Virus genome (UHGV): UHGV-0767307
From: a virus
Reading direction: 5' to 3' (one strand)
Length of the DNA stretch: 10,151 bases
Shown here: in pieces, positions 1 to 10,151 of the stretch
Numbering within the stretch: position 1 is the first letter of the stretch
Layout of the letters: each line of letters starts with the position of its first letter
Notes under the pieces: generated by a model
What the model was told of the DNA's origin: nothing
Seen by the model: only the letters and a program-made list of their open reading frames with translations
Databases searched by the model: none
Program-made: the position numbers and the translations under genes

Positions 1-199
1 ACGAATACACCGGTAACGGCGTTACGACATCGTTTCCGTATACTTTTCGAATTTTGATGTTACACAAGCGAGAAAACTTGATAAAAAAGGCTGGAACAAA
101 AAGGGGCTGTATTCAATACAGACCCCTGGTGGAATACAAGAACTATCCATCGTTTCAGAATCAGGTCTCTACATCCTTATTCTGCGTTGCAAAGAGGCA

Positions 200-634
200 A
201 TGACTGAGGGAACGAGAGCATTCAGATTTCTTGAATGGGTTACAGGTGAGGTTCTTCCTCAGATCCGCCGCACCGGAAGTTACATTAAAAACTCGCTCCC
301 GCAGGAAGAACGCATAAAGATGGTTGCCGACCAGGTAGCCAACGCCACGGCGTCAGCAGTAATGCAGGCAATGAAGATAGAGAACAAAACCTACAGTGCC
401 CCGCTGAAGCCCGGCTACCGCAGCCTGATTCATTCGCCGTCTGGTGTTCTCGGCCTGACGGAGAACTCACTGCTGATGAATCTGCTGAACCAGTTACAGG
501 ACGACGGGCACGACGTATCGGGCGCGGCGGCGGAGCTGACCACCATGTTCTGCTACATCGTCGGTGTGAGTAAATGCCTGCGTGATATCCAGACTCACGC
601 GGAGTACATCAACGACAAAGCAGGATTCTTCTGA
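200..634 (+). CDS. Bro-N-like antirepressor-family protein, probably N-terminally truncated (144 aa from the only in-frame ATG)
   Basis: ORF 200..634. The translation across the start (..ELSIVSESGLYILILRCKEA-MTEGTRAFRFLEWVTGEVLPQIRRTGSY..) matches the conserved C-terminal end of Bro-N domains (ESGLY...A..F..WV..VLP.IR..G.Y pattern, recalled, not searched). The frame is open upstream only to a TAA at 14-16, and there is no ATG/GTG/TTG in frame between 17 and 199. A hairpin follows the stop. Confidence 0.55.
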   Translation: MTEGTRAFRFLEWVTGEVLPQIRRTGSYIKNSLPQEERIKMVADQVANATASAVMQAMKIENKTYSAPLKPGYRSLIHSPSGVLGLTENSLLMNLLNQLQDDGHDVSGAAAELTTMFCYIVGVSKCLRDIQTHAEYINDKAGFF

Positions 635-642
635 CGGGCGGC

Positions 643-668
643 GGCACAGGGATGTGCCTTTAAATAAT
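643..668 (+). terminator. Possible weak intrinsic terminator after the Bro-like ORF
   Basis: Stem GGCACA (643-648) / TGTGCC (653-658) with a GGGA loop, followed by the T/A-rich run TTTAAATAATT. Lies 9 nt after the stop at 632-634. The short stem and interrupted U-tract make it weak. Confidence 0.3.
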
Positions 669-678
669 TCTGTACAGA

Positions 679-707
679 TTGCAGACTGGGGGTGAATAGC
701 GTACTAT
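679..707 (+). promoter_or_regulatory. Candidate sigma70-type promoter for the 781..1413 gene
   Basis: TTGCAG (679-684), 17-bp spacer, TACTAT (702-707). Sits in the AT-rich intergenic region about 75 nt upstream of ATG 781. Found by eye only, so the false-positive risk is high. Confidence 0.25.
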
Positions 708-780
708 TACCTCAAGGGTAAGAAAGCATTTTTAATCTTCCCTTCAAAACGCGTCCTGTAGCCAAACATGGGAGGACGAA

Positions 781-1413
781 ATGAGAACAAATACAACAAG
801 AAAAGCGATGCCATACATTATCCCAGAAGCAGATTTCGATAGAAAACTGAACATGTCTGAGAAGAACACTAGTCACACCGAAAGCTACTTAGCGAAAGGT
901 GTGGTTGATTTCGTTCTTCCGGGATTCACAACACCTTATGGTTATCGCCTTGTAAAATCTTGTAATGGCGATCATTACAGAATGATTACTACCAGCGATA
1001 CTCCAGAAACGGTGTATGCGGTTAAGTTAATCTTTCGGGAAGATATCGTCGAAGCCAAAAGAACATGTACGCAGATCATGGTATGGCGTACGCCTAATGT
1101 TATTCATGACCGTGCTGTTCATGGTTTGCCTCAGATTTTTTTTCAGTTCTTCCTAGAGCAATATGCGATCGTTGTATCTGATGAGCAACAAACAATCGAT
1201 GGGAGAAGATTCTGGGAAAGAATGATTTCTTGGGCTATAAACACCCCAGGATATAATGTATACGTTTCAGATGGCTCTGAAGAAGATAGACCTCTTAGCT
1301 TCATGACATCATGGGATGATTTCTATAGCCAGTGGGCTGATTTCTGTTGGGGCAGTGATAAAGATGTGCATACCCACAGACTACTGGTTATAAGCAAAGA
1401 TAAACTGCATTAA
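781..1413 (+). CDS. Hypothetical protein, 210 aa, no signal peptide; moron-like cargo gene of unknown function
   Basis: ORF 781..1413 with a strong Shine-Dalgarno GGAGGA (771-776) 4 nt before the ATG. GC is about 38-40%, clearly below the flanking phage genes. A classic intrinsic terminator follows directly. I recognise no family; the sequence is acidic and aromatic-rich with a C-terminal ..HTHRLLVISKDKLH. Confidence 0.75.
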   Translation: MRTNTTRKAMPYIIPEADFDRKLNMSEKNTSHTESYLAKGVVDFVLPGFTTPYGYRLVKSCNGDHYRMITTSDTPETVYAVKLIFREDIVEAKRTCTQIMVWRTPNVIHDRAVHGLPQIFFQFFLEQYAIVVSDEQQTIDGRRFWERMISWAINTPGYNVYVSDGSEEDRPLSFMTSWDDFYSQWADFCWGSDKDVHTHRLLVISKDKLH

Positions 1414-1416
1414 TAG

Positions 1417-1439
1417 AAGCCCGCAGCGCGGGCTTTTTT
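1417..1439 (+). terminator. Rho-independent terminator of the 781..1413 gene
   Basis: Perfect 8-bp stem AAGCCCGC (1417-1424) / GCGGGCTT (1428-1435) with a 3-nt loop, running into a T6 tract (1434-1439). Begins 4 nt after the TAA stop. Confidence 0.7.
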
Positions 1440-1511
1440 GTGGACGAAACAAAAGTCAGTGCTACACTCATTGACGCCACATTGAGGTGGCTTATAGATG
1501 GAAATTTCACA

Positions 1512-1673
1512 ATGAAAAAAGCATTTGCTGCACTGTTCGTTTTGTTGTCTCTGGTAGCTTCAACTCAGGCCTTTGCCGGTCGTTGTCAGCACGACAGCGA
1601 TACCGCCGCTGACGGCTCCCGCTGCGGTGGGCGTTCTGCGGATTCCCGCCCGGGCGGCGGTGGCATTCGTTAA
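1512..1673 (+). CDS. Small secreted peptide precursor (53 aa: Sec-type signal peptide plus a 31-aa Gly/Arg/Asp-rich mature part with 2 Cys)
   Basis: ATG 1512 gives MKKAFAALFVLLSLVASTQAFA|GRCQHDSDTAADGSRCGGRSADSRPGGGGIR, with a textbook n-h-c signal peptide and an AFA cleavage motif. The ORF track starts at GTG 1440, which would put 24 residues in front of the signal peptide, so ATG 1512 is preferred. The 3' half is markedly GC-rich. A 5-codon upstream ORF at 1498-1515 (MEISQ) with SD GAGGTGG overlaps the ATG. The gene is short, so a chance ORF is not excluded. Confidence 0.5.
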   Translation: MKKAFAALFVLLSLVASTQAFAGRCQHDSDTAADGSRCGGRSADSRPGGGGIR

Positions 1674-1696
1674 AAACAAGGCCGCGAAAGCGGCCT
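1671..1696 (-). terminator. Intrinsic terminator for the minus-strand gene 1710..2159 (hairpin shared with the end of the + strand peptide gene)
   Basis: Stem GGCCGC (1680-1685) / GCGGCC (1690-1695) with a GAAA tetraloop. On the - strand transcript it is followed by UUGUUUUUA (complement of 1671-1679). Lies 14 nt downstream of the - strand stop at 1710-1712. There is no U-tract on the + strand side. Confidence 0.55.
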
Positions 1697-1709
1697 GTGA
1701 CATGTCACG

Positions 1710-2159
1710 CTACTTGCGAAATCTTTCTTTACCCTTCCAGCCAGTAGATGTTAGTTCAGGATGAATGGTTCCCAATATAAAGCCAACCATAGCGGAGCGA
1801 GGATCTTCTATTTTATCCGTTAATTCTTCGGCATAACTCACAGGCAACCAAGCAACAAGATCACCAATCCTCAGCTTTGGTCCTTTGCTGTAAGATGAAT
1901 CGGCAATAACAAAAAATCCACCATCAGCTGAGCACACCTTCAGCATTGCCCTTTGTCTTCCAGAATCTAGCAAAACTGGCTGTTCCCCACTTGGACCAGG
2001 TATGATGATGGCTGGCATTGGTTTATTGGCTGAAAGGCTTGTGTCAAGATACTTACACGCATACTCAAAAGCTGAAAAGTTATCCTTAAAGATAAGAGGT
2101 TGAATTTTATTGCTAACCTCCTTACCACCGATTAATCTGTTGATCATCTTCTTGAACAT
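1710..2159 (-). CDS. Hypothetical protein, 149 aa, cytoplasmic-looking, unknown function
   Basis: Minus-strand ORF with stop at 1710-1712. The track starts at GTG 2166-2168, but the in-frame ATG at 2157-2159 is preceded by AGGTGA with a 5-nt spacer, and the GGTGA is built from that GTG, so ATG 2159 is preferred. GC about 40%. Protein MFKKMINRLIGG...; no motif recognised. Confidence 0.6.
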   Translation of the reverse strand: MFKKMINRLIGGKEVSNKIQPLIFKDNFSAFEYACKYLDTSLSANKPMPAIIIPGPSGEQPVLLDSGRQRAMLKVCSADGGFFVIADSSYSKGPKLRIGDLVAWLPVSYAEELTDKIEDPRSAMVGFILGTIHPELTSTGWKGKERFRK

Positions 2160-2171
2160 AAAGGTCACCTA

Positions 2172-2612
2172 ATGATTAAGCCGATGCACGCTATTACAGC
2201 TACCGTTTTGTTTATCCTACCAATTTTTTTGTTTGCAAACGACATATGTTTTAAGAATTTAATAAATGAGGATATGTGTGCACATGCAAACAAAATTGCA
2301 TCAGAAGCAGGAAAGTCACTTCCCATAAAATTGAATGATAATATGTCTATTGTTTCAATAAATGCAATACTAAACAAACTTTTAGTTGTAGCGCATCTTA
2401 ATTACAACAACAGCTATTTATCAAAAGTTTATAACGGTGATGTAACCTTAGAAAATAAATTAAAGAGTGTAATGCGAAATTATTCAAAATCGAGCATTTG
2501 CTCCAACAGGCAAATGAAAGCATTTATTCACCTTGGCGGAGAGATTGAATATAGGTATGTATTTAGTGATGGCAATATATTTGATACATACGCCATCACT
2601 AATTGTGAATAG
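2172..2612 (+). CDS. Secreted or membrane-anchored protein, 146 aa, AT-rich moron gene of unknown function
   Basis: ORF 2172..2612 at roughly 30-32% GC. A 146-codon open frame is very unlikely by chance at that composition (rough estimate P about 1e-5). The N-terminus MIKPMHAITATVLFILPIFLFA is a signal peptide or signal anchor. The protein is Asn/Lys/Ile-rich with 4 Cys. Its TAG stop (2610-2612) abuts the stop of the convergent 2613.. gene. Confidence 0.7.
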   Translation: MIKPMHAITATVLFILPIFLFANDICFKNLINEDMCAHANKIASEAGKSLPIKLNDNMSIVSINAILNKLLVVAHLNYNNSYLSKVYNGDVTLENKLKSVMRNYSKSSICSNRQMKAFIHLGGEIEYRYVFSDGNIFDTYAITNCE

Positions 2613-5324
2613 CTATTTCATCTGCTCTTCAACTTTATTTAGTAACGGTGATATCGCCCACAGGTTCTGAAAAGGTAGCATTTTACGGACCGCGTGGGTT
2701 TGCTGGCTGTCAAATTCTCCGTTAAGTACACCATTCGCAACCGTCGCGGCATCACCGCCAAGATCAAAGGTAGGACCAAGTAAAGCACCAATAGCATTAC
2801 GACTCTGAAACCTTGATACCGGAGGCGCACCAAACATCGCGCCAAGACCAAACCTACCGCCGCTTATGTTCTCAACGGTATTCAGCGGCTCAGAGAGCCA
2901 GCCAAGCATTCCGCCCCGGTCGATCCCCTCTTTCACAAGGTTATTCCAGCTGTAGTCGATATCGCGACCGCTTAACTTCTGTTTCATCATATAGACCATT
3001 GAGCCAAGCGCAATCGTGCCAAGCGCACCAAGATAGAATGCAGCATCGCCCTGCTGGATACCAGATACTAGCACCCTGTTATGCTGTGCGAAGATAAACG
3101 TTTTGAACTGCGTGATCATCTTCCAGCCTTCTTTACTAAAAAACAGCGGTGTATCACCTACGCCAGGCGTTACAATCACTGAGTCTACATCTTTCAGCAC
3201 TGCAGACTGGAAAATCTCTCTAGCGAAACGGTCATCCCACAGATGACTATGCCCGGTTAACAGCCCGTCCATATCCTCTCCGTGCTCCCCGAATTGCTCC
3301 CCGATTCGGCGCAGAACATCTTCATTGATGCCGACCTGTGCCATCTTCCGCATTTCACTTTTGGAGAGCGTGCCACCAGCAGAAACTTGGCGAGCCGCGT
3401 CAAGTATCCTCGACTGCACTATCATCCCGGACCATGATTTAAGTGCGCTGTTCCACTGATTCATCAGCGTCCAGTTACCGAATTTCTGCGTCATCCAGTT
3501 CAGACCTCGCTCAGCGGCGCTTCTCCGGCTATAGGGGTCAGTAAGATCCGCTATAGCCTTTGTACGCGTAGACAGGACATAATCAAGCCCAACGGCCATT
3601 TCTCGCAAATCCCTGGTTGCAATTTTCACTGAGTCCATATTTTTAAGCATGCTTACCATTGGTCCGAGAGATTTTCTCAGGCCATGCTGCATCATCGGTC
3701 GCATCAGATCAGTTGCAGCGGAGACAGTCATTCCACCAAGCAAACGGAGGAAGTTAATATTCCTAGCAACTCGCCCGGCACGAACAAAGAAACTGCGTGG
3801 ATCTTGAGGTGCACCGTAAGTACCAAGCAGTCGATCACGCATAGCCGTAATATCCCTAATATCAGCCTCCCGTTGCTTCTCAAGAACTGCACGTCGTTTA
3901 GGTGTTTTAGCCTCTTTTATTAGCCGGGTATATTCCTCACTAACCTGACGGATTTGCTCCCCCATATCTTTACGGCCAAACTGCGCAGTCAGCTCAATTT
4001 CTGGTGCCACCTGCCGGAGATAACTTTCCATGATGTAGTTAACATCTGATTCAAGAAAATCTTCTATACGCTCATCAGGAATAAGCAGCGTTCTGCTTTT
4101 AGTGAAACCAGCCCGACCAACGAGTCTCTCTGGGATAATATCGGCTGGTACAAGCCCGGAAGGTGCGCCTATTATTTTATTCACGATCTCGTCAGCAGCG
4201 TCCTCTGCTTCCTCTCGGGATAGAGGCTCCATCTGCTTCAGTGCTCGTTCGCGGCTTGCATTCAGCCTTGTGGTTGAATTTGCCCGTTTTTGCAGTCGGC
4301 GAAGCTCAGAACGATATTTCCGTGGATTATCCAGCAACTCCATATGGCGCTGATAGACAGGAAGCTCACTCTTTGCCTGCGCTATATCATCAAGGCGTGT
4401 TTTAAGGTCAGAGCTTTCTTTCATCATTCTTGCCTGAAGTTTTTCTGATGAAGTCTCGGCCAACTCTTTTTCTATTCTTGTAAGACGCGCCTGTGTGTCA
4501 GTCTCCTGAGATATAAGCTTATTTCGTTTATCCAGTTCTTCCATGAGTAGAATTTTTTTACCAGACCATTTCTCCGCTTCAGCGATTTCACTAGCGAGAG
4601 CATCAGCGCGCGGTGCCGATTCCTCTGCAGTTTTTAGCAATGAATTTATCCTTTCAATTCGCTGACCTGCTTTGTCAGCACCTTTGGCACTAATCCCTTG
4701 TATCCAGTTGGCAATTCGCCCTCTGAATTCAGTGCGGTCGGAAAGTATCTTATCGAACTTATAAATGCGGGGAAGATAACTTTTCGCCGTCACGACATCG
4801 ATATCCTCAGGAAGGATCCCCAGTTCCTGCATACGGGCTTTTGTGGTCTCGAAAATGGGGCGGATTCTGGCGGCTGCTTGTGAAACCTCAGGAATATCAC
4901 TCTGATCACCACGGCGCATAGCCATGCCAACAGCTTCATTGAAATCAATAAAGTTCATCCTCTTCACGCCGCGGGCGCTAACAGATTTGCTGTACTGCTG
5001 GTAAGCATCACGAGTGGCTTCCATCTGCTTATAAAGCATGGCGTCGTATTGCTTAATCTTAGTCTCGACTGCCGTAAACGTAGCCAACCCCTCATCATTT
5101 TTGGCGAAGAAATAGTTATTTTCGGCAAGCTGCTGGTTAATCTGACGGGAGACAAGAGATGGTGATTGAGCCAAGCGGCCAGCAGGAGTGACACTCAACG
5201 TTTTGTTAGCAAGTCCAAGTCCAGCGAGCTGTTCCTGATCGAGTGTGGTATTGAAAACCTGAGCTGCACCAATGCTTTGAGGAGAATCCATACCTCGCAA
5301 ATGATTACCTACTGAGTTAACCAC
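2613..5324 (-). CDS. C-terminal portion (903-codon ORF) of a large internal-virion / ejection-like protein gene split by a tandem duplication
   Basis: The open frame 2613..5324 begins at GTG 5322-5324 (first ATG at 5289-5291), neither with a convincing Shine-Dalgarno. Its first 188 residues are identical to the last residues of ORF 5392..6657 because of the 655-bp repeat. Removing one copy joins the two ORFs in frame. It contains a long charged coiled-coil-like region (..ELDKRNKLISQETDTQARLTRIEKELAETSSEKLQARMMKESSDLKTRLDD..) and a Gly-rich C-terminal end. Confidence 0.7.
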   Translation of the reverse strand: MVNSVGNHLRGMDSPQSIGAAQVFNTTLDQEQLAGLGLANKTLSVTPAGRLAQSPSLVSRQINQQLAENNYFFAKNDEGLATFTAVETKIKQYDAMLYKQMEATRDAYQQYSKSVSARGVKRMNFIDFNEAVGMAMRRGDQSDIPEVSQAAARIRPIFETTKARMQELGILPEDIDVVTAKSYLPRIYKFDKILSDRTEFRGRIANWIQGISAKGADKAGQRIERINSLLKTAEESAPRADALASEIAEAEKWSGKKILLMEELDKRNKLISQETDTQARLTRIEKELAETSSEKLQARMMKESSDLKTRLDDIAQAKSELPVYQRHMELLDNPRKYRSELRRLQKRANSTTRLNASRERALKQMEPLSREEAEDAADEIVNKIIGAPSGLVPADIIPERLVGRAGFTKSRTLLIPDERIEDFLESDVNYIMESYLRQVAPEIELTAQFGRKDMGEQIRQVSEEYTRLIKEAKTPKRRAVLEKQREADIRDITAMRDRLLGTYGAPQDPRSFFVRAGRVARNINFLRLLGGMTVSAATDLMRPMMQHGLRKSLGPMVSMLKNMDSVKIATRDLREMAVGLDYVLSTRTKAIADLTDPYSRRSAAERGLNWMTQKFGNWTLMNQWNSALKSWSGMIVQSRILDAARQVSAGGTLSKSEMRKMAQVGINEDVLRRIGEQFGEHGEDMDGLLTGHSHLWDDRFAREIFQSAVLKDVDSVIVTPGVGDTPLFFSKEGWKMITQFKTFIFAQHNRVLVSGIQQGDAAFYLGALGTIALGSMVYMMKQKLSGRDIDYSWNNLVKEGIDRGGMLGWLSEPLNTVENISGGRFGLGAMFGAPPVSRFQSRNAIGALLGPTFDLGGDAATVANGVLNGEFDSQQTHAVRKMLPFQNLWAISPLLNKVEEQMK

Positions 5325-5411
5325 TGCCTCGCGCGCGCTAGGTCCAGCAAGTAGCTGTGCACCAGCACCAAGGATCCCACCAACGAGAGCATCAACAACA
5401 ACGTTCGATAC
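4757..5411. repeat. Tandem direct repeat, copy A (655 bp)
   Basis: Identical to 5412-6066 wherever I compared the two copies in 60-nt blocks across the whole unit. Flanking bases differ (4756 A vs 5411 C; 5412 A vs 6067 G), so the boundaries are exact and the copies sit head-to-tail with no spacer. Confidence 0.9.
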
Positions 5412-6657
5412 ACTTATAAATGCGGGGAAGATAACTTTTCGCCGTCACGACATCGATATCCTCAGGAAGGATCCCCAGTTCCTGCATACGGGCTTTTGTG
5501 GTCTCGAAAATGGGGCGGATTCTGGCGGCTGCTTGTGAAACCTCAGGAATATCACTCTGATCACCACGGCGCATAGCCATGCCAACAGCTTCATTGAAAT
5601 CAATAAAGTTCATCCTCTTCACGCCGCGGGCGCTAACAGATTTGCTGTACTGCTGGTAAGCATCACGAGTGGCTTCCATCTGCTTATAAAGCATGGCGTC
5701 GTATTGCTTAATCTTAGTCTCGACTGCCGTAAACGTAGCCAACCCCTCATCATTTTTGGCGAAGAAATAGTTATTTTCGGCAAGCTGCTGGTTAATCTGA
5801 CGGGAGACAAGAGATGGTGATTGAGCCAAGCGGCCAGCAGGAGTGACACTCAACGTTTTGTTAGCAAGTCCAAGTCCAGCGAGCTGTTCCTGATCGAGTG
5901 TGGTATTGAAAACCTGAGCTGCACCAATGCTTTGAGGAGAATCCATACCTCGCAAATGATTACCTACTGAGTTAACCACTGCCTCGCGCGCGCTAGGTCC
6001 AGCAAGTAGCTGTGCACCAGCACCAAGGATCCCACCAACGAGAGCATCAACAACAACGTTCGATACGCTCTCCATCGGTGAGCGAGCTTCCTGAGTGGCC
6101 TGTAATGCGGCTTCTGATACTCCCCCACCAGCAGCATTCGCCAGGGCAAAACGCCCTGCCGTCTCAGCAATACTTCCTCCACGCGCTACCGCCCCTACAG
6201 GGATAAACATTGCAGCCACATTAACCGGGTCTATCATTCCCATTGCTAAGCTTGAAATAGTACCAGCACCACCCATTTCAGATAGATATTCTCTATCTGT
6301 TCTTTGCTTATCGATTCGATGTTTAATTGCCATTGTTTCTTCATGCGAACCGGAGTTGATAAACGAATCTGCAAAATCTTCATAGCCTTTAATATCTGCT
6401 GCATCGTTATCAAATGGGTTATATCCTTCAACCCTGTCAAACTGACTGAAAGGAGCACTGGCAATAAAGCTACCCAGCGTGTTATCTATACGAAATGCTG
6501 CTTGTCTAGACCTTTGAACGCGTTGATCACTGGTAAATGGGTTCACAGCAGAAAGCAAAGAAGGTGTTTCCATATAGAAATTACTGTCATCAGGTGCTGC
6601 TATTTGCTGAATATCCTCGCCAAGCAACTCTTTAGGATCCTGTTCATATATCGGCAT
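5392..6657 (-). CDS. N-terminal portion (421-codon ORF) of the same large virion protein gene, ending prematurely just after the duplication junction
   Basis: ATG at 6655-6657 overlaps the TAA of the upstream 915-aa gene (TAATG). The frame runs through copy B, crosses the junction at 5411/5412 out of frame and stops after 6 aberrant codons (..YLPRIYK-CIERCC*). It contains Gly/Ala-rich hydrophobic segments (..GGAGTISSLAMGMIDPVNVAAMFIPVGAVARGG.., ..LVGGILGAGAQLLAG..), consistent with a membrane-interacting ejection protein. Confidence 0.7.
   Translation of the reverse strand: MPIYEQDPKELLGEDIQQIAAPDDSNFYMETPSLLSAVNPFTSDQRVQRSRQAAFRIDNTLGSFIASAPFSQFDRVEGYNPFDNDAADIKGYEDFADSFINSGSHEETMAIKHRIDKQRTDREYLSEMGGAGTISSLAMGMIDPVNVAAMFIPVGAVARGGSIAETAGRFALANAAGGGVSEAALQATQEARSPMESVSNVVVDALVGGILGAGAQLLAGPSAREAVVNSVGNHLRGMDSPQSIGAAQVFNTTLDQEQLAGLGLANKTLSVTPAGRLAQSPSLVSRQINQQLAENNYFFAKNDEGLATFTAVETKIKQYDAMLYKQMEATRDAYQQYSKSVSARGVKRMNFIDFNEAVGMAMRRGDQSDIPEVSQAAARIRPIFETTKARMQELGILPEDIDVVTAKSYLPRIYKCIERCC
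5412..6066. repeat. Tandem direct repeat, copy B (655 bp)
   Basis: Second copy of the 655-bp unit. 655 = 3x218+1, so reading through both copies shifts the frame by +1. The track ORFs 4964..5194 and 5619..5849 are identical 76-aa by-products of the repeat. Confidence 0.9.
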
Positions 6658-9404
6658 TATTTGCCCCCTGCGTATATATTGCTCGGAAGGTAATTGGCTG
6701 AACCATAACCGAATGGTTTGGTCAGATCTGGAGGAGTATATCCATCTTTATTGCTGAACTGCGGCAGCGGATTGCCTTCTCTCCGCACTCTAGCCTCATC
6801 AACACGTTGTTGCTGGAACTGAATGGTTTGCCTGTACATTGGAGATGTCAGCTGATCCGGCTTGAAACGAACAGGGAGACCATTTTCTCCAATATAATTT
6901 CTCGGTTCTATCGCTCCGTTTGCGTCAGGCTGTAAAACCATAACAGCATAACTCCTATCCCTTGCCGTAAGGCCATCAGAAACAAGTATTAAGTCCGTAT
7001 CACTGCGAGGACCGCCAAAGGATTTTGATTTAAGCTCGCGTTTTTCCTGCTCCCACTGCCCCTGTATCCAGTTACCAGCACCATTATTTACTCCGTACAA
7101 TGCCTCAGGTGCATACTTCATAACCTCTGCTTTGCCATTAACCGTAGAAACTCCCCAGGTGGTTCTGATCATGGCATTGGTCATTTTCTCAGCCTGTTCT
7201 GCATCGCCACCTGTCTGTACAAAGTTAGCATCGTAAATTGTCTGGTAATCTCGCTGATAGGCCGCATTTGATTTTCCTGGATCGGTAATATCCGGAGACC
7301 ACGAACCAAAGGAAGTCAGACTGCTGGCGTTATTTTGTGCAGCAGTTGCCCTCGCCGCGACATATTTTTTGTCTCGCATGGCAGTGGAAAGCATCTGTTT
7401 CATTCGGTCATCCTGTTGGAACACCTGGCTGTAAGCCATATCAACAGCCTTATCCTCCGGCACGCCAGCGCGGGAATAATCGTAAACCTTGCCGTAAAAT
7501 GCCATCGTACTTTTATCAAGTGTTGCCGCTGCCGCCGGATTATTATCGAATAACTGACCGTAGAATTTTGCCATCGGGACAACCAGCGCAGGATCTCTTG
7601 ATGTTGCTCCACTGTTAAGCATTGTTTTAACCTGAGTTGGTATCATGCCGCTTTTAGTTGTGACGGTGACCAGTGTATTGATGCTCTGCGGATCAGATAT
7701 GGAAAACGAAGGCGCGATATCCTGCGCGAAATAACGGTCTACCGCTGCCTGATTGTTTTTGTCGTTCGGGTCCAGCGGGAAGTTATTTTGCATTGAAGAC
7801 ACGAACCTGTTTCTTCCCTGCTGAATCTCCCACTCCCTATCCATCTCTTTAAATTTGGCCTGCATTTTCTCCCAGCGTTGCTGGTTAGCTGCAAATCCAG
7901 GAGCGTTTGGATCCTGTGGACGTAAACGTTCAAGAATGTCTTGTCGTCCTTCTGGAGTGAGGTCTTTAGCGGCACCAATGACACCTCCATATTGTATCTG
8001 CGCCTGCATATCCTTCCACTTCATAGCGCCAATGCGCGGACCATTGGCCCGGATAAAATCGTCCTCAGAAGGTAACTTCTCAGGTTTCAATCCTTCATCA
8101 AGGGCTGAATATGCATCTTTAACTACGGTGCTAAGCTGGTCCGCATACTGCTGGCGGTACTGATTTCTCAGCTCATTAGCCTGCCTCAATGCCTGTATTT
8201 GCATTTGAGGGCTCATAGCATCAAATGCCGCATTGCCCGTATAACGCTTAGGTGAATCAAGGTTAGTTAGACCAAGGGCTGCCGAGATACCAGTTTCAAG
8301 CTGTTCGGTGCTATAAGGCATACTGCCATTTTCGTGTTTAATAATCCCAGCACATAAAGCAGCTAGTGTCTTTGGGTTAGAGATATCAAGCTGATCATTC
8401 TCCCCAACACCAAGCTCACCACACAATGCCCTAATATAAGCATCAGTATTATTACCATCACTAGCCGGAGCATAGCGATTAACAATCTCGCTAACGGTGT
8501 CATAGCCTTGACGCTGGTAAGACAACATATTTTTACCCAACGCGCGGATTCCATGCTCAGGGGTAGCAAACGTTGCAAAACGTCCATCGCTACCGATCTG
8601 ACCTTCCCACGGGTTAGATTTGCTCGCTTCAATATTACCAGGGTTATTATTACGTAAACCACGAGCATCCAATGAATTACCATGTGATATTGCACGACTC
8701 ACACCATCAAGATCCCCTGGCTCTCCATTAACCTGAAGAAACTCGTTGTATTTTTGAGCGATATTTCCTATCCATGCTTGCTGCCCCATTTGTTCCTTGA
8801 GCTGAGTTTTCTGCTGAACACGCCACTCATCAGGAAGCCCATGCGCATCAGCGTATTGATCAATAGATTCAAATCGCTGCTTGGCTAAATCGACAAATGC
8901 TTGGTTATCGCTATATAGCCCCGCAGACTGAGTGACAGCCAATGCATTTCCTGACAAATACGTTTGATCTTGGAATTGCTGAAACTGCCCAACTTCATAT
9001 CGACGTGCCTGATTGTAATAAGACTGCATAGACTGCTGGAGTTGAAAGGATAATTTATTCCTTTCCTCACTTTCAGGAATTGAGCCTAATAATGCCTGAG
9101 CCCTTTCCTGCATATTTTTCATAACAGCGTCACTCTGACCAAGAGCGTTTTTACCCTGTTTAGAAATCAGCCCACTTTCAGGGTTGTTAATCTGGTCATC
9201 TGCAAATTGGTTAAATTGCAGTAACGCCTCCTGGGCCATAGCAACATTCGCTTTCTGCCTGGCTTCACCATATGCCACCGCATACTGATCTGCGACATTC
9301 GCCAGCACCTGACCTGCTTGAGGAACATCGAAGATCTGAAAACCACCGGTTTGCACACCACGACTTTGCACCTGGCGTCCGGATGTAGTAGGAACAACAG
9401 GCAT
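6657..9404 (-). CDS. Large virion protein, 915 aa (internal-virion / ejection-protein-like), with a central conserved-looking RNNNPGNI...W.G module
   Basis: Uninterrupted 2748-nt ORF. The ATG at 9402-9404 overlaps the TGA of the 191-aa gene (TGATG) and is preceded by a perfect AGGAGG (complement of 9410-9415). The stop overlaps the next ATG. The protein is Gln-rich with no recognisable enzymatic motif except the ..GLRNNNPGNIEASKSNPWEGQ..FATF..PEHGIRAL.. segment. The functional call is inferred from size and order. Confidence 0.85.
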   Translation of the reverse strand: MPVVPTTSGRQVQSRGVQTGGFQIFDVPQAGQVLANVADQYAVAYGEARQKANVAMAQEALLQFNQFADDQINNPESGLISKQGKNALGQSDAVMKNMQERAQALLGSIPESEERNKLSFQLQQSMQSYYNQARRYEVGQFQQFQDQTYLSGNALAVTQSAGLYSDNQAFVDLAKQRFESIDQYADAHGLPDEWRVQQKTQLKEQMGQQAWIGNIAQKYNEFLQVNGEPGDLDGVSRAISHGNSLDARGLRNNNPGNIEASKSNPWEGQIGSDGRFATFATPEHGIRALGKNMLSYQRQGYDTVSEIVNRYAPASDGNNTDAYIRALCGELGVGENDQLDISNPKTLAALCAGIIKHENGSMPYSTEQLETGISAALGLTNLDSPKRYTGNAAFDAMSPQMQIQALRQANELRNQYRQQYADQLSTVVKDAYSALDEGLKPEKLPSEDDFIRANGPRIGAMKWKDMQAQIQYGGVIGAAKDLTPEGRQDILERLRPQDPNAPGFAANQQRWEKMQAKFKEMDREWEIQQGRNRFVSSMQNNFPLDPNDKNNQAAVDRYFAQDIAPSFSISDPQSINTLVTVTTKSGMIPTQVKTMLNSGATSRDPALVVPMAKFYGQLFDNNPAAAATLDKSTMAFYGKVYDYSRAGVPEDKAVDMAYSQVFQQDDRMKQMLSTAMRDKKYVAARATAAQNNASSLTSFGSWSPDITDPGKSNAAYQRDYQTIYDANFVQTGGDAEQAEKMTNAMIRTTWGVSTVNGKAEVMKYAPEALYGVNNGAGNWIQGQWEQEKRELKSKSFGGPRSDTDLILVSDGLTARDRSYAVMVLQPDANGAIEPRNYIGENGLPVRFKPDQLTSPMYRQTIQFQQQRVDEARVRREGNPLPQFSNKDGYTPPDLTKPFGYGSANYLPSNIYAGGK

Positions 9405-9979
9405 CAGTAACCTCCTATTTTGAATCGGGAGTCAGAATTCATAAAACCTGAGTTAGATAACATTGGCGTCCCACCACTAGATGTACTTCCTTTAGAGAAC
9501 GGACTCCACGTCCCACCAAACATCTGGTACGCACCGTATGCCTTCAGAGGCGCAGTGAGCAATGTTGTTGCTGCTCCCACATTCCCCTGTTTACGGGCTG
9601 AACTGGCTTCTGCTTTATAGTTGGCAGCCTGAACCTGATAACCGTAAGCCTCGCGTTGCGCGTTATTCACCGTCGTCAGCGAATCAAGAGCGCCAAACTG
9701 GGCAGTGTCGCCAAATATATCCAGCGCGTTACCTGTAGATAAATCAGCGCCGGTAGCCCCCATTGTCGCTGCCTGTGTACCAAGCCGCTGTCGGGTCTCT
9801 CTGCGTCGTTGCTCAGCTTCAGCGTTACCTCTGTTTATTGCATCATTTGCCTGAGCTGTGGCTATATCTGCGTTCGCTTCTGCAACCTTCGAGGCATACT
9901 TTCCCTGTTGGTACTGGGTGTATGCCTGAATGCCACTCATGGCGAGCATTGCGCCACCAGCAATAACCGGATCGCACAT
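9404..9979 (-). CDS. Small virion-associated protein, 191 aa, with N-terminal hydrophobic segment and Ala/Gln-rich helical region
   Basis: ORF with ATG at 9977-9979 preceded by GGAGAG (5-6 nt spacer). N-terminus MCDPVIAGGAMLAMSGIQAY is hydrophobic, followed by an Ala/Gln/Asn-rich stretch and a Gly/Ser-rich C-terminus. Coupled to both neighbours by 1-nt stop/start overlaps. In position and size it is analogous to the small internal virion protein that precedes the two large ones in T7-like podoviruses (inference). Confidence 0.8.
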   Translation of the reverse strand: MCDPVIAGGAMLAMSGIQAYTQYQQGKYASKVAEANADIATAQANDAINRGNAEAEQRRRETRQRLGTQAATMGATGADLSTGNALDIFGDTAQFGALDSLTTVNNAQREAYGYQVQAANYKAEASSARKQGNVGAATTLLTAPLKAYGAYQMFGGTWSPFSKGSTSSGGTPMLSNSGFMNSDSRFKIGGY

Positions 9980-10151
9980 TATTTTCTCTCCATGTGAAAT
10001 CTGTGGAAATTAAGACCAAGAGCACCATAAGGCGCGGCTTCTTCAAGCCTGAATCCAAGCCAGTGCAGCCATGCTTTGGCAACATGGTTTCGCTCGTCGA
10101 CGTAGTTTTCCAGGCGCGGATAAACTGCCAGCATCTGCTGCAATACAGGGC
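9979..10151 (-). CDS. 3' end of an upstream minus-strand gene (last 56 codons; start lies beyond the window); C-terminus has a GNAT-like N..A.......GF motif
   Basis: Frame open from the window edge to TAA (complement of 9979-9981), which overlaps the ATG of the 191-aa gene (TAATG). My manual translation is ..PVLQQMLAVYPRLENYVDERNHVAKAWLHWLGFRLEEAAPYGALGLNFHRFHMERK*. The track misses it because it is under 60 aa from the first Met. The alternative frame (track ORF 9843..10085) is Cys/Trp-rich and overlaps the 191-aa gene, so this frame is preferred. Confidence 0.5.
   Translation of the reverse strand, partial: PVLQQMLAVYPRLENYVDERNHVAKAWLHWLGFRLEEAAPYGALGLNFHRFHMERK

What the first reader, a model, noticed from the sequence alone, without database searches (positions are those of the whole stretch)
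640..2612. AT-rich accessory island of four unassignable genes between an antirepressor-like gene and the virion ejection operon
GC drops from about 50% in the flanking phage genes to about 30-40% across roughly 640-2612, with an exact boundary at 2612/2613. The island holds four ORFs I cannot place in any family: a 210-aa cytoplasmic protein, a 53-aa secreted Gly/Arg-rich peptide, a 149-aa protein and a 146-aa signal-peptide protein, and it carries its own terminators. In P22-like phages the superinfection-exclusion gene sieA lies directly downstream of the ejection-protein genes and next to the immI antirepressor region (recalled knowledge). By that analogy, and because two products are exported, this island is a plausible site for exclusion, defence or another host-modifying function. 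The function itself is entirely inference.
Basis: partly seen in the sequence, partly recalled or inferred. Interest (0 to 1): 0.75.

Follow-up and report, generated by a model that had tools for sequence, protein, structure and literature searches.

The report
Two-slot accessory-gene hotspot in an E. coli prophage
This stretch is a swap-in, swap-out cargo region of a phiV10/epsilon15-type E. coli prophage whose four uncharacterised genes (one looks like a secretion-system "pilotin", one distantly like an acetyltransferase) probably protect the host cell, but no function has been shown.

Summary
The four ORFs, two terminators and the sharp 2612/2613 boundary are real. The composition claim is overstated: the island is 41.4% GC against 48.1% for the rest of the window. 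Only the 146-aa gene is really AT-rich (31.5%), and the 53-aa gene is GC-rich (58.6%).

The region is not one island. It is two independently exchangeable cassettes around a conserved 53-aa secreted-peptide gene, in a phiV10/epsilon15-like temperate podophage. It lies between the last T7-gp14/15/16-like ejection gene and a Bro-N antirepressor, the same relative position as sieA in P22.

Cassette A holds a solitary 210-aa protein with a weak GNAT-like fold. Sibling prophages carry at least nine other cargoes there, including YafO-type toxins and DUF4760 or DUF2335 membrane proteins.

No known defence family matches any cargo. The protective role is inference. This is a new member of a known kind, of moderate interest.

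The parts
17..634 (+). 3' part of a Bro-N-type antirepressor gene. It is 5'-truncated: the reading frame is open from about nt 17, and the first start codon is at 200.
   Evidence: It matches PHROG anti-repressor families. It is 98% identical over window 45-721 to the Bro-N gene region of L001. The N-terminal ~35 codons are replaced by tailspike sequence.
635..780 (+). Intergenic leader of cassette A. It contains a hairpin at 643-660, the variable left recombination edge (645-726) and a GGAGG ribosome-binding site before 781.
   Evidence: Homology to relatives with other cargo ends between 645 and 726. The hairpin was folded. The sequence was read. Promoter scans were inconclusive.
781..1413 (+). 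Cassette A cargo: a solitary 210-aa cytoplasmic protein (phrog_1349) with a distant GNAT-like fold.
1415..1440 (+). Intrinsic terminator T1, which is also the conserved right edge of cassette A.
   Evidence: It has a 10-bp stem followed by a U6 run, at -17 kcal/mol and z -3.4. The same 25 nt follow unrelated cargo genes in E. coli, Cedecea and metagenomic relatives.
1512..1673 (+). Conserved 53-aa secreted peptide gene. It encodes a signal peptide plus a 31-aa Gly/Arg-rich mature part with 2 Cys. GC is 58.6%.
   Evidence: It matches phrog_14503/3117. The protein is identical in 7 relatives with different cargo, and is 88% identical at the protein level (49 residues aligned) in the one diverged copy, where the DNA is 76% identical. 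It occurs in 422-499 of 5426 E. coli genomes. In the phage collection it is found only in E. coli and Klebsiella phage records, of which those examined are epsilon15/phiV10-like.
1679..1696 (-). Terminator T2. Its U-run is on the minus strand, so it ends the late/149-aa strand. It is also the left edge of cassette B.
   Evidence: It is annotated as a terminator at the equivalent place in phiV10. Homology to relatives ends at 1698-1718.
1710..2159 (-). 149-aa cytoplasmic protein (phrog_9944). It belongs to an unnamed domain family and is the last gene on the late-operon strand.
   Evidence: A profile search found 308 representative clusters. The domain occurs alone, in tandem, C-terminal to multi-TM regions, and fused to a Zeta-toxin-type kinase. 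It also occurs without the 146-aa gene.
2160..2171 (.). 12-bp spacer between the divergent start codons. It contains the palindrome AGGTCACCT (2162-2170), which can act as a ribosome-binding site in both directions.
   Evidence: Read directly from the sequence.
2172..2612 (+). 146-aa periplasmic protein (phrog_8772). It has a signal peptide, 4 invariant Cys and an AspS/PA3611 (pilotin-like) fold. GC is 31.5%.
2613..6657 (-). Context: the gp16-like internal virion (ejection) protein gene, split into 903-aa and 421-aa ORFs by an exact 655-bp tandem duplication.
   Evidence: It matches phrog_342/16310. Relatives have a single 3390-nt gene. The duplication is 4757-5411 = 5412-6066.
6657..9979 (-). 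Context: the gp15-like gene (915 aa, transglycosylase region) and the gp14-like gene (191 aa) for internal virion proteins.
   Evidence: The 191-aa protein hits Pfam T7_gp14. The 915-aa protein matches phrog_1044 and phrog_418 matches the 191-aa protein. Homologues carry the SLT domain.

Best explanation
The interval 640-2612 is a compound accessory-gene ('moron') hotspot of a phiV10/epsilon15-like temperate podophage. It sits between the end of the ejection-protein (T7 gp14/15/16-like) operon and the Bro-N antirepressor.

It consists of two cassettes that are exchanged independently by recombination at conserved edges. The edges are the antirepressor 3' end, terminator T1, terminator T2 and the stop codon of the gp16-like gene. 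A conserved 53-aa secreted-peptide gene lies between the cassettes.

Cassette A here carries one self-contained gene for a 210-aa cytoplasmic protein with a distant GNAT-like fold. Cassette B carries a 149-aa cytoplasmic domain protein at the tail of the late strand. It also carries, inserted antiparallel with no spacer, a 146-aa soluble periplasmic protein with the AspS/PA3611 pilotin fold.

Most likely mechanism (inferred, not shown): these are cargo genes that protect the lysogen. The periplasmic protein would act as a binder or inhibitor. It would use the hydrophobic groove of the pilotin fold to capture a periplasm-exposed segment of an incoming protein. That target could be an ejection-conduit protein of a superinfecting phage or a cell-wall-attacking toxin. 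Cassette A supplies a cytoplasmic toxin or enzyme-type function. In sibling prophages this is taken by YafO-type toxins and small membrane proteins.
For: Shown:
- The backbone is phiV10/epsilon15-like.
- The cassette edges are defined by homology breakpoints against 11 relatives.
- Slot A has at least 10 alternative contents: the 210-aa gene, 59+YafO181, 108+YafO170, 72+125, DUF4760, 108+DUF2335, 62+110 TM, 193, 69+288, and 70+132.
- Seven IMG/VR prophages share a near-identical slot B and 53-aa gene (99-100% protein identity) but carry seven different slot A contents. Two of these are YafO-type modules of different families.
- Next to the same gp16-like allele (120 genomes), slot B is either the 149+146 pair (14 genomes) or a 282-aa exported protein (106 genomes).
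- No complete E. coli genome has the window's combination.
- The gene abutting the ejection operon encodes an exported or membrane protein in 10 of 11 relatives, from 6 of 7 unrelated families. One of these is a Rap1a-family periplasmic immunity protein.
- The 146-aa model is confident and matches AspS/PA3611. AspS binds the secretin S-domain through a groove, and PA3611 is a non-lipoprotein periplasmic homologue (PMC3542185).
- The 210-aa gene travels alone into sipho- and P1-like prophages.
- The positional analogy to P22 sieA holds (PMC10461980).
Against: - No cargo allele in either slot matches any PADLOC defence model.
- No expression, toxicity or exclusion data exist.
- Promoters are not convincingly identified.
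- The 149-aa gene lies on the late strand before the late terminator, so it may be a lytic-cycle gene.
- The GNAT similarity is weak: TM is below 0.35, there is no Q/RxxGxG/A motif and no Pfam hit.
- The 146-aa protein has no sequence-level link to AspS, and its target is unknown.
- The Klebsiella relative has a non-exported protein in slot B.
Confidence: 0.6

Rival explanations
1. Interbacterial-defence cargo. The 146-aa periplasmic and 149-aa cytoplasmic proteins would be orphan immunity proteins. They would neutralise toxins delivered by competitors (T6SS, CDI or colicin-type) rather than phages.
For: A relative carries a Rap1a-family T6SS immunity gene (Pfam PF18602, E 7e-13, above the cut-off) at exactly the slot B position (Rap1a biology in PMC3533786). 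The 149-aa domain has architectures typical of immunity proteins: standalone, tandem and fused. The AspS fold is related to alpha-lytic-protease-prodomain-like binder folds (ranks 3 and 57).
Against: There is no sequence or fold match of the 146- or 149-aa proteins to any known immunity family. No toxin gene lies nearby. This rests on one example only.
Confidence: 0.2
2. Lytic-cycle accessory functions. The 149-aa gene would be co-transcribed with the ejection operon, for example as an anti-defence or infection-establishment protein. The 146-aa protein would assist the phage's own envelope-spanning steps, acting as a chaperone in the way a pilotin does.
For: The 149-aa gene is on the late strand, upstream of the late terminator T2, which is also conserved in phiV10. 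In L025 a homologue directly follows the structural genes on the same strand. A tandem homologue sits in a large phage-like contig with NAD-salvage genes.
Against: The genes are absent from most relatives that have the same ejection genes, so they are dispensable. The 146-aa gene is antisense to the late transcript. It is absent from all 50,697 sequenced phage records.
Confidence: 0.12
3. Addiction or toxin-antitoxin cargo. The 210-aa protein would be a GNAT-type toxin (like TacT, AtaT or KacT) that stabilises the prophage or causes abortive infection.
For: Foldseek hits include KacT, AtaT and TacT3. The same slot carries YafO-family toxin modules with small upstream ORFs in siblings.
Against: There is no adjacent antitoxin in any of three phage backbones. 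The protein is 210 aa against about 160-175 aa for known GNAT toxins (the latter from general knowledge). It lacks an acetyl-CoA motif and has no Pfam hit. Structural scores are weak.
Confidence: 0.08

Closest known systems
P22 sieA / immI region (superinfection exclusion gene between ejection gene 16 and tailspike gene 9)
   Same: The relative genome position is the same: directly after the last ejection-protein gene, next to the antirepressor module and the tailspike. Presence is variable among relatives. One relative (TL-2011b) even carries P22-type Ant and Arc genes in the slot (PMC10461980).
   Different: SieA is a multi-pass inner-membrane protein with a conserved cytoplasmic motif. None of the four proteins here has these features. 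The phage backbone differs too: T7-type gp14/15/16 rather than P22 gp7/20/16.
AspS (T2SS pilotin, Vibrio/ETEC) and PA3611 (P. aeruginosa periplasmic protein)
   Different: Identity is 15%, with no sequence-profile link. It lacks the C-terminal helix alpha4. It has a second Cys pair (C26, C36). It is encoded in a prophage, not next to a secretin or T2SS. AspS is a lipoprotein.
Prophage defence/moron hotspots (for example P2 and P4 hotspots; morons in the sense of Juhala/Hendrix)
   Same: The flanks are conserved and the cargo is hypervariable. The composition is atypical. The cassettes have their own terminators and assort independently.
   Different: None of the more than 15 cargo alleles seen here is a recognised defence system. 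I found no published description of this hotspot.
GNAT acetyltransferases, including the toxins TacT/AtaT/KacT
   Same: The overall topology of the 210-aa model is picked up by two methods, and almost only GNATs are returned. A strongly conserved loop-helix (SDEEQTxDGRRFW) sits where GNATs bind the acetyl-CoA pyrophosphate. The placement of this loop is inference.

Membership tests
P22 SieA superinfection-exclusion proteins | Multi-pass inner-membrane protein | tested here: not met
   A hydropathy scan found only N-terminal signal peptides in the 53-aa and 146-aa proteins. The 210-aa and 149-aa proteins have no hydrophobic segment.
P22 SieA superinfection-exclusion proteins | Conserved motif FnRYPnEAnnFNK (PMC10461980) | tested here: not met
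   A regex search over all six frames of the window found no match, even with a loosened pattern.
P22 SieA superinfection-exclusion proteins | Gene located between the last ejection-protein gene and the tailspike gene of the prophage | tested here: met
   The slot lies between the gp16-like gene and the Bro-N/tailspike genes in all relatives examined. The backbone is not P22-like, so this is analogy only.
P22 SieA superinfection-exclusion proteins | Blocks DNA injection by related phages | not testable with these tools
   This needs plating and DNA-entry assays.
AspS-type T2SS pilotins / PA3611-like proteins | Alpha/beta fold with a 5-stranded sheet flanked by helices | tested here: met
AspS-type T2SS pilotins / PA3611-like proteins | Conserved disulfide tying helix alpha2 to the C-terminal segment | tested here: inconclusive
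   Invariant C110 (end of the long helix) and C145 (C-terminus) are suitably placed. Model coordinates and distances could not be inspected.
AspS-type T2SS pilotins / PA3611-like proteins | Lipoprotein signal (lipobox) for outer-membrane targeting; this applies to pilotins proper | tested here: not met
   The signal peptide ends ...IFLFA/NDIC. The Cys is not at +1 in the E. coli or Providencia members. This resembles the non-lipoprotein PA3611.
AspS-type T2SS pilotins / PA3611-like proteins | Sequence-family membership, and linkage to a secretin or T2SS locus | tested here: not met
   There is no Pfam or PDB sequence hit. The gene is always in the prophage slot.
GNAT acetyltransferase superfamily | GNAT fold | tested here: inconclusive
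GNAT acetyltransferase superfamily | Acetyl-CoA pyrophosphate-binding motif Q/R-x-x-G-x-G/A | tested here: not met
   A regex search found none. The nearest candidate is the conserved QTIDGRR at 137-143.
GNAT acetyltransferase superfamily | Profile-HMM membership (Pfam Acetyltransf_*) | tested here: not met
   There is no Pfam, NCBIfam or PDB profile hit.
GNAT/RHH type II toxin-antitoxin (TacAT, AtaRT, KacAT) | Adjacent small antitoxin gene | tested here: not met
   The gene is solitary in podo-, sipho- and P1-like contexts, with unrelated neighbours.
Moron (autonomous accessory gene unit in a phage genome) | Present or absent among otherwise related phages | tested here: met
Moron (autonomous accessory gene unit in a phage genome) | Own terminator and atypical base composition | tested here: met
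   Terminators T1 and T2 are confirmed. GC is 31.5-41.8% for three genes against 48% for the flank. The 146-aa gene has no terminator of its own.
Moron (autonomous accessory gene unit in a phage genome) | Own promoter active in the lysogen | tested here: inconclusive
   Only weak sigma-70-like matches were found, no more than expected by chance. Transcript data are needed.
Known anti-phage defence systems (PADLOC-DB 2.0) | HMM match to any component | tested here: not met
   There was no hit for the four proteins or for 15 alternative cargo proteins.

The most novel reading that the evidence does not exclude
Slot B may be a dedicated 'envelope-immunity' position of epsilon15/phiV10-like prophages. 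The 146-aa protein would be a new type of soluble periplasmic exclusion factor: a pilotin-fold decoy. It would capture an amphipathic segment of an incoming ejection-conduit protein (gp15/gp16-like) or a periplasm-acting hydrolase. This would block superinfection or toxin attack in the periplasm rather than at the inner membrane, as SieA does.
Probability: 0.15. Interest if true: 0.7.

Novelty: new member of a known kind. Interest (0 to 1): 0.42.

Why it matters
phiV10/epsilon15-like prophages are common in E. coli. The conserved 53-aa gene alone is in about 9% of complete genomes.

This hotspot holds well over a dozen cargo families, and none is recognised by current defence catalogues. If even some are exclusion, abortive-infection or anti-toxin functions, the slot is a compact source of new phage-resistance or interbacterial-immunity genes. 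The edges are well defined, so the cassettes are easy to clone.

A pilotin fold in a prophage periplasmic protein gives a concrete hypothesis that can be tested by binding assays. The finding also bears on phage therapy host range for O-antigen-specific podophages.

Tried and rejected
- Pfam, NCBIfam, PADLOC and PDB sequence searches gave nothing for the four proteins. This holds for single sequences and for profiles.
- The sub-threshold Ntox35 hit of the 146-aa protein (E 0.056) was rejected in favour of the strong AspS/PA3611 fold match.
- The DUF919 label on the gp16-like gene is probably a coiled-coil artefact.
- Rfam found no RNA family in 1-3200.
- Promoter scans were no better than shuffled sequence.
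- No SieA motif or GNAT motif A was found.
- Pattern-based locus searches with diverse 149-aa alignments failed because no stretch was conserved enough.
- The genome-contig scan with the gp16-like C-terminus returned only 2 loci.
- The afdb50 fold library was unavailable.
- An obligate 149/146 two-gene system was rejected because each occurs without the other.
- A search by the RefSeq accessions of the four proteins, and searches for moron, defence or hotspot work on this phage group, found no paper on these proteins or this hotspot.
Full report
**Observation**

The window carries, from left to right, these features:
- the 3' part of a Bro-N-type antirepressor gene, ending at 634;
- four ORFs: 781-1413(+) 210 aa, 1512-1673(+) 53 aa, 1710-2159(-) 149 aa and 2172-2612(+) 146 aa;
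- on the minus strand, genes for T7 gp16-like, gp15-like and gp14-like internal virion (ejection) proteins.

The 191-aa protein hits Pfam T7_gp14. The 915-aa and the 903+421-aa products match PHROG internal-virion and transglycosylase families.

Measured GC is 41.4% for 640-2612 and 48.1% for the rest of the window. No 1973-nt window outside the island falls below 46.1%. The shift is real but uneven:

| Gene | GC |
|---|---|
| 210 aa | 40.8% |
| 53 aa | 58.6% |
| 149 aa | 41.8% |
| 146 aa | 31.5% |

Two intrinsic terminators are present. T1 (1415-1440) follows the 210-aa gene. T2 (1679-1696) has its U-run on the minus strand. The stop codons of the 146-aa gene and the gp16-like gene abut at 2612/2613.

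**What the backbone is**

DNA searches place the segment in phiV10/epsilon15-like temperate podophages of E. coli: phiV10, TL-2011b, EC.W1-9, vB_EcoP_ZX5 and many prophages. It is not a P22-like phage. The gene order is the same as in P22, though: ejection genes, then the slot, then antirepressor, then tailspike. In P22, sieA lies between genes 16 and 9 (PMC10461980).

**Two cassettes, not one island**

I compared the window by BLASTN with 11 relatives.
- Homology is lost between 645 and 726. It returns at 1410-1434, exactly at terminator T1. The same 25 nt follow unrelated cargo genes even in Cedecea and in a metagenomic phiV10-like contig.
- Homology is lost again at 1698-1718, just past T2. 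It returns exactly at 2613.
- Between the two variable parts lies the 53-aa gene. Its protein is identical in seven relatives. In the one diverged copy the protein is 88% identical (49 residues aligned) while the DNA is 76% identical, so it is under purifying selection.
- The 53-aa gene occurs in 422-499 of 5426 complete E. coli genomes. In the phage collection it is found only in E. coli and Klebsiella phage records; the ones examined here (TL-2011b, EC.W1-9, vB_EcoP_ZX5 and Klebsiella phage ST512-KPC3phi13.3) have this backbone.

**Slot A**

Contents seen at this position:
- the 210-aa gene;
- 59 aa plus a YafO-family toxin of 181 aa (Pfam YafO_toxin, above the cut-off);
- 108 aa plus a 170-aa YafO-like protein;
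- 72+125 aa;
- a DUF4760 membrane protein;
- 108 aa plus a DUF2335 membrane protein;
- 62+110 aa membrane proteins;
- a 193-aa protein;
- 69+288 aa;
- 70+132 aa (Klebsiella);
- nothing (phiV10).

Seven IMG/VR prophages with a near-identical slot B and 53-aa gene (99-100% protein identity) carry seven different slot A contents. Two of these are YafO-type modules of different families. None is the 210-aa gene.

Among complete E. coli genomes, the 210-aa gene is in 93 and the 149+146 pair in 14. No genome has both in one place.

**Slot B**

Next to the same gp16-like allele (120 genomes), slot B is either the 149+146 pair (14 genomes) or a 282-aa Cys-rich exported protein (106 genomes). These add up to 120.

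Across 11 relatives, the gene that abuts the ejection operon encodes an exported or membrane protein in 10. These come from six of seven unrelated families:
- the 146-aa family (E. coli, Cedecea, Providencia);
- a family shared by a metagenomic 147-aa protein and TL-2011b gp39;
- the 282-aa protein;
- a 46-aa two-helix protein (phiV10);
- 102- and 115-aa membrane proteins (Serratia);
- a 129-aa protein that is a Rap1a-family periplasmic T6SS immunity protein (Pfam PF18602, E 7e-13).

The exception is a 204-aa Klebsiella protein with no export signal.

**The 146-aa protein**

It has a signal peptide without a lipobox and four invariant cysteines.
- AlphaFold2 gives pLDDT above 90 for residues 40-146.
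- The model has the extra helix after beta3 that distinguishes PA3611. Like PA3611, it is predicted to be soluble in the periplasm (PMC3542185).
- AspS binds the secretin S-domain, and a hydrophobic groove was proposed as the site.
- There is no sequence-level link to AspS, so this is a fold-level relationship only.
- The protein is absent from 50,697 sequenced phage records.

**The 149-aa protein**

Word-based search finds 13 clusters. A profile search of 1.84 billion representatives finds 308 clusters. The domain occurs in several forms:
- alone;
- in tandem;
- as the C-terminal cytoplasmic part of multi-pass membrane proteins;
- once fused to a Zeta-toxin-type kinase.

No Pfam or PDB family matches it.

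It is divergently paired with the exported protein in E. coli, Cedecea and a metagenome. The start codons are 12 bp apart. Each gene also occurs without the other, so they are not an obligate pair. The 149-aa gene lies on the late strand upstream of T2, so it may be read through from the ejection operon.

**The 210-aa protein**

The family has 63 clusters, all in Enterobacterales and nearly all about 210 aa. There are 21 invariant positions, including a conserved SDEEQTxDGRRFW stretch.
- The model has pLDDT 80.
- The scores are weak. The canonical acetyl-CoA motif is absent and no profile matches.
- The gene occurs alone in Serratia siphophage-type prophages, next to P22-type Ant/Arc and the tape-measure gene.
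- It also occurs alone in Citrobacter P1-like elements, next to the Sit transglycosylase gene.

It is therefore a mobile single-gene unit without an antitoxin.

**Interpretation**

The architecture is well supported: a two-slot hotspot with defined recombination edges. Function is inferred from four lines of evidence:
- the position, which is analogous to sieA;
- the near-constant envelope targeting of slot B products;
- a binder-type fold;
- toxin-type and membrane-protein cargo in slot A.

I favour prophage-expressed protection of the lysogen. Exclusion of superinfecting phages at the ejection step and neutralisation of periplasm-acting toxins are the two concrete versions. No known defence model matches any allele. 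I found no paper that describes these proteins or this hotspot.

**Verdict**

This is a new member of a known kind: a temperate-phage moron or defence-type hotspot. The useful structural leads are:
- the pilotin fold of the 146-aa protein (strong);
- the GNAT-like fold of the 210-aa protein (weak).

Interest is moderate.

Noticed in passing
window 4757-5411 and 5412-6066: An exact 655-bp tandem duplication splits the gp16-like ejection gene into 903-aa and 421-aa ORFs. Relatives have one 3390-nt gene. The same 421-aa product is on ENA metagenome contig ERZ1024467 NODE_7, so the duplication is in a public assembly.
   Followed up: partly
window 1-55: The first 55 nt are the N-terminal coding sequence of the tailspike (EYTGNGVTT...). 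It lies on the + strand and is joined through an ~11-nt microhomology (45-55) to about codon 36 of the Bro-N antirepressor. Both genes are therefore truncated. Together with the duplication, this suggests a defective prophage or a chimeric assembly.
   Followed up: partly
L019 (E. coli SCU-204) 1250-4410: The Bro-N + 210-aa + 53-aa segment is inverted relative to the ejection genes. It is flanked by antirepressor paralogues, one of them partial. This suggests inversion by recombination between antirepressor copies.
   Followed up: no
L027 4545-4988: A 147-aa exported protein shares the first 35 residues (signal peptide, 60% identity) with the 146-aa family. Its mature domain is unrelated and resembles the C-terminus of TL-2011b gp39. 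A recombination breakpoint inside the ORF seems to keep the 5' end, which overlaps the divergent 149-aa gene's upstream region.
   Followed up: partly
L024 7897-8286: A Rap1a-family T6SS immunity protein gene sits directly after the gp16-like gene. The contig is titled Pseudomonas lundensis, although its ejection protein is 80% identical to the E. coli one. This is an odd host assignment, possibly contamination or recent transfer.
   Followed up: no
window 2160-2171: The start codons of the divergent 149-aa and 146-aa genes are only 12 bp apart. The spacer holds the palindrome AGGTCACCT, which reads as a ribosome-binding site in both directions. Each gene's promoter must lie inside the other gene, so mutual antisense control is possible.
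   Followed up: no
L015-L018 (Citrobacter P1-like) 5001-5687; L011-L014 (Serratia) 5001-5633: Homologues of the 210-aa protein sit as lone genes next to the DNA-injection or tape-measure gene in three phage morphotypes: gp16-like, Sit and TMP. In Serratia they also sit beside P22-type Ant/Arc.
   Followed up: partly
L029 5001-5915: A tandem double copy of the 149-aa domain lies in a 44-kb phage-like contig among NAD-salvage genes (PRPP synthetase, NAPRTase, NADAR, a NUDIX/NrtR-type regulator) and a Cas Csy4 gene.
   Followed up: no
window 2613-5324: RefSeq names the gp16-like protein 'DUF919 family' after a 46-residue match to a baculovirus family (E 4e-5). The match lies in a predicted coiled-coil stretch and is probably not meaningful.
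   Followed up: no

Follow-up and report, generated by a model that had tools for sequence, protein, structure and literature searches.

The closest described relatives of the locus analysed here are the phage morons and hotspots typified by lambda bor and lom, P22 sieA and P2/P4. As in these, presence of the gene varies among near-identical phages, its base composition departs from that of the backbone, transcription signals flank it, and many alternative cargos are found at the one site. The location also recalls that of P22 sieA (superinfection exclusion), which lies between homologues of gene 16 and gene 9 (bioRxiv 10.1101/2023.08.15.553423); the socket described here likewise lies between tailspike and ejection or internal-virion genes. 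It differs from phage morons in that the promoter-like site and the terminator belong to the socket rather than to the gene, and from catalogued hotspots in that none of its cargos matches a known defence system.

The protein may be compared with phage proteins of the GNAT fold. One of these, AcrVA5, acetylates Cas12a. Translation of Mu mom is gated by an RBS hairpin that is opened by Com. Mom itself has a divergent GNAT fold and modifies DNA adenine with Gly-tRNA as the donor, and is a precedent for non-CoA donors and nucleic-acid targets, while phiKMV Rac cleaves RNAP alpha (PMC13219725, PMC7261163, PMC7552054). The gene studied here resembles mom as a single-gene phage accessory at the genome periphery whose product has a predicted divergent GNAT fold, and its leader hairpin is reminiscent of that of mom. 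It is unlike mom in having no detectable homology and no com-like partner, there being no com-like ORF upstream of the gene.

The window is the whole 10,151 nt stretch of the UHGV virus genome UHGV-0767307, numbered from its first nucleotide. What has been found is an ordinary moron of uncharacterised function, together with a useful structural lead. Taken as a whole, the best explanation is a moron, carried in a socket, that encodes an acyl- or aminoacyl-transferring GNAT-fold enzyme, from which the carrier cell would benefit by interference with superinfection; we place its probability at about 0.4.

The socket and its exchanged cargo

The backbone is that of a Uetakevirus-like temperate podovirus prophage of E. 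coli, of the epsilon15/phiV10/TL-2011b type. Its relatives are classified as Uetakevirus, and it has a Pfam T7_gp14 match together with PHROG internal-virion matches. Locus L001 adjoins yfgI, in agreement with the reported guaA integration site (PMC9782041). The socket lies within the Ant/Arc region, with the tailspike gene on one side and the T7-gp14/15/16-like internal virion genes on the other, and comprises two conserved arms with the exchanged cargo between them (Table 1).

Table 1. Features of the socket, its cargo and the leader, in window coordinates
Feature	Position	Strand	Basis and remarks
Conserved left arm	600–721		Alignments; contains the 3′ end of the Ant/Bro gene (stop 632–634), a weak hairpin and the promoter-like site
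Weak hairpin after ant	643–658		ΔG −10.1, z = −0.8; not significant
Sigma-70-like promoter candidate, TTGCAG-17-TACTAT	679–707 (TACTAT 702–707)	+	Sequence read; backbone DNA, not cargo
Swapped cargo (leader, RBS, ORF)	~722–1416	+	Boundaries by blastn and alignments; GC 41.0%
Candidate SD-occluding hairpin, anti-SD CGUCCU (752–757) with AGGACG (773–778)	752–778	+	MFE and centroid fold
Shine–Dalgarno sequence GGAGGA	771–776	+	Most homologues keep GGAGG, 4–7 nt upstream of the start codon
CDS, 210-aa cytoplasmic protein of the PHROG 1349 family, GNAT-like fold (predicted)	781–1413	+	ATG start; profile match, homologues, predicted fold
Intrinsic terminator, 10-bp stem (6 G-C pairs), loop AGC, T6	1415–1439	+	Left edge of the conserved right arm
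Conserved right arm	1417–1713		98–99% identical in loci with other cargo
Constant 53-aa gene with signal peptide, in right arm	1512–1673		phrog_14503/phrog_3117 matches
Terminator-like hairpin in right arm	1679–1696		Listed for the minus strand

Where other cargo is present, as in TL-2011b, phiv142-3 and certain E. coli prophages, the left arm is 92–98% identical. Both cargo junctions are sharp. On the left homology ends at 719–721 (at 676 in EC.W1-9), and the right junction falls at 1417/1418. The low GC content remarked upon in the sequence-only reading is real and coincides exactly with the cargo, with 41.0% in 722–1416 compared with 49.4% in 635–721 and 54.9% in 1417–1709. There are no direct or inverted repeats of 14 nt or longer flanking the cargo, and no attC-like sites.

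The socket flanks are present in 475 of 5,426 complete E. coli genomes (~9%), 93 of which carry the 781–1413 gene. E. coli AR_0086, CE10 and MCJCHV-1 are examples of lysogens with the cassette. Other cargo found at identical junctions comprises a YafO-toxin pair, DUF4760, DUF2335 with a 108-aa ORF, and pairs of small ORFs; even backbones 99.8% identical to the window over 45–10151 hold different cargo. The gene is thus very probably a moron cargo plugged into a conserved backbone socket. A moron is what the sequence-only reading had proposed, and the proposal has fared well, given the replacement of the gene by unrelated ones in near-identical backbones, a base composition that departs from the flanks, and the lone occurrence of the gene at classic moron positions of unrelated phages. 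The terminator that marks a moron is also there, as part of the right arm of the socket. Since the sister phage genomes TL-2011b, phiv142-3 and EC.W1-9 are devoid of the gene, its dispensability for lytic growth is implied. Cargo is exchanged among near-identical backbones, and homologous recombination within the arms is the most likely route.

PADLOC (PADLOC-DB 2.0) returned no match for the 210-aa protein at E ≤ 1, and none for the alternative cargos, so that to call the slot a defence hotspot is to use an analogy. Literature searches on the DUF4760 cargo and on the Phi05 phage names gave nothing on the PHROG 1349 family to which the protein belongs. The socket houses at least five unrelated cargos that defence catalogues do not recognise, and is therefore a compact and well-delimited place in which to seek new phage–host conflict genes.

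Transcription signals and the leader

The gene had been described as a self-contained cassette. This description is not sustained, as the promoter-like site and the terminator are both located in conserved backbone that flanks unrelated cargo; the alignments assign them to the slot rather than to the gene. The sigma-70 promoter is present as the sequence-only reading had it, but is a poor one. It agrees with the consensus at 7 of 12 positions, and was missed by a consensus scan. By a position-weighted score built on base frequencies it outranks every other site in the 146-nt intergenic region and comes 18th of ~60,700 in the window as a whole, but 11% of shuffled versions of that region score equally well. 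The candidate is weak, and no better than expected by chance.

The hairpin that follows ant is not significant, and so read-through from upstream is possible. The gene might then belong to no autonomous unit, and be transcribed from the Ant fragment or from a rearranged 5′ end of the tailspike gene, with the promoter a chance match. The mobile unit is without a promoter, which agrees with such read-through, as do the modest consensus match, the scores of the shuffled regions and that same hairpin. It does not readily account for the 87-nt spacer containing the candidate promoter, which is kept upstream of all types of cargo to ~+8 of the predicted start near 714, nor for the signals near homologues elsewhere. 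The Serratia copy has a 9/12 promoter candidate upstream and its own terminator, several Xenorhabdus leaders have TGTATAAT-type extended −10 boxes, and Proteus/Providencia leaders have TATAAT/TATACT. We therefore regard dependence on read-through as somewhat unlikely. A search of the literature for lysogen RNA-seq led to a paper that treats a different phage, Kapi1.

The terminator is much the stronger signal. Its arms (1415–1424 and 1428–1437) form a stem with ΔG = −15.3 kcal/mol and z = −3.1, with 1 of 200 shuffles as stable, and the T6 tract at 1434–1439 follows and overlaps the stem. It had been called a textbook terminator with an 8-bp GC stem; the hairpin is strong, but its stem comprises six G-C pairs extended by A-U pairs and not an 8-bp GC helix; the consensus scan did not list it. 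The terminator is common to phages with other cargo, in some of which the loop is inverted to GCT.

Within the cargo the ribosome-binding site is as strong as had been claimed, lying 4 nt 5′ of the ATG. It could be occluded by a hairpin in the leader, an element that is kept with the gene in other genera. Four pairs of this hairpin have changes on both sides, and its covariation is 0.161 compared with 0.111 in shuffles (3/500) and ≤0.108 in slid controls. The pairing probability of the SD does not differ from that in strong-SD control genes (median 0.66 against 0.60, p = 0.13), and an alternative helix register in the leader has zero covariation; the argument for the hairpin is therefore its modest covariation. 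This is suggestive only of an SD-occluding hairpin that travels with the gene. Rfam has no family anywhere in the window, and 600–1750 gave sub-threshold noise only.

In the mechanism that we propose, both transcription signals, the weak sigma-70-like promoter to the left and the strong intrinsic terminator to the right, would come from the backbone, with the cargo contributing its own leader, strong RBS and ORF. The gene would be expressed in the lysogen, where the leader hairpin may damp translation.

The protein and its predicted fold

The 210-aa ORF with its ATG start was correctly called. It has 63 close homologues across Enterobacterales, with conserved length and 37–100% identity, and a profile search for relatives yielded 918 clusters (50% identity); it is therefore a real gene. 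Its product, earlier described as unrecognised, matches PHROG 1349, which is weakly linked to phrog_3307 and phrog_7522, along its entire length (E = 3e-113), and has a predicted GNAT-like fold. PHROG 1349 itself has no assigned function, to which extent the earlier description holds, and membership therefore says nothing on mechanism. Distant and fused members of the family likewise match PHROG 1349, and the cluster names of 10 distant members are all 'hypothetical' or 'phage protein'. Searches of Pfam, NCBIfam and PADLOC gave zero matches for the protein, as did those of the PDB by sequence and by profile. Pfam finds only fused extra domains among 79 relatives; sequence profiles reveal no GNAT family in Pfam (protein and 79 relatives), NCBIfam (protein) or the PDB profile search. 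Among the fused members, one has the toxin-binding N-domain of MqsA attached and another carries a weak SRA-like domain. A literature search for the family by accession, PHROG id, and GNAT with defence found nothing.

Structure prediction had been suggested in the sequence-only reading. AF2 gave a model with pLDDT 78.6, rising to 88.4 (pTM 0.81) with a deeper alignment, and the secondary structure is identical in both. The predicted model has the GNAT alpha/beta fold. Its matches in the PDB found by Foldseek are mostly GNAT acetyltransferases (best E = 5e-3), and a viral fold library gave ~190-aa phage proteins at E = 6e-9 as well as NAT_SF proteins. On these models the protein probably has a divergent GNAT-like fold. 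It departs from the GNAT superfamily in having two helices (107–128) between strands 95–103 and 130–132, and about half of it superposes, leaving ~100 of the 210 residues outside the superposed core.

A constellation of polar residues is strongly conserved, consisting of N29, Y79, Q98, R103, D134, Q137-T138-x-x-G141 and D164. Among 79 members N29 is found in 76, Y79 in 75, D134 in 71, Q137 in 62, T138 in 63, G141 in 64 and W145 in 77. In the canonical GNAT motif A, Q/R-x-x-G-x-G/A forms the pyrophosphate-binding loop between beta4 and alpha3. Here the beta4–alpha3 loop (residues 133–145) reads S-D-x-x-Q-T-x-x-G-x-R-F-W, and differs from the canonical motif in register and in its last position. 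Use of acetyl-CoA is putative, because the loop reads Q-T-x-x-G-x-R. With its motif A degenerate and GNAT cores superposing on about half of its length, the protein could be a non-catalytic GNAT-like binding protein, acting as a pseudo-enzyme, sponge or regulator. It would then bind a ligand or protein through the fold, in the manner of the GNAT-like domain of M. tuberculosis ICL2, which senses acetyl-CoA. Yet N29, Y79, Q98, R103, D134, Q137, T138 and D164 resemble a catalytic or substrate site, and we judge this non-catalytic reading to be improbable. That the protein is an active acyltransferase is a tentative reading of the model; it may transfer acyl or aminoacyl groups to some target in the cytoplasm.

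The protein is soluble and cytoplasmic, with no transmembrane segment (maximum KD19 1.05) and a pI of 6.0. Its N-terminal 25 residues had been described as Thr/Asn/Arg-rich, and this is correct for residues 2–8 but not for the remainder. That short stretch is predicted to be disordered in both AF2 models, is not conserved and is missing from many homologues; many start at the invariant Met10, with residues 1–9 variable or absent. The hint of a secreted effector taken from it is accordingly not upheld. A type III effector is suggested by the polar and disordered N-terminus, but these residues are unconserved, and no secretion-related neighbour was noted for homologues on plasmids and in phage or viral contigs. 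The GNAT-type toxins TacT, AtaT and KacT are among the weak structural matches, and a YafO-type toxin pair occupies the same slot in sister phages. Unlike those toxins, the protein has no antitoxin partner in any context examined; more than 100 contexts contain no adjacent small antitoxin gene, and orphan chromosomal copies argue against constitutive toxicity. Either a secreted effector or the toxin of a toxin–antitoxin pair is very improbable.

Distribution of the family and possible roles

Homologues are always solitary, in five unrelated phage positions, on plasmids and at orphan chromosomal sites. A lone copy lies beside Arc/Ant in a Serratia siphovirus prophage, on the strand opposite to the late genes in a Citrobacter P1-like phage-plasmid, and in a Klebsiella Uetakevirus-like prophage. 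In a lambdoid prophage of Enterobacter, and as gene 57 of the isolated coliphage LLS, it has the lysis genes on one side and the terminase or genome end on the other. DNA homology is limited to 744–1413 with the Enterobacter lambdoid and LLS copies, and spans 765–1446 with the Klebsiella copy. A homologue is carried by 48 plasmids with no conserved neighbour gene; plasmids with homologues occur in Aeromonas, Shewanella and other genera. The possibility that plasmid neighbours are paralogues was rejected. Orphan chromosomal copies lie amid housekeeping genes, as at ppc-metF in Xenorhabdus, and the most frequent neighbours across 69 species genomes are nitroreductase, ThiD, PagP, Hda and purC. 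Distant members occur in phage or viral contigs of 140–235 kb, among them Agrobacterium phage Atu_ph07 and Burkholderia phage BCSR5 (227 kb), and tandem paralogues are present in phage contigs.

Wide retention in chromosomal and plasmid contexts free of phage genes, by a gene that is solitary and without a partner, would suit an N-acyltransferase for small molecules, with an antibiotic, toxin or metabolite as its substrate and a phage-independent benefit to the carrier cell. The GNAT matches include aminoglycoside, streptothricin-type, bialaphos and polyamine acetyltransferases. We consider this to be quite unlikely, in view of the non-canonical CoA motif, the lack of sequence similarity to any resistance family, and the close homologues being most strongly tied to prophage immunity and moron positions.

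The protein could instead be a counter-defence or host-takeover enzyme, used during infection or induction to modify DNA, RNA polymerase or some component of host immunity. The phage proteins of the GNAT fold whose characterisation was found in the literature are of this kind (PMC13219725, PMC7261163, PMC7552054). The occurrence in large phage or viral contigs and the tandem paralogues accord no less well with an anti-defence or infection-phase role than with host protection; the fusions to the MqsA and SRA-like domains, the co-orientation of the gene with late genes in lambdoid phages and its presence on plasmids point the same way. A function confined to the infecting phage is hard to reconcile with the many intact orphan chromosomal copies with no phage nearby, and in the Uetakevirus-like and P1-like contexts the gene is opposite to the structural genes. 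Nor is the protein a Mom homologue; such homology was rejected with an hhalign probability of 0.2%, Mom matching phrog_1384 only. Overall a counter-defence role seems unlikely.

We favour benefit to the carrier cell, most plausibly through interference with superinfecting phages. On its own an anti-phage or host-protective role, argued by analogy, is possible but doubtful. A broader conjecture is that PHROG 1349 and its ~900 relatives (50% identity) constitute a new family of single-gene conflict enzymes. These would be divergent GNAT-fold transferases that act, like Mom or TacT, on nucleic acid or aminoacyl-tRNA rather than acetylating protein with acetyl-CoA, serving in phage exclusion or counter-defence. 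As cargo whose translation is gated by the anti-SD hairpin, they would spread among prophage sockets, plasmids and chromosomal islets. This is speculative and on present evidence unlikely. If it were true, the Uetakevirus socket would be an uncatalogued hotspot, and DUF4760, the DUF2335 pair and the small ORFs would also be new immunity genes.

The cargo family is large and without a Pfam entry, has a confident GNAT-like model, and is present on plasmids and as orphan genes in many Enterobacterales. If a function were assigned, many hundreds of related sequence clusters would gain an annotation. A tractable system exists in coliphage LLS, which infects K-12 and whose last gene is a copy with 84% identity.

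An exchangeable gene between constant arms

The window belongs to a temperate phage backbone found in E. coli. Its minus-strand genes at 2613–9979 match (in Pfam and PHROG) the T7 gp14, gp15 and gp16-like internal virion proteins, and the ORF at 200–634 is the C-terminal portion of a Bro-N/Ant anti-repressor. The DNA shares 99–99.8% identity with Uetakevirus records and with the prophages of numerous E. coli chromosomes. The prophage of E. coli AR_0086 adjoins yfgI, which fits the attachment site reported for Uetakevirus at the 3′ end of guaA (PMC9782041).

Megablast of segment 600–1500 detected its flanks in 475 of the 5,426 complete genomes of E. coli, and the whole segment in only 93 of these. 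Other cargos found between the same arms are a YafO-family toxin preceded by a small ORF, a DUF4760 protein, a DUF2335 membrane protein paired with a 108-aa ORF, and pairs of small ORFs. In a sample of 60 evenly spaced records the window gene occurs 12 times, YafO 14, small-ORF pairs nine, DUF2335 eight and DUF4760 six. The exchange is recent, because the backbones closest to the whole window (99.8% over 45–10151) hold YafO or another cargo. The left junction of the cargo lies at 719–721 (676 in phage EC.W1-9) and the right junction at 1417/1418, based upon blastn and alignments. The GC content falls abruptly within it, to 41.0% at 722–1416 compared with 49.4% at 635–721 and 54.9% at 1417–1709. 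Such an architecture, a moron occupying a variable accessory slot, is already known. The sequence-only reading of a moron in low-GC DNA is well supported.

That reading had also described a self-contained cassette of promoter, gene and terminator. The ORF and its ribosome-binding site are as described. From the position of the junctions, however, the promoter-like site, some 8 nt past its predicted start and the terminator hairpin are all constant backbone, and the exchanged part comprises leader, ribosome-binding site and ORF only. Copies in other phage types share DNA homology with the window only over 744–1413 or 765–1446, confirming that the gene moves without a promoter. The cassette is therefore better restated as cargo that occupies a socket of the backbone. 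Neither direct nor inverted repeats were found flanking the cargo, and homologous recombination in the arms would be the simplest mechanism of exchange.

Features of the socket and of the neighbouring accessory block
Feature	Position	Strand	Remarks
Promoter-like site	679–707	+	TTGCAG(679)-17-TACTAT(707); 7/12 consensus positions
Shine–Dalgarno sequence	771–776	+	GGAGGA
Cargo ORF	781–1413	+	210 aa, ATG start
Terminator hairpin	1415–1424/1428–1437	+	T6 at 1434–1439; stem runs into T tract
Terminator-like hairpin	1679–1696	listed for −	Second accessory block
ORF	1710–2168	−	152 aa, phrog_9944, 41.8% GC; second accessory block
Low-GC stretch	2172–2612		31.5% GC; contains 146-aa + ORF, phrog_8772
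Promoter-like sites	2575–2548, 2424–2395	−	First site 10/12; within 2172–2612 stretch

The promoter is present as a candidate with a partial consensus match. Scored with a position-weighted matrix of base frequencies, it comes out on top in the 146-nt intergenic region and ranks 18 among ~60,700 sites of the window. Yet its score is equalled by 11% of shuffled intergenic regions, so that taken alone it is no better than chance. The terminator hairpin has a folding energy of −15.3 kcal/mol (z = −3.1, equalled by 1 of 200 shuffles). Its stem comprises six G–C pairs lengthened by A–U pairs and not the 8-bp GC stem that had been claimed. Neither element was among the calls of a consensus scan of the window.

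The loop of this hairpin (1425–1427) is AGC in the window and phage TL-2011b, and its reverse complement GCT at the right junctions of phiv142-3 and EC.W1-9. Since the stem is unchanged, the hairpin appears to have been flipped between phages, which hints that it participates in the recombination that swaps the cargo. In TL-2011b and four IMG/VR relatives (L102, L104, L105 and L111) the cargo and the 53-aa gene after it are closely followed by a second, inverted copy of Ant sequence (up to 613 nt, 97.6% identical to window 46–657). These long inverted repeats bracket the slot and could flip it; no such repeat exists in the window.

The leader

The leader is predicted to fold such that CGUCCU (752–757) pairs with AGGACG (773–778) over the Shine–Dalgarno sequence. 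A homologous anti-Shine–Dalgarno box travels with the gene in other genera. The helix is 70% paired over 22 distinct leaders, and four of its pairs are altered on both sides (e.g. C–G/U–A and G–C/C–G). The covariation score is 0.161, compared with 0.111 in shuffles (3 of 500) and ≤0.108 in slid controls, and an alternative register gave no covariation. The predicted pairing probability of the Shine–Dalgarno sequence, however, is not above that of 68 control genes with strong Shine–Dalgarno sequences (p = 0.13), and an occluding hairpin is suggestive only.

Several Xenorhabdus leaders have a TGTATAAT-type extended −10 box upstream of the anti-Shine–Dalgarno box, and those of Proteus and Providencia have TATAAT or TATACT there. 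In the chromosomal orphan copies (L014, L047–L059) these boxes lie 35–45 nt before the ATG, directly before the anti-Shine–Dalgarno box. From this placement these lineages, unlike the E. coli cargo, seem to bring their own candidate promoter. The Serratia copy has a leader of ~90 nt (L006 5881–6000), with a terminator-like hairpin and weak U tract (5939–5961) between promoter candidate and Shine–Dalgarno hairpin. This could be an attenuator, or merely the terminator of the upstream gene. Upstream of the Yersinia, Photorhabdus and Mixta copies there is a comparable GC hairpin with a T-rich stretch after it.

The protein family and its possible role

The 210-aa protein matches PHROG 1349 (function unknown) over its full length (E = 3e-113), with no sequence match in Pfam, NCBIfam, PADLOC or the PDB. 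It has 63 close homologues of ~210 aa spread over Enterobacterales, and an exhaustive profile search gave 918 clusters at 50% identity. The family is uncharacterised and absent from Pfam; a Pfam search of 79 diverse members found no domain except in occasional fusions. In these rare proteins (P0153, at L005 1519–2262, P0135, P0139 and P0143) the family domain is fused in one of four ways: to the toxin-binding zinc domain of the MqsA N terminus (E = 3e-20), which replaces the first ~24 residues; to an N-terminal phrog_15103/weak SAD_SRA domain; to a 300-aa N-terminal extension of unknown kind; or to a C-terminal DUF5397. In L005 another family-like gene (phrog_7522/3307) lies four genes further downstream.

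AlphaFold2 gave a pLDDT of 78.6 from 35 sequences and of 88.4 (pTM 0.81) from 79, with identical order of secondary-structure elements. Structure comparisons used the first model. Foldseek matched it to the Gcn5-related N-acetyltransferase (GNAT) family in the PDB (E ~5e-3), and in a viral structure library to uncharacterised phage proteins of ~190 aa (E = 6e-9) and to NAT_SF proteins. The predicted fold is that of a known superfamily. Where GNAT proteins have motif A, the family shows the conserved, non-canonical sequence S-D-x-x-Q-T-x-x-G-x-R-F-W. N29, Y79, Q98, R103, D134, Q137, T138 and D164 are kept in 55–76 of the 79 diverse members, and this polar constellation looks like a putative catalytic or substrate-binding site. 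The best-known divergent phage GNAT, Mom of phage Mu, uses Gly-tRNA and not CoA as donor (PMC13219725); it belongs to PHROG 1384, and no kinship with PHROG 1349 was detectable (hhalign 0.2%).

The protein lacks hydrophobic segments and its pI is 6.0. A secreted effector is not supported: the Thr/Asn/Arg-rich N terminus, taken earlier as compatible with one, is reduced to residues 2–8, which lack conservation, are missing from many homologues and are predicted to be disordered. We propose that the product would be a transferase with a divergent GNAT fold, which would act on a target in the cytoplasm and benefit the carrier. Less likely alternatives are a small-molecule acyltransferase and a binding protein without catalytic activity.

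The gene is solitary in every setting found. In a Serratia siphovirus prophage it lies beside an Arc/anti-repressor module and has a terminator of its own and a promoter candidate (9/12). P1-like phage-plasmids of Citrobacter have it on the opposite strand, between baseplate genes and a sit-like transglycosylase. In lambdoid prophages of Enterobacter and in coliphage LLS, an isolated phage, it sits between the lysis cassette and the terminase or genome end, and Klebsiella has it in a Uetakevirus-like prophage. Fifty IMG/VR viral contigs carry it, as do 48 plasmid records from Aeromonas, Shewanella and Pantoea, among others, where its neighbours are not conserved. Xenorhabdus bovienii has an orphan chromosomal copy between ppc and metF. 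The genes most often found directly next to it in 69 species-representative genomes are housekeeping ones: nitroreductase (15), MmyB-type regulator (8–10), and ThiD, PagP, Hda and PTS-IIB (six each). Among distant members, two independent metagenomic phage-like contigs have tandem paralogues (L017 851–2148 and L018 4186–5480), of 221 aa and, after 15 nt, 205 aa (hhalign E = 6e-46).

The tailspike-to-internal-virion interval that holds the slot also contains Ant, and Arc in TL-2011b. Its positional counterpart in P22, between genes 16 and 9, contains sieA (bioRxiv 10.1101/2023.08.15.553423). Because the slot corresponds to the sieA position and alternates with a toxin–antitoxin pair and small membrane proteins, and because intact orphan chromosomal and plasmid copies imply a host-side benefit, phage exclusion would be the most plausible role, at a probability of about 0.3. 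Known phage GNATs offer a precedent for counter-defence or takeover; relatives in large contigs (140–235 kb) of phages or viruses, arrays of paralogues and the fusion to the MqsA domain point the same way, and we regard such a role as somewhat less probable than phage exclusion.

The remainder of the accessory region

Window 1–55 is 100% identical to about codons 10–28 of the tailspike gene of related phages in reversed orientation, and adjoins the interior of Ant with a 10-nt overlap at 46–55. As the Ant frame (46–634) has no start codon upstream of 200, the gene previously called Bro-like is a 5′-truncated Ant remnant. The junction was absent from all complete E. coli genomes and IMG/VR contigs examined, suggesting an inversion or deletion in a defective prophage, or a chimeric assembly.

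The region 1679–2612 is a second low-GC accessory block that differs among relatives, without a match in Pfam or PADLOC; homology to the AR_0086 locus stops at 1713. The 53-aa gene at 1512–1673 (+) is constant, following the socket whichever cargo is present, while 1443–1634 is deleted in some IMG/VR relatives (L106, L109 and L117). Its product has a Gly/Arg/Asp-rich tail and a signal peptide that looks cleavable (MKKAFAALFVLLSLVASTQAFA/GRCQHD...), and matches phrog_14503, 'membrane associated protein, moron'.

Follow-up and report, generated by a model that had tools for sequence, protein, structure and literature searches.

The window, the 10,151-nucleotide stretch of UHGV virus genome UHGV-0767307 that was analysed, carries a compact cassette within an E. 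coli prophage resembling Uetakevirus (epsilon15/phiV10). Its elements are arranged in the order terminator, −10-like box, hairpin, open reading frame (ORF) and terminator, and it contains a single ORF. The features of the region are as follows:

1417–1439, plus strand: intrinsic terminator, a perfect inverted repeat with stem AAGCCCGC/GCGGGCTT, loop AGC and a T-run
1460–1468, plus strand: putative extended −10 element TGCTACACT, accompanied by a weak −35-like TTGTGG (1437–1442)
1476–1491, plus strand: leader stem-loop GCCAC-ATTGAG-GTGGC (−8.4 kcal/mol), predicted to form the extreme 5′ end of the transcript
1498–1515, plus strand: 5-codon upstream ORF (uORF) MEISQ, unconserved, whose TGA at 1513–1515 overlaps the ATG at 1512 as ATGA
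1499–1504, plus strand: weak Shine-Dalgarno-like TGGAAA, 7 nt before the ATG at 1512, placed by leader alignments
1512–1673, plus strand: coding sequence of a 53-aa precursor, including the stop codon, equal to WP_000708858.1 and YP_007001994.1
1512–1577, plus strand: Sec signal peptide MKKAFAALFVLLSLVASTQAFA, with predicted signal peptidase I cleavage after AFA (Ala22)
1578–1670, plus strand: mature 31-aa peptide GRCQHDSDTAADGSRCGGRSADSRPGGGGIR, with core C25-x12-C38, DGSRCG, R41, D44, R46 and PGG
1679–1696, no strand assigned: GC-rich terminator stem-loop AGGCCGCGAAAGCGGCCT, common to the convergent genes
1697–1708, no strand assigned: perfect 12-bp palindrome GTGACATGTCAC, marking the cassette's right edge

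Translation of the window from the ATG at 1512 to the TAA ending at 1673 yields MKKAFAALFVLLSLVASTQAFAGRCQHDSDTAADGSRCGGRSADSRPGGGGIR. Since 69 ORFs of at least 40 aa are found in the window, a length of 53 codons is by itself within chance expectation; the comparative evidence for ORF 1512–1673 far exceeds chance. Across 13–15 enterobacterial lineages only the annotated frame is free of stop codons, the alternative frames being closed in relatives. In the core, synonymous sites are near saturation (pS 0.71) as against a pN of 0.10, and among its 25 codons all 25 third positions are variable, compared with 10 first and 8 second positions. Between the window and Buttiauxella the same 25 codons differ by 15 synonymous changes and no non-synonymous one, and the copies in Klebsiella phages retain the ORF at ~70% DNA identity. 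Homologous loci, examined for frame conservation and pN/pS, thus keep the frame under purifying selection, and ORF 1512–1673 is a genuine protein-coding gene, as the preliminary description of this DNA had held on the basis of the sequence itself. The coordinates and sequence statements given there all proved correct when the window was read again. A 77-aa reading from the GTG at 1440, as in PHROG 3117, was rejected; its upstream in-frame stretch is unconserved and the homologues all begin at the Met of MKK. Overlapping ORFs in other frames are present in the window itself.

The GC-rich 3′ half of the gene, also pointed out earlier, was confirmed, the DNA of the mature peptide having a GC content of 71% against 37–41% in the flanks; the values for the signal-peptide part and for the whole window are 44% and 47%, respectively. 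As the first and second codon positions of the mature part reach 74% and 77% GC, the enrichment is due to its Gly, Arg, Ala, Pro and Asp codons.

It could be argued that the conserved feature is a small RNA, a set of hairpins or a protein-binding site and that the ORF is incidental, given the hairpins and the palindrome in the region, the overlapping frames, and a fold somewhat better than that of shuffled sequences (z −2.1). This explanation is nevertheless hardly credible. Changes are concentrated at third codon positions, amino acids are kept at saturated synonymous divergence, and the peptide is conserved across phyla in which the DNA is unrelated. The substitution pattern, together with the closed alternative frames, already refutes an RNA-only reading, barring an RNA function additional to coding, and a search of window positions 1–3000 against Rfam gave no match at E ≤ 1.

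The leader of the gene is structured. Fold predictions for 17 loci place a hairpin at this position in nearly every one, with stems that differ from one locus to another (GCCGTCA/TGATGGC, GCCGC/GCGGC, TTGCC/GGCAA and others); RNAalifold found compensatory changes in all four pairs, and the mean z-score of the leader fold against shuffles was −2.3 over 14 lineages. It is the structure that appears to be conserved, through compensatory change, and not the sequence. Such a GC-rich covarying hairpin, beginning 5–7 nt past the −10-like box and so no more than a few nt from the predicted 5′ end, may be a functional analogue of the stem-loops that stabilise E. coli mRNAs at their 5′ termini, as in the ompA 5′ UTR. 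Between the hairpin and the start codon, TGGAAA is the E. coli version of a conserved GG[AT]AAG / AAGGA box, and a purine-rich, GG-containing box is found 6–10 nt 5′ of the start in most lineages, presumably serving as the Shine-Dalgarno sequence.

The preliminary description had favoured another route of initiation, in which GAGGTGG would serve as the Shine-Dalgarno sequence of the uORF starting at ATG 1498 and the overlap of its TGA with the main start would deliver ribosomes to, or regulate, the ATG at 1512. The geometry is indeed of textbook quality in the window, with GAGGTGG at 1484–1490 lying 7 nt before ATG 1498, the ATGA overlap at 1512–1515, and only a weak Shine-Dalgarno-like TGGA in front of the main ATG. 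The position of the uORF start at −14 and the 5-codon length also recur in the Kluyvera (L008) and Enterobacter (L013) loci, but the ATGA arrangement is limited to these two and E. coli, and their three uORF peptides are unrelated (MEISQ, MVSKK, MDTKR). In Klebsiella the ATG is 1 nt closer, at −13, and opens a 27-codon out-of-frame ORF; in loci L005 and L006 it is in frame, at −12; locus L017 has only a displaced, out-of-frame ATG at −28; and 6 of the 16 other loci have no ATG within 40 nt upstream. GAGG was found only in E. coli among the leaders compared, and GAGGTGG itself consists of the loop and 3′ arm of the covarying hairpin. Translational coupling or uORF-mediated control is consequently unlikely, and the 5-codon uORF appears to be an accident of the E. 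coli leader, outside the mechanism. Ribosomes can initiate independently of coupling where a leader is AU-rich and the ATG is followed by AAA AAA codons, which may apply here. A textbook-looking Shine-Dalgarno sequence and uORF with ATGA overlap can evidently arise by accident in a structured leader, and comparison of a dozen homologous leaders suffices to expose it.

The cassette is sharply bounded on both sides. The inverted repeat 1417–1424/1428–1435 is 100% complementary and followed by a T-run; this terminator closes the upstream gene (781–1413) and forms the left edge of the conserved cassette, and in phages with different upstream genes the matches begin at window position 1417–1418. 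On the right, a terminator scan of the stem-loop 1679–1696 found a proper T-run in the window on the minus strand only, the plus strand being without one. Several relatives have T-runs on both sides, with CCTTTTTT after the stem in loci L005, L006, L013 and L016, and the phiV10 record annotates the equivalent element as a terminator. The palindrome that follows recurs as an exact copy at the equivalent site of loci from E. coli, Klebsiella, Kluyvera and Buttiauxella. Inside these edges, 14 of 16 loci have a TAnnnT hexamer 45–53 nt 5′ of the ATG and 5–7 nt ahead of the hairpin; the putative promoter to which it would belong has a poor −35 and a 19-nt spacer, and a strict sigma-70 scan returned no promoter at the cassette.

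While the cassette is conserved, its flanks vary: the genes for the YafO toxin and Ant are found there in phage TL-2011b, DUF2335 in a Klebsiella phage, and other genes in the window. Phage phiV10 is without the gene and retains the last ~22 nt of it together with the terminator. The variable flanks, the conserved cassette and the gene-less phiV10 agree with the earlier assignment of the locus to an accessory region of a prophage. Region 1417–1708 is best interpreted as a prophage moron, variable in its presence, atypical in composition and provided with a putative promoter of its own.

The N-terminus encoded at ATG 1512 has the build of a Sec signal peptide, in accordance with the preliminary description, namely MKK (with KK as n-region), an uncharged hydrophobic run of ~14–16 residues, and then A-F-A↓G. 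Among 100 homologues the cleavage site is conserved, with A, S or V at −3 in 99%, A at −1 in 94% and G at +1 in 99%, and each of the 100 has at least one Lys or Arg within its first seven residues. Given the conserved A-x-A↓G site, the Sec signal peptide is predicted to be cleaved off, and the product is presumably exported by Sec and cut by signal peptidase I. Furthermore, the pN/pS ratio is higher in the signal-peptide part than in the core (0.33 versus 0.15), which is the behaviour expected of a signal peptide. Processing as a lipoprotein by signal peptidase II was rejected, as no lipobox L-[ASTVI]-[GAS]-C exists in the sequence ...QAFAG-R-C; the Cys lies two residues beyond the predicted cut, and 97% of the family have N, P, R or S at position +2.

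Databases suggest instead that the hydrophobic segment is an uncleaved signal anchor and the product a protein of 53 aa fixed in the inner membrane, 31 aa of which would extend into the periplasm. The names in NCBI and UniRef ('transmembrane anchored protein') and in PHROG point in this direction, AlphaFold2 (AF2) models residues 2–16 as a helix, and the core is joined to a real membrane helix in some family members. We regard such an anchor as improbable, since the hydrophobic run has only ~14–16 residues and is followed by the conserved signal peptidase I site, and since its rate of evolution is far above that of the core, a trait of signal peptides. The name is apparently an automatic label for which a literature search found no supporting paper, and, given the conserved cleavage site, its 'anchored' is probably wrong.

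The mature part contains 2 Cys, 8 Gly, 5 Arg and 4 Asp residues, has a net charge of ~+1 and is devoid of an amphipathic or hydrophobic surface. Nine positions are invariant among 100 sequences (C25, A32, G35, S36, C38, R41, R46, G48 and G49), the spacing between the two cysteines is 12 in 129 of 130 cores, and the family as a whole follows the pattern G-[NPR]-C-x-H-x2-[DQ]-x-A-x-DGS-x-CG-x-R-[SA]-[AS]-D-x-R-P-GG. The poly-Gly tail to which attention had been drawn is present in the sequence, but it represents four additional residues (GG-x-R) that follow the invariant PGG in particular lineages, being found in 23 of 100 family members. AF2, run with the 100-sequence alignment, gave pLDDT values of 80–86 over the core, and a disulfide between C25 and C38 would be expected once the peptide is in the periplasm.

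The protein is identical to RefSeq WP_000708858.1 and to gp43 of phage TL-2011b (YP_007001994.1, 'transmembrane anchored protein'), and it matches PHROG 14503, a 'membrane associated protein' of the moron category, over residues 1–53 of 53 (hmmscan E 2.3e-40). The NCBI, UniRef and PHROG entries describe the same protein, with no difference between them, under automatic names without a tested function. RefSeq and UniRef entries for the identical protein cover at least 1000 contigs, and the gene occurs in 549 of 5426 complete E. coli genomes (~10%). Beyond these, the core is nearly unchanged from Enterobacterales to Hyphomicrobiales and cyanobacteria, the peptide being conserved although the DNA is unrelated, and it was also found in Vibrio, Bacteriovorax, Polyangia and Pasteurellaceae. 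Clustered at 50% identity the family falls into 356 groups, and at 90% into 863. The domain stands alone in hundreds of bacterial lineages and is elsewhere fused to periplasmic or membrane proteins; in some members a membrane helix follows the core, which places the core outside the cytoplasm. Many family members are chromosomal and lie outside prophages, so that a phage-specific role such as superinfection exclusion is not the general function of the family.

Scans of the peptide and its multidomain relatives against Pfam, NCBIfam and PADLOC revealed no model that covers the core, and none of the anti-phage defence profiles of PADLOC was matched. A sequence search of the PDB with the peptide gave no match at E ≤ 10, profile, PDB and fold comparisons found no structural or sequence relative of known function, and nothing relevant was retrieved in a literature search on the motif, the accession, the database name and Uetakevirus morons. 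The family appears to be an ancient module, very widespread and uncharacterised.

The gene neighbourhoods offer little in common. Neither an all-against-all BLAST of neighbours at 57 loci nor a Pfam scan of 148 neighbours identified a conserved partner gene, and outside the enterobacterial prophage backbone no neighbour family was seen in more than 2 of the 148 neighbouring proteins. Individual loci place the peptide gene beside SLT, lysozyme and holin genes (a Microvirga prophage), beside Rap1a periplasmic immunity proteins (Devosia and Kaistia) or immediately adjacent to Excalibur secreted proteins (Rodentibacter and Aureimonas). Among 92 multidomain members the only recurrent Pfam partners were bacterial SH3 and PG_binding, with 7 partner-domain hits, some possibly on the same protein. 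These partners and neighbours, together with the core's position before a membrane helix in some members, give a weak indication of a link with the envelope or cell wall.

A small prophage-borne product with a two-Cys loop and a Gly-rich C-terminus might also be the precursor of a RiPP, a bacteriocin, a toxin or a quorum or phage-communication signal, further processed or exported to the outside; some Sec-dependent RiPPs do exist. That possibility seems very slight. The cassette contains this ORF alone, and no gene for processing, transport or immunity is conserved alongside, which speaks against a signalling peptide, a RiPP or a bacteriocin; in the 57 loci neither a modifying enzyme nor a dedicated transporter, immunity or receptor gene recurs. 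The almost invariant core across phyla and the variable leader are the reverse of what is seen in RiPPs and signals, the charge and surface of the mature peptide are unlike those of membrane-active toxins, and larger periplasmic proteins incorporate the same core as a unit.

Taken as a whole, the observations make it reasonably probable that the locus is a moron cassette encoding an exported, disulfide-bearing, envelope-binding mini-domain, with the uORF accidental. A promoter just past the upstream terminator would give rise to a short mRNA of roughly 220 nt that starts with the stem-loop 1476–1491, carries ORF 1512–1673 and ends at the shared terminator 1679–1696. Its 53-aa product would be exported by Sec and cut by signal peptidase I after Ala22, and formation of the C25–C38 disulfide in the periplasm would leave a hydrophilic mature peptide of ~31 aa. 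The latter would most likely stay in the envelope and bind a component common to many bacteria, such as peptidoglycan, an enzyme that processes it, or a metal ion, and the module is probably a periplasmic, disulfide-stabilised one that binds a cell-envelope or cell-wall component. In this way the lysogen could acquire an envelope trait, one that shields it, for instance, from incoming phage or from the wall-degrading enzymes of competitors.

A more specific proposal is speculative and, in our estimation, rather doubtful. The C-x12-C DGSRCG...RPGG motif could define an ancient and so far undescribed periplasmic mini-domain of ~27 residues, with one disulfide and no hydrophobic core. Its ligand would be universal to cell envelopes (part of the peptidoglycan, an enzyme of wall remodelling or a divalent metal), and temperate phages of Enterobacterales and Alphaproteobacteria would have captured the domain as a moron in its own right, for use as a decoy or inhibitor in the periplasm. 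If this is true, ejection proteins with which superinfecting phages degrade the wall, or amidase effectors from competitors, could be blocked in this manner. No part of the gene content of bacteria and phages is understood less well than their small exported proteins; identifying the target would put a name to a new domain of the periplasm and account for a widespread gene of lysogenic conversion.

Known systems offer partial parallels. T4 Spackle inhibits the gp5 lysozyme of the incoming phage, and Cor and Llp are lipoproteins; all are small periplasmic proteins of phages that protect the lysogen or infected cell at the envelope. With these the peptide shares that it is a small, exported, phage-encoded protein. 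The virion of the present prophage includes a large internal protein resembling ejection proteins that bear a lytic transglycosylase, and the Microvirga prophage has the peptide gene beside SLT and lysozyme genes. The peptide differs from them in having no similarity of sequence or fold, in not being a lipoprotein and in belonging to a family that is also common outside prophages. The Excalibur domain (PF05901, DxDxDGxxCE) is likewise small, secreted and Cys-bounded, and D-x-A-x-D-G-x-x-C can be aligned by eye with its D-x-D-x-D-G-x-x-C, but the third liganding Asp is replaced by an invariant Ala and the Glu position of the EF-hand by an invariant Arg. Membership of that family was rejected, the motif reading D-T-A-A-D-G-S-R-C-G and giving no Pfam match even at E ≤ 1. 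A further parallel is with the phage morons, autonomous promoter-gene-terminator cassettes in prophages that were defined for lambdoid phages by Hendrix and co-workers. The present locus shares with them a single small gene between terminators, a −10-like box of its own (here the promoter is only a consensus-like match), a deviant composition, a position between conserved phage modules, and presence or absence among close relatives. It is an element of an ordinary kind, a prophage moron, that carries an uncharacterised and widespread mini-domain.

The open reading frame behind the proposed peptide was read directly from the window sequence, and all coordinates of the preliminary description were confirmed. 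The gene and the elements around it are as follows.

Features of the peptide gene, its leader and its cassette in the window
1417–1439, terminator of the upstream gene, from the inverted-repeat result and direct reading; left end of the conserved unit
1463–1468, TACACT, with TG before it (extended -10); window form of a TAnnnT hexamer
1476–1491, hairpin GCCAC-ATTGAG-GTGGC, -8.4 kcal/mol
1484–1490, GAGGTGG, read from the window
1498–1515, five-codon upstream ORF (uORF) MEISQ from ATG 1498; its TGA (1513–1515) overlaps ATG 1512 as ATGA
1512–1673, peptide coding sequence, ATG 1512 to TAA 1673, read from the window; product MKKAFAALFVLLSLVASTQAFAGRCQHDSDTAADGSRCGGRSADSRPGGGGIR
1679–1696, GC-rich stem-loop, terminator for the convergent gene; right end of the conserved unit
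1697–1708, GTGACATGTCAC, a perfect palindrome of 12 bp adjoining the terminator stem

Since the window holds 69 ORFs of at least 40 codons, a 53-codon frame is unremarkable by itself; at the level of sequence, it is the comparative evidence that settles the coding status of ORF 1512–1673 as a gene. For the 25-codon core, compared over 15 enterobacterial coding sequences, the synonymous difference (pS) is 0.71 and the non-synonymous one (pN) 0.10. All 25 third positions of the core vary, as against 10 first and 8 second positions, and the window differs from a Buttiauxella copy by 15 synonymous and no non-synonymous changes in the core. The annotated frame is the only one free of stops in all 13 lineages examined, and the ORFs overlapping it in the window are closed in other lineages. 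The methionine of the MKK motif is the start in all homologues, supporting ATG 1512; GTG 1440 was rejected as a start, the in-frame stretch upstream not being conserved. The GC content is 71% in the DNA of the mature part, against 44% in the signal-peptide part and 37–41% in the flanks, and it is highest at first (74%) and second (77%) codon positions, so that the enrichment is accounted for by Gly, Arg, Ala, Pro and Asp codons.

The peptide had been catalogued before as a predicted protein: its sequence is exactly that of RefSeq WP_000708858.1 ('hypothetical protein') and of TL-2011b phage gp43 ('putative transmembrane anchored protein'). Its PHROG match is 14503 (moron category, 'membrane associated protein'), with an E-value of 2.3e-40. 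The identical protein sequence occurs on at least 1000 contigs of a large collection, and the region was matched in 549 of 5426 complete E. coli genomes. A literature search for the motif, the accession and this use of the name found no mention.

Across 100 family members, at least one Lys or Arg is present among the first seven residues in every case, the uncharged run averages about 16 residues, and the cleavage-site residues are A/S/V at -3 (99%), A at -1 (94%) and G at +1 (99%). This N-terminal pattern is the signature of a predicted cleaved Sec signal peptide. A membrane anchor is considered unlikely given the cleavage-site conservation and the faster evolution of the hydrophobic segment (pN/pS 0.33, against 0.15 in the core), the same two observations that argue for cleavage; a lipoprotein was rejected for want of a lipobox. 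The earlier reading of a secreted peptide in a prophage island is backed by the predicted signal peptide and by the Uetakevirus-like setting. The mature peptide has 31 residues in the window and 27 in most members, the GGIR tail being a lineage-specific extension. It contains 8 Gly, 5 Arg, 4 Asp, 4 Ser, 3 Ala and 2 Cys and is without a hydrophobic core. Its mini-domain is near-invariant, C-x-H-x2-[DQ]-x-A-x-D-G-S-x-C-G-x-R-[SA]-[AS]-D-x-R-P-G-G, with the cysteines 12 residues apart in 129 of 130 cores. Given 100 diverse sequences as input, AlphaFold reached a pLDDT of 80–86 over the core; the structure it predicts shows a small bridge between residues 31 and 37 and a pair of short turns.

Comparison of 17 homologous leaders located a TAnnnT hexamer 45–53 nt upstream of the start, followed after 5–7 nt by a GC-rich hairpin; a strict sigma-70 scan found no promoter at the leader. 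Pairing is kept while the stems differ (GCCGTCA/TGATGGC, GCCGC/GCGGC, TTGCC/GGCAA and others), RNAalifold reported compensatory changes at all four predicted hairpin pairs, and the region folds better than shuffled sequences in 13 of 14 lineages (mean z -2.3). Leaders of the ompA type are the model for a stabilising 5' stem-loop, and by analogy we infer that the hairpin at 1476–1491 may be the 5'-terminal stabilising stem-loop of a short predicted mRNA. GAGGTGG had been put forward as the best Shine-Dalgarno sequence of the region; as the conserved hairpin covers it, it is the loop and 3' arm of that structure, and GAGG is found only in E. coli. A purine-rich GG box 6–10 nt before the main ATG (TGGAAA in the window) is a more consistent candidate ribosome-binding site for ATG 1512.

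The proposal that the uORF couples or controls translation of the peptide did not hold across the 17 leaders, in which its start, frame and peptide vary or are absent. The upstream ATG belongs to a CA[CT]ATGG[AT]AAG box present in one subgroup of leaders, and its distance from the start differs between loci. The distance is -14 in E. coli and in single Kluyvera and Enterobacter loci, where the ATG opens five-codon ORFs with unrelated peptides; -13 in Klebsiella, where the ORF is out of frame and 27 codons long; and -12, in frame, in a further two. Within 40 nt upstream of the start, ATG is missing from six other loci, and in a seventh, L017, the sole one is out of frame at -28. This comparison leads us to regard neither the uORF nor its coupling as a product of selection; some translation of the uORF in E. 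coli may nonetheless occur.

The prophage to which the window belongs is Uetakevirus (epsilon15/phiV10)-like and has Bro-N/antirepressor-like genes to the left of the cassette and large internal virion protein genes to its right. To the left, a 144-aa ORF (200–634, plus strand) has PHROG matches confined to the C-terminal parts of anti-repressor (Ant) families, which suggests an antirepressor gene that was truncated or recombined. A 146-aa ORF (2172–2612, plus strand) with a hydrophobic N-terminal segment, in the stretch of the window where GC is lowest (29–33%), matches PHROG 8772 (unknown function) and, weakly, Ntox35 (E 0.056), and is probably another moron. Positions 4757–5411 and 5412–6066 form a perfect 655-bp head-to-tail duplication (100% identity). 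Because 655 is not a multiple of 3, the large internal-virion-protein gene is split into ORFs 2613–5324 and 5392–6657, both on the minus strand, with the repeated protein segment common to both; either a defective prophage or an assembly artefact would account for this.

The conserved unit spans about 1417 to about 1718. The cassette recurs, its ORF intact, in Uetakevirus-like phages and prophages from E. coli (97–99% identity) and from Klebsiella (DNA identity about 70%). Its flanks are YafO toxin and Ant in TL-2011b and DUF2335 in one Klebsiella phage, and other genes in the window. Loci of E. coli, Klebsiella, Kluyvera and Buttiauxella each carry a single exact copy of the palindrome at this position; it may be bound by a protein, or mark where the cassette recombines. 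Phage phiV10 (L069 1501–1561; window 1651–1711) is without the peptide gene, and the last ~22 nt, the terminator and the palindrome remain; O157 typing phages likewise lack the gene and retain its end, the terminator and the palindrome. This suggests deletion loss or cassette exchange at the end of the peptide gene. A terminator-bounded gene unit with variable flanks that is absent from some relatives is phage moron anatomy, and the element is read as a prophage moron for a small protein with predicted export, a known kind.

The core reaches far beyond these phages. A scan of one genome per species found it in Enterobacterales, Tolumonas, Vibrio, many Hyphomicrobiales, cyanobacteria, Bacteriovorax and Polyangia. 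Searching 1.84 billion representatives with a profile yielded 356 clusters at E ≤ 1e-3, and a word-indexed search 863 clusters at 90% identity. Among the matches listed, the commonest form (83 of 182 sequences classified) is about 50 aa long and consists of a signal peptide and the core alone. The core is also placed at the C-terminus of longer proteins, in tandem copies or, in some members, at the mature N-terminus before a membrane helix and cytoplasmic region. A four-cysteine variant, C-P-C-P-Y...GSRCGGRSAYSRPGG...C, forms the end of proteins with bacterial SH3 domains; this form, C-[PA]-C-P-Y-x-x-A-x-[ND]GS-x-CG-x-RSA-[YW]-S-[RK]-x-GG-x-x-P-x-C-Y, was seen among profile-search matches in proteins P0203, P0182, P0126, P0145 and P0168, is C-terminal or tandem, follows bacterial SH3 domains in some cases, and is without Pfam coverage. 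P0182 has an Excalibur-like stretch upstream of its four-cysteine core, where Pfam makes no call. No model in Pfam, NCBIfam or PADLOC spans the core. For its size the domain is unusually widespread and strongly conserved, and it is without a family model or structure; the value of the locus lies in this uncharacterised mini-domain and not in the leader.

BLAST clustering of neighbours at 57 loci found no conserved partner gene, and in a Pfam scan of 148 neighbours no family outside the shared enterobacterial prophage backbone occurred in more than two, which is evidence against a RiPP, bacteriocin or signalling system. The remaining hints are few and weak, and all point to the envelope. In 92 multidomain members the only recurrent Pfam co-domains are SH3_3/SH3_4 and PG_binding_1/2. 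A Microvirga copy (L062 1–10162) is a stand-alone gene in a prophage, between SLT-domain and lysozyme/holin genes, and temperate-phage capture therefore extends beyond Enterobacterales; other copies clearly belong to the chromosome, with bacA and ffh as examples of their neighbours. The nearest neighbour encodes a Rap1a-family periplasmic immunity protein in Devosia submarina (L021 4210–4539, E 1.7e-21) and Kaistia granuli (L033 4507–4842, E 4.9e-17); proteins of this family act against type VI amidase effectors. In Rodentibacter (L067/L068 5001–5369) the peptide gene lies immediately upstream of a gene for a secreted protein with the calcium-binding Excalibur domain, whose ATG begins on the final base of the peptide gene's stop codon, and copies in the unrelated Aureimonas lineage (L050, L056) also adjoin small secreted Excalibur-domain genes. 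We propose that the peptide is probably exported, then cleaved, and given a disulfide bond. With low confidence, we further propose that its periplasmic action would be to bind an envelope component conserved in many bacteria, and that it would serve the prophage in lysogenic conversion. Exclusion of superinfecting phage, as by the T4 Spackle protein, would be an attractive special case of such a role.

Follow-up and report, generated by a model that had tools for sequence, protein, structure and literature searches.

Genes A and B, which lie head to head between positions 1710 and 2612 of the DNA analysed here (a stretch of 10,151 nt, hereafter the window), appear from comparison with related loci to form a swappable accessory cassette, lodged in a hypervariable slot that extends from the stop of a gp16-like gene to a palindrome and a terminator (1679-1708). 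The explanation that we prefer, and to which we give a probability of about one half, is that this cassette stands at the end of the ejection operon, that B encodes an envelope protein made in the lysogen, that A is reached by read-through, and that late transcription and transcription of B oppose each other. The window DNA matched TL-2011b, phiV10 and EC.W1-9, and the window is an epsilon15/phiV10-like E. coli prophage. Its gp14-, gp15- and gp16-like genes follow the T7 order on one strand (PF24072 T7_gp14, E 4e-8; phrog_418, phrog_1044/992 and phrog_342), and RefSeq uses the name 'virion core protein, T7 gp14 family' within this operon. B faces the operon, and its antisense orientation to the unit carrying the ejection genes, first pointed out in the initial annotation, was borne out. 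The features are collected in Table 1.

Table 1. Positions and strands of the features discussed (numbering of the window)
Feature	Coordinates	Strand	Details
Intrinsic terminator hairpin	1679..1696	-	AGGCCGC-UUUC-GCGGCCU, then UUGUUUUUAA to ~1669
Palindrome	1697..1708	.	Perfect, 12 bp, GTGACATGTCAC; between A stop and terminator
Gene A	2159..1710	-	149 aa; ATG read as CAT at 2157-2159
Junction module	2053..2230	.	~180 bp; first ~110 nt of A, spacer and signal-peptide part of B
Candidate weak sigma-70-like promoter of B (inferred)	2110..2138	+	TTGCTA-17-TAATCT; within A codons 8-17
Inter-start spacer	2160..2171	.	12 nt, AAAGGTCACCTA; between divergent A and B starts
Gene B	2172..2612	+	146 aa, signal peptide; ATG at 2172-2174
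Convergent stops	2610..2615	.	TAG (B) + CTA (gp16-like) = TAGCTA; directly abutting
gp16-like internal virion (ejection) gene, 3' ORF	2613..5324	-	DUF919, phrog_342, phrog_16310
gp15-like gene	9404..6657	-	Operon with gp14-like and gp16-like genes
gp14-like gene	9979..9404	-	Operon with gp15-like and gp16-like genes

The coordinates of the two genes, the 12-bp gap between their starts and the TAGCTA abutment of stops, as previously described, were all exact when read against the sequence: TAG of B occupies 2610-2612, and CTA at 2613-2615 is the stop of the minus-strand ORF 5324..2613. The ORF list gave the same two genes, and so did RefSeq for a prophage of 99.9% identity (WP_000473936.1, 450 nt, and WP_000595048.1, 441 nt). 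A 9-bp near-palindrome, AGGTCACCT, within the spacer provides a Shine-Dalgarno sequence on each strand, AAGG for B (spacer 7 nt) and AGGTGA for A (spacer 5 nt); both had been recognised correctly, but they are adjacent and not interleaved. No hairpin was found at the stop junction, where folds of -5.1 and -8.2 kcal/mol were no different from those of shuffles. The statement that neither junction leaves room for signals was accurate, but it overlooked a strong minus-strand terminator 13 nt beyond the A stop. This hairpin (-16.5 kcal/mol, z -2.8; 0/200 shuffles folded equally well) ends the minus-strand unit containing A and acts in the minus direction only, the plus strand having no U-tract. 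The same hairpin is called a terminator in the phiV10 annotation, and its conservation extends to over 500 E. coli prophages. In all A loci, as well as in phiV10, TL-2011b, EFF60 and the Klebsiella loci, the palindrome GTGACATGTCAC came 3' of the final cargo gene of the minus strand, and it was missing from EC.W1-9 and APEC O18; it is a conserved element that bounds the cargo slot distally.

The slot contents differed among relatives. EC.W1-9 and APEC O18, the closest ones, had a single gene for a 283-aa secreted protein between the same flanks, and homology with the window broke at ~1698/1699 and 2612/2613. Because these breaks flank both genes, A and B are exchanged jointly as one cassette. 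The cargo gene of the alternative cassette starts 1 nt after the gp16-like stop (TAG-G-ATG) and is therefore translationally coupled. A 46-aa membrane ORF alone filled the slot of phiV10, two membrane ORFs that of EFF60, and arc/ant-like genes with a B2-type gene that of TL-2011b. The left flank was common to ~533 E. coli genomes, of which only 14 had the cassette (14 of the 5,426 complete E. coli genomes, 2/0 and MS20659 included), the others having the 283-aa gene, membrane ORFs or arc/ant-like genes; since all 14 copies were at least 98.7% identical, they count as one event. The AT-richness attributed to B was evident, its GC content (31.5%) being well below that of its surroundings (48.6% for the gp16-like ORF, 46.8-51.7% for virion genes); A, with 41.8%, was also under its flanks, by a smaller margin.

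Concerning expression, a candidate promoter of B may be located inside A, with a -10 element ending 33 nt upstream of the B ATG. Its motif recurred in register in locus L013, which shares the junction module, and, with different encoded residues, in Cedecea L004 as TTGCCA-17-TATTCT; a similar one, TTGCTT-18-TATCTT, ended 32 nt before the B ATG in L015. The scores of these motifs (6.3-10.2) fell inside the spread obtained by shuffling (median 7.0, 95th percentile 10.3), promoter-like sites were not above chance (2 found vs 3.7 expected in shuffled sequence), and no sigma-70 consensus site for B was detected by the scan. The candidates for a promoter of A were weak and not conserved in position, the best nearby -10 (TGTAAT) lacking the key A at position 2. 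A division between lysogenic expression of B and lytic expression of A is plausible by analogy, given the place of B homologues behind an mnt-like gene in Klebsiella, and A could come entirely from read-through.

The preferred explanation would assign these elements as follows. B would be a periplasmic protein made from the strand opposite the late genes, in all likelihood in the lysogen; it would most likely act in the cell envelope, superinfection exclusion being the leading guess. A would ride on the tail of the minus-strand unit, to which the palindrome and terminator would put an end, and would be expressed through read-through of the virion operon across antisense B, to which a weak promoter within B may add. 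The extreme packing would have arisen by modular recombination where genes meet; owing to this packing, the B promoter would fall inside the first ~60 coding nt of A, and no signals separate B from the gp16-like gene. As transcription of each strand would run antisense through the genes of the other, expression of B should be in conflict with late transcription.

Alternative explanations were considered. That the layout is an annotation artefact, with one of the ORFs being no true gene, is extremely improbable: it is true that neither protein matched Pfam or NCBIfam and that the DNA of B is AT-rich, a composition in which long ORFs can appear by chance, but both genes have full-length homologues (29-85% identity) and a Shine-Dalgarno sequence, each matches one PHROG profile end to end, and B folds confidently in AlphaFold. 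In comparisons with unsaturated dS, dN/dS was 0.08-0.23 for A and 0.14-0.20 for B; purifying selection acts on both, and the initial annotation was right to treat both ORFs as genes. It had also presented B as a precise insertion and looked to related phages for a simpler ancestor. According to this scenario, gp16 and A formed an ancestral late operon, between which AT-rich B was later inserted, antisense to both. Phages carrying A alone do exist (L011, L012, L014 and L041, of phiV10 type), and in them A comes last, in line behind the virion genes; the difference in GC content between B and A and the swapping of two types of B, B1 and B2, at the same place beside similar A genes also speak for it. 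However, the gp16 of these phages is of another type (824 aa, phiV10 p20-like) and is accompanied by a 46-aa membrane ORF, so they do not represent an empty-site version of the window locus, and the gp16 type of the window was joined directly to A in no relative. B-type genes were instead found stop-to-stop with this gp16 type in Klebsiella, Providencia and other prophages, also in relatives without A and whatever lay upstream, the stops abutting as TAATTA in Klebsiella, lying 3 nt apart in Cedecea and overlapping by 4 nt in L013 and L015. B is the anchored element and A the variable one. Moreover, breakpoints with the nearest relatives enclose A and B jointly, and the two genes were together in 14/14 E. 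coli carriers. The insertion of B alone thus seems unlikely to us. What holds of the earlier proposal is that the genes are separable and can each stand alone, B in Klebsiella (L008-10), Providencia (L005-7), L031 and L032 and A in the phages above, although they were never apart in the 5,426 E. coli genomes.

It is conceivable, though doubtful, that A and B function as a pair, with expression of both in the lysogen driven by promoters that face each other, each situated in the first ~60 nt of the opposite gene. In one possible form, a sensor or blocker in the envelope would have a cytoplasmic partner, and the two would serve phage exclusion or defence; the overlap would be a regulatory switch inherent in the layout, comparable with the convergent promoters of coliphage 186 (pR/pL) or P22 (Pant/Psar). 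Should A and B each have a promoter of their own, the 12-nt spacer implies that these face each other and that the mRNA 5' ends are complementary. The persistence of the compact pairing argues for such a pair. In at least six diverged lineages (window type, L030, L013, L040, L015-17 and Cedecea L004), A was found head to head with the gene of a small secreted protein; A is 57-85% identical in these, and start gaps are 12, 12, 12, 13, 19 and 23 nt; the spacers of 12-23 nt in L004, L013, L015-17, L030 and L040 likewise hold Shine-Dalgarno sequences on both strands, and a layout this tight exceeds chance. The junction module is 80-93% identical to that of L013 despite divergence or replacement of the remainder, the mature secreted domain there being of the other type (B2) and mid-A only ~55% identical, and the candidate motif TTGC(T/C)A-17-TA(A/T)TCT is kept in register upstream of B in E. 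coli and Cedecea. A distant homologue of A in Acinetobacter phage MD-2021a lies 17 nt behind a cI-type repressor, so A may be expressed in the lysogen and not late, and fusions of A-family domains with membrane segments and with a zeta-toxin-like kinase also occur. On the other hand, each gene occurs without the other, the weak A promoter candidates shift in position, PADLOC matched neither, and the partner of A alternates between B1 and B2, whose homology is unproven (hhalign probability of 83%, driven mainly by the signal peptide).

A is a cytoplasmic protein (phrog_9944) from a broad, uncharacterised domain family absent from Pfam, with 307 representative clusters at E<=1e-3. No match was obtained in Pfam, NCBIfam, PADLOC or PDB, nor by a fold search with its AlphaFold model, which was poor (pLDDT 55.8).

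B is a secreted protein (phrog_8772) with a signal peptide of signal peptidase I type, encoded at ~2172-2240 and cleaved between MIKPMHAITATVLFILPIFLFA and ND. The AlphaFold model had a pLDDT below 50 at residues 1-25 and of ~90 over the remainder, and in it the mature domain has the pilotin-like fold of AspS and PA3611 (alpha1, beta1-3, alpha2-3, beta4-5). B thus shares a fold with AspS (GspS-beta), a class of type II secretion pilotins, and with PA3611, and like the latter it has an extra helix after strand 3. AspS and PA3611 contain a conserved disulfide that links helix alpha2 to the C-terminal region, and B an invariant cysteine pair of like spacing (Cys110 and Cys145, 35 residues apart vs 37 in AspS); Cys26 and Cys36, likewise invariant, form a second pair that distinguishes B from both. 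AspS proper is directed to the outer membrane by its lipobox cysteine, in contrast to B, for which no lipobox was found in the window or in eight homologues, whose signal peptides end in S-x-A before N-D/E/N; B shares this non-lipoprotein type of signal peptide with PA3611, which also has no lipobox (PMC3542185). Identity between B and pilotins is ~15%, with no Pfam match at E<=0.01, and both AspS and PA3611 were missed by a PDB-wide sequence profile search with B. Among BFVD predicted viral proteins there was no significant structural match, so any role given to B is a guess. B further differs from AspS pilotins in being prophage-encoded beside ejection genes, and no secretin or type II secretion genes were near it, all examined loci having phage gene neighbours.

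A bolder extension, which we regard as rather improbable, is that B-type proteins are pilotin-fold periplasmic factors binding the C-terminal peptide of an envelope machine, with 2053-2230 as a portable promoter switch and GTGACATGTCAC as an exchange boundary. They would then make up a previously unrecognised class of prophage proteins, anchored stop-to-stop to the gp16-like gene, their targets being a host secretin or the proteins that form the ejection channel of an incoming T7/epsilon15-type phage, and could exclude superinfection or rewire secretion; late transcription sweeping 2053-2230 would turn off B, and perhaps A.

Lysogenic-conversion cassettes of temperate phages are known as morons, a concept defined for HK97 and lambda (PMC3573123). 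Like morons, A and B are extra genes at a fixed permissive site, replaced or absent in some relatives, and their GC content differs from that of the flanks, in this case by being lower. Another shared feature is that one cassette gene, B, runs against the flanking late genes. Classical morons bring a promoter and a terminator of their own, placed in the non-coding DNA on either side, but two of the three junctions of the present cassette are devoid of non-coding DNA, and signals would consequently be inside coding sequence or shared; the strong terminator after A is part of the conserved flank, outside the cassette. With regard to a switch, the face-to-face promoters of coliphage 186 (pR/pL) and P22 (Pant/Psar) have been mapped, in contrast to the weak predicted candidates here.

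The slot corresponds in position to the sieA-immI region of P22, 3' of gene 16 (gene 16, sieA, orf59a, mnt, arc, ant, gene 9). According to the P22 annotation, gene 16 converges on sieA, after which come mnt, arc, ant and gene 9; sieA and B are both genes of the anti-late strand that converge on the last ejection gene, and both lie between the ejection genes and the tailspike. The gap to gene 16 is 22 bp for sieA and 0 bp between B and the gp16-like gene; sieA has its own annotated promoter in an intergenic gap, such a gap being absent from the window locus, and the ejection genes themselves differ (7/20/16 in P22, T7-gp14/15/16-like in the window). SieA is an inner-membrane protein, unlike B, which is soluble and secreted, and BLASTP gave no homology between the two (E 3.3). 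The likeness is positional only, mnt, arc and ant being replaced by A in the window, but mnt-, arc- and ant-like genes fill the same slot in Klebsiella and TL-2011b relatives. In a P22 immI-like module of Klebsiella, the gene of an Mnt-like ribbon-helix-helix protein (E 1e-8 vs P22 Mnt) precedes B by 11 nt, with arc and an Ant homologue (E 5e-40) adjoining, so that B takes the place that sieA has behind mnt in P22.

The two genes A (RefSeq WP_000473936.1, phrog_9944) and B (WP_000595048.1, phrog_8772) stood head to head, with 12 bases (AAAGGTCACCTA) between their start codons, and at its other end the TAG of B abutted the CTA at 2613-2615, stop of the minus-strand ORF 5324..2613, to form TAGCTA. 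The same two coding sequences were called in the ORF list and in the RefSeq annotation of a 99.9% identical prophage of E. coli UID2309220026; together with direct reading, these calls bore out the coordinates, start gap and stop abutment of the initial annotation. The ribosome-binding sites that it had named, AAGG for B and AGGTGA for A, were also present, but rather than being interleaved they stood side by side within a 9-bp near-palindrome. Its description of the layout was otherwise correct, except that it had omitted a strong intrinsic terminator 13 bases past the A stop, a hairpin followed by a U-tract on the minus strand only (-16.5 kcal/mol, z -2.8). B carried an N-terminal signal peptide of the signal peptidase I type, and GC content rose from 31.5% in B to 41.8% in A and 48.6% in the adjoining virion ORF. 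Both genes were under purifying selection, with dN/dS values of 0.08-0.23 for A and 0.14-0.20 for B in comparisons with unsaturated dS. The locus is a clean natural case of extreme accessory-gene compression in a temperate phage, with two start codons on one 12-nt spacer, a convergent gene pair with zero spacer, and selection retained throughout.

Coordinates of the features discussed; positions refer to the window unless a numbered comparison locus (L) is named
Feature	Position	Strand	Size and remarks
Gene A	start ATG 2159-2157, stop 1712-1710	minus	149 aa; direct reading of sequence
Gene B	ATG at 2172, TAG 2610-2612	plus	146 aa; direct reading of sequence
A/secreted-gene start gap			window 12 nt; L030 12; L013 12; L040 13; L015-17 23; Cedecea davisae L004 19
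gp14 and ejection protein genes	9979..9404, 9404..6657, 6657..2613	minus	
283-aa cargo gene	L002 3287-4138 (EC.W1-9), L003 3304-4155 (APEC O18)		start 1 nt after gp16-like stop, TAG-G-ATG
Terminator hairpin	1679-1696	minus	
Palindrome GTGACATGTCAC	1697-1708		12 bp, perfect; between last late-strand cargo gene stop and terminator
Junction module	2053-2230		180 bp
Candidate B promoter	2110-2138		TTGCTA-17-TAATCT
Terminator-like site within B	2516-2495	minus	
53-aa exported peptide gene	1512-1673	plus	inside ORF 1440-1673
Tandem duplication	4757-5411 and 5412-6066		655 bp, perfect, direct
Split gp16-like ORFs	6657..5392; 5324..2613	minus	421 aa; 903 aa
Tailspike piece	1-55		reverse complement of L001 3614-3668
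BRO-N antirepressor-like gene	45-721		5'-truncated

The minus-strand genes matched T7 gp14 and T7-type internal virion (ejection) proteins, and at the DNA level the matches were to TL-2011b, EC.W1-9 and phiV10, temperate phages and prophages of E. coli that resemble epsilon15 and phiV10. In an identical relative the late-strand order was gp14, gp15-like, gp16-like, B (antisense), A and terminator, past which several plus-strand accessory genes (for a 53-aa exported peptide, a YafO-like and a BRO-N antirepressor-like protein) preceded the tailspike and holin genes. The left flank, consisting of the 53-aa gene and the terminator, was found in about 533 of 5,426 complete E. coli genomes; A and B occurred in only 14 of these 5,426, always together and with at least 98.7% identity; strains 2/0 (NZ_CP023853) and MS20659 (NZ_CP082073) are examples of carriers. 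The 53-aa peptide itself, present in more than 500 E. coli prophages, comprised a signal peptide and a Gly/Arg/Cys-rich mature part of about 30 residues; upstream of its gene were a plus-strand terminator of its own (AAGCCCGC..GCGGGCTTTTTT) and a TTGACG-type promoter-like site, and the gene looks like a classical self-contained moron.

Between the same flanks, the closest relatives EC.W1-9 and APEC O18 carried a single late-strand gene for a Cys-rich secreted protein of 283 aa, which had no match in a family search and whose gene, by its start position, is translationally coupled to gp16. Homology of the window to these two ended at about 1698/1699 and at 2612/2613, and A and B were therefore exchanged as a single block. 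The slot held only a 46-aa two-helix membrane ORF in phiV10, and two small membrane ORFs in EFF60. In TL-2011b it contained genes resembling arc and ant, together with one that converged on gp16 and encoded a secreted or anchored protein. The cargo seen directly behind gp16 in EC.W1-9/APEC O18, phiV10 and EFF60 was in all cases targeted to the cell envelope.

A perfect palindrome, GTGACATGTCAC (with the form GTGACNNGTCAC in relatives), came immediately after the stop codon that ended the late-strand cargo in nearly all relatives, whatever the cargo and in diverged surroundings (window, L004, L008-L010, L011-L017, L019-L022, L040 and L041); EC.W1-9 and APEC O18 lacked it. The palindrome could bind a protein, mark the boundary at which cassettes are exchanged, or form an additional RNA hairpin. 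A CRP or LexA site was ruled out by reading, the spacing or sequence of the half-sites being unfit, and an Rfam search of 1400-2900 gave no non-coding RNA match at E<=1. A conserved palindrome bounding a hypervariable cargo slot in roughly one tenth of complete E. coli genomes constitutes a testable lead.

Six diverged lineages, that of the window included, had A or a homologue of it (57-85% identical) head to head with a small gene encoding a signal peptide, and all six start gaps contained a Shine-Dalgarno sequence on each strand. At the other end, the stops of the secreted-protein gene and the gp16-like gene abutted in Klebsiella (TAATTA) as in the window, lay 3 nt apart in Cedecea and had a 4-nt overlap in L013 and L015; a gap of 46 nt, with a hairpin in it, was seen only in Providencia. 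Each gene was also found without the other. A occurred without any B-type gene in four loci (L011, L012, L014 and L041), on the same strand as, and following, a phiV10-type 824-aa protein and a 46-aa membrane ORF, and B without A in Klebsiella (71-73% identical), Providencia (37%), L031 and L032. In Klebsiella, B lay 11 nt downstream of a gene for a ribbon-helix-helix protein similar to Mnt (E 1e-8 against P22 Mnt), itself divergent from arc and an Ant homologue (E 5e-40); the locus is a complete immI module of the P22 type in which B occupies the position of sieA.

The partner of A was not always the same protein. In L013, L015-17 and L040 it was a different secreted protein, B2, whose homology to the window type B1 was considered unproven, the hhalign probability of 83% coming mainly from the signal peptide. 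The secreted protein of TL-2011b matched B2 weakly (E 3e-4) and gave no match when compared with B1. The window and L013 had in common a junction module, 80-93% identical, that comprised the first ~110 nt of A, the 12-nt spacer and the signal-peptide part of B; outside it, the mature domain in L013 was that of B2 and the middle of A was only ~55% identical. The signal peptide of L013 was thus joined to a mature domain that was either unrelated or only very distantly related, which makes the boundary between signal peptide and mature domain a recombination point.

The loci with A alone or B alone confirm the earlier premise that the two genes are separately mobile, but the accompanying idea of a precise insertion of B was weakened, since none of the relatives examined had the window's gp16 type followed directly by A. 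The comparison with relatives that had been suggested as a check on insertion showed instead that A and B swap as one block, and that B-type genes appear to be anchored to the 3' end of the window's gp16 type, with variable contents upstream.

The cassette was bounded by the gp16 stop on one side and by the palindrome and terminator on the other, and the terminator was oriented for the strand of A. A would be transcribed last in the late unit, by polymerases that read through B in the antisense direction. A terminator-like site within B was rejected as a barrier to such read-through, its folding being equal to that of shuffled sequences (z -0.08). The main rival explanation is that A, paired with B, is also an accessory gene expressed in the lysogen. 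This is favoured by the conserved pairing of A with a secreted-protein gene and by a distant A homologue in Acinetobacter phage MD-2021a (L044 4896-5387), located directly behind a cI-type repressor gene at a distance of 17 nt, the position of rex in lambda.

B would be transcribed from the opposite strand, probably in the lysogen, as must be the case for its Klebsiella homologue if that belongs to a common transcript with mnt. Since only 12 nt lie upstream of B, its promoter must be within the A coding sequence, unless B is reached by transcription that passes the hairpin, which has no U-tract on the plus strand. A candidate promoter within A was in register with TTGCCA-17-TATTCT in Cedecea, with different encoded residues; promoter scans by consensus and by weight matrix gave no candidate above shuffled controls. 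With B on in the lysogen, its transcript would continue unterminated into antisense gp16, while late transcription would run antisense through B, so that mutual interference would be expected, as the initial annotation had suggested; precedents are P22 immI and the convergent promoters of coliphage 186.

The cytoplasmic protein A was a member of a broad family that comprised 307 representative clusters, formed at 50% identity; 171 of these matched at E<=1e-10. The family had no match in Pfam, NCBIfam, PADLOC or PDB; the structure model of A was poor, and a fold search gave no match. The domain was found alone, in tandem, or C-terminal to membrane segments, zinc ribbons or a zeta-toxin-like kinase; a search for fusion partners of the domain gave only the zinc ribbons and this one kinase. 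Further distant homologues lay in a cargo region with an OLD-family nuclease and a recombinase, at a chromosomal site, and in a prophage remnant with a gp14-like gene; these mixed contexts provided no consistent clue, and two further contigs were too short to tell. A pattern scan for A in one genome per species (GTDB) yielded nothing confirmed, and in the literature neither of the RefSeq accessions and neither of the PHROG families was mentioned in any paper. That so broad a family of cytoplasmic domains, outside Pfam, recurs in prophage cargo regions is a testable lead.

Two features of B were like those of PA3611, an extra helix after strand 3 and a signal peptide lacking a lipobox. The spacing of the invariant Cys110 and Cys145 of B resembled that of a disulfide which AspS and PA3611 both conserve (PMC3542185). 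No sequence-level relationship of B to these two was detected with Pfam or in a profile search of PDB sequences, nor was there sequence similarity to SieA or a significant match among predicted viral structures (BFVD). A family of secreted pilotin-fold proteins at the position of the P22 superinfection-exclusion gene is likewise open to test.

Two apparent rearrangements were observed elsewhere in the window. The gp16-like gene contained a tandem duplication whose length, 655 bp, is not a multiple of 3, so that the resulting frame shift splits the 1129-aa coding sequence of otherwise identical prophages; either the duplication is recent and inactivates the gene, or it arose as an artefact of assembly. 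At the left end, a piece of the 5' tailspike gene of the identical relative joined a truncated BRO-N antirepressor-like gene through an 11-nt overlap, representing a rearrangement junction or an assembly error.

These data do not overturn current understanding, as accessory genes antisense within or after a late operon are well known from P22 and from morons. In P22, ejection gene 16 and sieA converge with 22 bp between them, and mnt, arc, ant and the tailspike gene 9 come next; the window's identical relative had the same layout from ejection genes to tailspike. The architecture is a variant of morons and of the P22 sieA/immI arrangement, from which it differs in that two junctions lack non-coding DNA completely, that the position of sieA is taken by a secreted protein of pilotin fold, and that the partner gene A is uncharacterised.

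Follow-up and report, generated by a model that had tools for sequence, protein, structure and literature searches.

The locus analysed here raises the question of whether a perfect tandem duplication that splits a large virion gene in two is a genuine and very recent mutation of a phage or a product of amplification and assembly, and what it would do to the gene if it were genuine. The window, by which we mean the whole stretch of 10,151 bases, is part of an epsilon15/phiV10-like E. coli prophage, a temperate podophage; scans for Rfam families, tRNAs and defence systems over the window found nothing.

The two copies of the unit (Table 1) agree at every base (655 of 655) and lie adjacent, head to tail and in the same orientation. 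At an offset of 655 the run of identity is exactly 655, so that there are exactly two units, with a spacer of 0 and no microhomology extending either edge. A perfect and spacer-free duplication with abrupt divergence at both outer flanks had been claimed in the preliminary description of this DNA, and the exact comparison, which found no difference between the copies, bears this out. Chance is not a consideration, since the window contains no further repeat, direct or inverted, that reaches 20 nt. TRF reported nothing, its longest period being 500, which makes it blind to a duplication of 655 bp. Adjacent head-to-tail copies, a single-copy ancestral state and a new junction are all present, as in direct tandem duplication as a class of mutation.

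Table 1. Coordinates of the features in the window; the junction sequence is given on the + strand
Feature	Position	Strand	Remark
T7 gp14-family internal virion protein gene, intact, 191 aa	9404..9979	-	first in ejection operon
gp15-position gene, intact, 915 aa	6657..9404	-	upstream of disrupted gene; ORF calls and PHROG
Truncated N-terminal ORF, 421 codons	5392..6657	-	native residues 1-415 + CIERCC, then TGA
C-terminal remainder ORF, 903 codons	2613..5324	-	GTG 5324 (native V227); 895 codons if TTG 5300
Unit copy read first	5412..6066	-	in frame with native start codon 6657
Unit copy read second in gene direction	4757..5411	-	codons 198-415 + 1 nt, frame running to native stop 2613
Novel junction 5411/5412, ...CGTTCGATAC|ACTTATAAATGC...	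5392..5431		contains TGA stop of shifted frame, 5394-5392
TATCGAAC, left arm of 8-nt inverted repeat	4751..4758		straddles left breakpoint
GTTCGATA, right arm of 8-nt inverted repeat	6058..6065		ends 1 nt short of right breakpoint

Within 12 nt of the two breakpoints, direct matches do not exceed 4 nt. An inverted match as long as the 8-nt one listed in Table 1 would turn up in about 0.5% of breakpoint pairs placed at random; it is a post hoc observation of uncertain meaning. Because the breakpoints share no direct homology and the window holds no other repeat, we infer that the reads themselves contained the k-mers of the junction: reads from a single-copy template would give a de Bruijn graph without an edge from unit end to unit start. 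An assembler would traverse a loop of the duplication type for a fixed junction and for a minority variant alike.

The disrupted gene spans 2613-6657, i.e. 4045 nt (3390 + 655). The duplicated part amounts to 218 codons and 1 nt, and, 655 not being divisible by 3, the reading frame shifts. The ORF calls agree with the preliminary description, both in the split into ORFs of 421 and 903 codons and in the end of the first ORF 6 codons past the junction. The ancestral gene, put there at about 1129 codons, has exactly 1129: when one copy was removed in silico, an ORF of this length was restored, 3 residues off a common E. coli allele. Hydrophobic segments lie at aa 134-163 and 197-221 of the 421-codon product. 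For the C-terminal remainder, the first candidate start is found 68 nt past the upstream stop, and the ENA contig annotation begins the ORF at TTG 5300. We found no well-spaced Shine-Dalgarno motif before any of its candidate starts; GAGG lies only 2 nt ahead of GTG 5324 and 1 nt ahead of ATG 5291, and a weak AGG lies 7 nt ahead of TTG 5300, so that the earlier statement that this ORF has no good ribosome-binding site was roughly right. The ATG overlapping the truncation stop (TGATG) is in the wrong frame. To judge from the sequence, expression of the C-terminal remainder is doubtful.

The disrupted gene is the third of an operon of the T7 gp14/gp15/gp16 type and, standing in the gp16 position, encodes a putative ejection protein. 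The product of the first gene matches PF24072 (T7_gp14) with 33.7 bits against a cut-off of 27, the PHROG matches of the 915-aa protein include an endolysin/transglycosylase-type region, and start and stop codons overlap along the order PF24072 gene, 915-aa gene, disrupted gene. With E=3.7e-177 and 1.6e-89, the two fragments of the disrupted gene match the PHROG 342 family ('internal virion protein with endolysin domain'), and the annotation of homologues likewise names them putative internal virion proteins. The putative gp16-like assignment of the 1129-aa protein rests on synteny and on PHROG 342, and this synteny fits the 'ejection-type protein' proposed at first sight (review PMC8954989). 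Two names attached to the gene product deserve a separate comment. DUF919 (PF06034) scores 23.4 bits on the 1129-aa protein against a gathering cut-off of 21, over 46 residues (aa 530-575) of a coiled-coil-like region; it is a baculovirus family and spans 4% of the protein, and the PGAP name 'DUF919 family protein' is therefore little informative. 'Bro-N domain-containing protein', the cluster name of the 421-aa fragment, was rejected as a clustering quirk, a direct comparison having given no similarity.

All relatives examined appear to carry the unit in single copy. This holds for at least 120 complete E. coli genomes (among the matches listed), for phage EC.W1-9 and two Klebsiella phages, for 31 IMG/VR contigs, all with the native edge, and likewise for distant homologues in 68 phage records. 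The prophage gene is widespread in E. coli, being present in at least 120 of 5426 complete genomes (among the matches listed); in 120 of the 120 complete E. coli genomes among the matches listed the native left edge is uninterrupted, and the novel junction is absent from them. Intact orthologues form a single ORF of 1129 aa in EC.W1-9 and in E. coli prophages, and homologues in Vibrio, Alteromonas and other podophages are single ORFs of about 1000-1100 aa; no split version of the gene was seen among the relatives examined. Outside the duplication, only 4 mismatches in 8079 nt (99.95% identity) separate the locus from an intact prophage of a clinical E. coli genome; structurally, then, nothing but the duplication has changed, and the background is a contemporary one. 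A possible breakpoint hotspot, suggested by the protein P0013 (STN16661.1, 414 aa), which is truncated two codons away from this site, was rejected given the intact left edge in all 120 genomes listed, and that truncation is probably a coincidence or a sequencing error.

A 40-mer and a 24-mer of the junction gave 0 matches in IMG/VR, JGI metagenomes and GTDB genomes, the last of which, with one genome per species, says little about variants of E. coli prophages. The duplication is also absent from all 20 contigs that share the flanking 144-aa ORF of the window (exact protein look-up), and the flanking 146-aa ORF had no entry in that look-up. The sole other carrier among the sequences searched is NODE_7 of ENA ERZ1024467, a SPAdes-style metagenome contig of 12,473 bp with a k-mer coverage of 9.78 (about 10x), which is 100% identical to the window where both overlap. 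Here the two copies are internal, with their first bases at 8610 and 9265, leaving about 8.6 kb of contig on one side and 2.5 kb on the other. A literature search for ERZ1024467 gave no match. The window runs 2.2 kb past the end of NODE_7 with a 100% match over the shared part; at least two contigs or assemblies thus arrived at the duplication, and they may come from the same reads and hence not be independent. The 421-aa and 895-aa proteins are each on record on one contig only.

We consider it probable, from the sequence comparisons above, that this is a genuine and very recent 655-bp direct tandem duplication in the gp16-position ejection-protein gene. It would have arisen within this gene by illegitimate, homology-independent recombination or by template switching, and would be carried by at least a substantial fraction of the sampled DNA molecules. 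Translation from the native start would halt after residue 415 and 6 foreign codons, the remaining 900-odd codons would have no good start site, and the full-length ejection protein would presumably not be made. Its loss would be neutral in a lysogen, which would allow the variant to reach assembly-level frequency, and the duplication might represent an ordinary first step of prophage decay. It is established genetics that tandem duplications revert by recombination between the copies. Here, RecA- or phage-mediated recombination between the identical copies would precisely restore the wild-type gene; given this precise reversion, the defect would be unstable and reversible rather than permanent. 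On balance we favor a mutation that is both neutral and reversible as part of this reading. The preliminary description had spoken of the probable inactivation of an essential protein; permanence does not follow from this, since the duplication can revert. Both of the explanations it offered, that the event is real and recent or that it is an artefact, are still live; the latter survives in its read-level form, and a pure graph-traversal form does not, the junction being new sequence.

It is possible, although in our view not the likelier course of events, that the junction arose in the reads. In vitro, a chimeric molecule would then have formed in which the unit's end runs directly into its start, the real genome being single-copy and the gene intact. 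The source might be template switching during amplification, by multiple displacement or by PCR, or else a 655-bp fragment that self-ligated and was copied as a rolling circle; the chimera would have been amplified clonally and the resulting loop traversed once by the assembler. Zero divergence between the copies is consistent with this, as are a junction known only from one SPAdes-style metagenome contig of about 10x and the identical window, and the apparent single-copy state of the relatives examined. The 8-nt inverted repeat at the breakpoints is the kind of short complementarity through which template-switch chimeras form. Moreover, NODE_7, at 12.5 kb, is already the 7th largest contig of its assembly, which points to a data set that is small or of virome type, where amplification would be frequent. 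However, any one random chimera is rare and would not normally pass the coverage filters of assemblers, so that an early-amplification jackpot would be needed. Amplification chimeras are mostly inverted, whereas the junction here is direct, and the duplication appears in two different contigs, though possibly from the same reads.

We regard as very improbable a reading in which a real duplication, frequent in a natural population of the phage or its lysogens, acts as a reversible on/off lesion of infectivity, or in which the overlapping fragments still assemble as a working split ejection protein. Were the on/off reading true, carrier particles or prophages would be dead ends up to the point at which the copies recombine and the gene is intact again. 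Hardly credible is a duplication tolerated or selected because an N fragment (aa 1-415, holding the two N-proximal hydrophobic segments) and a C fragment (from about aa 227-238 to 1129) form a working split protein. The two ORFs together do cover every native residue, the gene caller accepted the TTG start, and the N and C regions of T7 gp16 are separable (PMC8954989). Nevertheless, the relatives examined have no split gene, the second ORF has neither a well-spaced Shine-Dalgarno motif nor a stop-overlapping ATG in the right frame, and zero divergence together with a single occurrence speaks against any maintained state. The least credible account, an assembly-graph or pipeline error without junction reads, by mis-traversal of a pre-existing repeat or by an untrimmed 655-bp terminal overlap on circularising, is effectively refuted: although untrimmed overlaps yield perfect spacer-free duplications, nothing else supports it, the breakpoints hold no pre-existing direct repeat beyond 4 nt and the identity run is exactly 655, and the duplication is internal, not terminal, in the raw linear contig.

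The finding is ordinary, its importance being small beyond quality control. If real, it adds one more recent inactivating and revertible virion-gene mutation in a common E. coli prophage, and a prophage 99.95% identical to that of a clinical isolate would just have lost, perhaps temporarily, the production of infectious particles. If it is an artefact, a public metagenome assembly contains a mis-assembled region, and the proteins of 421 aa and 895 aa recorded from it are spurious. Either way, the locus should be annotated as one disrupted 1129-codon ejection-protein gene and not as two genes.

The closest counterparts of the disrupted gene product are WYA78243.1 of phage EC.W1-9 (PP445227) and, in prophages of E. 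coli and Klebsiella, the 'DUF919 family protein' (e.g. WP_461861978.1), with 97.7-99.7% protein identity and the same neighbor genes. Those orthologues are uninterrupted single-copy genes of 3390 nt, whereas the gene here carries 655 additional nucleotides and a frameshift. The operon resembles the ejectosome operons of T7, SP6 and K1E, with a 191-aa gp14-family protein, a 915-aa protein with a lysozyme/transglycosylase-like region and an 1129-aa protein in the same order. The sizes follow the SP6/K1E-type pattern, K1E having gp34 of 240 aa, gp35 of 982 aa with lysozyme activity and gp36 of 1102 aa (PMC8954989). Like the gp16-position proteins of these phages, the 1129-aa protein has hydrophobic segments near the N-terminal third and the C-terminus; no sequence likeness to T7 gp16 itself or to any solved structure was detectable among PDB sequences (best E=0.5, a lipase). 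As for the lesion, it is similar to the spontaneous homology-independent ('short-junction') tandem duplications of enterobacteria and phages, in which a sub-kilobase direct repeat has a new junction and little or no endpoint homology, zero divergence is seen and loss by recombination between the copies is expected. It differs from them in being known from assembled metagenome sequence and in the inverted, not direct, 8-nt repeat at its breakpoints. Disruption of a structural gene with intact neighbors also recalls prophage decay through inactivating virion-gene mutations; in contrast to the deletions and IS insertions that are typical of cryptic prophages, this lesion would be precisely revertible.

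The two copies of the 655-bp unit (4757-5411 and 5412-6066) carry the same base at 655 of 655 positions when the window is compared exactly with itself at an offset of 655, and the identity run at this offset is exactly 655 nt long. The unit thus occurs exactly twice, head to tail and without a spacer, and no additional bases are common to the edges, in agreement with the perfect tandem repeat reported in the preliminary description. The duplication is the sole direct or inverted repeat of at least 20 nt in the whole window; Tandem Repeats Finder did not report it, only because of its period limit of 500. An 8-nt inverted repeat is found at both breakpoints (TATCGAAC at 4751-4758, GTTCGATA at 6058-6065), a post hoc observation. 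Among random breakpoint pairs, about 0.5% have an inverted match of this length. The inverted repeat is consistent with template switching whether in vivo or in vitro, so it does not discriminate between a real duplication and an in-vitro chimera.

The unit corresponds to 218 codons plus 1 nt, from the first base of codon 198 through the first base of codon 416. Translation from the native ATG at 6657 shifts frame at the junction between the copies (5411|5412) and yields residues 1-415 followed by CIERCC and a TGA at 5394-5392, so that both the stop 6 codons beyond the junction and the split into ORFs of 421 and 903 codons were as previously described. The native frame is back in the second copy, where the earliest starts are GTG 5324 (V227), TTG 5300 (L235) and ATG 5291 (M238). 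GAGG lies only 2 nt upstream of the GTG and 1 nt upstream of the ATG, the TTG has only a weak AGG 7 nt upstream, and the ATG overlapping the stop (TGATG) leads into the third frame. The earlier statement that no good ribosome-binding site is present was essentially right and, given these start-site contexts, synthesis of the C-terminal 900 residues appears doubtful. Removal of one copy gives a 3390-nt ORF of exactly 1129 codons, the length proposed for the ancestral gene, with 3 residues differing from a common E. coli allele.

Ejection-operon genes and the two ORFs of the disrupted gene
Feature	Position	Strand	Size or family
191-aa T7 gp14-family protein	first in minus-strand order	-	PF24072
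915-aa protein with endolysin/transglycosylase-like region	second	-	PHROG 1044/873
Disrupted gene	third	-	PHROG 342 'internal virion protein'
N-terminal ORF	5392..6657	-	421 aa
C-terminal ORF	2613..5324	-	903 aa, GTG start

The window belongs to a temperate E. coli podophage of the epsilon15/phiV10-like type, and all relatives examined appear single-copy. Its best phage match, Escherichia phage EC.W1-9 (98.5% identity), has one CDS of 3390 nt, which bears out the expected single-ORF homologues in related phages. Of 5426 complete E. coli genomes, 120 carry a chromosomal prophage with the same region. In all matches listed among these 120, a 2001-nt query covers 1346 bp and the junction-spanning query breaks into two pieces; the native left edge (4756|4757) is unbroken in 120/120. 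The native 24-mer edge is present in 31 IMG/VR contigs and the junction 24-mer in 0, and the junction was not found in JGI metagenome contigs or GTDB genomes. Without one copy, the window matches the intact prophage of a Thai clinical E. coli isolate at 99.95% (4 mismatches in 8079 nt), indicating that the duplication is the sole structural difference, in a contemporary background.

The exact 421-aa truncated product is recorded on one contig only, ENA ERZ1024467 NODE_7_length_12473_cov_9.78 (NODE_7), where the 655-spaced repeat is also present, internally. Identity with the window is 100% over the entire overlap (2206-10151). NODE_7 stops at window 2206 and the window runs on to position 1; the source of the window is therefore another contig or assembly, for which the same reads may have been used. 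We consider it reasonably probable that the duplication is real in the sampled DNA, since lone chimeras seldom gain assembly-level support and the structure was rebuilt in two contigs. Since assemblers traverse the loop in both situations, such a duplication may be either fixed or confined to a sub-population. An in-vitro chimera, amplified clonally, is a possible explanation to which we give less credence for these same two reasons; low coverage, a single occurrence and an unspecified library preparation keep it in contention. Mis-traversal of the assembly graph would require a direct repeat already present at the unit ends, where direct matches reach at most 4 nt, and an untrimmed terminal overlap would place the copies at contig ends, whereas they are internal in raw NODE_7; with both rejected, the junction is inferred to be new sequence that the reads themselves contained. 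The event is of an ordinary kind, whether it is a tandem duplication of recent date that shifts the frame or an artefact of sequencing; the preliminary observation is confirmed and its interpretation supported.

Ejection proteins are needed for infectivity (PMC8954989), so particles from this genome, if the duplication is real, would probably be non-infectious. In a lysogen, loss of the ejection gene would be neutral, which would offer the simplest route to abundance of the variant. Tandem duplications are unstable and revert by recombination between copies. Recombination between the identical copies is predicted to restore the wild-type gene precisely, and the lesion would thus be unstable and reversible.

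An independent E. coli orthologue (P0013, STN16661.1, 5.07-Mb contig) ends prematurely at residue 414 (...YLPRII*), two codons off the junction (residue 415/416; window equivalent ~5415-5420 / 4760-4765). The probable cause is a coincidental indel, or an error of sequencing, close to the ATTTATAAG motif; a local fragile site may be responsible instead. The 421-aa fragment (P0001) falls in a 90%-identity cluster headed by a 234-aa representative, among whose listed members 231-aa 'Bro-N domain-containing' proteins predominate. Direct comparison with these 231-aa members revealed no similarity, and the membership is an artefact of clustering in the protein collection.

The BRO-N/antirepressor-like gene at window 1-634 (+) is incomplete, with a breakpoint near 45-47: similarity to the relatives' intact 230-aa gene begins only at 45, and bases 1-47 match relatives elsewhere in opposite orientation. 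A stop is found at 13-15, and the ORF as listed spans 200..634 (144 aa). The same 144-aa product occurs on 20 other contigs, in some next to a distinct 86-aa Bro-N ORF; the split is thus an inherited variant unlinked to the 655-bp duplication. A 210-aa ORF (781-1413, +; PHROG 1349, function not known) occupies the slot of a YafO-family toxin gene in the closest E. coli prophage, to which similarity is absent between 721 and 1418; the region from antirepressor to ejection operon is thus a swappable accessory cassette. Window 2001-2612 is a low-GC island (0.32 vs ~0.47 elsewhere) containing a 146-aa ORF (2172..2612, +; PHROG 8772, function not known) that converges on the ejection-gene stop codon and has the appearance of a moron-type accessory gene. 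No entry in the assembly collection matches the exact product of this ORF, and the break of NODE_7 at window 2206 falls inside it.

The intact orthologue of the disrupted gene is named 'DUF919 family protein' by PGAP, a name that tells little because it reflects a 46-residue match scoring 23.4 bits (cut-off 21). Solved structures gave no sequence match to the protein. Among phages, 68 records (Vibrio, Alteromonas, Pelagibacter and others) contain distant homologues, each a single ORF of comparable length; several are annotated as internal virion protein. By hydropathy analysis, the 1129-aa protein has three hydrophobic segments (aa 134-163, 197-221 and 987-1006), and the duplication start coincides exactly with the second. 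The gp14-gp15-gp16 layout of ejection-protein operons is known from podophages, and the gene order here is the same, with protein sizes nearest to the K1E/SP6 pattern (PMC8954989).
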